DNA of 64,000 nt from Paraphysomonas bandaiensis (GCA_965644295.1 CBFFRP010000435.1:186001-250000), one strand, 5' to 3'. Counted from the stretch's first letter, positions 1-64,000 are shown. Made by a program: numbers and translations. The notes: a model not told the origin generated them from the sequence alone.

Positions 1-1993
1 TAGTGCAAAATGATCGAATGGGACGCATTCGGTGTAGCCATTGTGTTGTTTCTGAGCCTAATTGACTATCTATTGTGGGAGTTTCAGCTTCCACGTACGA
101 CCTACGTACTGACATGGCTTCAGTAAAAGAAATAGGAGATGGAACTGGGGAAGGAATAGTGACTGGCTCGTTATTGTCACATGAAAATTGATTAACGGGT
201 GATAATTTCGATGTTTCAGTCTTTTCCACTGCTCTGTCGTCCCATATGCTGCTAATATCATCCTCGTCTTCATTTTCTGCTATGTCTCCATCACTCACAG
301 CTTTCATAACTTTAATATGTCGAACAGAATTAGTCAAATAGACTTCTTCGTCTACACACCGAATGAAGTTTCTCATACATGCTTTAACTTCTTGCAGAGA
401 ATTAGCAACTACCGACGACAACGACATGTCACCTTTCCATCCAAATCCTCCTATAAGTACAAGACGCTTAAGCAAAGTTGAACAACTAAAATCTCTATCA
501 AATCTATATACTACCTGATGGAATCCTTGTTTCAGTAGACACTATCAAATAAGGGCTTTCCACATACAGAGCAATCACTCCAAGAGACACCTTCAGTACG
601 TATCACAAATCATATACACACCACAGGATCCTTACCTTAACAGTGGTTGCCAATGCAAGGAGACTATTCGCCACATTATTTTTAAATGATCTGCAATGCG
701 ATAAGCTTGAGAACGATGTACACACTGTGGCTATTTGCACGTATTATTAAATACTCACCGTTCTGCTCTATTCCTGCTGTCAATTCGCATATTCGCATCC
801 ATGGAGGTCAGTGTAGCTCTCAATCGAGACAGGCGACTTGAAATAACTGCGTAAAATGGGCCCCAGTGATGAGGGAAGACAGACTCCTTCCACAGCAAAC
901 TCCGTGGGAGCATTGGTACCCAGGATGGTTCCATGCGAAGAAATGGTTGCAATGACACAACTGAAGGTAAATCAAATGCGATACTAGATGTACAATCACA
1001 AAATTTGAAAATAAATACGAGATCTGCTGAGCACGTACTGCATGGAGTATATGTATATCATTCCTACCTCTAGTTATCTTAGCATCAATAGAGTCCAACA
1101 TTTCCATGTGTGGATCAATGGTAGACATTGCACCAAAGACCTTACCCCTACAAATATCAGTCAAAACACAGTCATCTGTCTTCTAAATCAGCTAGTCAGC
1201 ACTACGATATTGGATCTTTGTAGATTACCATGGCAATATCATCGACACACTACTGTGCATAAATCCTGCAAACATTTTACCTGTGGTCATATCGCGGCAG
1301 AGTTTCGCCTATTGCTCGCTGTCTACACACCGCATCCATCCAAGCACCAACACTATGGAGACAAGCAGAGAGATCTTGAGCCGAGGCATGCATACTGGTC
1401 TGTGGGAGAGCGAGCAATGTAGCAAGAAGCAGTGAAATTGCTGCAATGAGTATAGCAATAGTACGCCAGAGAGCTTTTATCAAACCGTTGGAGGGTTGTT
1501 CCCATGATCCTAAATATATGACACCAAACGCCATCTGTACTTGTAGAACTAGATGCCCAGCTTTGCGACGCTTAATTAGTGAGGTAAGGTAGGCCGATCC
1601 ACCTTTCGTAAACCACTGTACAGCAGCCACGAATACTGTAGGAATAACCAAAAGGCATTCACCTTTATAGTTGGGCAGGAGATAAACTGGAATACATAAT
1701 AATACAAATCCACAGAGGCCACCTGTAAGGATGTAACATATTACAAAACATTAGTCACAATAAGCCGTACCCAAACACACTCCTAGTGACCGATATATAG
1801 ACTTGTATATAACCGGACCCAGAGATATATCCTCACCGGTTACAGCTATAATGCACGAAAATAGAGCTACTGTTGCGACTGAATCAAACTTATCTGATAG
1901 ATGATAGTGCATGATGTAATATATGGATACTGAGCCAAATAATACCGCCAGGGCATAGCGAATAACAATTCGCACATGAGGAGTGACAGTCAT
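1..1993 (-). CDS. ALMT/aromatic-acid-exporter (FUSC-like) membrane transporter, multi-exon, 3' end runs off the window
   Basis: N-terminal TM helices (RYALAVLFGS..., GPVIYKSIYRSLGVCLG, ALWRTIAILIAAISLLLATL) follow the ALMT/FUSC pattern. GT-AG introns join the ORF-track fragments. The last exon stays open to base 1 (...DISSIWDDRAVEK...RPIRSFCT). Confidence 0.6.
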
Positions 1994-2558
1994 CTATCTA
2001 GTGACTGTCTATCTGACACTCATCTATCTCCAGGGTGTATCTATCTAGCTATCACATCGAACCATATCATAGCTGCTTGTGTCCTGTCCTCTCCTCTCTT
2101 GTACCATCCTGTGTACACACATATTTCTTCTATGGATACTACTGTACGTATGGCAGTCTGTATCTTACTTTTCGGAAATAAGTTGAAGCAAAAATCATCT
2201 ATATTACGGAGATACAACTACGGCTGGAATGCACACAATTATTGCCTCGATATTTGAGGCATATTTGAACAAAAATATACAAAGGATGCTGATACGTATA
2301 CCGCTCAGTTCTTGCTCCCTCACCTTCACGTATTATTTGGCGTATTCTACAATCCATGCGGTATCAAAATTTTCTATGTACGTAGAGATGTGTATCATAT
2401 CTATACTATAGGAATCCTCGTACATCCCCACCATATCTGTGCATCATCCATATCATATCTTAAGACTTGTTGATTTCATGCAACTATTGAGGTGAAACTA
2501 TCATAGAATATCATTACAAGTGTTTTGTAGCTAATAAATTGTTGTTATTAATACTCTA

Positions 2559-3933
2559 ATGATCGAGGCATGGATATGTGTGGCAGTGGCTCTCTCGGTG
2601 TATTATGGTAACTTGCATGGACCGTTACTGATAATCGCAATAGGAGGAGCTGCTCACATCATATGGACCAAGCTCCTGAACTGTAAGGGAATATTGCGAA
2701 ATAGACCTGTTGACACTGCCAGTTTGCCATCTAGAAAAGACCATGATCGCAGGCGCTACGAGACCTATCCTCACAATGCTGTTGCGAATACGTGGTACCA
2801 AATTTGTGATTCAGATGAATTAAAAGATGGTCGTGTTATTGAAGTACGAGCATTAGGACAGACTTTAGCTGTATGGCGGTCATCTGACGGACAACCTGTT
2901 TGTCACGACGCATTCTGCTTACACCTTGGTGCTAATTTGGGTGTAGGCGGTAAGGTGGTTGATGATTGTATCCAGTGTCCATTCCACAAGTGGAAGTTTG
3001 ACAGCAATGGGTGTATTAAGGAGATTCCATATCTGAAAAACCCTTCACTATGCCCGCAAAATGCAAAGTTGAAGACTTATCCTTGCGTGGATTGGTGCGG
3101 TCTTGTGTGTGTGTACTTTCACGCAGATGGTGTCCCTCCTGAGTTTTCTCTTCCTGATTGGGTTCCCAATCAATTGAAAGAGGAAGAATGGGCGCCACAC
3201 ATGAAATGGGACATCGGATACCTGACCTTAACACCGATAGACTGGGTGGACCAGGCAGGAGACCATGCTCATTTTCACACTTTACACAATGAATTCCTCA
3301 TTCCCTATACTACTATTCCCATCCCTCAGTGGCTCACGAATATATTTCCTGTCGGTATATCGCATGAGTTAGTGACCTACAAGGGAGATGATAAGGAATG
3401 GGAGGAAAAGATGAAGGAGGTCGGAATGGGCACAGTGGATAAGCACCTCATATATTTCACCGACAAAGCGGGTCTTACGTGGAAAGGAAAAGTCATGCCA
3501 ACAACTCTCAGTGAGACGTTGGAGATGTACATTGGTCCCGCCATGATGTCATTTCATATACCGTTTACCATTGGTACTGCCATATGTTTTTATAACTGGT
3601 ACACCAATTAATCATATGTATATACCAGGTGCTTTCAAGGTGTTTGTCAATACGACTCCTGTGGAAGGAGGATGCGTTATGCGAGTCCGTACATGGGTAG
3701 ACAAAAGAGTTCGTCAGTCATTATTTAAGCAATTTATAGCATGGCTTCTTGTTGGGGTCTCTTCCAGTCAACTTGCGAGTGATATAGATATACTCGAGAA
3801 CAAAATTCGGAACCGCCGTCCCATTCTAGTGCCTTTTGATGGACCCTATAACCGCACCTCATCCTGGTTGAGACAATTCTATTCTAAGAGTTCGGCTGAT
3901 GTCGGACAGAATGCGTATAACAATGACTGGTAG
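2559..3933 (+). CDS. Rieske-domain oxygenase, Neverland/DAF-36 (cholesterol 7-desaturase)-like, 439 aa
   Basis: Exons 2559-3573 and 3629-3933 with a 55-nt GT-AG intron, frame preserved. N-terminal TM segment, Rieske motif CLH-x17-CPFH, mononuclear iron motif DQAGDHAHFHTLH and Neverland-type C-terminus (DIDILENK...DGPYNRTSSWLRQFYS). Confidence 0.85.
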
Positions 3934-4417
3934 GACACTTTATATGGAGAGTATGTGGTAATATACCTATCTATATGTGCCTACTCTAGCTTCAATGCTT
4001 TGCGGTGTAACTTTTCCCAAGTCCAGTAGATAAAACATAAGCGCGATGTAAAAATGTGATAAATCTGGTTGACTTGTTATTGATGATTAAATATTTGACT
4101 GTATTGCGTAAAAGATTAATTGATGATTTCTATAGGTAAAGTGCTGTCGAAATATTATTGATAAGCACAGAGAAGTCATTCCAATATTCGTATTGATGTT
4201 GTTATGGACTACAAATAATATTTATAATCCTATCTAGTATGATAGGAAAAAAGTGTGCTTTCGGTATCATTAATAGATTCTGGACTATAAAATATCGTTG
4301 CATCAAACACGTTCAACAGAATCTGTGTACCATAATTTTTGCTGCACATCACTGGTAATTGGTAATAGGTATATAGAAGATGGATGTGTACTGTATACAT
4401 GTATACATATGACATAT

Positions 4418-4564
4418 CAGGGCCTGGTAACCATTAATGGTAGTCCAGTTCCCGGCAATTATAATGGCATTAATGAAAAATGTCCCGGCAATTATAATGG
4501 CATTACCATTAATGGCCCATTAATGGCCATTAATGCCATTACCATTAATGGTTACCAGGCCCTG
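4418..4564. mobile_element. hAT-type MITE, 147 bp
   Basis: Perfect 25-bp TIR CAGGGCCTGGTAACCATTAATGGTA. 8-bp TSD TGACATAT at 4410-4417 and 4565-4572. Internal CCATTAATGG palindromes and a duplicated CCCGGCAATTATAATGGCATTA. Confidence 0.92.
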
Positions 4565-4685
4565 TGACATATGAGCACTGAAAAGAACTTCAATTGCTGT
4601 AAAGGTATGAACACTTGAACATTATAATAAGACAATTAAGTTATATAAACACTACCCTAACGTTCTATTCCTACACAATAGCGGA

Positions 4686-5873
4686 CTATTTATTAGGATG
4701 AAAATATCCCAATGGCGGTCTAAGAGCTAATTCATGTATATTACTTGAATTCACAGGTAGGTTCAACTTATCTAAAAACTGTCCCCACATTCGAACACTG
4801 CGACTCCTTGCTTTCCTAATATCGTGTAGCCATGGCTTATTCCTCCCAGTGAAGTGTGCAAACATCATTGTTGGAGATTTTCCACTACAACAGGAAAGAA
4901 GGTTCGAAACAGCTTGTCCAGCCTCCCCCCCACCTGGATACCGTTTAGCCTGTTTGTTATTTAACAGGACGACCCTTCCATTATTTATTACAAAGTAGTG
5001 CGTCAGCAGTCCCTGATCGAGACTGGCCCCATTGAATGTCCATTCAGTGAATGGTTTACCTTTCCCGCTAACTAGCCAAGAGGGAGTCTTCTCACCCCAA
5101 CCCAAGTTCTCATCCCAGGGCTCAGATAGACGTTTCACAGATTTTGCTCGGAGCGCCTCAAAGTCTTCCATGTTTGGAATGGCTAAGAACCATCCAGAGT
5201 TGAGCGGGCTGGCATTGCCGACGTTGAAAGTATTCTGCTCGAGTTCAAAAAAACAATCCATATTCGCCATAGGCATTATATCACCATCAAAGAATTGTAT
5301 TTTTTTGTACTGAGTAAAACTCCAAGGAGTAGTCTTAAGGAGGGCCATTTCACCGAAATGTACCTTACCAGTGTCTATTAAACGAGGGAGTAAAAAAATT
5401 CGTATTCCTATTGCAGTCAGGCTGTCGAGGTCACTCTGAAACATTTCAATGTTTTTCTCACTCTTATAGCCAATTAGCACAATAAAATCCGCAGTTGAGC
5501 CGTAAGAATCTAATGCGGTTTTCATAATCATAACGTTATACAAATAACCACGATAACGAAACGTATTGTCAATTCCATGAATGAGGGTGACATAAGCGTA
5601 TTGAGAGTGCGTAAGTGTACGCACTGGCAATACAGGATGTTTCGGTGCTTCTACTCTTACTTCAGAATTTCCAAGACTTGCTTCATCCACAACAGATGTA
5701 GGTTCAACGATATCATTGGTAGATGCGATATGACTTCTTGTTTTCTTTAAAATTACAGCTTTATCGGTAGAGTTATTTGGATCAGCATCCGTTTGTGTTG
5801 TGAAAGCTATCCACAATACAGTCACCATGAGTGTGACTACCATAAATACAATTAGATTTGCACTTCCTTTCAT
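4686..5873 (-). CDS. GT8-family (glycogenin-like) glycosyltransferase, type II membrane protein, intronless
   Basis: First ATG at 5873 (MKGSANLIVFMVV, TM anchor). Motifs AYVTL, FFDGD (DxD), NSG, DQG and HFTGRNKPW. Confidence 0.8.
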   Translation of the reverse strand: MKGSANLIVFMVVTLMVTVLWIAFTTQTDADPNNSTDKAVILKKTRSHIASTNDIVEPTSVVDEASLGNSEVRVEAPKHPVLPVRTLTHSQYAYVTLIHGIDNTFRYRGYLYNVMIMKTALDSYGSTADFIVLIGYKSEKNIEMFQSDLDSLTAIGIRIFLLPRLIDTGKVHFGEMALLKTTPWSFTQYKKIQFFDGDIMPMANMDCFFELEQNTFNVGNASPLNSGWFLAIPNMEDFEALRAKSVKRLSEPWDENLGWGEKTPSWLVSGKGKPFTEWTFNGASLDQGLLTHYFVINNGRVVLLNNKQAKRYPGGGEAGQAVSNLLSCCSGKSPTMMFAHFTGRNKPWLHDIRKARSRSVRMWGQFLDKLNLPVNSSNIHELALRPPLGYFHPNK

Positions 5874-6499
5874 GACTGTTCCCAAACTAGGGATATACTT
5901 GAAACATGTATCGGAATGAGACAACTACAGTGCTCCTGACTGTCGTAGAGATGATGCAAATATAAGCTTACGAAACCTCGATTAATCCTTACTGGAAATA
6001 TCAGATAGTTCCTGCGTATTGTCCTCAATGGAATTTACGTCTAGTACATTTCCTAGTGCAAGCACGTATCAGTTTCAGATAGTTGCACCTCTCGCTATTT
6101 CACACCTACAGAGATCGCTCATATATTGCTTTAAGCACCACTATCTTCTTGGAAACGCTCATTTCTAAATATCTAATATTTATAGGCCTTGTGGATGTAA
6201 AAAGACCTCTTATTGAGGGGTTTAGTATTAAAAGTACAGGGTTTTATTGGTTTTATATCACACCATACTGTCTTGGCTTCACCAGCAGCAGATATGAGGA
6301 CATGAGAAGAAGTGGAAGTGAGAGAACTTACTACCAATCAGGCTTTGAAATCAGGAGTGTTTGAATAGTTAACGAGAAAACACAGATCTTCATACGTGAT
6401 AACAAGGGAATCATACACACTGTAATATTGTTATCATTTCACATATTGAGAGGGAGTATATACACTACATTACCATTGAAATGATTTGATAGTTCCACA

Positions 6500-9400
6500 A
6501 TGACATCATTACGTCGTAATCCTCGTAACTACGAGTCGTTTGTTGGGGAGTCATGCGTGACTCCAATGAGACGACAGAGCTCAGATGATAGTATAGAGAC
6601 ATTCACTACACAAACAAATAATACGGATAGCAGTAAGTTATTAGCGATAGCATTAGACAACTGTTCTTATCTGCTGTAGGCATGTTGGGGAAAATCACGA
6701 AGCAAATCATACCGGTCGTGTTTGCTATATTTATTAACTTGTTAGATGCAGTCACATTCGGAACTTGCTTTTTCCCAACTATATTCGGAAAAACGAGTAG
6801 TTTAGCTATTGACTTGTTCTTGTTGTCTACAGTGGCAGTGCAAGTTGTGTTTATATTCATGTCATCGTTTCAGTGTGGCTTGGGCACTTCAATGGCAGAA
6901 AATATACCATTCATTCATACCATGGCTTTAGGCGTATATGATGCAATGGAGGGGGCGTTTACTGTTGATGAGGTGAATCGATTCCTTTATACCATTCATG
7001 GTGTTTATATTTCCTCTTGTTTAGATGCTTCCCACTGTGCTTGCCACTGTGTGTGTGTCTACACTACTCAATGGTTTAGCATTTTTTCTCGTGGGATATC
7101 TCAGACAAGGATATATATTGCATTACTTTCCAAGGCATGTTATACTGGGCATGACATTGGGATTTGGTGTGTTTCTCTTGTCCACAGCATTTCAAGTAAC
7201 AACTGGCATCACCCCTGACGATAACATAATTCACAATTTAACCTCGATGAGGACAGACGAGTGCGTATTTTAGTATCCTGATATTGACATGCAGTAATTC
7301 TGTCTGTAGCATTGTACAGTTGGTGCTTGTTTGCACTATGGAAGTGGTCTTGCGCCTAACTTCATTCTGTAACCTTGGTGAGACAGCCGGTCCAGTTATT
7401 ATGCTTATCATTCCTCTCTCTTTCTACATGGTACTCTGGTCGGCAAATATTTCATTCGACCAGGTGCTCAAGATCATTACCGCAGTGATGTAGTGCGAAT
7501 ACTATACACTATACACTATATTCTTATCATTTGATTGTACAATGGGTTCACTTGTTTTGTTTCTCTTTGACTGTTTAGTCTTGTGATAGGCGCGACAATC
7601 GAACTGGCTCTTCCCCATTGCCGAATCCTCTAATGGCTGGGATATGTGGAAGTACTTTGATATCCAGGCCATACATTGGGATATTGTCCTCGCTCAGTCT
7701 CCAACTGTGCTATCTTTAGCTGCTTTCACGTTACTTCTCGTACCGATACGTATTCCTACTCTCGCTATGATCACCGGAGACGAAGTTGATTTCGACTTAG
7801 AGTTGAAGGCACAAGGTATGTGTATGGCTTCTGCCGACATGGAGTGCATACTAAACTTCTCGCGTTAATTCTATGTAGGAATTGGCAATATACTGTCTGC
7901 TGCCATGGGTAGTGTACACAACTATATTTCGTATTCCAATAGGTGGGTGGTGGTGTGTCGTATTTCACTTGTGTACCCATATGTCGCGTTATCATTCCTG
8001 TACTCACCTTGTACTTTTGACAGTGTATTCTTTTTTAACATCGGAGGGGGCGGGAAGGGTTCTCAGACCGTAGTGGCGGGTGTTACTTTCCTCCTATTCA
8101 TAGTTGGCCCGCAGATTATTAATTTCGTTCCACGCATTATTGGTATGTTTTGAATGCGTTTCGTATCAATTTATGCACATAATTTGTGTCATCGTTGTTG
8201 TTGCTATTATACGCTCTCTATATCATGTGAACTACTGTGTATACCTATGTGTCGTTTCAACTTGTACTTTATAATATGGTGCGTATGGTTATTAGCTGGT
8301 GTGATTATGTTGCACCTTGGGTTTGACCTGCTTAACGATTCTGTGATTGCCTCCAAACGAGCCCTGGACTCCTTGGAGTATACCTCCACAATTATAGTTG
8401 GTAGCGTGGTAACAGTTTTCGGGTTTGTGCCAGGTGACCCTTTGTTATGTCGTATATATAATTCTCATTGTTGATGTGGTATTGACGGATAGAGAGTGTG
8501 GGTGTATTTTGGTTAAATTATCGTAGTCAGATTTGTGTATGATAAATGGCTATTCGAGATAAATCTGTACCTTTATTATATATCATTAGCACCGTACACT
8601 TACGAGTGATGGGAATTTTGTCACACTGTTATACGTAGGAATAATTGCTGGTGGTGTATCTGCGTGTGTTACCTTTGTGGTCCAAAGCAGCAAAAGCTCG
8701 AATGTGCGTGGAGTTTTCACTGGGGAAGTGGTGCGGTCTAACACTGCGTGGTCAGTCCCTTAGTTTTGTTGTTGCTGGCACTTACGTTACGCCACATATG
8801 TAGGCCTGGAAGACACAGGGATAAGCTCGAGCAGGCCCTTGCTGCGCACGGGGTATACGTCATTCAACTCCAGGGCCACATTTTTTTCGGCAACATACAA
8901 CAGGTACGCTTCTGCTTTAGTCTTCACACGAGTTTCAAAGTTTATGCGAAGGTTACAAAGTCGATAGAGCGAATAATTGAGAATGCATACCATAGAGATA
9001 GCGAGGGTAGTGCTCCTGCTTTGGGTACTAACAGTGGCTATGGGTCACCGTCACTCTCTCGCCAGTGGTATGAAGAGTTGATCTTATCAGAATAACTTGT
9101 TTATAATTTTATTGAAGAATACATATATATCGCGTTAAGATGTACTCACGATATCTCCAGGTCAGATGTCCGATCGGAGGGATCCGATATTAGTGGCTAT
9201 CATGCAGTGGGTACGTTGGCTCCCTCAGAAGACTCGCCACTGCCTGAGTATATAGTTCTTGACTGTTCTTTTGTCTCCGGTCTCGATAGCAATGCCATAG
9301 ATGGATTCTTGAAGCTTCAGGTTTTTAGCACTAATTTCGGCTATATGTAGCTCATGTATATTGTGTGGTAGCATCGTATGCAGAGTCCTCAAAACCAACC

Positions 9401-11838
9401 GCGACCTATATACATTACATTCGCAGGACTTCAGCAGAAGCTTCAGAAAATGTTTTCTAACCATTTAGAAGAAAATAGCAAAAGGTAATACACTGCTTCT
9501 CTATGCTGTTCTAAGCATCACTTTTTTCTCGACGAACTTCTCTGCTTATTTCCTATCCATCTATAGGTTCGAAGGCACAGAGAGTGGTGTAGAGGTGACC
9601 CATTTATCAGTTGCAAATGAACGCACTCGTCTACTGTCGTCTGATGACGACAACCTCAATTTCTCAATTGGCAGTGCCACTGGTAGTTCGACGGGGGCAT
9701 TTGGTGGTTATGAAGAGCTAAGTTCGCGTAGGAGAACGACTAGCAATGACTGGTCACAGAGCAAGCCAGGTATGTCGTCATCAGCAAGAAAGAAGAAAAA
9801 AAAGAAGAGGCGCCAGGAGTTGGCACGCTCAGAAAGGTAATATGATGTTCATGCACCACGTAAGGAGTTATAATTGTTGAATACAGCTCTCCCCTTGATT
9901 CAAAGTTTCACTTGGATGTAAATACCGCCCTTCAGGTATTACTACTCATTAGCAAGTACACGTGAACTTAACTGCTGTCATAGTCCGTGGAAGAACATAT
10001 AATTGAAAATCATAGTAGCCCCAGGTAATCGCGTTTGCAGGAGCAAATTTTTGCTGTTCTGACACTTGTATCAGAGATATACCATCGCAGGAAAAAATGC
10101 TCAAGGTATTTCTCTGAATTGATTTCTGCCTTTCGTCATGTCATGTACAGCGTCATGCTGCGAGATACTATGCGAGTATGAAGCCCAGTTCCGAGGAATA
10201 CAGTGGACCTCTGTATGATTTCCCGATGCTGCAGCCAAATGATTCTTTTCATCGCATCTATTCCTCTGATGAGGTGGATAACACACGCCCTCGCCGGCGT
10301 TCAAGTGCAAGTACAAGCAGTTCTCCACGTAAATCGATTGACTATGGTTGGCGAGGTATACCCGTGGAACAGATTGATGAGGCTCAAAGGAGCGTACCGG
10401 AACTATCGATGAAGAAGAAAAGGCTGTCATGCGCTGATTCCGAGGAGGCAGGGTATATCATGGGGTCCTATGGCAGTGGAGCTATGACAGTTGTCAGTCC
10501 TCTCAAAGACATATCACGGAAAAGCATTTTAGCTCATTCCCCGACGGAATGTTCAAGTATCACTTCCCTTCCCATGACCATAGGCAGTAAGTATCGCTAG
10601 GATGTATATGACGTAACTGATGCGGGTACCAACGATGTAGTTACGAGCGGGGCGTCTGGAATGACATTACCTTCGCAGCAACAGCGAAGTTCACAGACGT
10701 CTATTTCAAGCACCGACCTTCCTCCTCCTAAATCTTTGCTGATTGATATCGCACAAGATCAAGAGTAAGAAATTTCATAACTTGGCCGCGACAATTCGAA
10801 TCTAATAGTAGTTTGTGGATGTTGCCAGGGATGACCACACTGATGATTACAGTTTATCAGGAGTTGATGATAGAGTTGGAAATGAACACAGTGTAGACAA
10901 GGTTGATAAGGGCCGTGAATCACCGAACAAGACCGAGGATAATAAACTCTCAATATCGATACCCCAAATCGATTCTTGTGAAGTGTCCAGTCGCAAACGG
11001 GGTCGGGGAGACGAGCTGAAGAAACTTATTCGTCGTATGGTATTTGAACTGGACACTGAGGTATGTCTTTGTCTCCTCAGCTTCGCTATATATGTGCGTC
11101 AATTACAATTGTATGCAGTGGAGATCACAAGATTTTCCTGTTCTAAAGCGCCTGGCGGACTATCTCAGACAGAGTATGTATTGTGTTTTTCATACTACTG
11201 TTATGATCAGTCCTTTTCCCAGATATCAAGATAGTGGATACGAATGAGTCTTTGTGGTGTGCACGTGAGAAGGCTGAACAGGTGTGCTTTCATTCCCTCC
11301 ACCACGAACTATTTAAAAACTTATCATTACGCAGATGGGACTTCTAATTACCGGTCGACTTGAAGCTGTAATTGAAACTTGGAATCACCAAGACCACCGC
11401 ACATTACAGATCATTCTTCCAGGAACTCTTATAGGTAAGTAAAAATGTAGTCTCAGAGTTCCAGGCGGTATATGTTATGATGGACGTGTGCAGGTGAACT
11501 CGGGTTGCTTAGTGGCGGCAGTCATAGCAGAACAATAATAGCGACGAAAACTTCAGAGGTTGGTTATCGAACATACTTATAATCATACCGTGCGGAAAAT
11601 TCGAATACTGTAAAATATACATTGTTATTTCCGATTATATAGGTTGCTATTTTAACGAAGGAAACACTCGAGGAAATTGAGCGTGAGGATACGGTGCGTT
11701 TAACTTCCTTTCATATCACGCCTTATGTAATTTTTCCAGGTCTTGTTGTGTGCACTGCAAAAGTTGGCGCTCAAGACTGCGGCAGGGCGTTCTCATCAGT
11801 TAATGCTCTTTAGTGCAGGAGCGCTAGGCCCGAAATAG
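6500..11838 (+). CDS. SulP/SLC26-family transporter with STAS and C-terminal cyclic-nucleotide-binding domain (YGR125W/Vsb1-like architecture), many exons
   Basis: NLLDAVTFGTCFFP, MAENIPFIHTMA, YFPRHVILG, DFDLELKAQG, GSVHNYISYSN, IQLQGHIFFGN, LDCSFVSGLDSNA (STAS), PGTLIGELGLLSG (cNMP-like). ATG at 6500, TAG at 11836-11838. Exon boundaries only partly checked. Confidence 0.8.
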
Positions 11839-12114
11839 AGCGTGCTAGAAGTAACGTCATGTGCAGCTTCTATTGCGTGAACATAATCATTAGTGTAAAA
11901 CAGAATAGCCGTATATTTTTTCTATAGGATGAAATAGACCGTTACCACAGTAGTGATTGTGAAATTATTAGACCCATTTTTTTTCCTGAAACTATTATTG
12001 TTGATATCTCTCAGCGGAATAGAATTGCCTGTCAGGCTTAGCTTATTTGTAAGCAATTAACAGCTATATATGACATTTGAATTTTGACGGTAACTTGAAT
12101 ATTGAATATACAGT

Positions 12115-12345
12115 CGTGAATGTCTTCTTATTAGCGATATAGGCGTTTAAGAATCAGAACTAAATTACCATTACTATTTAACTAACTCGTGCTTAACTTT
12201 GACATCCCACTATTTCACGCTACGAAAGCTGCTTGTGCGTCACCGCAAGCACCAAGGTGCCAACCACTTTCGCTCTCTGTCCTTAAGCAGGCAGACCAAT
12301 TTCCAGATGCATGTTTATTCCTCAAGGCCGGTGCTGACAACACGC
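12115..12345 (-). mobile_element. 3' portion of the dispersed non-autonomous retroelement family (see 43256-43780)
   Basis: Reverse complement contains GAATAAACATGCATC...AAGTGGTTGGCACCTTGGTGCTTGCGGTGACGCACAAGCAGCTTTCGTAGCG...GCTAATAAGAAGACATTCA. Confidence 0.75.
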
Positions 12346-12397
12346 GCCAGTGAGTCCCAAGACACACGAGCAGGGCGAAACTCACAAACAATATTAA

Positions 12398-12700
12398 GAA
12401 GTGGTCGCACCTTTGTGCTTGCGGCGACGCACAAGCAGCTTCTGTAGCGCTAAATAGTAGAATAATGGAATTTGTGCTGATTAGTTATGGGTAGAGGTCT
12501 AAATAGTATGTCTAGCATTCAACTAGCTCCACTGAAAATCTTCCTAAACAATTAGAAATGGAGTAAATATGCTGACAGACACAAGGTGGTTTCTATGGTT
12601 TTCGTGGTGTTCTGGGGAATGAAAGATAAAAGTACCTAATGTTAGTTTCGGATAGTATCACTAACTCGTCACTTTGCTTAACTCATACATTACTGAACAC
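12398..12700 (+). mobile_element. 3' portion of the same family followed by a decayed 5' (ribozyme-like) end
   Basis: AAGTGGTCGCACCTTTGTGCTTGCGGCGACGCACAAGCAGCTTCTGTAGCG matches 43581 onward. TTTTCGTGGTGTTCTGGGG...CTAATGTTAG at 12599-12645 matches the 5' end of the copies at 37951 and 43256. Confidence 0.7.
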
Positions 12701-13141
12701 TGTGCATACAAGAAGTGGTTTATTGACTATAAATGCAGTTCTTGTAATATAAAATATAAACAGTTAGCTAATTCTGCTATGTGCAGTATACTGTATATTC
12801 GCTTTATAATATAATTGATATTTCATTTATTCAAGATTACAAGCAGTGTGACGCTAGGGTCTCTACGTCTGGCTCTTCTAGACCAAATGCAAAACTAACC
12901 GGAGAGCTGGTTATTACAGCCGAATGCTGTACCCTCATTTCCGTTTTCGCTAACCCAGGCTTTCATAAGATTACTTTCACACGACTATTATCAATATACG
13001 GCACGTAATTCTTATTGATCTTATACGATGTCGTCTCACGACCAGTACATAAAAGTAAGCTACAATACAGCAGCGCTCTAGACTACATCAGTGATATAGA
13101 GTTTAATAAGTTGTAGAAGCATATGTGATATGTGACGCCAG

Positions 13142-16100
13142 CTAATATAATCCCAACTCTGCGGCAACTTCTCCCCCGAATACTGTTGTTGGGCTTTCTG
13201 TTTTAGTTGTGGCAGCCTTCTTCTTTTTCTTTTGTTTGGGTTTAGGCACACTTTCCTCCTGATCATATACAGAAGCAGCATTAATAGAGTCATCTTCACT
13301 TTGTATAATAGGGGGGAGTTTTTCGGACTTCTCGTTGCCATCAGACAAACTTCCGCTTCGGATGCCATCGCTCAGCGTCGATGTCGCATCCTCTTCGTAG
13401 TCGTCATCATCTTCTTCAGACGCATCATCGTTATCATCGGGAAGTACTTCCTCTTCGTGAACTTCGAAATCTCTGTCGTCGAATCCGTAACTGTCACGCA
13501 ATTCGTAGGGGGTTTGCATTTTAGCAAACGCCATCTTCGTTCGAGCAACATCATTTTCTCCGGAGTCTAGATCATCTACAGTAGATGGATGGTCAACAGA
13601 GCTCTCAGAATTCATATTTGGTGGTTCAGGAGCAGGCGGGCCGCGACCAGCACAGTCCCCCTTGGATACTTCAACCTTCATTTTCCAGGGTGTAGGGTCG
13701 ATACCCTCGTCAATCGAATCACCTGCTAAAGGTCGAAGAGGACCAAATGTAGTAGCCTCATGACGTCTAATTTCTGGTTCCTCGAGATCTTCTGCATTTT
13801 TATTACTTGATTTTCCCTTTTATTACGGAGTTAGTAAATGTTTATCCGACGGGTCACAACTCACCTCGAGAGACATAGCTATGAGTGCAGCCACAGCACC
13901 TTCTTCAATGGTCTCGGATGCATCGGACGACAAATTCTTAAGTGATCTCGAACAATTAGCCTTCAGCTTCGGATTATCGCTCTGAGATAGCTTCAGAAGA
14001 ATTCGGTCTGCCCCAGCCTCAAGGAGAAACTGTCGCGACGACGGCATCTTTGATAGAGAATATATCACATGGACAATATTCGACAGTACAACCTCCTGCA
14101 TCAATCAAGTGCACATTAGCATTTGAACACGCTAAGAAGTATATCACTTACCCTAGGGTTCATCTCCAACATCAACACCACGAGATTAGAGATCGTCTTA
14201 TTCGCAAAAAAACTGCGGCTCTTGACGTCACTACAAAATATGCATAGGGTAGCGGCAAGTACTTCGACACACTGCGAAGTGAATTACAGAGCTTCATCAA
14301 CATCAATCAATTTCATACCTCCTTGTCATGTCCGACAATATCAACAAGCTCCACAGTTTCAGCTGATGCAACTCTATTTCTCGTGTCGATACTGTGAGAA
14401 GTGAACGCGTATAGAGCACATATCAAGTGATACAAAGTTGGAGGGCTCTTATCAAAGCGAATTACATTCTGAAGAATGTCAATAACCTCAGGACTGGCAA
14501 GGATATTAACACAGTAGCCATCATGACAAAAGCACCGGATCGTGGCCGCTACACACTGCGCGACAGTGCTGTCGTTTACTTGGCATAATTTCCGCAGAGT
14601 AGACTGCATTCCAAGCTCAAGCAATTCCGCATAGTCTTTGTAGTCGAAGCAAATGAAGTACATAATCTGTGCAACCCAAATCAGTACATTCGTATCCGTG
14701 TTCTTATCCACTAAGCGCATAATATTGCTAGCAAACAGAGGGGTTTGAAGATGGCATCTGGATTCCTTCGTCCACGATAATATCGCGAGCGACTTGACAC
14801 AAAACAAGTTCTTCTTCGTATCAACACTATCAAGCGCGACAGCCGTGATTGAAGATGGAAGTGACGACAATACACTTTTCATACGAAACTGTGGCTCTAA
14901 AGCTGCAGATAAGGCAGCCATAACACAGTGAAGTGAGGCATCTGCATTGACGAGTTTGGCACCATTACCAATAACTTCAAGAGCACCATGTTCAATCGCC
15001 TGAAACCGCACGCTATGACACAGTACTAAGTTGCATACAGTGTGCGCCACAACAATCTTTGTATCAATGTCATTAGTAAAACTGAAAGTGTCAAAGAGTG
15101 CTCTCACACCAGAATTCTTCTCCACAATTTTCACCCTTCCTTGTGGGAACACAGATATCTGGTTCATTAACTTTGCACAGCAATTAGTAATTGCATGGTT
15201 ATGCAGACTGCAGAGATTGGCAAGAGCGCCAACTATTCCATCCTCAATTAGGGAATCTACTGTTTCTTCATCCAAGAGGTTTGACAGAGCATGGACACAC
15301 AGCAGTTTCGTCTCAATATCCACACTCCGCACCATACTTATCATCATGAGGGCTTGAACTCCACCCTCTCGAACCACTTGTACGCGTGTATGTGTATGAC
15401 GAGATAAATTGCACAGTGCCTTCGCACAACACATCTGGTTAACTTCGTAATACGAGTCCGCAAGCTTAGCAATGATCTCCACAACACCTTCTTCCACCAT
15501 ACGATCTTGGACCCTGTCCTCACATGACAGGTTTGCATATGCTACGAGACACCGTTGGCGAGTGATGTCATCAGTCATTTCCGACAGGTGGTTTAATGCC
15601 GATATGATATTGTTGTCACACAGAGACTCACGGCACGTCTCATAGTAGGAAAGTGAGGACAGAACTGCACAACAAAATTGTTTCGTGATTACATCACCTT
15701 CGAGTGCACCTTGAACCACATTCGTCACTGCACCCGACTCAAGAATAAGAACGCAGTTTTCGACTGTGGTGCAGAGACGACACAGTGCAGCGCATCCATA
15801 CCTTACCGTCTCGATATCATCAGCAACTAGTAACTTGACAAGGGCAGGAATGATACCATCAGCCACCATGCGTTGCATTCCTATCTCATAGGTGGCGATG
15901 TTACATAGGGTTGCTGCACATCGACGTTTGGTGATGGCGGAATTGTGAGATGCAAGGTTTATGACCGACGTAATCGCCCCTGCGTTGACGATATGCTTCC
16001 TTGAGTCCTCCGCACAACTGAGATTAAAGTATGCTAGGGCGCAAAAGTCCTTCAATAAAGGGCTCTCATGAGCACTGAGGACAGTAAGAGTTGTCACAAG

Positions 16101-17963
16101 GCCTTGTTGAACTATTGGTAAGTGGTTATCAGGAGAAGATAACAGGTTGCAAAGAGCAAGCAAGCCATGCTGAAGAGTAAATATATCGCCCGAGAGACGA
16201 AGCAAAGACGCAATTGCTGCCACGCTTCCCTCCTGCACAATGGTGATACGTACTGACGGTCTGCTGGAGAGAAGCTGGAAGGCAACAGCTGCTGGTTGCG
16301 ATATACCGGGAATGGTGGGATATTTGACAGCAATATTACACAGAGCCATGATTCCTCCATCACTGATAACGCGAGTGCTATTCGAAGACTCGAGGGCCAG
16401 ACGAGATAGAGCAAGACCAATACATCTAAGTATAATCGGGTCTTGGTCAGAGGACAGACCATACGCTACTTGAACACAGTTACGTGACACCATTTCCGTG
16501 CGACAGGCTTTCGTAGCTGTCAAATTCTGTAGAATGACGGCACATACACGACGGGTACGGGTTTCCGCCCCCCTAGCTAGAGTTCCCAGGACAGAGATAA
16601 CACCCTCTTCAACCATACGTAGACGGATTCCTTTGAGATCTGCTAAATTACACAGCGCCGCTGCGCAGAGGTGCTTTACACTGGCCGTGCCCGAAGAAGA
16701 CAGCGTAATGAGGGCCCGTATAACTCGTTCCATCATTGGGTAAGAAGTATCTATGCAAGTCAAATTATAAAGACCTCGACAGCATGCAGAGTGTAAGTCG
16801 GATCTTTGGCTGATAAGATTCATGAAACAAAGCACAATACTGTCCTCTACCAATTGCCACTCTCGTCCAGTTATGCGCGTTAAATTCAGAAGACAAATCG
16901 CCAAATTTCCCGAAATGAAATCATCATTGCATGATGTGATCATTTCAGATATAACATTTACACACTTTTCTTCAATCATCTTTTCTGCCAATATCGTGTG
17001 CTCAGACATATATCTAAACGCACCAGCACAATACACAGATATCTTAGGGACCTTCTCATTCGCAAGCAGGATAATAGCACGAACTGCTCCTTCTTGAGCG
17101 AGTCTTTGGGCATTAGAAGGGTTTCGCGCCCAATTACAGAGGGCAGTTGCACAATACAGCTTGGAGCTAATCTCCGTTGCGTCATCATCACCACTGTTTT
17201 GAACGACATTCCTTACCGCTAAATCAGCTTCATCATCGGGCCCCTGAGAGTCCTCCATCTGCAGAGTATTCGCTCGGGAGAATGATTTCAAAGTAGCTGT
17301 ATCTTGGGATCGTTTGGGAGGCATTCTCGAGAGGTAAAGCATACCACCCATATATTCGCCAGCCGTACCGAACATATCACCTTCGTATTTCGGAAGGATA
17401 TGCTTCATTCCAGCGCCAAAAATAGCTTTCATTTCCTTGGCACTATCATGATCATCATCTTTAGCGGCTTCATCTTTAGCAGCCATGCGTTGGGCACGCT
17501 GTTTGGCCAGTTTTTTCTCCAGCTTCACAGTGGCTAAGTTCTTTTCCTCGTTCTCCGGTAAACGGAGGGGCTTTCCGCGCTCCCTTTGTATATCCAACAA
17601 TACTCTTGGCGGGGGGGACTCTGGTATATGGAGGAATCTCTTGCGAGTATTTCTCATACTCGATGAAGTTTTCTTTTCACTCTCGTTGACTTTTGATATA
17701 GCAATGGAAGACGCTCCAATAACATGCGACCTGAACAACATATCTTTGTACCGTTTGTCACCCGCGTGATCAAACCCTGCTTTATTCTTGTTTTCGCGGC
17801 GCTTTTTATCGGCTTTCATGTCATTCAAAAGCTCCTGAAGGTTAACCCCTGCAAGTTCGGCAAATCGCTCTCGAAGCTCATCACCAGCAGGGTTTCCTGA
17901 CTCATGTCTTATTTTACATGGTAATTTCTTTCGTTCCCACTGCCATAATTTGTCCAATTCCAT
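13142..17963 (-). CDS. large armadillo-repeat protein (Vac8-like repeats) with acidic C-terminal tail
   Basis: 1216-aa first exon full of ARM repeats (CAAALCNL, G[VAI][IV]xxL). Short introns near 14272-14318, 14097-14151 and 13818-13864 link it to the 13142-13681 ORF. Confidence 0.85.
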
Positions 17964-18495
17964 ATCTGCAGAGGTGTATATAAGACAAGCTCTTTATCGT
18001 TGAATAAATCGTTTGTATCTGTTTATCATTGACAGAGACTGTGTAGCAGTTACTCAGTTCGCTATCTTCAATAGCAGTACACAGTTAATGCAGTGTGTAA
18101 TAGATGTTATCACTCTCTTTCAGACATCTACTGATAGATGCCTCTCTCCATATATATATATATGTATATATGTGTATGTATGTATGTGTATGTATGTATA
18201 CAGTGCTCTCATCCGCTGTATGTACCTAACATCAAGCTGTAACTGCTACTGTAGATCGTCTGGTAGTCTCCCGTATTCTGTTTTTGTAGCACTGTGTGTA
18301 GGGAAGGAATACCATGGAATACCCTGTATATCTAGGGGGCCCTTATACATATACGTACAGCAGTATTATGGGTATACATACCTACCGGTATATGCTCTGT
18401 ATACCTGTATAGGCATACAGCAGATAGCTCCTGCCTCTTGCTATAGCGAACTTAACTTATAGCCTATCGAGTCACTTATACACCAGACAAACAAG

Positions 18496-19553
18496 ATGAT
18501 GCTACTCTCTATCGCATCTTTTATTTTAATTGCATGGATTGGCATCTCTATTTCAATTTTATCGAATCCAGTCTGCGATATTTATTCCTCTCATGACACT
18601 TATGACAATCAAGATAACTCTCGTATAGTAGCTGTAGGAGATATTCATGGATCATTCACTGAATTTATGCTTATACTTAAGAAAGCTGGAATAACTGATG
18701 GGGAAACATGTCGATGGTTACCTCAGAAATACCCCACGAAGTTAATTCAGATTGGAGATGTCGTTGATAGAGGGTCCGGTGCCACTGAAGCATGGGAATG
18801 TTTGGAGACATTGCAGTTAGAAGCACCTTCCAATGCCAATGTGATACGATTGATAGGAAATCATGAGCTTATGTGGTTGCAAGGAAACTTTCGTGATAGA
18901 TCTCGCGCCGACACCAAGAAGAAAGTGGAAAAGTTAGTTGGAAAAATGAAAAGTGGAATTCGTAGTGGTACTGTGATTGCTTCACATGTGGAAAGAATCC
19001 ACAACATTCCCCTCATGTTTGTGCATGCTGGCTTTCGTCCTGAAATGATTCAGTACCTAAAAAGCCATCATGGTAGTGATGGCTCTCCCGAAAGCTTGTC
19101 CCGGACACTGAACAGTATTGTAAAGGGGACTCTGCAAACTCAGTGTCTGTCAGACTCCAGCCCATGTTCTTTATCGGACGCTGTGTTTGGTGCAGGACCG
19201 GATAGGGGTGGAATGGGGATTGGGGGACCCTTCTGGACTGACTACAAGGTTCTTGCGAAAGCTGCCGCTGGTGGTGTGCCACAAGACCCGTACATGATGC
19301 AGGTGTATTTTGTATTCGTTATTGTTACTTTGAGTTTTTTACTTTTCCAAAACAGATTGTAGGCCACACCGCTAGTCCGGGAAGTGTGCGATATGCAGCA
19401 CACATGACTGCACTCTGCATTGACGCTGCGATGATGGTCGGAGTTGTATCATATCTTGAAATTAGTGTCACTGGCAAGTTTTTTATTCATATGCTGAATA
19501 GTCGTACAAGTGACTGGGATACTCACGATTTGACGTCGAAAACTTGCTCATGA
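18496..19553 (+). CDS. Shewanella-like PPP metallophosphoesterase (SLP/Shelph) with N-terminal signal or TM segment
   Basis: GDIHG, GDVVDRG, GNHE and HAG motifs, then IVGHT after intron 19303-19355. TGA at 19551-19553. Confidence 0.85.
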
Positions 19554-19848
19554 AACTGTAGTAATACATAGAGTGTATATACGTTAGCAATATTATTGAG
19601 AGGATGTTTTCTTGTTTTGTGTATATGCACCATTGAATGGAGTGCTGAATGTTAGTTCTGCAATCTTCGTGCTAGAGGACAAAAAAGGAATATGATAACA
19701 TCGATCTGTGTTTTTTTTAACAATCTGAGGACTGGAATAACGACTTCTATAACGTTACGTTTTCTACCACTTAGAGCTAAGTTAGACAGCTAGTGAACAT
19801 ATGTACTATGCACATTGTCCACTGTTAAATACAATATTAAAAATTATA

Positions 19849-20682
19849 TTATTTATATGGCATAATTATACGTTTCAATGACTCTGATCGTTGCATTGCC
19901 AGTCTAGCAGTATCAGGGTTGATGAAAGACAACAGCTTGTCGACGTCAGCTTGAGCGAACTGCTCTACAATTTTCCACATCGACGGGTCTCTAGATATAT
20001 TAATAATACATTCAGGATCCAGTCCTTTTCTAACTACGCTAGGTGCACAAGCAATTGTCCCAGGTGACAGAACCAAACAATGTACAAAAACCTCTGCCAC
20101 TAACTGGTCCTGTTGGATGACTTTCAATATTTCATCTAAACATTCCTTAAAACGTTCTTCACTCGCGTTTTCCCCATGACGAACGTTATAGATAGCAAGC
20201 AGTAATTCAATTGATAGTGCATCTGAAATAACGCTACCAGAATTCGTGCATTTACTCCGTATTGAAGATTGTGAAAGTCGAGTCTCCATAACCTGCATTA
20301 CCACGGACGTGGTATATTCCGCTGCACTACTGGGAGACCTGTGCTTCAAATACTGGCCAAAACATTCTCCAAGAACCTCTGACGCTTTCTCGTTCCATGA
20401 TAGTAATGGAGATGAAATAATAGCTCTAAATATACAATCGTGGGGTGCGCTTATTATGCCTGCTATACTCATGTCCAAGAATGAAACATCTGCTATTTTA
20501 ACTTTATCTTGTACGCTTTCAGCACACACCTGATTTCCATACTTCGATACTAAGCTTGCCCATTTGAAACTCTTAGTAACAGTAATTGGAGTCCAATTTA
20601 AGAACTTTAAGCTTCTTGTCATATGTAACACATTGAAGAACGTTACGATATATTTCTCAATAGATTCTTGCGGCGGAGACAT
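19849..20682 (-). CDS. hypothetical helical protein, 277 aa
   Basis: Uninterrupted ATG-initiated ORF, divergent from the 21238 gene. No motif recognised. Confidence 0.6.
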   Translation of the reverse strand: MSPPQESIEKYIVTFFNVLHMTRSLKFLNWTPITVTKSFKWASLVSKYGNQVCAESVQDKVKIADVSFLDMSIAGIISAPHDCIFRAIISSPLLSWNEKASEVLGECFGQYLKHRSPSSAAEYTTSVVMQVMETRLSQSSIRSKCTNSGSVISDALSIELLLAIYNVRHGENASEERFKECLDEILKVIQQDQLVAEVFVHCLVLSPGTIACAPSVVRKGLDPECIINISRDPSMWKIVEQFAQADVDKLLSFINPDTARLAMQRSESLKRIIMPYK

Positions 20683-21237
20683 GAAACTGTACCCAGCAGA
20701 TCGGTTGATATCGATTCGCTGGATTCACATCTCATAGCAAATGCTGATTGTGATATTTAGAGCCCCCATCTATGACTATATAAGACACTGAGTTACTGTA
20801 TTGTAATATACACACACAGTATATACTGTTGCACGTACACACGTATATCATACGGCCTGTATATCAGAATACCGTATCTACAGTATACATACCGTATTCT
20901 ACCTCACCATCTAAATATTTTTCCAAGAAATTTGTTTCAACTGTTGCCAATATTTGGTTGAAGATATCACAGTTTTGGAGTTCGAGAGTGATGTAATGTA
21001 CATATCCTGGTGGTGTGTGTGGTGCTGGGCTACTATAAAAATTGTTCGAGATCATTTTGACCTGATACAAATACCACTCTCCTATATATATATACTGTAC
21101 TACAGTATCTACAGCTGTGAAGTTCAACACCCTCACCCATATATATATACATACCACAGCACACCAGATCCTCCATACTCCACCCTCTCACTCCACTATT
21201 ATGAACTAGGAAAGAACTCACATCATATACTATACAT

Positions 21238-24200
21238 ATGATGTGGATAGGAGTATTACTTTATCTCCCTCTATTAACTGTGATTAAAGGATTCTCTCTC
21301 AGTGATTACTTTAAGATCTCTGATAGTTTTACGGGTTATATAGATAACACTGTAGAGTATCATCCATATGATGTATATATCCAAGTTAATAGGGCAGATT
21401 TTCAATGGGTGTTACTTGGACAAACACGGAAGTGTCAGATACGAGTCGAGCATAGCCCATGGATGGATAGTAAGATATCTCTACAGGGTCGATCCAGTAG
21501 ATTTCTACCATTACCAAAGAAACCCTATAAAGTCAGAATGTCTACTGAAGATGGGGTTAATCATGAGCTTGTATTCAAACATTCCTATGAAGATCCATCT
21601 TTTTCTCGAGAAAAGTTGGCTCAAGATGTGGTAATGAACACTGATGGTATGTCTATAGCTGTTACTCATGTTAACCTCTATATAAATGGCGAGTACAACG
21701 GATTGTATCAGATGAGGGAGACTGTTGAGGTTAAGATGCTTCATAGATGGTTTGGAAAGCAACCAGAGGTGTGGTACAATGTCGCTGACCAGTACGGTAT
21801 TGATGTTATCACACCTGCTGGAGAACAATTTACAACTAACTTGAAGAAACTGGAAAGAGCAGACACCAGCAGTAAATTCGAACTCACAAAGCCTCTCTAC
21901 GATCTCTCTAACAAGTCTGTTCCTATGCACGCTGTTGTTAATCTTACATCCCTGAATGCGGTATTGATATCTATGAAACTTTTGCTTATTACAGACGTCT
22001 CGGTGCGAAATTTCTTTCTTGCAGTTGATCCAGATACATCCTTGATACACACGATATTATGGGACGCAGATCAAACACTTGGTGTCCATCAAAACGAGGG
22101 CGCTTCTATCGAAGTCTCACCCCAATTACCTTATTTCAAAGCTGTTGGTCGTAAGTTGTGGCCATCGTCTAAAGAAAAAATCTTTAGCGGAACGAACGCT
22201 GGGCGCACCGAGTACGATACATATAATGATACCGTCTATCGGGTAATGGACAAACCGGATGGTGCGCTGAGTGTAGACTCTTTAAAAAAATTTACGGAAA
22301 CAATGCGACGCGCTCTTGCGCCTTCTGCGAAGAAAGATGCGGATAAATGGAGTGGATGGTACTGCGCTGGACGTATGGATTTTGACAGTGCTATGGAAGA
22401 GATGGAGACCGTACTTTTGGCACGTCGTCACAATTACTTGGCGGGAGATACTGGGGATCAGATTGAGGGAAACTTCTACAAGCCTTATGGATGTGATGAC
22501 CAGTATGTAGGGAAAGCAGACAGCGGCATGCTTCTTTTTCTCACTTTGGTGCTATGTATAAATAGCGTTGCCTTCTTGGTGCCTTCATCTCTCCCTATGT
22601 CACTTGTATCCAAAACCGAACCTATTTCTTTCAAGCAACTGTACTCCACTATATTGCCGAGTTATATGCAAGATTGTAAGGAACGACTACTTATGTACGA
22701 TTACTGGTTGAATGTTTGTGTGGCTCTTCTTCTTTACTTCGGCTATAAGGTGTACGCCTTCTACGATGTACTTGATGACTCTGAGATTCTAGGCAATGAG
22801 TATATGGCCGATGTAAAGTATATATGGATATACTTCGCAGTTGCTATCAATGTCACCTTTCTTGTTCGCAACAATATTTTTCGGGTTGTAATGTGGATAA
22901 TCATAGTGGTCTTCACTAATATATACACTATTATTGATCTAGTAGAGTTCGTGGGTGCTGAAAGCGATGAAAGTTCAGTTAACAGTAAGGGTATATCAAT
23001 ATCGGTGGACAATGCGGACTATCCCGCTGTTTTTGCCCTTTTTGTAGCCTGGAGAGTAACTTCGCAGTTCGTTATCATGGCCTACAGTCTGCGCATTCCT
23101 AGCATATCTCGTGAAATAACCTTGTTCCTTGATGCATATGATCTTGGCAAGGGAATTGTGAAGGCTTCGCTTCTGGAGCTATCTGCGGTTAAGATTGTAA
23201 AACGTGATGCAGTTGTACCACATTTGACTTCGCGTGAAGGAGACTTAAGTGGCTCTAATAGCTGTGAACATAACCAATGTGAAGATGACGGGATTTCGAA
23301 GGAGAAACCAGCTGAGTGGAATGAAGCAGAAGAAACATCCCTACCAGACGAGTGTTGCCAGGATCTGGAAATGTGTAATTATGCTGTATTAGGATCCGAT
23401 ATACCGCGTGAAAATACACTTGAATGCGAGCCTACTGTAAAAAACTCCGTTGAAAATAACGCTGAGCAACGCGCTGCCTATAAGAAGTCAATGAAATCAT
23501 TCATGCGCCTCAACATGGCTGTTTTTATTGCAATATGTGTCGCTTTCATAATCTATATCGGGGTCAAAGGCAAGCTCAAGAAGGTTGCGAGTGATATATT
23601 CTTTTCGACGTTTCTTTCCATTGCTATCCTGATAAATATTCGCGCATTTTACTCATGCTGCAAGTGGTTCTGGCTCTTTGCATATGGATTTGATACGTCA
23701 GCATTGGATATAATGTTTAGTAGCAGAGATAATGATGACACCTGGTCCCTTTCTGCTGTCAAGACAATGCCTGTTGTAACCCGTCAGACGCCCTTCAATT
23801 ACTTGCTACCCTTTCAAGCGTTATCAACAGAGAAAAAGGTACGCGCTGTAGATGGATGGATCAAAAAGTTTGCACATACATACGATGGTCTGCTTGTTTT
23901 CGTCTTGAGTGCTGAAAGCTTCAGTCATGGTGGGAATTCCATAGAAACATACAGCCTCGCCTATGCGATATCACTGATATACATGATCATATATGTTTTG
24001 ACTTATAGTAGCAACAACAGCTGGTCGTGGATAATGTACGGTGCCAAGGCTCGTATCATGGATGGTTATTTGGGGAGGGAGAACGAGATATTCGGGTACA
24101 TGTTCGACAAATATATGCTACCAGTCTCAGCCCCATTGTTGTTATGGCTCAATGGTATTGCTCATGGCGAAAACGAAATTATCTACTTAACATGGTACAT

Positions 24201-24522
24201 TTTTATGCCCATCATTATTGGGGACTCATTTGCGGAGATTGTGGGTGGTACTTGGGGAAAGCAACGCATCAAAGTGTTTGGAATGGGGGAGGAGAACAAG
24301 AAGAGTTGGGAAGGGACAATCGCGATGTTTGCGAGCAGTTTTATCATTCTGGTCGTAGTTAACATCTACGCGGGACTTGCTTGGCATTGGTATTTATTTG
24401 CATTCATCAATTGTATTGTTGCCACAGTCGTAGAACTCTACGCATATCGGAGCACTGACAATGTATGCATGCTTCTGCTAAGTTCCTTATTAGCAGTTGC
24501 GTATGTCACTATAAAAAGTTAG
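21238..24522 (+). CDS. CotH-like atypical kinase fused through a multi-TM region to a phytol/dolichol-kinase-like (CTP-dependent, cytidylyltransferase-family) domain, 1094 aa, intronless
   Basis: Signal peptide. CotH motifs GRSSR..PKKPYKV, SFSREKLA, VNLYINGEYNGLY..RE, D...RNFFL, ILWDADQTLG. C-terminal IGDSFAEIVGGTWGK...NKKSWEGT...VEL.....DN motif. Confidence 0.8.
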   Translation: MMWIGVLLYLPLLTVIKGFSLSDYFKISDSFTGYIDNTVEYHPYDVYIQVNRADFQWVLLGQTRKCQIRVEHSPWMDSKISLQGRSSRFLPLPKKPYKVRMSTEDGVNHELVFKHSYEDPSFSREKLAQDVVMNTDGMSIAVTHVNLYINGEYNGLYQMRETVEVKMLHRWFGKQPEVWYNVADQYGIDVITPAGEQFTTNLKKLERADTSSKFELTKPLYDLSNKSVPMHAVVNLTSLNAVLISMKLLLITDVSVRNFFLAVDPDTSLIHTILWDADQTLGVHQNEGASIEVSPQLPYFKAVGRKLWPSSKEKIFSGTNAGRTEYDTYNDTVYRVMDKPDGALSVDSLKKFTETMRRALAPSAKKDADKWSGWYCAGRMDFDSAMEEMETVLLARRHNYLAGDTGDQIEGNFYKPYGCDDQYVGKADSGMLLFLTLVLCINSVAFLVPSSLPMSLVSKTEPISFKQLYSTILPSYMQDCKERLLMYDYWLNVCVALLLYFGYKVYAFYDVLDDSEILGNEYMADVKYIWIYFAVAINVTFLVRNNIFRVVMWIIIVVFTNIYTIIDLVEFVGAESDESSVNSKGISISVDNADYPAVFALFVAWRVTSQFVIMAYSLRIPSISREITLFLDAYDLGKGIVKASLLELSAVKIVKRDAVVPHLTSREGDLSGSNSCEHNQCEDDGISKEKPAEWNEAEETSLPDECCQDLEMCNYAVLGSDIPRENTLECEPTVKNSVENNAEQRAAYKKSMKSFMRLNMAVFIAICVAFIIYIGVKGKLKKVASDIFFSTFLSIAILINIRAFYSCCKWFWLFAYGFDTSALDIMFSSRDNDDTWSLSAVKTMPVVTRQTPFNYLLPFQALSTEKKVRAVDGWIKKFAHTYDGLLVFVLSAESFSHGGNSIETYSLAYAISLIYMIIYVLTYSSNNSWSWIMYGAKARIMDGYLGRENEIFGYMFDKYMLPVSAPLLLWLNGIAHGENEIIYLTWYIFMPIIIGDSFAEIVGGTWGKQRIKVFGMGEENKKSWEGTIAMFASSFIILVVVNIYAGLAWHWYLFAFINCIVATVVELYAYRSTDNVCMLLLSSLLAVAYVTIKS

Positions 24523-24824
24523 ACTATTATCGAGTATCTGTACCTACTGACAAAGTCTCGAATCCCTTTTTATGACGAAATTCACTGCTTGCTGATTTGA
24601 CAATATAGATAACTGTATATTTTTTATTATTCAATTATAACGTGGCGATAATAATATCAAAGTAATATATTTGAAATATATATCTACCGTAATGCTGGTC
24701 GTTATACTATAGGCAAGTTTACGTAGCTCAATATTTTTAATTCTTAAAAATTTAGGCAATTACATACAAAACTAAGTTAGGAATTGAAAACAATCGCGAG
24801 CATATATCGAACTATGATTATATT

Positions 24825-25103
24825 TGTTGAGTTGTCCTGTTTGAGAGCAATTAAAAGCTGTAGTTCTACGATACTCAGAATTATGACCGTTACATATTAC
24901 ATGAAGAATACAGTAGTGATTAACAGTATTAAATGAATTATATAGTAGAGAAACTGAAATATACTGCTGGTATAAGATCTTATGAAAATGATTAGTAGTT
25001 GAGATAACATAAATTAGGCAAATGACAATGAATGATAAGTGAGATTGATTACAATTCATAAGTAAAGCATTGAGTGTATATTACGTTCAGCTAATAGCTT
25101 ACA
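24825..25103 (+). mobile_element. solo LTR related to the copia LTR at 58888-59173
   Basis: Starts TGTTGAGTTGTCCTGTTTGAGAGCAATTAAAAGCTGTAGTT, against TGTTGAGTTTTGCTGTTTGTGAGCAATTAAAAGCTGTAGTT for the copia LTR. Shares GAATACAGTAGT and AAACTGAAATATACTG. Right end approximate; no clean TSD. Confidence 0.75.
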
Positions 25104-25794
25104 CCATCCTAATTGTGTCAAATACATAACCCAACCAACATCAAAATAGTACAAAATCATTAATATCACTCGTTAATCTAGATCAATTCTATACAATACA
25201 GTAAATCACATTATGAACCCCACCCTACGTCAGTATTATTGTCGATATTCCTGACGCAATTGCAGCCAAAGCAAACTCCTTGCAGGATATACTATGTGAC
25301 GTTGTAATCGAATGACCAGTCATTTCTGAAATATATATGGTAAAAATGTCGCATACTCAAAGTGTACTATGTGCATAAATACAAACCTCTATCAGACGAC
25401 TCACGGAATTCACATGAAGTTCGGTCAGAATCAATAGATCTCTCGTCAATGCCCAGTGATCGACCAAGGGTACAAGAGACAGGCATCTCACCGATAATTA
25501 GGAAGTCAGGAGAATATGCAAGTGATTCTTTCACGAATTCTGAGACGACAGATTCGCGATCAGCATAAATACTCTAAATAATATACATCAAATCAGCACT
25601 AATATACAGTATATGTAACCTTCATATCATAGCCTTGATCTCTATAAGTTTTGCAAAAATCGTATACATGAGAATGATTGACTTTCTTTTCCGTTTGGGA
25701 CTCTAGCAGTCCGACGTGAATCAATACCAAGTTATCTCCTTGTTTCGCAAGGCATCTCGCGTACTAACACAATACCTCAATAACACAGTAATAG

Positions 25795-27576
25795 CTATGT
25801 GACTAGTGCACTTGCCTTGAACGCATGACAGAGTTCGCCGCTGTTTGTAGGTATGCCTACAACAAAAGTTCTTTTGGACTGATAAAATTTCTCCTTTGTA
25901 AAATGGGGCAAGCACAAAACGGCTAAATCCACACGATGGGCACTTGCATTACGAAGAATGTCTTCCGCTAATGGAATCGACCCACTGTGAGTAGTTACAA
26001 CTAGGGGAAGAGTACCCGAACTACTGTTATACAAGCTATTAATTGTGCGCCTCGTCTCTTTCGCACACTTGTCTTTAGCGAACCGATTCGTGAACTCATT
26101 TTTATTCGGTTCCGGCGAGTTCAGAAGTGACCAAATATGAGGAAATACTCTTGTATATGTCTCAGATAACAAATTTGGTTGAGAGGTAGTGCTTGAACGA
26201 GTTGCCTGACTGCTTGTCGTACAGCGATCAAAATTGACCGGCCCTGGGTCAACAATGCGTACCGAAAAGAGAGGGGATGATTCCCGACTAAGAGCGAGAA
26301 CATTAGTTTTCCACGCTTCTTTAAGCACTTGTGAGCTATACGATATAGTTGTGCGGGGACTACTGAAGCAATCTTTATCGCCTAAAATCTCATTGTCGTA
26401 TGGGCACACCGCTCTAGATGGCACAGTACAAATCGATGACATACTGTGTATATAATTGACACTACTGGAGAAACGTCTATGAACAGTACCTCCTGTACTA
26501 AGAGACGAAGCTTCTACTGAAGGATCACATGTTTGACAAATGAGATTAAGATGGTCGTATGCATGGCATAGCGACAGAGCACTTTGTACAAGACACATGC
26601 ACGAGCACATCTCCCCGTTCTGTTTACATTGCGACGCACATAACTCTGGCCCTACAATCACAACAACTTGTTTGGAGAAGGTGGTACGGTGACTGCGACT
26701 GGTGCTTTCTGTAGAATGTTCTCCAGAAGCATCACAACATCTTGAAGTGGCCACGCGTTGACCAGTCTCTTGCATCATAATATCCGAGCAGCGAACGCCT
26801 CTTGATATTCCGTCCACAACACCCAGCACCCACTGCGAAATTTTATGATGCATATCGGTGCGACAAATATAGGAATTGCTACGAAATATCTCCCGATCCA
26901 ATGTTCGCTTCAGAGCCCGCAACATAGATCGTGGGAAGGCTTTATGAGTGAAGACACGGTCTTGGGCGATTGTATTCAGAGCTACAACTGTATCTGATGG
27001 CATTGTCCGGCATAGAACATCATCGCGAAACACACACCAATCAAACATATGCATACTCATTTTTAGAGTAACTCCATGTTGTACCATGTGGGTTTGAAAA
27101 GCTCTCCAGAATCTTATTAGTCTAGTCCTTTCTAAAGGTGACAAAGACAAGTGATCCGTGAGCATATTCCCCTCGCCACTCTCCCAATCACTCCCCTGTG
27201 ACCCACTGTTCCTTTCAGTGATTTCTATGTCTACTTCGAGTACCTGACGCATTATTACCGCAAAGTAAGATACAAGTATGCCGTAAAGACACTTCATCGC
27301 AGTGTTAACTTTGAGTGGTAAGACATTAAACTTAGACCACTCCTTTATATCACAGGCCTCTATTACACTGATCGGCTCAACAGGAGTCTCCATCAGCTGT
27401 ATAGGCTTTATTTTACGTCCTTTCACTCTGCTGGTGAGTGGTTTACCCCCCTCTATCCTCTTAATCCCCACAGTGGGATCTGTTTCATGAGTGGGCTGTT
27501 TATTTATATCATAGAGCCTCTTTAACTCGAAGAAAATCTTCTGACTACGAGTACAGGGGTAGCTATGAATAGGCAT
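25795..27576 (-). CDS. hypothetical protein, core exon of a multi-exon gene (further exons probably to ~27950 and ~25200)
   Basis: 593-codon open frame with a splice acceptor at ~27580 and an in-frame upstream exon (LEEVKVVNQFSSRSVCIVTRKDVPVDIYGT). No family recognised. Confidence 0.55.
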   Translation of the reverse strand: MPIHSYPCTRSQKIFFELKRLYDINKQPTHETDPTVGIKRIEGGKPLTSRVKGRKIKPIQLMETPVEPISVIEACDIKEWSKFNVLPLKVNTAMKCLYGILVSYFAVIMRQVLEVDIEITERNSGSQGSDWESGEGNMLTDHLSLSPLERTRLIRFWRAFQTHMVQHGVTLKMSMHMFDWCVFRDDVLCRTMPSDTVVALNTIAQDRVFTHKAFPRSMLRALKRTLDREIFRSNSYICRTDMHHKISQWVLGVVDGISRGVRCSDIMMQETGQRVATSRCCDASGEHSTESTSRSHRTTFSKQVVVIVGPELCASQCKQNGEMCSCMCLVQSALSLCHAYDHLNLICQTCDPSVEASSLSTGGTVHRRFSSSVNYIHSMSSICTVPSRAVCPYDNEILGDKDCFSSPRTTISYSSQVLKEAWKTNVLALSRESSPLFSVRIVDPGPVNFDRCTTSSQATRSSTTSQPNLLSETYTRVFPHIWSLLNSPEPNKNEFTNRFAKDKCAKETRRTINSLYNSSSGTLPLVVTTHSGSIPLAEDILRNASAHRVDLAVLCLPHFTKEKFYQSKRTFVVGIPTNSGELCHAFKASALVT

Positions 27577-28782
27577 GAACTGTATGGAGGGTACAGTGAT
27601 TGGGTGTTACTTGTATACGCTGATTTCTATTTCCATTACAAGTATATGATAGATACTCACTGTACCATATATATCTACAGGCACGTCCTTCCGTGTGACG
27701 ATACAGACACTTCTACTCGAAACTGATTCACAACTTTTACTTCCTCCAAATTTATACAGTAAATCTAGAAAACACTGATATTATATACAAAATACTCATA
27801 AAACGCTATATATAGAGTAAATCTCCAGTTCCCATACATACTGACGATATACTATACGAGATATTATCCAATTAATTTGATCTGACAATACGTTGGACTG
27901 ACAACTGTCACTATAAACATGATGCATGAGATGGTACGTTGTGTAATAAAATGGAAAACATATCGGAGGGATATGTCCCAAATCTTGACTAAGATAATGT
28001 AAGCAGCCATATTGCAAACTGCAGAAGCCTTTGAGAGTACAGATATTGAACATGTTTATGGTTCTTATGCTCCCAGAAAACTACTTACACAAGAAAGTTT
28101 CTCGATTTTGAAAGTCTCTCACTAATTATATACTCAATTCTTATATTATTTCTTTAATCGTGTAGTTGAAATCAGTTTGAATAGGAGTGTAAACCAGATG
28201 AGTTAGATATGGTTGGTTGGTTCTGCTTCTTTGAAGAAAAGTTACAGCCTATTATTCCTCACCAATATTGTCTATAACTAAGAGCTGTTTTGGATAGAAA
28301 ATGATATCGGTCCAGTCTAATCACCTGTAAAGTCATAAAAGATGACTTGGTACTAGAGAGCTAAAATGTCAGAGGGGAAATGAATTGTATATGAACAAGG
28401 GGTGATATTATATATTATATACTGTAGAGGAAGAGCTAAATACATATTATACTTTAGAAGTACATGAAGATGACTGAGCACACTCAGCACGTAGTGGTGA
28501 ACAACCACAACGATTTGGTATTGTATAACCTCCTTGTATAGAATTTACCCCTGTCAGTAATAAGTACCAAAAGATCTGAATAGAACTTCACCACATTTTC
28601 AACTTACAATTTTGTAAAAAAAAAGTGGTTAAATTAACCCCCCTCCACTCAAGCGGTTTAATAACGTATTTATGTTTAACATTTTATATTATACTGTATT
28701 GTTATAAAGCCGACTTAACACACACACTTGCCGATGATTCTGAACAACAGTGAGCAAGCTATACGCAAATTACACATGTATG

Positions 28783-30168
28783 CTACGAATTATTAATTTC
28801 CATTGAACTATTAATAAGGTTGGGATTAACCGCAGTCCGCCTATTTTGTTGCTTCATTATAGCTTGGCTCTTCGACATACTAGACCGCAACTTATCCTTT
28901 TTTTCCATATGCTGCTTTCTAATGGCCACCTCTTCACCCACTTCACATCGTCTTTCATAAAGTGTTATACAATACTAAAACAATAACTCAAGATACTTAC
29001 TCTGCATGCTCTCTAACTTTTTCTAAGTTACCAGCAAATTCGTTCCTGGCATCATGGGAGTCACACTCGAAGTCATACGTTTTCTCTGCTGTGCATATGG
29101 AAAAGCAGCGCAAGGAGTCCTCACTTTTGGAAGCTAAGGTTGACAAAGCCACGGTCTCTGCACCTAATCCACGATTAACTTATCGGTTTTTCGAGTTAAT
29201 CATTGTCACATCAACTCATAAATTACAGGTAACGCCTCACCATACTGTACACTAACAATACTTTCAATCGGCACCCTATTTGTGATCTCCTTGCCCCCTC
29301 CAGGTACGGTGGGAGCTGCGGGGTCGTACCAATATATGCTCTGGCCTTTCTCGTCCACCTATCCCATAACATTTAAAGTACGGATTTTCTACATGAGAGA
29401 TAAAATACCTTTACGATTCTATCATGTACCTTATGAAATCCCATCGCCATGTAGTGCTTCCGCTGTATCACTCATTAGAATTATATCATTATATATATTC
29501 ATTGCATTGCATAGTTAGGTTCGTATACACACCATTTTCAGTCCTTTCTGTAGTGACGAAAGTGCTTCTCTCCGCTCTTCTGATTTACGGTCGAACCAAG
29601 TTTGCATGCCTTTGTTGGCAATGCCTTGTGCGCGGAAGACCGCATCATTCGCTCCATCTATCTCATCCAAAATAGCGTCGTACCTGATTCGTCAATACAG
29701 AAGTTATAACAACGGTCGGAGATGGCATAACATACGCACCAGTGCTTCTGGTCGGCGTGGCTATCAGCGTTCAAATGGATAAGATCACCATTACCAGCCG
29801 TAATTTGAATACCATGCATTTGATCTGCATCAATTTTCATCTTGCAAGAAGCCCCAGCTAAATCTGTTTCCCCCAAATAGCCAGAATCTGTCGTTATCGT
29901 AAGAAACAAACAGCATTTCCATGCAGATATTACCTGGTAAACCGTGGCCCCTTGCATCACATCTCGCGCTATTGAAATAATACAAAATTCCATCAACAAG
30001 AACACAAAAAACTTTTTCCCAGCTTGATATAAGTTTATTCTCTTTCTTCATTAGCCACCCTATTCTATTAACATCGGCTGATTTCTCTATTGGAGGGGCA
30101 CATGTTTCGACTGGATCAAAGGCGGTCTCCACAGGGTTCTGTTGCGATTTATCTCCAAAACAACACAT
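28783..30168 (-). CDS. tandem PH-domain protein, multi-exon
   Basis: RIGWLMKKENKLISSWEKVFCVLVDGILYYF...LNADSHADQKHW (PH1) and CFSICTAEKTYDFECDSHDARNEF (PH2). N-terminal MCC may be palmitoylated. Stop at 28783-28785. Confidence 0.75.
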
Positions 30169-30635
30169 AATTATATCAGAAACTGGGATTGTTTACAACA
30201 ATCCTCAGTAATGATCTACCCTTTGACTATGTCAAGTGGAACCCACTGCTAGAGAAATACTTAAGCATGGCGGTATATTTACATCAGAATCATGTTGTGA
30301 ATATCTATTTTTGCTACATGCAGAGGGTTTGTAGTCCCAAATCCGTATTTTTTAGGTATTGAATACATAACAAAAAATAGTACTAAGAAGTATAAAAAAC
30401 AGTGTTTTCTAGTTTTTATAGTCCCAAAGTTTGCAAAGTGTTGAAAAAGGGTATTTTGTGTGTGGATATGCAGCGCAACACGCACGGACCATGTAGACTA
30501 TGCATATTATAGCAGAGTGATGCATGGTAGTATAGTGCACAGCAGAAGAGAACAAGAAGGTTTCCATACCATACACATATCAACTAGTGTGATACAGTAT
30601 AAGACAAAATTAAACTTCTTCTATTACTTATAAGT

Positions 30636-31476
30636 ATGTTTGTTGCCAATTCACTAGCATTTAAGTCAATTGCACGCACGTCTGGCTTCTTGAGGAAGTC
30701 CCATGCATTCCACAGGTTGGTAACTATTCCTCTTACAACGACTGTAGCTTAGTATATTATTATAGTTCTGCTGCTGCCCTTGCCAATCCAAAGGTTTTCT
30801 TTGATATTGATATCGCTGGAAAAGACTCTGGAAGGGTTACCTTTGAGCTTTTCTCTGATGTTGTTCCGAAGACGGTATATGGTCTACTCCATACGCTATG
30901 CTTGTGCTCATTGTGCGTGGTGCCTACAGGCTGAGAACTTCCGTGCTCTCTGCACTGGTGAGAAAGGATTTGGATTCAAGGGGTCCCATTTCCACCGCGT
31001 GATTCCCCAGTTCATGTGCCAGGGTGGCGATATGACGGTAATGCAGCAATGCTCTATATTGTGTATGAAATCGTAACCTGCATTGTCTTATATATAGCGT
31101 GGTGATGGTACTGGTGGAAAGTCAATCTACGGAAGCAAATTTCCCGATGAGAACTTTGACATCAAGCACACAAAACCGTTTCAGCTCTCCATGGCAAACG
31201 CTGGACCCAACACGAACGGTTCCCAATTTTTTATTACCGTAGGTCAGTGGAGTGGGCATCGTGCTACGTTTCTGTAATTTGTATTCCTAATACTATCACG
31301 TTTTTTCTAATATATGCTTGTCCTATGCAGTTCCGTGCCCGTGGCTGGATGGCAAGCACGTCGTGTTCGGAGAGGTTGTTGAAGGATCAGATGTTGTGAA
31401 AGCCATTGAGGGACAAGGATCCCAGATGGGACGCCCAAAGAACCAGATCACAATTAGAGATTGTGGTGAACTTTAG
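30636..31476 (+). CDS. cyclophilin-type peptidyl-prolyl cis-trans isomerase with probable mitochondrial presequence
   Basis: Five exons give NPKVFFDI...VPKT|[34 protein letters not shown]...[17 protein letters not shown]...[10 protein letters not shown]. The N-terminal extension is rich in Arg, Lys, Ser and Ala and lacks acidic residues. Confidence 0.95.
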
Positions 31477-33122
31477 AAAGGGAGAAGAATCATGCCGTTA
31501 TGGCCTTATCTGTAGTTCCTTGGATCGTTTACTTGTTAGGGCTGTAATATCGGGTGTGCTAGAGAGCAGTAATTAATATTCCCTGTGCAATCTATCAGTT
31601 GCTTTGACCTCCACGAGCAAAATTATAGTGCAATAATGTGTTTTGCAAAGTTGATAGTGAATAGTGGATGTTATAACGTTTCAGTGACACTCATTCGTCA
31701 AACCAGCTGATTATATCGACGCAATCTTCTTTGATATAGGATATAGGGATAGGGGTTATCAGTGTCGCCAATGTTACCAAAACTTTGACAATGCAACAAC
31801 ACGCAGCAACCGTCCATAAACAAAACAAAGAACAACATTCTAGAAACGACTGGTTTTGAAAGCAAAACTCATCTCAAAAGTTCGTTTGATACATCATCGT
31901 CATCGAGATATATGATTTAAGAATATCAGAACACATCAAGTCAACCTAGCCACAACAATCCCAAAATATTAAGCTGTATGAACACTTGCTTCAAAACACA
32001 GTTGATACAATTTTTCTCTGAAAAAAGTAATATATTAAAAGCGACAATTTTAGCATAGCTAATTAGACAAAATTGAAATCCTTTCTATGTCATTTTACTC
32101 ATGAAACAAACTCCTTGGCTTTGTCAGAATCTAATGCAGATATGTCGTAGCAATAGACTCATCGAACGGCCAATTTACTCAATCAATACAACATAAATAG
32201 ACTCATACATTCAAAGTTCATAAAAGCAGATGATGTATACTTATTTATATCTGGGAATACACTAATTCCTCAGTACATTCCCACTTGTGTGAAATATGTT
32301 ATCAGCCACTCCAGTTATTCACATCAATTAATCGACACAACATAGTATCATCACCATCAAGGAATGGTCTCAAAATCACCACCAGTTGTTGACAAATTCA
32401 CCGAATTAAACCTCTTCTAATAAGGTTTACGCAAGGTTGAATGAGTCAATATAGCTACTCCAGAGAACTACTCATCACTTTTGCTGAACATATCGGTGAC
32501 TCTTATGCTACTGTATAACTTGTACAGTCGATCGATCAAGCACTACATGACTGGACAGGACCAAATGAAATCTCCGGTTCAATTCTCCAGTCTTGTTCCA
32601 TTATTATTGTCAATCATTCTTCATTATTATTATTCTCATCTTATCATTGTCACATTATGCCCTAGATCTTGATTCATAGGTTGGTCCAATAACTGCGATA
32701 GCAGTGTCTTTGCTTTCGAACGCATGATATCATCTAGATATCTTGTATCCAGACCTCTCCACTGCAGGCAGTACTCTGTACATCCAGCTACAACACAACT
32801 GGTATACCGTAGAGTACAGTACTGCTGTATGCATTCTATGTATTCTGGAATTGTACTGTACGCCGTATACTGGTATACCGTATATGTGAAGGACACCATA
32901 TATTCAACAACGAATTCCCCGTATGTATGTATATGTATGTCAACATGGATGTACAGAAGAGTGTACTTCTGACTGACTGCACTGTTACTGTATGCCGCTT
33001 CAGTCTAGTGTATATTTCAACCCACTCACACCTCCGATACACTTATTGGAGAAGTAGATTTGTGGGATTTTTATCAATTAGTTTGCTCCAAGTTAGAAGT
33101 ACTTATAGCGTGCTGGTCAATA

Positions 33123-33468
33123 ATGGATGCCAACGGTGGATTTGAAATGAAGGATCAGAGTGCCTCGGCTAAGTTGAAAAGATTGTGTACTGAACAACCC
33201 TTCGTTCCAATTGGCTGTCTTGCTACTGTTGGGTTTCTTGTGAATGGATTAAACCAAATGAGAAAAGGGAACTCAAGGAATTCACAACTGATGATGCGTG
33301 GGAGAGTCCTCGCACAGGTGATTAATCACACAGAACTTAAAGTTACCAGCTGATGTTGTAATATTAATATAGGGTTTTACAGTATTATGTATCTACTTCG
33401 GTGTTGCGGCAGCCAATAAAGCCAAGGAGCCGAAGAGTATTGAGGACCTTGGCCGACGTGTCGCTTAA
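33123..33468 (+). CDS. HIG1-domain (Rcf1/HIGD) mitochondrial membrane protein
   Basis: EQPFVPIGCLATVGFL...SQLMMRGRVLAQ|GFTV, with intron 33318-33372. Confidence 0.9.
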
Positions 33469-33809
33469 TCGCGAAGGCTACTTCAATATCTCACTTTCAG
33501 TATATATTCCTGCATTTGTACTTCTTAGTTAATTAATTTCTAGTCCAAGCTTGAAAATCGTACTTAACACTACTAATTATTGCTTATCTAACTATTTACT
33601 GCTCGAAATATTCCTGCAATTGGACTACGCTTTCGTAGCGTAGAAAATTCACTGGCATATCGATATGATTTCGACAAAACTACATTAATAATGAATCAAC
33701 TAGTTATTAATACTGACGCAGTTATGTATGAGAAGCAAGCATTTATTACTAATAATCCTCCCGTTACTTTAAAAAGAGCTTGTGTACATGTGTATACGGC
33801 ACTGTATAC

Positions 33810-34042
33810 CAGGGCTAGGAAACAATATATTGCAATACTATTGATAGATAGCGTTCCAACAATACTATTGATGGAGATTTTAAACAGGCTCAACAATACA
33901 ATTGCAATATATTGTGAGCCACTTTAACAGAAACAATATTGATGGGATTTTTGGCCGGTCGAAAAATCAATATATTTTACAATATATTGCAATATATTGT
34001 ACAATGTAGTATTGCAATTCAATATATTGTTTCCTAGCCCTG
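33810..34042. mobile_element. hAT-type MITE, 233 bp
   Basis: 23-bp perfect TIR CAGGGCTAGGAAACAATATATTG. 8-bp TSD CTGTATAC at 33802-33809 and 34043-34050. Many internal CAATA(TA/CTA)TTG motifs. Confidence 0.92.
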
Positions 34043-35221
34043 CTGTATACTGCTCACTTCGAATATTTACAAGTGGTTACAGTTTTACAGCAACGTTGTG
34101 AGTCGTGAGTGACTTCATAAGAAACTTTAACTATCATATTGACGAGTAATTATTATTCAAATATGCATTTAAAAAACACAAGAACGATACATGTCTATTG
34201 TAGCTCTCTACGTGTTCAATGTCTATTGTAGCTCTCTAGAAAGGTATATTTAATGAATGCTGTAAATAGCTATTGATTCAACAATTTAAAAAATGGTACT
34301 AAGTAAGAGCTATGAAATAGAAATGCTTTTATAAAATCTGTTACTGCTGTGAGGTTAGGTTCAGGTTTCTTCCTAACTTTGAGTACAAAACTTTCCCATA
34401 TACAACACATATCCAAACGAACTTGGCGCATACGCGCATTCCTACAATATAAGGGAGCAGATATATTGCAGTGCAGTAATGATTATCACATTTTCATTGC
34501 TCTTGTGAATGCCAGTAAAGAGGTCTTTCGTGGGAACATGAGCAGCGAGATCCACATTGATAACAAAGTATGCAATACACCTATAGTTCTGCATACCACA
34601 TTGAAATAGAATGTACATATACATAGTATGTTTGTATATAATAAGTAGGTTTGTAATTGTACTGATGACCCTCTTTTCAACCCCATTAATCGTTTAACGG
34701 TTCAGAGACTTTAGGGTGAGTCTCATTGTAGAAAACTCATCGCCGTCGATATGGTGGTCACATATTATCGGTGTTATATGCCTCATTCTAGTTCCTGTGA
34801 ATGGTTATAAGAGCTGTTGTATGGAGGATACCCCATACTCCTATACCCCATACTCCTATACTCCTATCTATTGACCTCTTTGCATGCTTTAAAACATGCA
34901 TTAGATTGATAGGCTGGTGCATAAAACCATCATTTTTACTAAAAACATGGATTTTATATATCCTGTTCATAGAAAATTCGCGGTCTATAGATGGTGTACA
35001 CAACTTCTTGCTGATCTTACTCCTGCTACATGCCGTATGCTGCTGTATGCTGTATGCTGTATGTCCTCAATAAGGGGCATACTATCATCATATGACCATG
35101 ATATGCTGCTATATATTTCCATGAACCATATCAGTGTTACTCTTACGATATCATCACAATGACTACAACAATACTATCCATTTAATACTACTCATATATA
35201 ACAATCTAATCGTAACGGATA

Positions 35222-37288
35222 ATGAAACCAGGACAAAAAATATCAAGAAACACTCAATTAGAGCTCTATTTACAGAGCATGGGACACGAACATGTATCAG
35301 ACACACGTGGAACACACACATACAGGGATAGTTATATATATAAACTAATATGTTATATTATTTCATGTATTCAGTTATTGTGTAATAGATGTGTATTATT
35401 GACTATTGTACTCCTCAAAACATGCAGTACACAGTGCGGTGTATACACGAAATTATATTTGCATACACATGGATATACTGGCCCATCGGAAGAGTTTTTC
35501 TTAGAAACTCCTTTAGTTGCTCTCATGGCACTCATTTTAATTAAAGTGCTATATTTTTTCTTCTTCGTCATCACATCTTTACGTTTGGTCTATGTGGTTA
35601 TCATTTCATTCCCGTGCATACTGTGTATTGCGTTTATTTCCCAATCGTTCTATATCTCTTATTTAATGGATGCAATATGTCGCAAGGCTTTTTCTCTTGA
35701 GCGGTCCACTCGAGCTTGTACTAGTGTGATTCGAAAAATGCAACTTACTTTGTGTGGCAGAGATATATTGCATCCACTGCCGCCGGTACACAAACTGGAA
35801 GAATATATTGCGATGAGGTGCACGTCGCAAGAACAAGACTATCTAGCGATGCGGGAAATGCGGATGGCTCTGTCAACTTCTCTGCAAAAGCTATGCGAAA
35901 CCTTGAAATCGATTAATGCATCACAATCATATTCATCTTTCTCTGCAAATGGCAACCTGTCATCCCGGGCTCTACATACGCATATAGACGATGTATTCCA
36001 TTCGTTATTACCTTTAGTTATTCACACGCATTACAACCGTTTCGCCTCAACTACTTCTTTTGAATATAGTACTGCCAAGGCAATGGAAGAGTTTATTTCC
36101 ACGCTCTCTGCAAGCTGGTCTGTATATAGAGTGTATAGTGCACTGTTGTCATATGAAAGAGTCTTGCTCTCACTGAACCCCTCAATGCATCATAATATCG
36201 CACTTGATAACACATATTTTACTGATGATGATGATGTGAACTGCAGTAGTGTCTTAGGAGAAGATCCTTGGAAGCTTTATATGAACGCTAGACAAGAACT
36301 AAGTACCTTGCGAGCACGGTGTGAGGATACCGCCCTCAGAGTATATCAAGCAGAGTGCAAACTCGCCGGTGTAGCTTTTTCGTGCCTGAACTCATCTAAT
36401 CTTCCAAATAAAGATACGATTCGTAATAATAGTGTATCACCAGAAAGGGTTCTGGAGTTAGAAAGGGTCGTCAATATTGCGCAAGAGGCCCTCCATGTTT
36501 ATACTGGGAGAGGTGTTTCTGCCCCCTATTTTGAAGAAAATGCAGAATGTTGTTCTGCTGAGAGTAGCAATGGGTCTGGATTTAGAAATTGGTCCCTTCC
36601 AACAGCGAGTGAGCTAGAGAGCACTCTGGTTAAATTGGCAGATCTTGTACGGATATGTTCTATACAGCATAAGCATGCCCTGGGTGAGGATACTGCTGCG
36701 CTACTATGTGTGGAAGAGACCCAACCTATTCCTCCAACGGATCAGAATGAAGACATCCCACAAGATCTTTCCAATCGATCCTGTCCTCAGTTCCCAGTCC
36801 CTTCAACGCAAGAGGAGTACTCCGATGGGGCTGACCGTGCGGCTCCATCCCACCTCAGTCTTATTCCTCAGCTATCAGAAGGGGTGATTGAGGTTATCAC
36901 AGCCGAGGTTCTCTCTGACATTCAGATCAAACACATGACTTGCGACCCGGAGTATGACAGAAACAGAGAGGAGTATAGAGCAATATCTCGCACAGTCATG
37001 TCGGAATTAGGAGGACATGTGGGCGTTATCAAAGCGAAAAACTCACTCATTGAAAGGGAGCGCAGTCTTGTGACAGCACCAGTTCCGGATAGTAGCCCTG
37101 CCCTCCCAGTTCTTAAACCAGCAGAACAGCCCCATGAAATGCATATTGCTCCTAGTTTTAATACTGATCGTCCTTTGTCCGATGTGGTCAGTAGAGCTAA
37201 TTTGCAATGCGAGCTTTCATCATTGTTAGGTGGAATTCATCGAGAGGGAGATGTTATTGGAGATAGTTCTGATGATGATTGCACTTAG
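35222..37288 (+). CDS. membrane protein, 688 aa, vezatin-like (tentative), intronless
   Basis: TM pair followed by VIRKMQLTLCGRDILHPLPPVHKLEE...MREMRMAL, recalling the vezatin/VezA segment ELVSRGYxxxxPLPPxSRLE...LRRxL (from memory). Confidence 0.5.
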   Translation: MKPGQKISRNTQLELYLQSMGHEHVSDTRGTHTYRDSYIYKLICYIISCIQLLCNRCVLLTIVLLKTCSTQCGVYTKLYLHTHGYTGPSEEFFLETPLVALMALILIKVLYFFFFVITSLRLVYVVIISFPCILCIAFISQSFYISYLMDAICRKAFSLERSTRACTSVIRKMQLTLCGRDILHPLPPVHKLEEYIAMRCTSQEQDYLAMREMRMALSTSLQKLCETLKSINASQSYSSFSANGNLSSRALHTHIDDVFHSLLPLVIHTHYNRFASTTSFEYSTAKAMEEFISTLSASWSVYRVYSALLSYERVLLSLNPSMHHNIALDNTYFTDDDDVNCSSVLGEDPWKLYMNARQELSTLRARCEDTALRVYQAECKLAGVAFSCLNSSNLPNKDTIRNNSVSPERVLELERVVNIAQEALHVYTGRGVSAPYFEENAECCSAESSNGSGFRNWSLPTASELESTLVKLADLVRICSIQHKHALGEDTAALLCVEETQPIPPTDQNEDIPQDLSNRSCPQFPVPSTQEEYSDGADRAAPSHLSLIPQLSEGVIEVITAEVLSDIQIKHMTCDPEYDRNREEYRAISRTVMSELGGHVGVIKAKNSLIERERSLVTAPVPDSSPALPVLKPAEQPHEMHIAPSFNTDRPLSDVVSRANLQCELSSLLGGIHREGDVIGDSSDDDCT

Positions 37289-37950
37289 TACTTTGTGTGC
37301 TTTTGAGTAAGTCCGGAAATAGTTTGCCGTTTTTATCAGAGACTAGACAAGAATATAAATATTAGTTGTGCATCGTATGAGCTGGATTCAAGTACGTCGA
37401 TAGATAATTGATATTATGTATGTGTACATGTTTATGTGCCGCTGTGGCACAGATATGAAGTAGCAGTATTATTACAGTAGTATGTAAAAGCGTTTATTGT
37501 TTCCACAGCTCGTGATACTAAAGTAATGAAAACTAATTTACATTTATTGGGAATAATATGTATTACTATAGAGTATATAACATTAAATACCATTACATTG
37601 GTTGCTACCTATTATGCGATGTATGAATGAAAATATTGCATGTAGCCTTTATACGAAGTCTTGCATATTCGTTATAAATTTTGTATATCATGACCTGTGT
37701 AAATAATTACAGCAAGGAAATACAATGAACTACTACACCATAGTAGGTATTTATATATGTAATAATATGTACAGTCATTGTTGCGAACTATGATCGTGAG
37801 TCAACATACTACTTGTCACGTTTGATCTGGCCCTATATACTATATACCACAGGTAGACAACATTTCGTTGGTCTGTTTAAACTTTGTAGGAGAGGGTACA
37901 GCATTGAACAAGGTAAATTCAGGGTAGACATATATATCTAGAAAATTATG

Positions 37951-38039
37951 CCCTCAACAAAGTCGAACTCGCACCTTTTCGTGGTGTTCTGGGGGATAAA
38001 GGCAGCGGAAATATTTTTCCTGGAAACTAATGTGAGCCG
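37951..38039 (+). ncRNA. second copy of the putative HDV-like ribozyme
   Basis: Identical P1, P3 and L3 core. J4/2 CTAAT (C at 38027). P2 CTCGC/GTGAG. P4 has a different sequence (GGAAA/TTTCC) that still pairs. Confidence 0.5.
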
Positions 38040-38385
38040 CAAACATAGTCAGTAGATATTTTTCTGCCCAGTCATAGCCAAATGCTTGTGTAGTACGAGG
38101 GACACAAATAAGTGTCACTTGTGTAGACGTCTTTGGGCCTTGATGAATAAACAGGCATCCGGGGTTTGGGGCTGCCTGCTGAAGTCAAGCATGTGGGATG
38201 CTCACCTTCAGGATTCAATATTCCTGAAGTCAGTATTTTGTTTGCTCACTGCGTTTGTTTTGAGTGATAGAGCTTGGTGATTGCGGTGACGCAGAAACAG
38301 CTTTCGTAGCGCTAAGCAATAGGACATCAGAGTTAAGCACTAGTTAGTTATATTGTCTACATTAGTTCTGACTCTTACACGCCTA
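37951..38385 (+). mobile_element. second near-complete copy of the non-autonomous retroelement
   Basis: Same 5' start CCCTCAACAAAGTCG as 43256 and colinear for ~210 bp. 3' core GGTGACGCAGAAACAGCTTTCGTAGCG present. Tail and TSD not seen. Confidence 0.8.
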
Positions 38386-38609
38386 CGGTGCTTGTTCACT
38401 GTGTTTGCTTTGCATGTTGCGCCTTAGTACTTACACGGTGACACACAGTAGGATAATAGAGTTATATGGGCAATGTGTCTGGCGGGCCTGTGCCATGGAC
38501 TATGTGAGGGGTGAATGGGGCGAGATGTATATATGAGAGTGTAATTCGGTGGTGGAGATGGTGTTGGTTGTCGAGGTGGGGTTTCGGCCACATGTAAGGA
38601 GGAGTTGTT

Positions 38610-38978
38610 TCCGCTGATGCGTTCCTACAGCTTGCGGTACAAGAATAGCTGCAGATATTGAAAAGATATATAGCCCATTCATGTAATCCTAGAATTTCAG
38701 TAAAGTACTGGGGACTTGAAACATATTTGAAAAGAAACCTTCGGTATTTTATATATGGAAGCTTCGTTTTTTATTGCAATCTTATCACATTGCAAATTAT
38801 ATACTCGTAATATATAGTTGACCAAAATGATATTTCGTAAAGTATTAAACCAAATATACATGTGGGAGAGGTCATCCAGTCCGAATTTATGTACGTTCAA
38901 TACTTTGAATACCACATAGTGTTCAGGTATCCACGCACCGCTGTTACAAAAATCCAGATAAACCTACATATATTGAAA
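38610..38978 (-). pseudogene. decayed partial duplicate of the steroid 5-alpha-reductase gene at 57888-58688
   Basis: Aligns by eye to ~58221-58622 (e.g. GACTGGATGACCTCTCCCACATGTATATTTGGTTTA and ATATGTTTCAAGTCCCCAGTACTTTACTGAAATT are identical). Carries a TGT>TGA change at 38897-38899 and frameshifting deletions. Confidence 0.9.
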
Positions 38979-40429
38979 GAGAACATCATACCTGTATCTT
39001 TTATCTCATATAGTTTACACTTTTCACACCTACTACTAGGAACAAGGAAGTCGATGCACAATTGTCGCCGTTTTTTCGGCCATTTTCAGGTGTCCATTAC
39101 TTAACATGTTGACTTCCAAGTAATTGCTTGGCTGAACACAAAATTTATCTAACGTTCTTTTATATCGAACCAGCAGTGAAATTTATGTGCTAAGCAGCCT
39201 ACCAACAACCTAACAGGCTTAAGAAGTATGGAGAATTGCTGTGAGTGCATGATATTTTGCAACGAAGATGAGTGTTTACAGTTTACAGGGGTGTCACTGG
39301 GTGGGTATACGGTATATTTCCGAGGTTAAATATATGTATCATGATTACTTTTTGGAACTTTTCTCTATACACATATTTGTGCTTAGCAAACTGGATATCA
39401 ATTTAAGAGTAATATCAGGTGTGACGAGTAACATCAACCAACCACATCCATAATTCTAATATACCGGTTCTTTCTACTTTCTTGGTTACTGGTTCTCCCT
39501 TGCCCTTCTGGAGTTCAACTGCAAACTTATTCTGTCGCTCTCGTTGTCGTACTCGGCCAACCGTGTGATAGGACACACAGTGCCCGTCATATCCGCAACA
39601 GTGTCACCTATCTATGTTCGGTTGGTGGGGTCGGAGCAAAATTCCTTCAACACGAGGTCTTGCCAATCCCAAGTTCATCTCGCTGGGAGCGCCTCAACTG
39701 CAGCCTCTCTCTGGCCACGGCCGGCACTGTGGGCCATCCATTGTCAGTGCTGTCCAGCACAGTCAAGTGCTTCAACACCGTATTTATAGCCTGTTTCTGG
39801 GGTACATATGCCGACACAAGGTGCCACTAGAGACAGCTTCAAGTATTTTTCCTATTACTAGGGCGTGGCTCTGAGGATTTAGTCTCATGCCGTTGTTTCC
39901 AGTATTATTCATAGATTTCTGATTAGATTGCTTTAACATTCTTCAACTAAGGAAGAATTGCATGAAATATCAAACGGAAGACAACATGCGACAATATGCG
40001 GTCAGCAGTATCCAACATGTGTATGGTTTGATGGGGCTGATATCTAGATATGGATATCATCATATCCATCAAACTCTCCTTGAAACCAACAAAAATGACG
40101 TTTTTAGGTGATATGATTTCGGAAAAGCGGATATATTCGCAGCTCAAAAAAATCGCACTGCATATTTCTAATCATATTAGTTTTTCTTTGCCTATAAAAT
40201 ACCTCTTTTCCTATAAAATATTGGATTTTCAACAATTATCCCACTTTCCCTTCTACCACATGCATATTCTTTTCCAGTCTTTGTCCAACTGCTGTATACT
40301 CCTGCTGTATGTGGTGTGGTGTGTGTGTATATCTTCTTGCTGGAATTATGTATGTGTGTATGTTGCTGTATGTTTGTGGGGGTTTACTATATACTTCAAG
40401 CAGTAGAAATCACGCATCAGACAGCATCT

Positions 40430-42384
40430 CAACCCTAGTGGTAATATAACACATAGCTGTCATCGACAACATCAGAGCTCATTCATTAGCAGGATATCTT
40501 CTATAGTGTGTGTTGTATTGAGGTGATTATGGGAAGACAAGGCTATAAAGGGATAGCAAGCATATCAGAGAACGTGTATGTTATTAACGATGATGGAGAT
40601 CATGTGATTAAGCTGCTGGAGATCACTGGACCCAAAGAGTGTGTTGTTCAGGTCATAGCTGGGAAAGCAGGAGTTGAGGGGGATGCTGATGCGGAGGTTG
40701 GCACTGATGCTAGACTGAGCAGACCAGGACGGTATGGCACTTGTACGATACCGTACTACAGCATGCTCTCCTTTAGTACCCATACAGTGTAGACTAACCA
40801 TAAGATACCTGGAGAGTTTGTTTAGTTATGTGTCTAATCCTTGTTTGTGATTGCAGCATTCAATCAGATCCTCTTAGAAGGCGTTGTTACTTCGGGTGCC
40901 GTCGAAGTCAAACGATTCGAGTTGTCACTCTACAAGACCGATTTCCAGTCACCACACTTCCAGTGAGCTTCGAGCAAGTGGCAAAAGATTCTGAACTGGA
41001 TTTCAATAGGTACATATTCATAGCTCACACTTGGACTCAAGAAGTGCTTGTTTCGAGTAACTATTACCAGTACACCATTTTGTTTTCCTCCTATTACATA
41101 ATGTGTCGTTGTAGAATCCTCGTGAGTCCAAGCGGGTCTTCTTTGGTAGTGTTCGACAGACGTGGTCCTAAGGTATTTGTTGTTAATGAAATCCTCACGT
41201 CCGCACCTGTAGTCAATTTAGTCCACACTGAATCGTGTGGCCTGGCCCCCCCTCTTCAAGCCGCGGCCTGGCCTGTGGTCCCTCTGGAGCCTATGTCTGT
41301 ATGGGACACGAGTGTGAGGTTCTATGCGAATGGTCAATTGAAAATTAGCCCTATTGGAACAGAAAAGGGCTTGGGTATATGCACACATTGCTGCTTCATG
41401 GCTGCAGGTTCAATGGTTTGGCTTGGTTGTTTATGTACTATATGCACTTCCAAACTTCCCTATATACCCACTGCAGATGAGGAGGCTGCGAAGAAGAAAA
41501 ATAGTAGGCGGTTAAGATTGGTCCACAGTACATCCAGTGTGTCGGATGACAGTGATACCCACTCTAGAAAGATTGCCACACCACCTCGCCCTCAGCCTCT
41601 TGAGGCTGGCGAAGATGGAATTAGTGGTCAATCGACGAGCCCGGGATTCCTCAGGAAAGTGTCTGATGCAACGGACTCCTCCCAATCGCAGGCCACCGCA
41701 TCTTTATCTACTCCAGAACCTTTGGTTTCTTCTTCGGTACCTACATCTTCCCTATCCACGCTCAGTGAACACCCGGGTGTGTTTTGTGTGGCTGATATGT
41801 CTGCCATTCATCCCAAATTTTTGATACATGACATGGTAACAATTACGAGCAACACAATTTTGGTTCTCAATAGGTACTCGAAATATACTGGGTTGTGGCA
41901 AATAACGTCCAGTAATAATTGGAATTCTGTGAGTCAAGAGTGTCGAGATGGTGATATGTCTGGAGAATTGGAGGTTCATTTTGTTGGCAATAAATCATGG
42001 TTAGCACCTCATGGAATGACTCTGTCGCCGAGTCGTAAAAAATTGTTGGTGCTCGAGACGGGGGAAGGTGAGGCTGGAGAAAGAGGGGGAATAATTAGTA
42101 TCATGGATGTATCTCTGACATCTGAGGATGGACGTGTGTGTGTGAGTAATATAACACAGTTGAAGCAAACATCTCCGAAATCACCTGGTTGGAACCCACT
42201 TAAATACGATTTAGAGCCCCTTCCTCCTCACACTTCGTACTCAGATGTATATGACTTGGGTAAGTTAGGTTACAGCAGTATAAGTTTGTTTGCTTGCGAC
42301 TCTGTTATTACTACATGTGCCAATATTACGGAATATAATATTTATGCAGGGAAGTCTAAATTGCCCAAGTGCGTAACAATGTAG
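40430..42384 (+). CDS. NHL/beta-propeller-like hypothetical protein, multi-exon, ends uncertain
   Basis: VYVINDDGDHVIKLL...VIAGKAGVEGDAD...ARLSRPG and APHGMTLSPSRKKLLVLE resemble NHL blades. Ser-rich linker. Introns near 40732-40856 and 41009-41114. Confidence 0.55.
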
Positions 42385-42789
42385 CGGATTGAACCAAGCT
42401 ACTTCATCGGGTTTTCTTTTTCATAATAGGTGTAGACGTCATTAAAATAAAGACTAAATATCCTTCCGTATTATTGATGGAAGATTTATTTTATTATATA
42501 GTTGAATTATGTTCATGACGCATGATAGAATGAGGCGGTGGAAGTTATATTCTTGTGCTAACATTTGCATCTTTTATATAATAGGTGAGACGCTATTATG
42601 TGTTCATACTTGTCATTGTTTTGTTATTGTTTGAGATATATGGTGTTCATAAACACTTCGTACTAAGTAATGCAATGCCTAATATTCTATCGAGGAAATG
42701 CTGAAGAAAGCAAAAGAGCTTGTTTTCAGACTTTTAGATGGTTGAAGAAAAGTTATTATTGCGCACACAATGTTATCATACTACATCAT

Positions 42790-42907
42790 GACCCACAAGC
42801 AGCTTTCGTAGCGCCAGATAGTAGGATATCAGAGTTAAGCACTAGTAGTTAGTTCTGACGTTCTGACACTTTCAGGTCTATTGCTTAGCAATAATCAGAC
42901 TTTTAAT
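42790..42907 (+). mobile_element. 3' fragment of the non-autonomous retroelement family
   Basis: GACCCACAAGCAGCTTTCGTAGCG...GATATCAGAGTTAAGCACTAGT...AATAATCAGACTTTTAATA. Confidence 0.7.
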
Positions 42908-42920
42908 ACTGAGTATATAT

Positions 42921-43077
42921 CAGGGTTAGGTAACAATACATGCCATATTGTAGTATGGTATTGCAATATATTGCAATAGTATTGTTGGGCTGGTTTAAAA
43001 ACTTCATCAATACTATTGATAGTATAGATAAAACGCTATCTGACAATAGTATTGCAGTATATTCTTCCTTTTCCCTG
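42921..43077. mobile_element. hAT-type MITE related to 33810-34042 (opposite orientation), degenerate TIR
   Basis: CAGGG...CCCTG termini and 8-bp TSD GTATATAT at 42913-42920 and 43078-43085. Interior matches the reverse complement of ~33833-33915. Confidence 0.85.
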
Positions 43078-43255
43078 GTATATATATATCAAGTTCTTTT
43101 CTTAAAAAATAATTATATGTTCACCATCATTATTTAAACATGTCTAGATTTGACACTGATAAACATTCATATATATCTTGGATTGTCACGATACTTCTGT
43201 TTTACGAATATATTATAGCTACACCGTATTTTGACTGTGTATTACAGCTTAGCTT

Positions 43256-43342
43256 CCCTCAACAAAGTCGGACTCGCACCTTTTCGTGGTGTTCTGGGGG
43301 ATAAGTACCGGAGTTATTTCTCTGGGAAACTAACGTGAGCCG
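43256..43342 (+). ncRNA. putative HDV-like self-cleaving ribozyme at the element 5' end
   Basis: P3 ACC/GGT closing L3 TTTTCGT. P2 CGG(A)CTCGC/GTGAGCCG. P4 CCGGAG/CTCTGG. J4/2 CTAAC with the candidate catalytic C at 43330. P1 CCCTCAAC/GTTCTGGGGG is imperfect. Confidence 0.55.
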
Positions 43343-43780
43343 CAAACATAGTCAGCAGATATTCTTCTGCCCACTCATAGCCGAATGCTTGTGTGGTACA
43401 AGGGACACCAATAAGTGTCACTTGTGTAGACGTCTTTGGGCCCTGACGAATAAACAGGCATCCGGGAATGGGTCCACCTCAAGGTCATCCGGGACAGGGC
43501 CCACCTGAAGGGTAACCGGGGTATTGGGCTGCCTGCTGAAGTCAAACATCCGGAATGTTCACCTTAAGAACTCAGAGCGGAAGTGGTCGCACCTTGGTGC
43601 TTGTGGCGACGCACATGCAGCTTCCGTAGGGTCAAATAGTAGGATAAAAAAAGTGTGTACTGATTAGTTACAGGTAGAGGTCTAACTAGTTTGTCGCTAG
43701 CATTAATCTAGCTACTAATTTAGTGCAGGTTGTTAACGCCTATTGCTAATAATAAGACTTTCAATATAAGACTTTCAATA
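43256..43780 (+). mobile_element. complete non-autonomous non-LTR (SINE/RIME-like) retroelement, 525 bp
   Basis: 13-bp TSD TACAGCTTAGCTT at 43243-43255 and 43781-43793. 3' tail of TAAGACTTTCAATA x2 (43753-43780). Internal imperfect ~27-bp tandem repeats (CATCCGGG...CCACCTNAAGG). No long ORF. Confidence 0.88.
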
Positions 43781-44397
43781 TACAGCTTAGCTTTTTCACA
43801 TTATATAATTTAATAAATAATACTGATCTTTGAGAATTATACGTATTCTAAACTTTTTGAAGTAAAAACTCCGTTGATATTACACATGACAGATATCCCC
43901 TTTTCCTGTCAAAAAGTGCTTTTCGGACTAAATTAGGCTTATAACAGACTGCTCATATTAGCACCGCGAAAATAATGTAGTCATTCAACTTCAATTTTCT
44001 GTTTGAACAGAAACTACCTTCTTTCTTAATTATTATGTTATTGACATTCATTTGAAAGTGGTGATATCATTATATTACACAATTTGAAGGAAATGATGAG
44101 TGTGTATCATCCTTCGTTTGCTGTGAAAAAAATGATGTTAGGGAAAACAACAGGACTTCAGAGAACTATACCTCAAGAATATTTCAGGAGAGGTTTTAAG
44201 TGCCATAAATATATGATGCTGAAGAGGTGGCTAGTAGGAGCAGTGACACCCAGTTATCTCAGAGTTCGATTTGTATAGTGCAGATAAGGATTATATGCCT
44301 CTCTTATCGTACATTCCCTTTGTATAATAGATACCATTTGTCATTAGTTTTCTTTTAAGAGCATGCAAGCTACAAAATAACTATACATTCATATCAG

Positions 44398-44523
44398 TGT
44401 GACGCACAAGCAGATTTCGTAGCGTTATATAGTTGGATATCAGAGTTAAGTACTGTTAATTAGTTAATTGTCCTGACTCACGAACTCTTATGTTGCTAAT
44501 TTGCTAATAATACGACATTCACT
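44398..44523 (+). mobile_element. 3' fragment of the non-autonomous retroelement family
   Basis: GTGACGCACAAGCAGATTTCGTAGCG...GATATCAGAGTTAAGTACT...GCTAATAATACGACATTCA. Confidence 0.7.
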
Positions 44524-45229
44524 ACATTCTTGATATTATTATATATATAGTCGCACGAGGCGATTTTTGTTGCATTAAAATCATCACTGTTATGCCCAAT
44601 TTGAGTGCTGTGGGTAAGATATGAGGCACACAATCCTGATTTTTACGACGTAACCCTAAATGAACGGGTTACTACTGCTCTACAAATAATCACCTTCAGA
44701 ATCAGATGTTGCATTTGAGCTCTACCTAAAAAGTCTAAAAGTATTGTTACAAAAAGTTCTAGTTTTGCGGTAATATATTTGCAGATATCTAAAAAGTCCT
44801 AGTTTTGCGAATAGTTTGCCCTACTAAATTCAACCGACGTTCTCTACTAAACTAAAACGTATTTTTTCTTTCTGCTAAAGTTTGCCGCCGAATTTATTAT
44901 ATATAAAAAATATGGCAGCTGAGCCTACTAAATTTTTAGATAATCCTACTGCTAAGATAATAAAATTATTCAAATTTTTAGCTTCGTAGAAACGAATGGA
45001 TAATTAGTAGGTTTGAAAATGGCACCGCCTAGTTTTGAATCATTACACATTTGAATACACAAGGAATAGAACTTTGAGAGTTTTAAAGAGTTATGTAATA
45101 ATATAATGAATTCAATTTCAAGTGGCTGTCAATATCATAATTAAGATAGAAGTTGGTTTCTGTTCGAACCGAATATTGAAAACAAAACGGAGATAGGTAT
45201 CAAGATTTGACTTATCACGCGATAAAATA

Positions 45230-45503
45230 TCAAACAGCAGAACGTGATAATATGTACACAATGCTTGAAATTATTAATTATAATCAATCTCACTTATTAT
45301 CATTCATTGTCACTCGCCAGATACCTGTTATCTCAACCACCAATCATTATCATACGATCTTATACAGTCAATATATTTCAGTTATGATTGCTATCATGAC
45401 ATTATTTCTCAGAATACAGTTAACCACTTCTGTATTCTTCCATTAACAGTAGTCATAGTTTATATGCATTTAAACTACAGTTCTCCAACAGCAAAATTCA
45501 ACA
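45230..45503 (-). mobile_element. solo LTR (degenerate) related to 24825-25103 and 58888-59173
   Basis: Minus strand starts TGTTGAATTTTGCTGTT. The ORF-track pseudo-peptides NQSHL.SFIV...VISTTNH....LY.QYISV are shared with the 24825 copy. Distal end approximate. Confidence 0.7.
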
Positions 45504-46100
45504 ATAAGATCAGATCTGATAGTATTTATCGGCCCTTGAATTGATATACGTGAGGAATCCAGTATGGTTTAGAAAGTACCTGAAGAGTAATAGGGCAGCG
45601 AGTAAATATTTTAGGACACAGAGTAACAATATATATCATTATTATTGGAATTTGAAAACCAATTGTAAAACAATAGTAGAACGTACTGTAAAATAATACA
45701 GTATCAAGTATAATAAGTAAATTCATGAATACTGCTCCAAAAACGACACCAAGCATTTAACTGCTATCCCAGCGACACTCCACACAACTATCGTACGCAC
45801 AATGTACTGCACATAGCAGTTTAAGGATATCATAGCGGAACAAACATAGCTCCAAATGGCAGCATACGGATTGCTTCACACTTTCTATGGCTTTATATAA
45901 ATACTGTCGGCACACAAAAATATACCAAACATTTCGCGTACACTACACCACTTCAAATTTATAGTCAGGCAGCTTCAGAAAGGATGGATAGAACGCAGTC
46001 TACATTCAATCATTATACCAATCCAATTCGAAGTCCAATGGGAGTCCATTTCATATCAAGGAAAATTTATATCAGTAGTTTCTTAAGGTGAGGCTGGGTA

Positions 46101-46994
46101 TTACAATGAAAAGCTGACACGCTTCTTCTTTCGTGGAGGAGGGGGGGTGGTTGAGCTATCTCTATTTCCCACTTCAATTATAACATTCACCGTAGCGTCA
46201 TCTTGAGTTGTGCTAACAATCTCCGTAATTTCATCAAGACGGCGTTTTTTGGGGGTAGCCAATAGCCAATTCATGATCATAACGTTAGCAAATACATCTA
46301 CAATACAGGAAAACAAGCACACATGGCCTGGTTGTTTTCCATGATTCAGGACAATCGATAGCAGGTTTACAAAGGAGAACACAGTGGAGATACTTGCTCC
46401 TACGAGGTTTTTCTGGGCTAAACGGAGAATAGACGGCGACTCTGCTGAGTACTGCAGAAGAGGTATCAAGAACAGAGTGACAAGATAAACACTAAATGTG
46501 GTGTCATATATCAGAAGCGGAATGGAAGCTGGATCTCGAAGCCCTATGCGGCACACCCCATGATTATCTACACTACCAATACGGTATATAATCATCAGGG
46601 CAAATATGATGCTAAAAGCACCCATAAGAGACAAATTAAAAAAATATAAACTATATCCGTATCGATCAGTATCCATTTTGAACGCCTCATTTACTATGCG
46701 AGATTTTTCAATCAAAAAAATATATACCAAAATTTTACTACTCGCATAAAACACTATACACGCCCATACGCCTATCTGACAATACTCTGCATCATTCTCA
46801 CGTGTTTGTAGTGGGATAAGTATAACAGCTTGAGCGATAAATAATAATGATGCAATAAGTGCAAATATACCGATATAATCAACATATCTCAACATACTAC
46901 CACTCAGAAAATGTAAACGTCTTGCTAATACAATTGTACCAAATACAAACATTATACATCCTAATGAGAGTAGTGTGATTACAATACTCAACAT
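46101..46994 (-). CDS. seven-transmembrane GPCR-like protein, 297 aa, intronless
   Basis: Seven hydrophobic segments. Cys at the top of TM3 (EYCQIG) and in ECL2 (GVCRIGL). Basic C-terminal tail. Confidence 0.7.
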   Translation of the reverse strand: MLSIVITLLSLGCIMFVFGTIVLARRLHFLSGSMLRYVDYIGIFALIASLLFIAQAVILIPLQTRENDAEYCQIGVWACIVFYASSKILVYIFLIEKSRIVNEAFKMDTDRYGYSLYFFNLSLMGAFSIIFALMIIYRIGSVDNHGVCRIGLRDPASIPLLIYDTTFSVYLVTLFLIPLLQYSAESPSILRLAQKNLVGASISTVFSFVNLLSIVLNHGKQPGHVCLFSCIVDVFANVMIMNWLLATPKKRRLDEITEIVSTTQDDATVNVIIEVGNRDSSTTPPPPRKKKRVSFSL

Positions 46995-48504
46995 ATCACT
47001 CTCTCTGTTTGTGTTAATGTGTCTGGTTAATGCATTAATAATACTAATAAACTGAAAATATATAGAGAGATGACAAATGAAGTGTGAAGTTTAAATATAT
47101 AGTACGCGAATTATTCACATACTTTACTTCACTTCATAAATAATGAGTATGACTATATGTGTGCTATAATTTATGTATGTATCTTTGAAATCTATGCTAT
47201 CAAATATACGCATGTGTGTGAACGTCCACATACTGTACATATATAGAAACTGTACTATACCTGTGAATAAATTCGATGGATGTCACCAATTTTAGACGAA
47301 AGTTTGGTGGGGTGTTCTGTAGGTTGAAGTTCAGTGTGAATGTTGTGATATATGTAGAGATGACGTACAGACTTTCTGTTGTATTTTTGAAATACACTAC
47401 GTACGTATTATGATGATACAAAATGAATGTACATGAGGAGCAGCAGCTACAGTGTTAGAGATATATGCATCTATGAAGATACCCAGATGACAATATCTTG
47501 AATTCTCTGGTAGCTATTGGGGCAGATGTATGTGGGGTAAGCCACTTGATATCCATGAAATGCGAATTATACTGCGAAGCTATGTCTCTGTTACGATTCT
47601 CTAAGACTAGATGCTTCATCTATTACCTTTAGATCCAATTTCAAAGGCACTTCAACATGCGCAGAATTGGAGGCTCAGACGTCCAGAGATCATTACAAAC
47701 ACCTTTAATAATCTTAATTCCTGTATTTAATCCCTTTCTACCTTCAAATGACAATCGGCTGAATATAGAGTTATAGTCCTTGGGCAACTCAAGCTCAATG
47801 AGTACGAAGTGTCTGGAAATTCTAATTTGATATGGATTGATGTATTAATATAGTGACGTGATTGGTCTGTTGTGAATTGGATTGGCTGTGAGTTTGAATT
47901 AATTCGGAGAGCCCAAACAATAAGTTATGAAAGTCGATGTTTCAAAGTACAGGTGGGCGAACCATGTAGTCTATACTTCCAATACACGCGAAAGCATGTT
48001 CAGCGCAGCTAAACTCATTATCTCACAGTTTCACATGCATTCGGCTACACTGGATATGATGCTGTTTCTGAAAGGAAATCAATACTTAGTATGGCGGGCA
48101 GGATGCATACACAATTGATGACGACAATACCGATTATGGCTCAGAGGTTGAGTACGAGAGAAAAGAACTAGGTATTTTTTGTTTAACAGCGTAGTGGGCT
48201 TGGTGATCATGTGGACTTAATACATATGTATTTAGCTGGGTATTTAACTAATATTCTGCGATCATAGTATGAGCATTGTTGGACCGGTTAGAAAATTTCT
48301 GCAATATTTCTAATTGGACGCTACCCTACAATACTATAGCAGTATATTTTTCCATAGTCCTGGTACTTATGTATGCATTACATTGTCCCCAACACTACAA
48401 GGCTACTTTTCAGTATTCAAGATTTCAGCTCACACAGCTACTATTAACATAAAAATACTATCATTTGTGATGTAATGACATGTTTTACTCTATTATAATT
48501 TAAG

Positions 48505-49545
48505 CTATGTTGGAATTACTTCTCCTCCATCACAGTAGTAATATTCCTCTACTAGACCGCTGTCTATAAACGACTGGTTTCTCATACTAAACAGCTCTGC
48601 GCAACACGGCTGAGTATCTAGGGATGACCAAGTCGGCGTGACTATACTACTTGGCGGCCAAGTGGTCTCGTATCTATACGCCAAAATGAAAACGGAGGGC
48701 ACATACAGAGTGCATGCCAAAACGCATATCAGATACTTCCATATGCGTATTTTTTTAGCAGAAAATATGACGAAGCCTAAAAGTAAACCTGATAAAAATC
48801 CCCCTACATGTGCGGCATATCCCACACTAGGATTGAACCAAAAAACAAAGGCCAAGACATCTGATGCCAGCTGAATTATAAGAGTGAAAGCAAGAAACCC
48901 TCCCAGCACTGGATGGAGTGTGTCAACATTTAGAATAAGTTCTGAAAAGCAAGCCCCATACATTGCATACACACCGTGAGAGCATCCAATCAATGCCCGA
49001 TATGGCCAAACAGAGGCATGACACAATGCACCACCAAGAACACCCAACTGATAAACTATTAACGTTCTCCATAAACCTTGGCACCCTTCCAGAAGAACTC
49101 CAAACATGAATGCCATGAATTGGTTGGAGCATACATGAAGGTATCCGGCATGCACAAACTGATGACTCCATAAACGCAAGTACTGATCCCTATTATCTGA
49201 ACAGTATGGCCATCTACTTACTGTATCGAACATTAAATTACGATTAGGAGGAGATATTGGTTGATATCTGGAGTACTCGACATTGTTGACACCGATGAGA
49301 TAGTAAATGCCATATATATACAAACTCAGTTGAACAATTATCATTCCCACAGTGTATATCGGATAATGCGCAAATCGTGCATTTGACTGTGGTGGATCCG
49401 TGTTGATGACGTCTTCTGCTGATTCACCAGTGGAGGCTCCACTGCTCTCCATGTCTTGTACTTCGAAGTGATCACTGTCATCTGTAATATCTTCATATTG
49501 AGAAGTCGTTTTTGACGACGAAATACCACTCAGAAACATTAACAT
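48505..49545 (-). CDS. rhomboid-family intramembrane serine protease, intronless
   Basis: LRLWSHQFVHAGYLHVCSN, catalytic Ser in IGCSHG and catalytic His in AAHVGGFLSG. Confidence 0.88.
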   Translation of the reverse strand: MLMFLSGISSSKTTSQYEDITDDSDHFEVQDMESSGASTGESAEDVINTDPPQSNARFAHYPIYTVGMIIVQLSLYIYGIYYLIGVNNVEYSRYQPISPPNRNLMFDTVSRWPYCSDNRDQYLRLWSHQFVHAGYLHVCSNQFMAFMFGVLLEGCQGLWRTLIVYQLGVLGGALCHASVWPYRALIGCSHGVYAMYGACFSELILNVDTLHPVLGGFLAFTLIIQLASDVLAFVFWFNPSVGYAAHVGGFLSGLLLGFVIFSAKKIRIWKYLICVLACTLYVPSVFILAYRYETTWPPSSIVTPTWSSLDTQPCCAELFSMRNQSFIDSGLVEEYYYCDGGEVIPT

Positions 49546-49948
49546 ATCTTAATATTATCATGATAATGACTTGTGTACCTGAAGTTGTCGTGAAAACAGT
49601 GTACACAGTCACAACACTTAAGACCAGGCCACAATGATTCGTCGAAGCAGAAGTGTTCTCCTTAGAGAGCACATGGACCCTTTACGGTCTCATATGGGCC
49701 CACACGAACCCACAGGTGTACTTCAGTGTCTCATAATAGCCCATAGGTGTTCTCTGGTGTACACCTGTGAGATAGTGTATCATATTGGTGTAAGTAGTCA
49801 AGTTGTAGCGACTATTCAAAACTCTGAACGACACTACAAGAATCCTGACTGATATCACACCATCATATTACTCCTCGCCGTTAGACGTATATAGATTAGC
49901 AGTTCCATTCTATCTGAAACTCATACATCTGTCTACACTCCTGCAGAA

Positions 49949-50232
49949 ATACATACATACATACATACATACATACATACATACATACATACATACATAC
50001 ATACATACATACATACATACATACATACATACATACATACATACATACATACATACATACATACATACATACATACATACATACATACATACATACATAC
50101 ATACATACATACATACATACATACATACATACATACATACATACATACATACATACATACATACATACATACATACATACATACATACATACATACATAC
50201 ATACATACATACATACATACATACATACATAC
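49949..50232. repeat. perfect (ATAC)n microsatellite, about 71 units
   Basis: Uninterrupted ATAC run of 284 bp, read directly. Confidence 0.98.
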
Positions 50233-50366
50233 TGTACATGTACATGCAAGCACCCATCTACTATGTCATTGCACTGTGTTTCATTGTATATATATCCATT
50301 CAATAGAGTAATTACATCACTACCCTCTCCATACATCATTGACAATCTCATCAGAGTATATCCACA

Positions 50367-52765
50367 ATGACTTCAAACACCAATTCCTCTGACCAGGATG
50401 AAGTTCGCCGTAAGTCTCTGCGTCCCTCTCCAGATAGTGATGTGGTCACTAGTGTGATATCAAGCAGATGGGGTCTCTCTCTAATTAAATATAAACAACT
50501 AGAAAGTTATGATGATTGTAATTACTTCATTGAAGCTTCATCACTCTCAGGTGAACCCTCATGTTACTTGGTGAAGTTCTATAATGGAGTGGAGAGTGAG
50601 CGGGAAGAGATGCTGAGTGCAATGGGAGAGATGAGTGATGTATTGAGTAGTGGATGCAAACGACAGGGAACAGACACATGCAGTGATATTGATATTCCTC
50701 ACCCAATCCTTTCTTTGTCCTCAAAAAATATTGAAATGATTGATGATTGTCCGATGGCTGCGGGGGGTGTTGGGAAGGTTGCGGTCAGAGTGTTTACATG
50801 GGTTGCGGGAGTCACTCTGAATGCATACGGAAGCACTGATTCGTTACTAGCAGATGTTGGAAGAGCGCTGGGACAAGCCACAAGAGCTCTTACTGGCTAT
50901 GATAATGCTGCTTTTCACCGCTACCACGCGTGGGATATGAAGCAATTCGATCATGCTGCACAATTTTTTGAATGCATTGATGACAATACTGTGCGACATC
51001 TGGTGCAGAAAGTTCACAGATGCTTTCTGGAAGAGATTATACCAGACAGCGCGGCGTTTCCTGAATCAGTACTATTAGGTACTTGAATATATATACATAT
51101 TCTGCTCATGTAACCAAAATTGTATGTAGGAGACGTTAACGATGCCAACGTCATTATTCGTGACGATCCGACTTCCTCACTACCACGGGTTGCTGGATTA
51201 ATAGACTTTGGCGATTCTGTGTATAGTTGGACTGTGAATGACATTGCGATAGCCATGGCATATGCACTCTGTACTAGTCACTGTAGAGAAAGTTCCAATC
51301 CGGTTTCCGCGTTGATACTGCTATTGGCAAAGTACTGTGAGCATCGAGGATCTAGTCTGTTAGACATTGAAATAAAGCATTTGCAGGTACATATTTACTC
51401 TTTCGTGCCTACCATGTATTGGTGTGTAGAAATGTTACTTTTCATATGTTGGTGTCAGATCGATTCTGATTGACTACTAATATCATGTACAACATCTAGA
51501 TGTTAATCGGAGTTCGTTTGGCCGCATCCATATCAATGGGTGCTTATTCTATTCAAAAGGACCCCGAAAATGAATATTTGAAGCTTCATGCTCAGCCGGC
51601 GAGAGAAGCTCTAAAGATTCTGATGAGCTTTGACACTGATAAGATAACGAGTGTGTTTTCCCTTGCATGTAAAAGCGTTCAGACTACTGGAATCAGCTGT
51701 GCCACTTCAGTATTAAGTGAATTAGTTGCTGCCAAACCAATAACCTATTTCCAAACTTGCGAGGACAGCACACCTGCTACTAAGAAACCTCGACTTGATG
51801 AGCCCGTGTCGTCTGATAAACCAGTTCTAACATTCGTTACGGGAAACGCAAAAAAACTAGAAGAAGTAATGCAAATTTTGGGTTGCGATGACTCATCTCC
51901 CGATGCATTTCCGTACCGAATAGTCTCCCGTAAGCTTGATTTGCCAGAACTCCAAGGGTCGCCGGAAGAAGTCAGCAAGGAAAAATGCCGTTTGGCGGCT
52001 GAGCAGATTAAAGGGCCCGTTATAGTTGAAGACACAAGTTTGTGCTTTAATGCACTGGGAGGGCTCCCAGGGGTTTATATTAAGGTATTTTTATTTTGAT
52101 ACTGTAATGCCTGGGTGTGGTGCATTGGATTGATAACTGTCTTATACATCACTGTATACTGTAATGGTTAAGTTTTTCTTGTTTTCGTATGCGATAACAT
52201 CTACAGTATGTACACTACTTACACGAATATCTGTGTTGTCACTGTGCAGTGGTTTTTGGAGAAGACAGGACATGAGGGTTTAAATAACCTTTTGATGGGA
52301 TACGAAGACAAAACTGCATATGCCCAGTGCATTTTCTCGTTCTCTTATGGCCCAGGAAAGACTACTGACGAGCCATTGTTGTTTGTGGGTCGATGTCATG
52401 GTCAAATTGTACCTGCCAGAGGCCCTAACGCTTTTGGGTGAGTAATGAGCAGGTTGTTGTGGTAAATCCCAATCTATTTTTTGATCTACCAGTGTATATT
52501 CACGAAAGTTGGGTGTATCAGTGTCCGTGTATTTTTTTGTACACTGTTATCGTGGGATTGTAATTTTGTAGTGTTTTATCTGTGAGTACTACTTTGCTAA
52601 CTACACTTCTTCAGTTGGGATCCTATATTTCAGCCCGATGGATATAGTGAGACCTACGCCGAAATGGCATCGACAGTGAAGAACACTATCTCTCATCGCT
52701 ACAGGTCGTTGTGTGCTCTCAAAGATTTCTTCATTTCTGGAAAAGCGCAGAATACAAGTTGTTAG
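50367..52765 (+). CDS. hydroxylysine-kinase/APH-like phosphotransferase fused to inosine triphosphate pyrophosphatase (Ham1/ITPA), 630 aa
   Basis: Exons 50367-51078, 51130-51386, 51500-52084, 52250-52437 and 52615-52765 total 1893 nt in frame. Kinase motifs [34 protein letters not shown]. ITPase motifs [50 protein letters not shown]. Confidence 0.9.
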
Positions 52766-53392
52766 TTAGAGCGGTGAGTGTTAATCAGATTTTAGTTAAG
52801 CATTAATCGAATAGTTTCCTTTATGAAGAAGAGATAATTAATTCTGAAAATCTAAAATAGCGTGACTAGGTAATTCAACCAATTTGACTAGGTTGAATAA
52901 TATTTCCCATTTACTATTTTAAATTGTTACTTAGTATGATACTTCTTAATAATATTAATAGTTATTAGTCTACCACGTTCTGTCCAGTGGATATGTGTTT
53001 GCTTGACATAGTGGCCCGACAAGAGACTAAGAAGAACTATATCAGCAGAAAACATTGTCTTCAAGTGACATACTGAATATACGAGATACGAGAATATAAT
53101 CCATAATCCATATATCCATATTCTAATAGTTTGTTCGTCGTTCTTAATTCTTAAAACATGAAACTATGTTAAATTATAAACACGAAAATGTTCTTATGTA
53201 ATGAGCTATGTCTATTCCGAGTAAATCTCATATTTCGGTACATATACTTAGCAGTACTGCAATTCCAGAAGGTAGAGACAAGGATCCAGATTATATACTT
53301 ATTACACATAAGATATTATGAAACAAAAAACAACTATAAGACTTCACCAAATACAAACTACTGTAACGGAATATACAGCTGCAGTTCTATAA

Positions 53393-54605
53393 TTATGAAT
53401 CAGAAGGATATTTCTTGTATCGTTTGAAAAAGTCAGCGACATATCCTTGAGCACGTTTAGCGTTATACTTGTTCATTTCTACTGTTCCTCGCTTAGCCTC
53501 TTTTACGTATACCTAGCAGCAATATGATTACGCTAATATATATGATATAAAGAATAGTATTTCATCATGTGCATTGCGTAATATATTTTTAAGGATACCT
53601 TCTGCGCAAGCTTCTTACTCAGTCTCAGCATATCGTCATCTGTCGCTATTTTACCTATGGGATGAACAATGTGAGAATATTCATGTGATAATGCACTCTG
53701 GGAGAGAATATCGCGTGGCGTTGATCATTCACTTGTAAGATTAAGCCTACCTTCTTGACGATAAGGCTTGAGAAATTTACGGATATACACCCAGCATGAC
53801 TTCCACAGAGCCTACGACAGTGTTAAGAAAAGACATTAGTACACGTGCGCCCAAGTGAACATTTTCACAATATATAGCAATGATGATACTGCGTTTCAAA
53901 ACAACAATGCAGAAGCAACTTACAGTAGCAACAACGCATACAACATACTAAGGTACATGCAATGACTCATGAAAAATATATAAAGGTCATACATACTTTT
54001 TCTTGAGGAGTTCCAGGAACAGAAGAAGGAGTAGAATTAGTATCATGTGAGGCACGACTTAAATATTTGGTGGTATCTGAACTATCACACTCATGTGGTG
54101 GTGTCACAAGCGACTTGTCTTTTCCATTTACATGATTAGGTTCCGGATCTTTTGTTCTATCTACGCGCGTACTTGTTTCATGGTCCACAGAATCCACATG
54201 GTCGCTGCGAGAGCTCTCGAGACAATCTAAAGATGTCGCTACCGGTGCAGTTGAAAGAAGTACATCTTCATTAATATTTTCAACTGTTGCATCACTAAAA
54301 CGACTGCGCTTACGCCGTGGAGGTTTGTCAGTATCATCACTAGTCATCACATCCAACATATGGGACGTTTCTTCATTACTACAATGAGTATCTTTGTTAT
54401 CTGATAATACTTTCTCTTCTTCCATTCCATCTCTCTCTGTTGTCTCATCTCTCTCTCCATTTATCTCACTGTCTTTACTGTTACATACATGTATATGAGG
54501 TGGCACTACTGGAATACTCCAACTCTTATTTTCATCATCATCATTAAAATATTCATCTGCAAATGGATCATATTCATCATTATCATCCATGACATCATTT
54601 GACAT
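53393..54605 (-). CDS. acidic low-complexity protein with C-terminal SRI (Set2-Rpb1-interacting)-like domain, multi-exon
   Basis: Spliced C-terminus ...YIRKFLKPYRQEG|KIATDDDMLRLSKKLAQK|VYVKE...KRAQGYVADFFKRY resembles SRI domains. Stop at 53393-53395. Confidence 0.55.
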
Positions 54606-55017
54606 GATGAGTAGTGTATGGTATATAAAGTTTGTGGATTGTGAGGTATGTGTGTATAGATTGCTGTCAGATCACTGAGTGATCTCATACAACAACACTG
54701 CACAACACTATACTACCATACATACATAGGTACATACATACACATACACAGGTGTACGTAGGAAGTGTAGGAGTACTGTTATACTCTGTGCGGTATATAT
54801 CATACATTACAGTGTTGTACTCCACTGCTACTGTATAGCGCCGTACATGTACATTTTATACCGGTACATGATAGGTATGTATACCGGTACACCTGCTACA
54901 CCAGAACTACAGGCACATGTACATGTACAATTGATCGTATGGTTGAGTTCATTGACACCAGTATATATATATGGACAAGCGACAGTGATATCGCTATAGT
55001 GATATTAGAATATTACA

Positions 55018-55827
55018 ATGATAGAAGACACCAATGAGGAATCTAGAATTCAGGATCATGTGTACTTTGGTCCTATAATCGGTCATAAAACTGTTTATCA
55101 GTTTAACGAAAGAGTGTTTCATGTGAAATGTTTGCAGTCAAATTCTAACGAGTCTGATAGCACTGGATTGAGAATATATGCGGGAGCGCATGTAGGCATT
55201 AGATTCATATCTCAACATCGTGAATTATTAGATGGACGTAGGGTGTGTGAGATCGGATGTGGTGCAGGTGTTGTTGGATTATGTGCATGCGAATGCACTG
55301 ACCTGGAGTCTATTGTATTGACTGATGGCAGTACAGAAGCCTTGGCTCTTGCTGAGTACAACATAAATGCTTTTCAAGCTAGATCGAAAGCATCGTCGCA
55401 GACTTTAATATGGGGCGATTGTGATTCCGATTTGAAGCGTTCCAAATTTGATGTGCTCATTGGGTGCGAGTTAATGTATTATAAATTAGATATGTCATCG
55501 TTAATATCAACAGTGGAGGAATTGCTAAATACGGATGGAATATTTATACATGCTCATATCTTCCGAAAGCCCGACCAAGAGAATGAGTTGATAGCCAGTT
55601 TAGTGTCTATTGGATGGTCGACATTAGAAGTTCCTATAGAATTATTTGTAGATGCTGGAGAATTGAAGCAGCATCCGGACTGGTATAATGTGAGATGCCT
55701 TGTCTCGTCGAGAACTCAGAATATATTAGACCTTCGTAGTAAATACCCTGCGTGGTTAGAATTTGTTGAGGTTCAGCTTTCTGGGGATGACAATGAAGAA
55801 TCAGAACTTGGCAACTTATTCGGATAA
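55018..55827 (+). CDS. SAM-dependent protein methyltransferase, Methyltransf_16 (METTL21/EFM-like), intronless
   Basis: TGLRIYAGA, VCEIGCGAGVVG, LTDG, LIWG and FDVLIGCELMY motifs. Confidence 0.85.
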   Translation: MIEDTNEESRIQDHVYFGPIIGHKTVYQFNERVFHVKCLQSNSNESDSTGLRIYAGAHVGIRFISQHRELLDGRRVCEIGCGAGVVGLCACECTDLESIVLTDGSTEALALAEYNINAFQARSKASSQTLIWGDCDSDLKRSKFDVLIGCELMYYKLDMSSLISTVEELLNTDGIFIHAHIFRKPDQENELIASLVSIGWSTLEVPIELFVDAGELKQHPDWYNVRCLVSSRTQNILDLRSKYPAWLEFVEVQLSGDDNEESELGNLFG

Positions 55828-56151
55828 TTATTAATTTGTAATTAAAGTTATTAGTTTGTACATGGCCTACATACAATATCATGCCAAGCATTAGCAACGT
55901 TAACTAATCGTTGATTTGACTTACATAGAATGTGAGAATGTGATGCATTACTAAGCAGAATACGATTCTTTTATCACCAGATATATAGCACAATACGATA
56001 CTCTGCCCTAGGCCCAACTCACGGTCAGGACCATCCCAATCTACCCCCTCGCCCATATAACTCAGGTTAGGAACACTAGACTCACTCCACAAAGTCCTGC
56101 GGTGCCCTACCCCAGTACTTCATAGAGAGCTTCACCCTCACATACAAGAAT

Positions 56152-56330
56152 GGAAGTGACCGCATCTTGGTGCTTTGGTAAGCTTCTGTAGCGTTACATA
56201 GTAGAATAAAAGAATTTGTACTAATTAGTTACAGGTAGAAGTTGATCTAGCTTGAGTAGTCGTCATCTAGCTACTTATGTGGTTATGATTCTTGACGTCT
56301 ACTTCTAACTTCTAATAATAAGACTTTTAT
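56152..56330 (+). mobile_element. 3' fragment of the non-autonomous retroelement family
   Basis: AAGTGACCGCATCTTGGTGCTT...GCTTCTGTAGCG...ATTAGTTACAGGTAGA...CTAATAATAAGACTTT. Confidence 0.7.
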
Positions 56331-56466
56331 ATATCACAATATGAAAGAGTATCTCGAAGCAGCCAAGAAGAAACCATCAATTTTGATTCAATATAATACA
56401 TTGATGGCGTTACTTTCTAGTATCCAGTAAAATATATAACTTATATCTTATATGTTATATATATAA

Positions 56467-56550
56467 CAGGGTTCGGTAACAACATAAAATATATTGCAAT
56501 AGTATTGTTGGTCCCGTTCCAAAACTTCATTAATTGATCAATAGTATAGG
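56467..56550. mobile_element. truncated relative of the 42921 hAT MITE
   Basis: CAGGGTTCGGTAACAA...AATATATTGCAATAGTATTGTTGG...AAAACTTCAT matches the left half of 42921. No right TIR or TSD. Confidence 0.6.
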
Positions 56551-56888
56551 GAAAAGGAATACCGTTCCTGGTCTAGATTTCAAAACTCGGGCTTTTCGCC
56601 CTTGTTTATTTGGAGCTTTGAGCGCTGAACGATATGGTCTACTTATAACAATACGGGCAAATAAGTAAAATAGAATTTATTCTTAACGTGTGATGTCATT
56701 AGCTCAAGTTCAAATATCGTCATCACCAATAATGAGCCACTCTTCTTCATTGGGCAAAACATAATGTACAATATCTATACTCTTGCCTATAACGTTTACT
56801 AATATAAATTGATATACCCTTTTCAATATTACCATATACGTAAATTCCATGTATATATTCCGTCAAAAATGTACATAGATTAAGTAAT

Positions 56889-57479
56889 CTACTCATGGCC
56901 GGACGACTTCAAATCTCGTCGTGGGAAAAAATGAGGGGGAACAGGTGCGGCAACATGCTTCTTCGCATGGGTACTGAAAGGACCAAGACACTTTTCAATT
57001 CCCATAAACCGCACAAATTCATACTTATTGGATAAGCCCCCTCCCTTCCTTCGAACACATCGACCCCAACATTCAAAGGAAACAAGCACCCGGGGCAGAG
57101 CCTCGTTGCCATTAGTATGTGGTCCCATTGGAGGAATTCTCTCTCCTAATGCACCTTGAATAGTTTCGTATACAAATGCGTCATTAGTGATTCTATTATG
57201 AGATGAGTTATTATACACGGAATTGTTCAATATATCAACGAGAAGATGCGTTCCGTCAGGACACTTTTTGAATGATAGAATACGATAACATCTCCTGCTC
57301 TCAAACCTGCTCACATGTTCTGCGCAGTGGCCATTAAACGAAAATGATTCGACCCCTCCTCGACGTGAGTGTGTAGGTTTGGACTTCTTCTGACTTCTGT
57401 TATTTTCTTTGGCAGGAGATGATTTCTCGATCTCGTTATAGAGTTCAGTGACTCTTCGTATGATATTTCCCTCATGCAT
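56889..57479 (-). CDS. hypothetical protein, 196 aa
   Basis: ATG-initiated ORF divergent from 57888 at typical spacing. No motif recognised. Confidence 0.5.
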   Translation of the reverse strand: MHEGNIIRRVTELYNEIEKSSPAKENNRSQKKSKPTHSRRGGVESFSFNGHCAEHVSRFESRRCYRILSFKKCPDGTHLLVDILNNSVYNNSSHNRITNDAFVYETIQGALGERIPPMGPHTNGNEALPRVLVSFECWGRCVRRKGGGLSNKYEFVRFMGIEKCLGPFSTHAKKHVAAPVPPHFFPRRDLKSSGHE

Positions 57480-57887
57480 GATTGATATATCTCCGTCTTA
57501 CTTCACTACACAGAGATAATATTACTATTATATGTGTATATACTTTTAAATAGTGAGGTATGTGGAGGACTGATCAAGTTGTTATATATGGCTGGTTATA
57601 CATACATACATATGTATGTTGATCATAGGTCATCAGTTTTATATATCAATTTGGCGACTGTTGATTAGATATGTACAGGGTACCTATCTACGTACCTAAT
57701 GTACCTGCATACATAGGTACATGGGTACGTATATTAGTCACACTGCTTTCTGGATACTGATGTATCTACAGCATATTAGCATATAGCTATATGCTATGGT
57801 GCTGTCTGTACGTATGTAGATGGCAGTGCTCGATGATATGATAGCTATGAATATTATTACTCTTAACTATAAACGTATCATCACCTT

Positions 57888-58688
57888 ATGATAGTTATCA
57901 CGAATTACGGTCATCCATATGACACTGTACTATTGGTGGCCTATACAACAGCTCTCCTATCAGCCCTAGCATCCGTATTTGTCATAGCTCCATATGGAAG
58001 ATTCGCAACACAGTCTTTTGGTATTGAATTAAATCCAAAATTTGGATGGTGGCTAATGGAAATAATGGCAACTGTATCTTTCTTATATTTCTATCCACAA
58101 GGTCCTAATGCATCTAAACCTGTTCCACTGATATTTGCTGTGCTTTATCTTATTCATTATGCCAATAGAGGTTGGTACTTCCCTCTTAATATTCGTGTAG
58201 CACCTGGATCGAAATCATCGTTTTCAATATCTGTTGCTTTATCTGGATTTTTTGTGACAACAATGCATGGATACTTGAACGCTATGTGGTATTCAAAGTA
58301 TTGTACGTACTTAGATTGGGACTGGATGACCTCTCCCACATGTATATTTGGTTTACTACTTTACGAAATGTCATTTTGGTCAACTATATATTGTGAGCAT
58401 ATAATTCGCAATCTTCGAGATAAGGTTGCAGTAAAAAATGAAGCTTCCAGATATAAAATACCGAAGGGTTTCCTTTTCGAATATGTTTCAAGTCCCCAGT
58501 ACTTTACTGAAATTTTAGGATTCCTTGGATGGGCTATTATGACCTGGAGTCCTGCCGGGCTTTTTATCTTTTTAATATCTGCAGCTAATCTTGTACCGCG
58601 AGCTGTAGGGACACATAAGTGGTATCAAGAAAAGTTCAAGGAAGAATATCCTTCCAAGAGGAAGGCTCTGATACCTTTTATTTGGTAG
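57888..58688 (+). CDS. steroid 5-alpha-reductase (SRD5A/DET2-like), 266 aa, intronless
   Basis: APYGRF, GWWLME, HYANRG, LRD...YKIPKGFLFEYVSSPQYFTEI, NLVPRAVGTHKWYQEKF, RKALIPF. Confidence 0.93.
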   Translation: MIVITNYGHPYDTVLLVAYTTALLSALASVFVIAPYGRFATQSFGIELNPKFGWWLMEIMATVSFLYFYPQGPNASKPVPLIFAVLYLIHYANRGWYFPLNIRVAPGSKSSFSISVALSGFFVTTMHGYLNAMWYSKYCTYLDWDWMTSPTCIFGLLLYEMSFWSTIYCEHIIRNLRDKVAVKNEASRYKIPKGFLFEYVSSPQYFTEILGFLGWAIMTWSPAGLFIFLISAANLVPRAVGTHKWYQEKFKEEYPSKRKALIPFIW

Positions 58689-58887
58689 ATATTTTCGCTA
58701 TACAGAACTATTTACTCCCTACTTGTGGCTTTGTGATAGTGTTGTAAGTAAATATGCACGAATAGAAAATTTAAGTAAAATTTCTTAGTGCTGACAATAT
58801 TTTAAATTGTCAATGAATGAAGAGACAAAAAGTATAGAGATAGCTATAAGATTTGTTAGAAATAGACATTTTTAGTAATAAGACCTT

Positions 58888-59173
58888 TGTTAACACTTAT
58901 ATGGAATATTATATAATTATAAGAGATACCATACTTCATTCATTGACGTTCACCAACTCTTTCTATCTCTACTACACCAACCATTTCTAGTACGATCTTA
59001 CATCGTCACTATCTTGTACAGTCAGTATATTTCAGTTTTATCACTACAATGGCTATCATATTATTGGTTCTCATACTACAGCTAGCTACTACTGTATTCT
59101 TTGAGTAACGGATATAATTCTAATATCTTGGAAACTACAGCTTTTAATTGCTCACAAACAGCAAAACTCAACA
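58888..59173 (-). repeat. 3' LTR of the copia element (~286 bp)
   Basis: On the minus strand it begins TGTTGA directly after the polypurine tract GAGAGGGAG (59174-59182) and ends TTAACA. An alternative end at ~58854 (CTAACA) is possible. Confidence 0.75.
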
Positions 59174-62100
59174 CTCCCTCTCAATTCAAAGCTGTAACAC
59201 ATGGCATAACTGACGGATACGCAACCACCGAAACCGTATAGGACAAACCGGTGGACGTATGGCTCCGACGTTTCAGCTAGCCTCTCCGTAGACAACACGT
59301 TTATGAGCCTCTGTTTCGTTTGTATGAATTCTCTCTGATGACATCCACAGATGACTTCTGATCTTCTCCTAGACATCTCTTTCTATGCTTCTCGTATATA
59401 ACGCCACACAAAGATTTCGTAAATATGTCTGCAGTCTGGTTATCAGTTCCAACGTGATACAATATCGCAGTGTTAAAACGTCCTTCTGGATCTACATGTT
59501 CACGCACCCAGTGGTATTTGATTTCAATGTGTTTTGATCTTTTGTGGAACACTGGATTTAATGCTAGATCACGAGCACTCTGGCTATCTAAAAAAAATGG
59601 AGTGGGTTCGTACAGTCGAAGTCCCAATTCGGCCAACACCCCCGAAGCCACACCAGTTCTTGCATGCCAGCGTACATAGCTTGGTACTCACTCTGCATTG
59701 AAGACGTAGACACAGTAACTTGTAAGATTGATTGCCAGGTGAGTGGTCCACCTGCTGCAAACACAATGTATCCAGTTGTCGACCTTCGTGACACAGTATC
59801 GCCTGCCCAGTCAGCGTCTGTGAAAATATGCATGTCAAAGCTCTTACCACTGAACCGAATACCTTTCCGCACAGTACCCCTGATGTATTGTAACAAATAA
59901 GTCATCAACTTGCATGTAGCCTTTGTTGGTTTCGAAGCATATCGTGACAATAGGCCAACAGCATACGCAATATCTGGACGCGTATTCATTGATAGATATA
60001 GCATGGCACCTAGTAAGCTACGATAGGGATAATTGTCGACTCCCTCTTCCTCCTGAGATGAGTTCTCACTATCAGTGCAATTAATCCTGTCCATGGCATC
60101 TACAGGTAGTGGGGATTTGCGAACTTTGTTTGAAGGTCCAAGGAATGCTGCATATTTGGTGAGAATTTTTTCAGCGTATGTCGATTGGTCAAGTTGAATA
60201 TAATTCTTGGTCCTTGTAACTCGAACGTTGAGAAAATGCTCTAATTCTCCCATGTCTGACATGTCAAATCTTTCACAAAACCGTTTCTTGATTTCTGTCA
60301 AAATAGTCAGATCCGCACAAGCGATTACTATATCATCAACGTATATGGTTAAGTACACACGATGACCTTTGTACATCATATAATATAGACATGGTTCTAA
60401 AATGCAGGGTTTGAATCCCAAAGACTTTATAAATCCATGTATGGTCTTCCACCATGAACGTGGAGAACTCCGAAGGCCATATAGTGAGCGATATAGTTTG
60501 AAACAGTGTCCTGGTGGCAACTGAAAATCGGGAGGAGGGTCCATGTACACGTCTCCTTCGATTTTAGCATAACAGAATGCATTCGACACGTCAAGTTGAT
60601 GGATGTGCATACTAAACATGAAAGCAAGGGCAATGATTAGTCTAACCGTAATCGATTTCACCACAGGAGCAAATGTATTTTCGACGTCTATACCTGTCCT
60701 TTGACCATATCCCAGAGCGACCAGACGAGCTTTATGCTTTTTTATTGATCCATCTTTATTGTATTTTCGTTTGAACACATATCTGGACTTTAGAGGTCTA
60801 ACACCAGGTGGCGTCTCAACGACATTAAACACTTCCCGCTTGAATAATGCATTCCGTTCTAATCGTCTAGCTTCCTTCCAATTTGAAGCTTCAGGACATG
60901 TCAATGACTCTTCATACGTCTCAGGCTCTCTATAAGTAGACGAGTTAGACATAAGTGCGCAATCACTCTCATCACACAAGTTAACAATCTCCTCGTCATG
61001 GAGAAGGTTTACCTCACCCAGGGTGGACACATTAGTCAACACCCTTCGGATTCGCGTACGTTTACCACTGGTCTCCCTTGACTCAGCATGTACAGTACCA
61101 CTATTCTCACTTGGCACACAAGAAGGTACATTCTCAAAGACACGATTCGCGCTGACCCCACTCGGTACAGCACCCGCACTACTCTCCGGCAAAGTACGAA
61201 GGGACATTCTCTTCCCTGGAATCTCATCCGCCGTAGACTTATTGGGCGTGTCACCCGAAGCCGGCGTAGATGACGATCCACCTCTCTTGTCGTCACAAGA
61301 ACGAGGTTTTGAGTACAGCCTGCGGTTATAGTCACCAGTCAACTCGGCAATATCACGTACGTGAATAGGGACTTTTTCTTCTATCTGCTCTTTCCCAGCA
61401 GTTACTAGCGCCCTAAACGCCACAATTAGTCCTTTTCGCACCACAACTCTCGTAGTCTTGAAGAGAAACCCGTCGTCCACATGATACGAACCAATCAGAT
61501 GTTTAAACTCTTCAACTGATCGATCTAATGGGTCAGTTTTGACTAAGGCCTCTTCAAGCTCTGCATAGTACTCCTTATCTCTTGGAGGTATACTTTCATC
61601 ATACAGAACATGTACTGATACGACTTCTTTGTCACCAAGCCACACACGGGATCCCTTTTTCGTATTGGATAGACCTATGAAATACCCAGTCTGCGACTTC
61701 TCCTGCCAGTCCTTTCGACGATCACCTTTGGGAATAAGCACATAAGCCTTGCACCCCCAGCGTCGAAATCTCGATAAGTCAGGGACTGAACCTCCTGGGA
61801 CGCATTCCATTGGAGACATCCAACCTCGATATGTACGTGTAGGCATTCGTCGAACTATCATGCATGCATATACATAAGCATCCCACCAAAAAATTACGGG
61901 TAATCCTGAGTCCATTAACAGAGCCAGAGTCATTTCTCCCAATGTTCGATTCCTACGCTCAGATACACCATTCATCTCAGGGCTGTCTGTGGAGCTCCAA
62001 GTGATGCTAGTTCCAAACTTGCTCATTAAGTATTGCTGAATGGACTTGTCGATCAACTCAGCCCCCCATCCGAATGGTACTGTATCAACCGGTGTGAACC

Positions 62101-63757
62101 GGGATATGTAGGGAGTTTACGCTCAACCCAGTCCTTCACGCAACTCAACACCTCATTCGCAGACCGTGTCTCCAACGGATATTCCCAAAACTCCTTGGTG
62201 GCTATATCTGATAATGTCAGAACATATTTGTATCCTTGTCTGGATGGGCAATTGAAATATACAGCAATGTCCACAGAAACCTTCTCAAGGAACTCTGTAG
62301 CTTGCAGTTCGTCATCTCTCTTTGCGGTGAATGATTTCCTTGTCATCTTTGATTTTGCGCAAGCTTTACAAATACCTTTCATTTTTCGTAAACTCTTCTT
62401 GCTGAGATGTCGTCGGGTTAATCCGCTCCCGGTAAAAAGTCTGTGTTTAAACGCTTCAATCAGCTTATGTTTGCTGACGTGTCCACAGCGCTTGTGTAAC
62501 ATCTCTAACGGATCTTCATGCACCTTGTCGGACAAATATACTTCCTCCAGCATTGTCAAATTTGGAAGATCAAGTATTTCCTGTAAATTTACATAAGGCA
62601 TTCCGTTGCTTGAGTAGGTTGCCTCCAATACAGTCTCCCCAGTATCAAGTCGCACAACAGTGGGCTTGTTCAACAACTGCAATCCATACCCGTGAGAACG
62701 GAGTATTCCTCCAGAGCAGATATTCTTGACTGATCCAGGGCAGATCTTGATGTCAGTCCAATCGCCAAAGCCTCCAGTTTCCTCATAGTGTAAACTGGAT
62801 CCAGCTCTGGTTGTCTGTATATTTCCATCCTCCTTCTTGACCGTATGAAGGAAATTTCTGTCCTTAACAATGAACAGTTTATTAGAGGCACAGCTGTCTA
62901 AATACACGGGTTCATCGGAAGTGTGTAGCACCTCTTCAGAGACACATGAATCATCATGCGGTTCCTCATACATAATCATGTTCACAGAGTCCGAATCTTC
63001 CTCTTGCTCCTCTCTCCGCAAAAAACGATTCCAATCTGTGCGTTTTGCAGGCTTTTCGTCCAAAAATGGCCGGTTTTTGTCTCCTTGGGCAGAGTCACTA
63101 CGTACTTGAGCACGAAATTTGCACTTATACGCACGATGTCTGGTGTCTCCACATACATAGCAGCCATCTGATTTTTTCTTCTCGTTGTTGTCTCTGCGAC
63201 TCTCAGATCGATTCCTAGCGCCACGACTCTTTCCCTGCCTTCTTAATTTCGCGATCTTAAGGTCTCTCTTCTTCTTCCAGCACGATTTCTGTGAGTGACC
63301 CCGTTTGCCACATTTGGGATAGCTGCACACCTCATTTTCATCAGCAGTGGAATTCATGTTTACTTCGTCGGTGCCTTCTTTCGGGACACCTTTTGCCTGA
63401 TCGTATCTCCTGCATATGGTGATCATATCAATAAAGGTTATGTCACCTTGTAGGTAGAGATTGGTGTACAATTGCTCCAAATCGCTTCGTGTTTCGAGGG
63501 CAGTCTGTAACTTCGTTTTTTTTAGCGATGTCAGTGGGTGGTTCCCCCAACTCGGACATTTTTTGACAGATGCCGTTTAGTCGATCGATTGCTGCGCACA
63601 CGAGTTCCCCCGGTAGAATTTTGAATCCTGCAAACTTCTTATTCAATTCAACTAATTCATATTGGATTTCCCCTCGAAACCGAACAATTAACCTAGAGAT
63701 GAGTTCACTCGCTAACTGCTCTTTATCAGGATGGTCCTGCGGGTGTAGTTGTTCTTA
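58888..63757 (-). mobile_element. Ty1/copia LTR retrotransposon (gag-PR-IN-RT-RH), 5' end truncated or disrupted
   Basis: Two zinc knuckles (CSYPKCGKRGHSQKSC, CYVCGDTRHRAYKC), protease YLDSCAS, LHKRCGH...CKAC, integrase HSDGG/NGVSERRNRTL, RT KARLVA/LYGLR/YVDD, RNase H TDADWAG and HKRSKHIEIKYH. Integrase precedes RT. Three frameshifts. Confidence 0.95.
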
Positions 63758-64000
63758 AGAACAACGTATGCTCAAGCAAAAACAACACTGATCTATAACG
63801 TTTTAAAAAGATTTTAAGTGCACGCCAGCGGGCTGCTACACTGTTAAGCTCACCAGCGGGTGATGCTCCTCAACTCAGACGCAAACCGCGAAAGAATTTA
63901 AATAAATCGTTATTTAAAACGTGTAATAGAAAAGTGAGTAACACTGCTATACAACTCTACAGTAACACACACATACAACATCATGTTCAGCATTTCACTT

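Follow-up and report, generated by a model that had tools for sequence, protein, structure and literature searches.

The question raised by this locus is what a kinase-like domain of the APH type does in one polypeptide with an inosine triphosphate pyrophosphatase (ITPase), the enzyme that universally protects the pool of purine nucleotides. The gene was found in a 64,000-nucleotide stretch of Paraphysomonas bandaiensis DNA (the window), at positions 50367-52765 of the plus strand, from an ATG at 50367 to a stop codon at 52763-52765, in five exons whose sum is 1890 coding bases, or 630 codons. An earlier note, made from the sequence of the window, had described here a hydroxylysine-kinase (HYKK)/APH-like kinase fused to an ITPase, and every element of that description was found in its place, with spliced RNA contigs covering both halves.

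The first exon (50367..51078) is preceded by a 5' untranslated region (50316..50366), in which RNA-derived contigs start at 50316, 50323 and 50337, and it encodes a conserved N-terminal RRKxxxP motif, the kinase N-lobe, with a SYDDCN loop and a Lys within a ten-residue stretch, and the beginning of the C-lobe. Its 3' end supplies the Leu of the catalytic loop and the first base of the following Gly codon, so that the loop L-G-D-V-N-D-A-N (51075..51149), with Leu at the usual His of the family, is split by intron 1 (51079..51129, 51 nt), across which the spliced contigs are joined at 51075/51127 and which is retained in a DNA run. Exon 2 (51130..51386) completes the loop with (G)DVNDAN, carries IDFGD (51201-51215), which binds Mg, and is separated by intron 2 (51387..51499, 113 nt) from exon 3 (51500-52084), a single open frame that contains the kinase end, the linker and the ITPase start. 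The first part of this exon (51500..51772) encodes the C-terminal helices of the kinase, with a stretch of 38 residues, and the beginning of the linker; the basic patch PATKKPRLD follows at 51773..51799, and the last part (51827..52084) encodes the N-terminal half of the ITPase. The 21 residues of the kinase helices and the 12 residues of the ITPase N-terminus singled out by the earlier note do lie in this exon and in the same frame, and since exon 3 alone joins the two domains, the fusion is independent of splice prediction. Intron 3 (52085..52249, 165 nt), exon 4 (52250..52437, the middle of the ITPase), intron 4 (52438..52614, 177 nt) and the coding part of exon 5 (52615..52765, the ITPase C-terminal part from GWDPIFQP to SHRYRS, with the stop codon) complete the gene, and the 3' untranslated region reaches 52831, RNA contigs ending at 52801, 52812 and 52831 (52766..52831 in all). 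Truncated gene calls of close relatives stop just beyond the same YIK at which intron 3 begins here, as would be expected if the intron position is common to those relatives.

All four introns have GT..AG borders and were precisely spliced out in RNA-derived contigs from three studies (public run contigs over window positions 50300-53100). A poly(A) marine metatranscriptome yielded one spliced contig of 1778 nt (50529..52812), and a second study one of 1974 nt (50323..52801), which extends from 44 nt 5' of the ATG to past the stop codon; the run of the latter is flagged 'RNA? (probably DNA)', yet its contig is spliced. Three overlapping spliced contigs over the gene came from the third study, while the contig of a DNA run keeps all four introns. 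One spliced mRNA therefore spans the kinase, the linker and the ITPase, and the gene is real and expressed. The reading LGDVNDAN needs a correct splice, because intron 1 cuts the loop, and this splice is confirmed by the RNA contigs. The contigs are assemblies from which transcript starts are not visible, and an internal start of transcription or translation is therefore conceivable. By codon reading, five of the seven strain differences in the coding sequence are synonymous (50504, 51047, 51311, 51802 and 51841), and the two nonsynonymous ones (51291 and 52757) are both Ser-to-Cys replacements in variable regions.

The identity of the C-terminal half is given by the Pfam profile Ham1p_like (PF01725), which, in a search of the gene model exon by exon rather than as a joined 630-residue protein, scored 68.9, 26.7 and 42.0 bits with exons 3, 4 and 5 (cut-off 22.5), these exons covering, in this order, profile positions 1-83, 92-147 and 149-186. 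Profile position 1 falls at residue 110 of exon 3, the domain portion of that exon being its residues 110-195. Aligned with human ITPA (2car_A), the ITPase exons correspond to chain residues 12-193, with one insertion of six residues and one of two, and every ITPA motif checked in the residue alignments with 2car_A and 4f95_A is kept, i.e., TGNxxK, DLPE, K, ED, FGWD and K..SHR. The conserved stretches include 20 residues running up to WD as well as KN.ISHR, and the 12-residue N-terminal segment, the next Lys, VEDT and the F-G-W-D that is split by intron 4 are all present, in agreement with the earlier description of the ITPase motifs as intact. They are to be compared with the catalytic and substrate-binding residues of the human enzyme, which we take to be T14/N16/K19, E44, K56, E71/D72, F149/W151 and K172/H177/R178. 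The full Ham1 domain and the phosphate, Mg and base-recognition motifs are thus common to the window protein and to the stand-alone human ITPA and yeast Ham1 (PF01725; PDB 2CAR, 2J4E), whereas in the window protein this domain occupies the last third of the 630 residues, following the kinase and the basic linker, and has the six-residue insertion after its first helix. A six-frame Pfam search of the 62.5-Mb assembly (669 contigs) recovered Ham1 at one locus only, in the same three pieces of the fusion gene, which is therefore the only ITPase of the genome in this assembly; such a check had been proposed beforehand.

The N-terminal half is more divergent. Pfam APH (PF01636) matched exon 2 alone with 23.2 bits, exactly at the cut-off, and exons 1-2 with 30.9 bits in the six-frame genome search, while full-length relatives reach 42-69 bits. 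The NCBIfam model PRK06148, a bacterial kinase fused to a class-III aminotransferase, is colinear with the kinase exons over its positions 14-345: positions 14-205 match exon 1 (E 5.6e-15), 209-270 exon 2 (E 9.4e-11) and 285-345 the first 62 residues of exon 3 (E 4.7e-5), against E 0.046 at best for the homoserine kinase model. A Triparma relative (P0152) behaves similarly, with 180.5 bits for PRK06148 versus 51.7 bits for homoserine kinase, and the kinase part of this relative, rather than of the window protein, has chordate hydroxylysine kinase as its nearest named ESM Atlas clusters (score 0.99). The designation as a HYKK/APH-like kinase was well chosen, and, judged by these profiles, the window kinase is of the APH fold and of the hydroxylysine-kinase/PRK06148 type, nearer to these than to other APH subfamilies. 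It has in common with HYKK/AGPHD1 (EC 2.7.1.81) and its bacterial relatives the fold, SYDDxN, the Lys, D-x-N-D-x-N and IDFGD, but differs in being fused to an ITPase, without a phospholyase partner, and in the Leu at the catalytic-loop His, the likeness itself being judged from profiles, clusters and motifs. Among solved structures, a profile of kinase parts of the fusion found amicoumacin kinase (5e-9), homoserine kinase II, aminopropanol kinase and APH(2'')-Id. The APH-fold small-molecule kinases 2PPQ (homoserine kinase II), 6SUI (amicoumacin kinase AmiN), 4WH1 (N-acetylhexosamine 1-kinase), 6EF6 (aminopropanol kinase) and APH(2'')-Id are the best profile or structural matches for the kinase domain, at an identity of just 11-16%, which speaks for the fold and the type of chemistry but does not single out a substrate. 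The substrate is probably a small metabolite bearing a hydroxyl, such as an amino-alcohol, a hydroxy-amino-acid or a sugar-type compound. To our knowledge, no substrate has been assigned to HYKK-like kinases other than those of animals, and the fusion, which here holds the sole ITPase and occurs in the main ochrophyte groups (diatoms, brown algae, bolidophytes, a xanthophyte and this chrysophyte-like genome), gives a concrete and testable clue to the role of the kinase.

A role as the canonical hydroxylysine kinase of this genome was considered and found less likely, given a separate gene with the APH and Aminotran_3 domains. A PRK06148 search of the assembly detected, on contig C290 (genome G000; L008:1501-4713, minus strand), an intron-less open reading frame of 1071 residues, with APH at residues 26-254 and Aminotran_3 at 656-1069, which matches PRK06148 positions 8-346 and 400-1009. 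The kinase part of this protein has bacterial 'hydroxylysine kinase' as its nearest ESM Atlas clusters and shows only ~21-45% identity to the window kinase in short local matches, so that the two are old paralogues. Because of this second PRK06148-like paralogue the assignment of the window kinase as a hydroxylysine kinase is ambiguous, and its substrate need not be hydroxylysine. The more typical partnership of HYKK-like kinases with class-III aminotransferases, pointed out in the earlier note, is thus found in this very genome, and, in comparison with the PRK06148/PRK06149 kinase-aminotransferase fusions, the window kinase matches the N-terminal 350 model positions colinearly but has an ITPase as its C-terminal partner instead of an aminotransferase.

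Whether the kinase half is likely to be catalytically competent can be judged from its relatives. Of the APH HGDxxxxN motif set, the Asp, the Asn, IDFGD and the Lys are present in the window, and the His is replaced by Leu. In 49 relatives the His position is occupied by His in 23, Gln in 21 and Met in five, and the next position by G, S, A or N; D-x-N-D-x-N is present in all 49, and a motif search found IDFGD or a close variant in 46 and SYDDxN likewise in 46 of them. The beta-3 Lys of (L/V)K..NGVES is kept in the window and is invariant in an alignment of seven fusion proteins. The departure from HGDxNxxN pointed out in the earlier note is genuine, its splice being confirmed by RNA, and a residue other than His recurs at this site among the relatives. 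At several positions that do not vary among these seven fusion proteins, which come from diatoms, bolidophytes and others, the window has a different residue (LRG to LAK, KHLR to KHLQ, and two lost Trp). The closest relatives (P0005, P0025, P0093, P0007 and P0001, at 37-63% identity) have, however, M or L at the His position, as the window does, and have in common with it a strongly conserved, clade-specific block of 13 residues; such changes suggest a lineage that has diverged under constraint rather than one in decay, and the mostly synonymous strain differences also point to constraint. The Lys and D-x-N-D-x-N being kept in every relative and IDFGD or a close variant in nearly all, the kinase of the fusion is probably active as a phosphotransferase, with a possible weakening or alteration of its chemistry in the window lineage, as the Leu and the lost invariant residues would suggest.

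Between the two domains lies a linker of ~50 residues, in which PATKKPRLD, with its basic KKPR, stands ~10 residues before the ITPase. The resemblance of this stretch to a nuclear-localisation signal had already been remarked, and a K/R cluster recurs at the same place in most relatives (KGKKRKK, PVKKIK, PLKRHK, LLKKAR, EKRQK, KKRK, KRKR), which makes a putative nuclear-localisation signal a reasonable inference. The structural model available is that of a relative, P0006 (AlphaFold, mean pLDDT 73.6, pTM 0.59), and it contains two confidently folded domains joined by a linker (residues ~400-449) with pLDDT below 50. In Foldseek comparisons, the C-terminal domain of P0006 resembles human ITPA with TM 0.85-0.89 (~0.88 for 2J4E), and the N-terminal domain resembles homoserine kinase II (0.76), N-acetylhexosamine kinase, amicoumacin kinase, YihE and aminopropanol kinase.

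The fusion is widespread among ochrophytes. HMMER with exon 3 against 1.84 billion cluster representatives returned 1795 matches, many of them over the whole query, i.e., the kinase helices, the linker and the ITPase, and of ten long representatives scanned with Pfam, seven were confirmed to have APH plus Ham1p_like; Triparma strigata, T. verrucosa, Eucampia antarctica and MMETSP transcripts are named among these clusters. The search for PF01636 plus PF01725 architectures that had been recommended, made with a profile built from seven full-length proteins, gave ~45 full-length APH+Ham1 proteins from diatoms (Thalassiosira spp., Detonula, Seminavis, Leptocylindrus, Fragilaria, Epithemia, Mayamaea), Bolidophyceae (Triparma, Bolidomonas), Xanthophyceae (Tribonema minus), Phaeophyceae (Ectocarpus, Pylaiella, Ascophyllum, Discosporangium) and Chrysoparadoxa, and in hundreds of metagenomic fragments the kinase helices and the ITPase are joined in one open reading frame. 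The kinase is thus present in relatives, with its key residues, and is not the degenerate and lineage-restricted half that had been envisaged as a counter-case. The named full-length matches are all ochrophyte, except for the EukProt entries of Bolivina argentea and Alexandrium tamarense, the former (P0110 cluster) having, in addition, 91-96-kb contigs in the NCBI assembly GCA_024449705.1; these two entries may be either contaminants or real non-ochrophyte carriers. We propose that the fusion arose once, long ago, close to the base of Ochrophyta. A supposed family of tandem ITPases, suggested by 'PF01725-only' matches of ~350-400 residues at ~550 bits, was resolved by BLASTP into truncated calls of the fusion, with the kinase C-lobe, the linker and the ITPase.

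The view that ITPase is normally a stand-alone enzyme needs qualifying, since fusions of other kinds were found as well. Among the exon-3 matches, PfkB+Ham1 occurs in eight clusters, one of them from Fragilaria crotonensis, and HIT+Ham1 in one; the two PfkB parts scanned with NCBIfam are ribokinase-like (TIGR02152, 242 and 188 bits). The ribokinase-like fusions, such as KAI2493697.1 of F. crotonensis, have the same order of kinase, linker and ITPase and occur also in diatoms, but their kinase fold (PfkB/ribokinase, the one with TIGR02152 at 242 bits) is unrelated to that of the window. Fragilaria crotonensis has both the APH-ITPase and the PfkB-ITPase fusions; the P. bandaiensis genome, with its single Ham1 locus, has no PfkB-ITPase gene. 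On the metagenomic contig L007 an APH-ITPase gene is followed 2 kb downstream by a free ITPase, 70% identical, so that a free ITPase is tolerated in some lineages. Taken together, the ribokinase, HIT and APH fusions suggest that in protists ITPase is frequently part of a larger protein of nucleotide metabolism.

On balance we hold it probable, with due reserve, that one nuclear gene here encodes a bifunctional protein, with both domains active as independent modules on a flexible tether, and that the fusion is older than the split of the sampled ochrophyte classes. The N-terminal ~400 residues would form a small-molecule kinase of the APH fold, followed by the flexible basic linker, and the C-terminal ~190 residues a canonical ITPase, predicted to hydrolyse ITP, dITP and XTP to the monophosphate and PPi and to be the only such enzyme of the cell. 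The fusion would have arisen before the sampled ochrophyte classes separated and have been retained since; the tether would provide co-expression and co-localisation of two active enzymes rather than a substrate channel, the modules probably acting independently because it is flexible, and its basic patch might bring the protein to the nucleus. The kinase would probably stand outside the canonical hydroxylysine route, which the kinase-aminotransferase fusion of the genome would serve. The long-kept fusion and the repeated joining of ITPase to ribokinase-like and HIT enzymes hint, as an observation against independent modules, at a real metabolic link. A coupled two-step enzyme, with the kinase and the ITPase in one purine/nucleoside or metabolite-damage-control pathway, is nevertheless rather unlikely in our estimation, be it in the form of a kinase that uses GTP or ITP, with the attached ITPase keeping watch over its donor pool, or of a kinase whose substrate, of the ribose or nucleoside type, is linked to the IMP or XMP that the ITPase releases, the two forms being judged jointly. 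It would agree with the persistence of the fusion, with the genome's sole ITPase in it, across the sampled ochrophyte classes, with the fusion of ITPase also to ribokinase-like PfkB (at least eight clusters) and HIT, and with the occurrence, among the structural neighbours of the kinase, of sugar kinases (NahK) and of APH(2'') enzymes, which use GTP, but the linker, with its length, variable sequence and predicted disorder, is unlike what a channel would require, and the closest families of the kinase use the hydroxyls of amino-alcohols and amino acids, not nucleotides.

The other two alternatives concern the separate halves. It is doubtful, and in our opinion quite improbable, that the kinase half is a pseudokinase, which no longer transfers phosphate and serves the ITPase by binding a ligand, by regulation, by oligomerisation or by targeting: Leu replaces the HGD His in the window, as Q or M does in about half of the 49 relatives, S, A or N often stands in place of the Gly, several family-invariant residues are altered in the window's lineage and the APH score of exon 2 only equals the cut-off, but the beta-3 Lys, the catalytic Asp and the Asn five positions after it are kept in the window and in every tabulated relative, and the Asp of the IDFGD type in nearly all of them. 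Decay is unlikely, because a decaying domain would not keep exactly the residues that bear the chemistry. Very unlikely, finally, is the production of two proteins from the locus, with a free ITPase arising by cleavage of the linker by a protease, from a promoter within the gene or from an internal start such as Met42 of exon 3. The contigs, in which transcript starts are invisible, the exposed and disordered linker of the P0006 model and the co-occurrence of the two ITPase forms on L007 could be accommodated by such a scheme, which had been named beforehand as a counter-case, but there is no Met just upstream of the ITPase domain, the linker frame is open in ~45 full-length relatives and hundreds of metagenomic fragments, and the RNA contigs of three studies cross the kinase-ITPase junction.

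Apart from the preferred reading of independent modules, the fusion may be read as a Rosetta stone, according to which the ochrophyte HYKK-like kinase would work with ITPase in purine-nucleotide or ribose salvage, or in the quality control of nucleotides; we put this forward tentatively and regard it as unlikely. A damage product of the nucleoside or sugar type might be the substrate of the kinase, or GTP or ITP might be its donor, under the supervision of the ITPase. The main argument for such a metabolic link, an indirect one, is that the partners of ITPase tend to be enzymes of nucleotides and sugar phosphates. If true, it would mean a new function for the kinase family and a new layer of nucleotide-pool sanitation, extending over the phylum, in some of the main primary producers of the ocean.

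The architecture itself is already in public databases, where it is automatically annotated, while full-text literature searches (ITPase fusions, diatom ITPase/APH, HYKK/AGPHD1/AGXT2L2) found no paper describing the kinase-ITPase architecture. In one kelp paper 'AGPHD1' appears merely as a KEGG label. For Thalassiosira pseudonana, EukProt has a 660-residue model of the fusion, and the GenBank counterpart is a partial 'predicted protein' of 198 residues. In UniProt the fusion proteins bear the automatic name 'Inosine triphosphate pyrophosphatase', an annotation which, on proteins of 570-850 residues, hides two thirds of the protein.

The HMMER search with exon 3 of the kinase-ITPase gene also matched ITPase domains joined to other partners, among which the PfkB+ITPase proteins form a distinct fusion family (cluster representatives P0037, P0078, P0051, P0056, P0052, P0070, P0087 and P0073), with ribokinase-like PfkB parts in both of the two members scanned against NCBIfam. 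Fragilaria crotonensis encodes such a protein (KAI2493697.1) and an APH-ITPase fusion in the same species. The representative P0083 is a HIT+ITPase fusion.

The APH-ITPase architecture was found as an intron-less gene with the HGD motif kept on a 15.5-kb metagenome contig (L007:618-2504), where a free ITPase of 237 aa (L007:4354-5067) lies 2 kb downstream; since the latter is 70% identical to the ITPase domain of the neighbouring fusion, sequence comparison suggests a local duplication. Another intron-less APH-ITPase gene, encoding 635 aa, is located on a 96-kb contig of the NCBI assembly GCA_024449705.1 (L006:4001-5908), and its cluster also contains a EukProt entry labelled 'Bolivina argentea'; these sequences may represent a non-ochrophyte carrier or else a contaminant.

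The genome of P. bandaiensis contains a second HYKK-like APH kinase, fused to a class-III aminotransferase in an intron-less ORF of 1071 aa on the minus strand (G000:C290:40170-43376, corresponding to the locus L008:1501-4713), with the kinase at residues 26-254 and the aminotransferase at residues 656-1069. The ORF covers nearly the full length of the bacterial model PRK06148. Its GC content is about 0.50, higher than that of the flanks (about 0.38-0.43).

Upstream, the kinase-ITPase gene forms a divergent pair with a single-exon gene on the minus strand (window 48505-49545) for a rhomboid-family protein of 346 aa, assigned by Pfam PF01694 on the identical transcript record. One third of the intergenic region of about 820 bp is occupied by a perfect (ATAC)x71 microsatellite (window 49949-50232). 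Directly beyond the 3' UTR, two short stretches (window 52854-52911 and 53052-53086) reach a summed depth of >22,000 versus about 100 in a DNA run, and numerous contigs there terminate in differing loose sequences, which marks the border of a dispersed repeat present in many copies.
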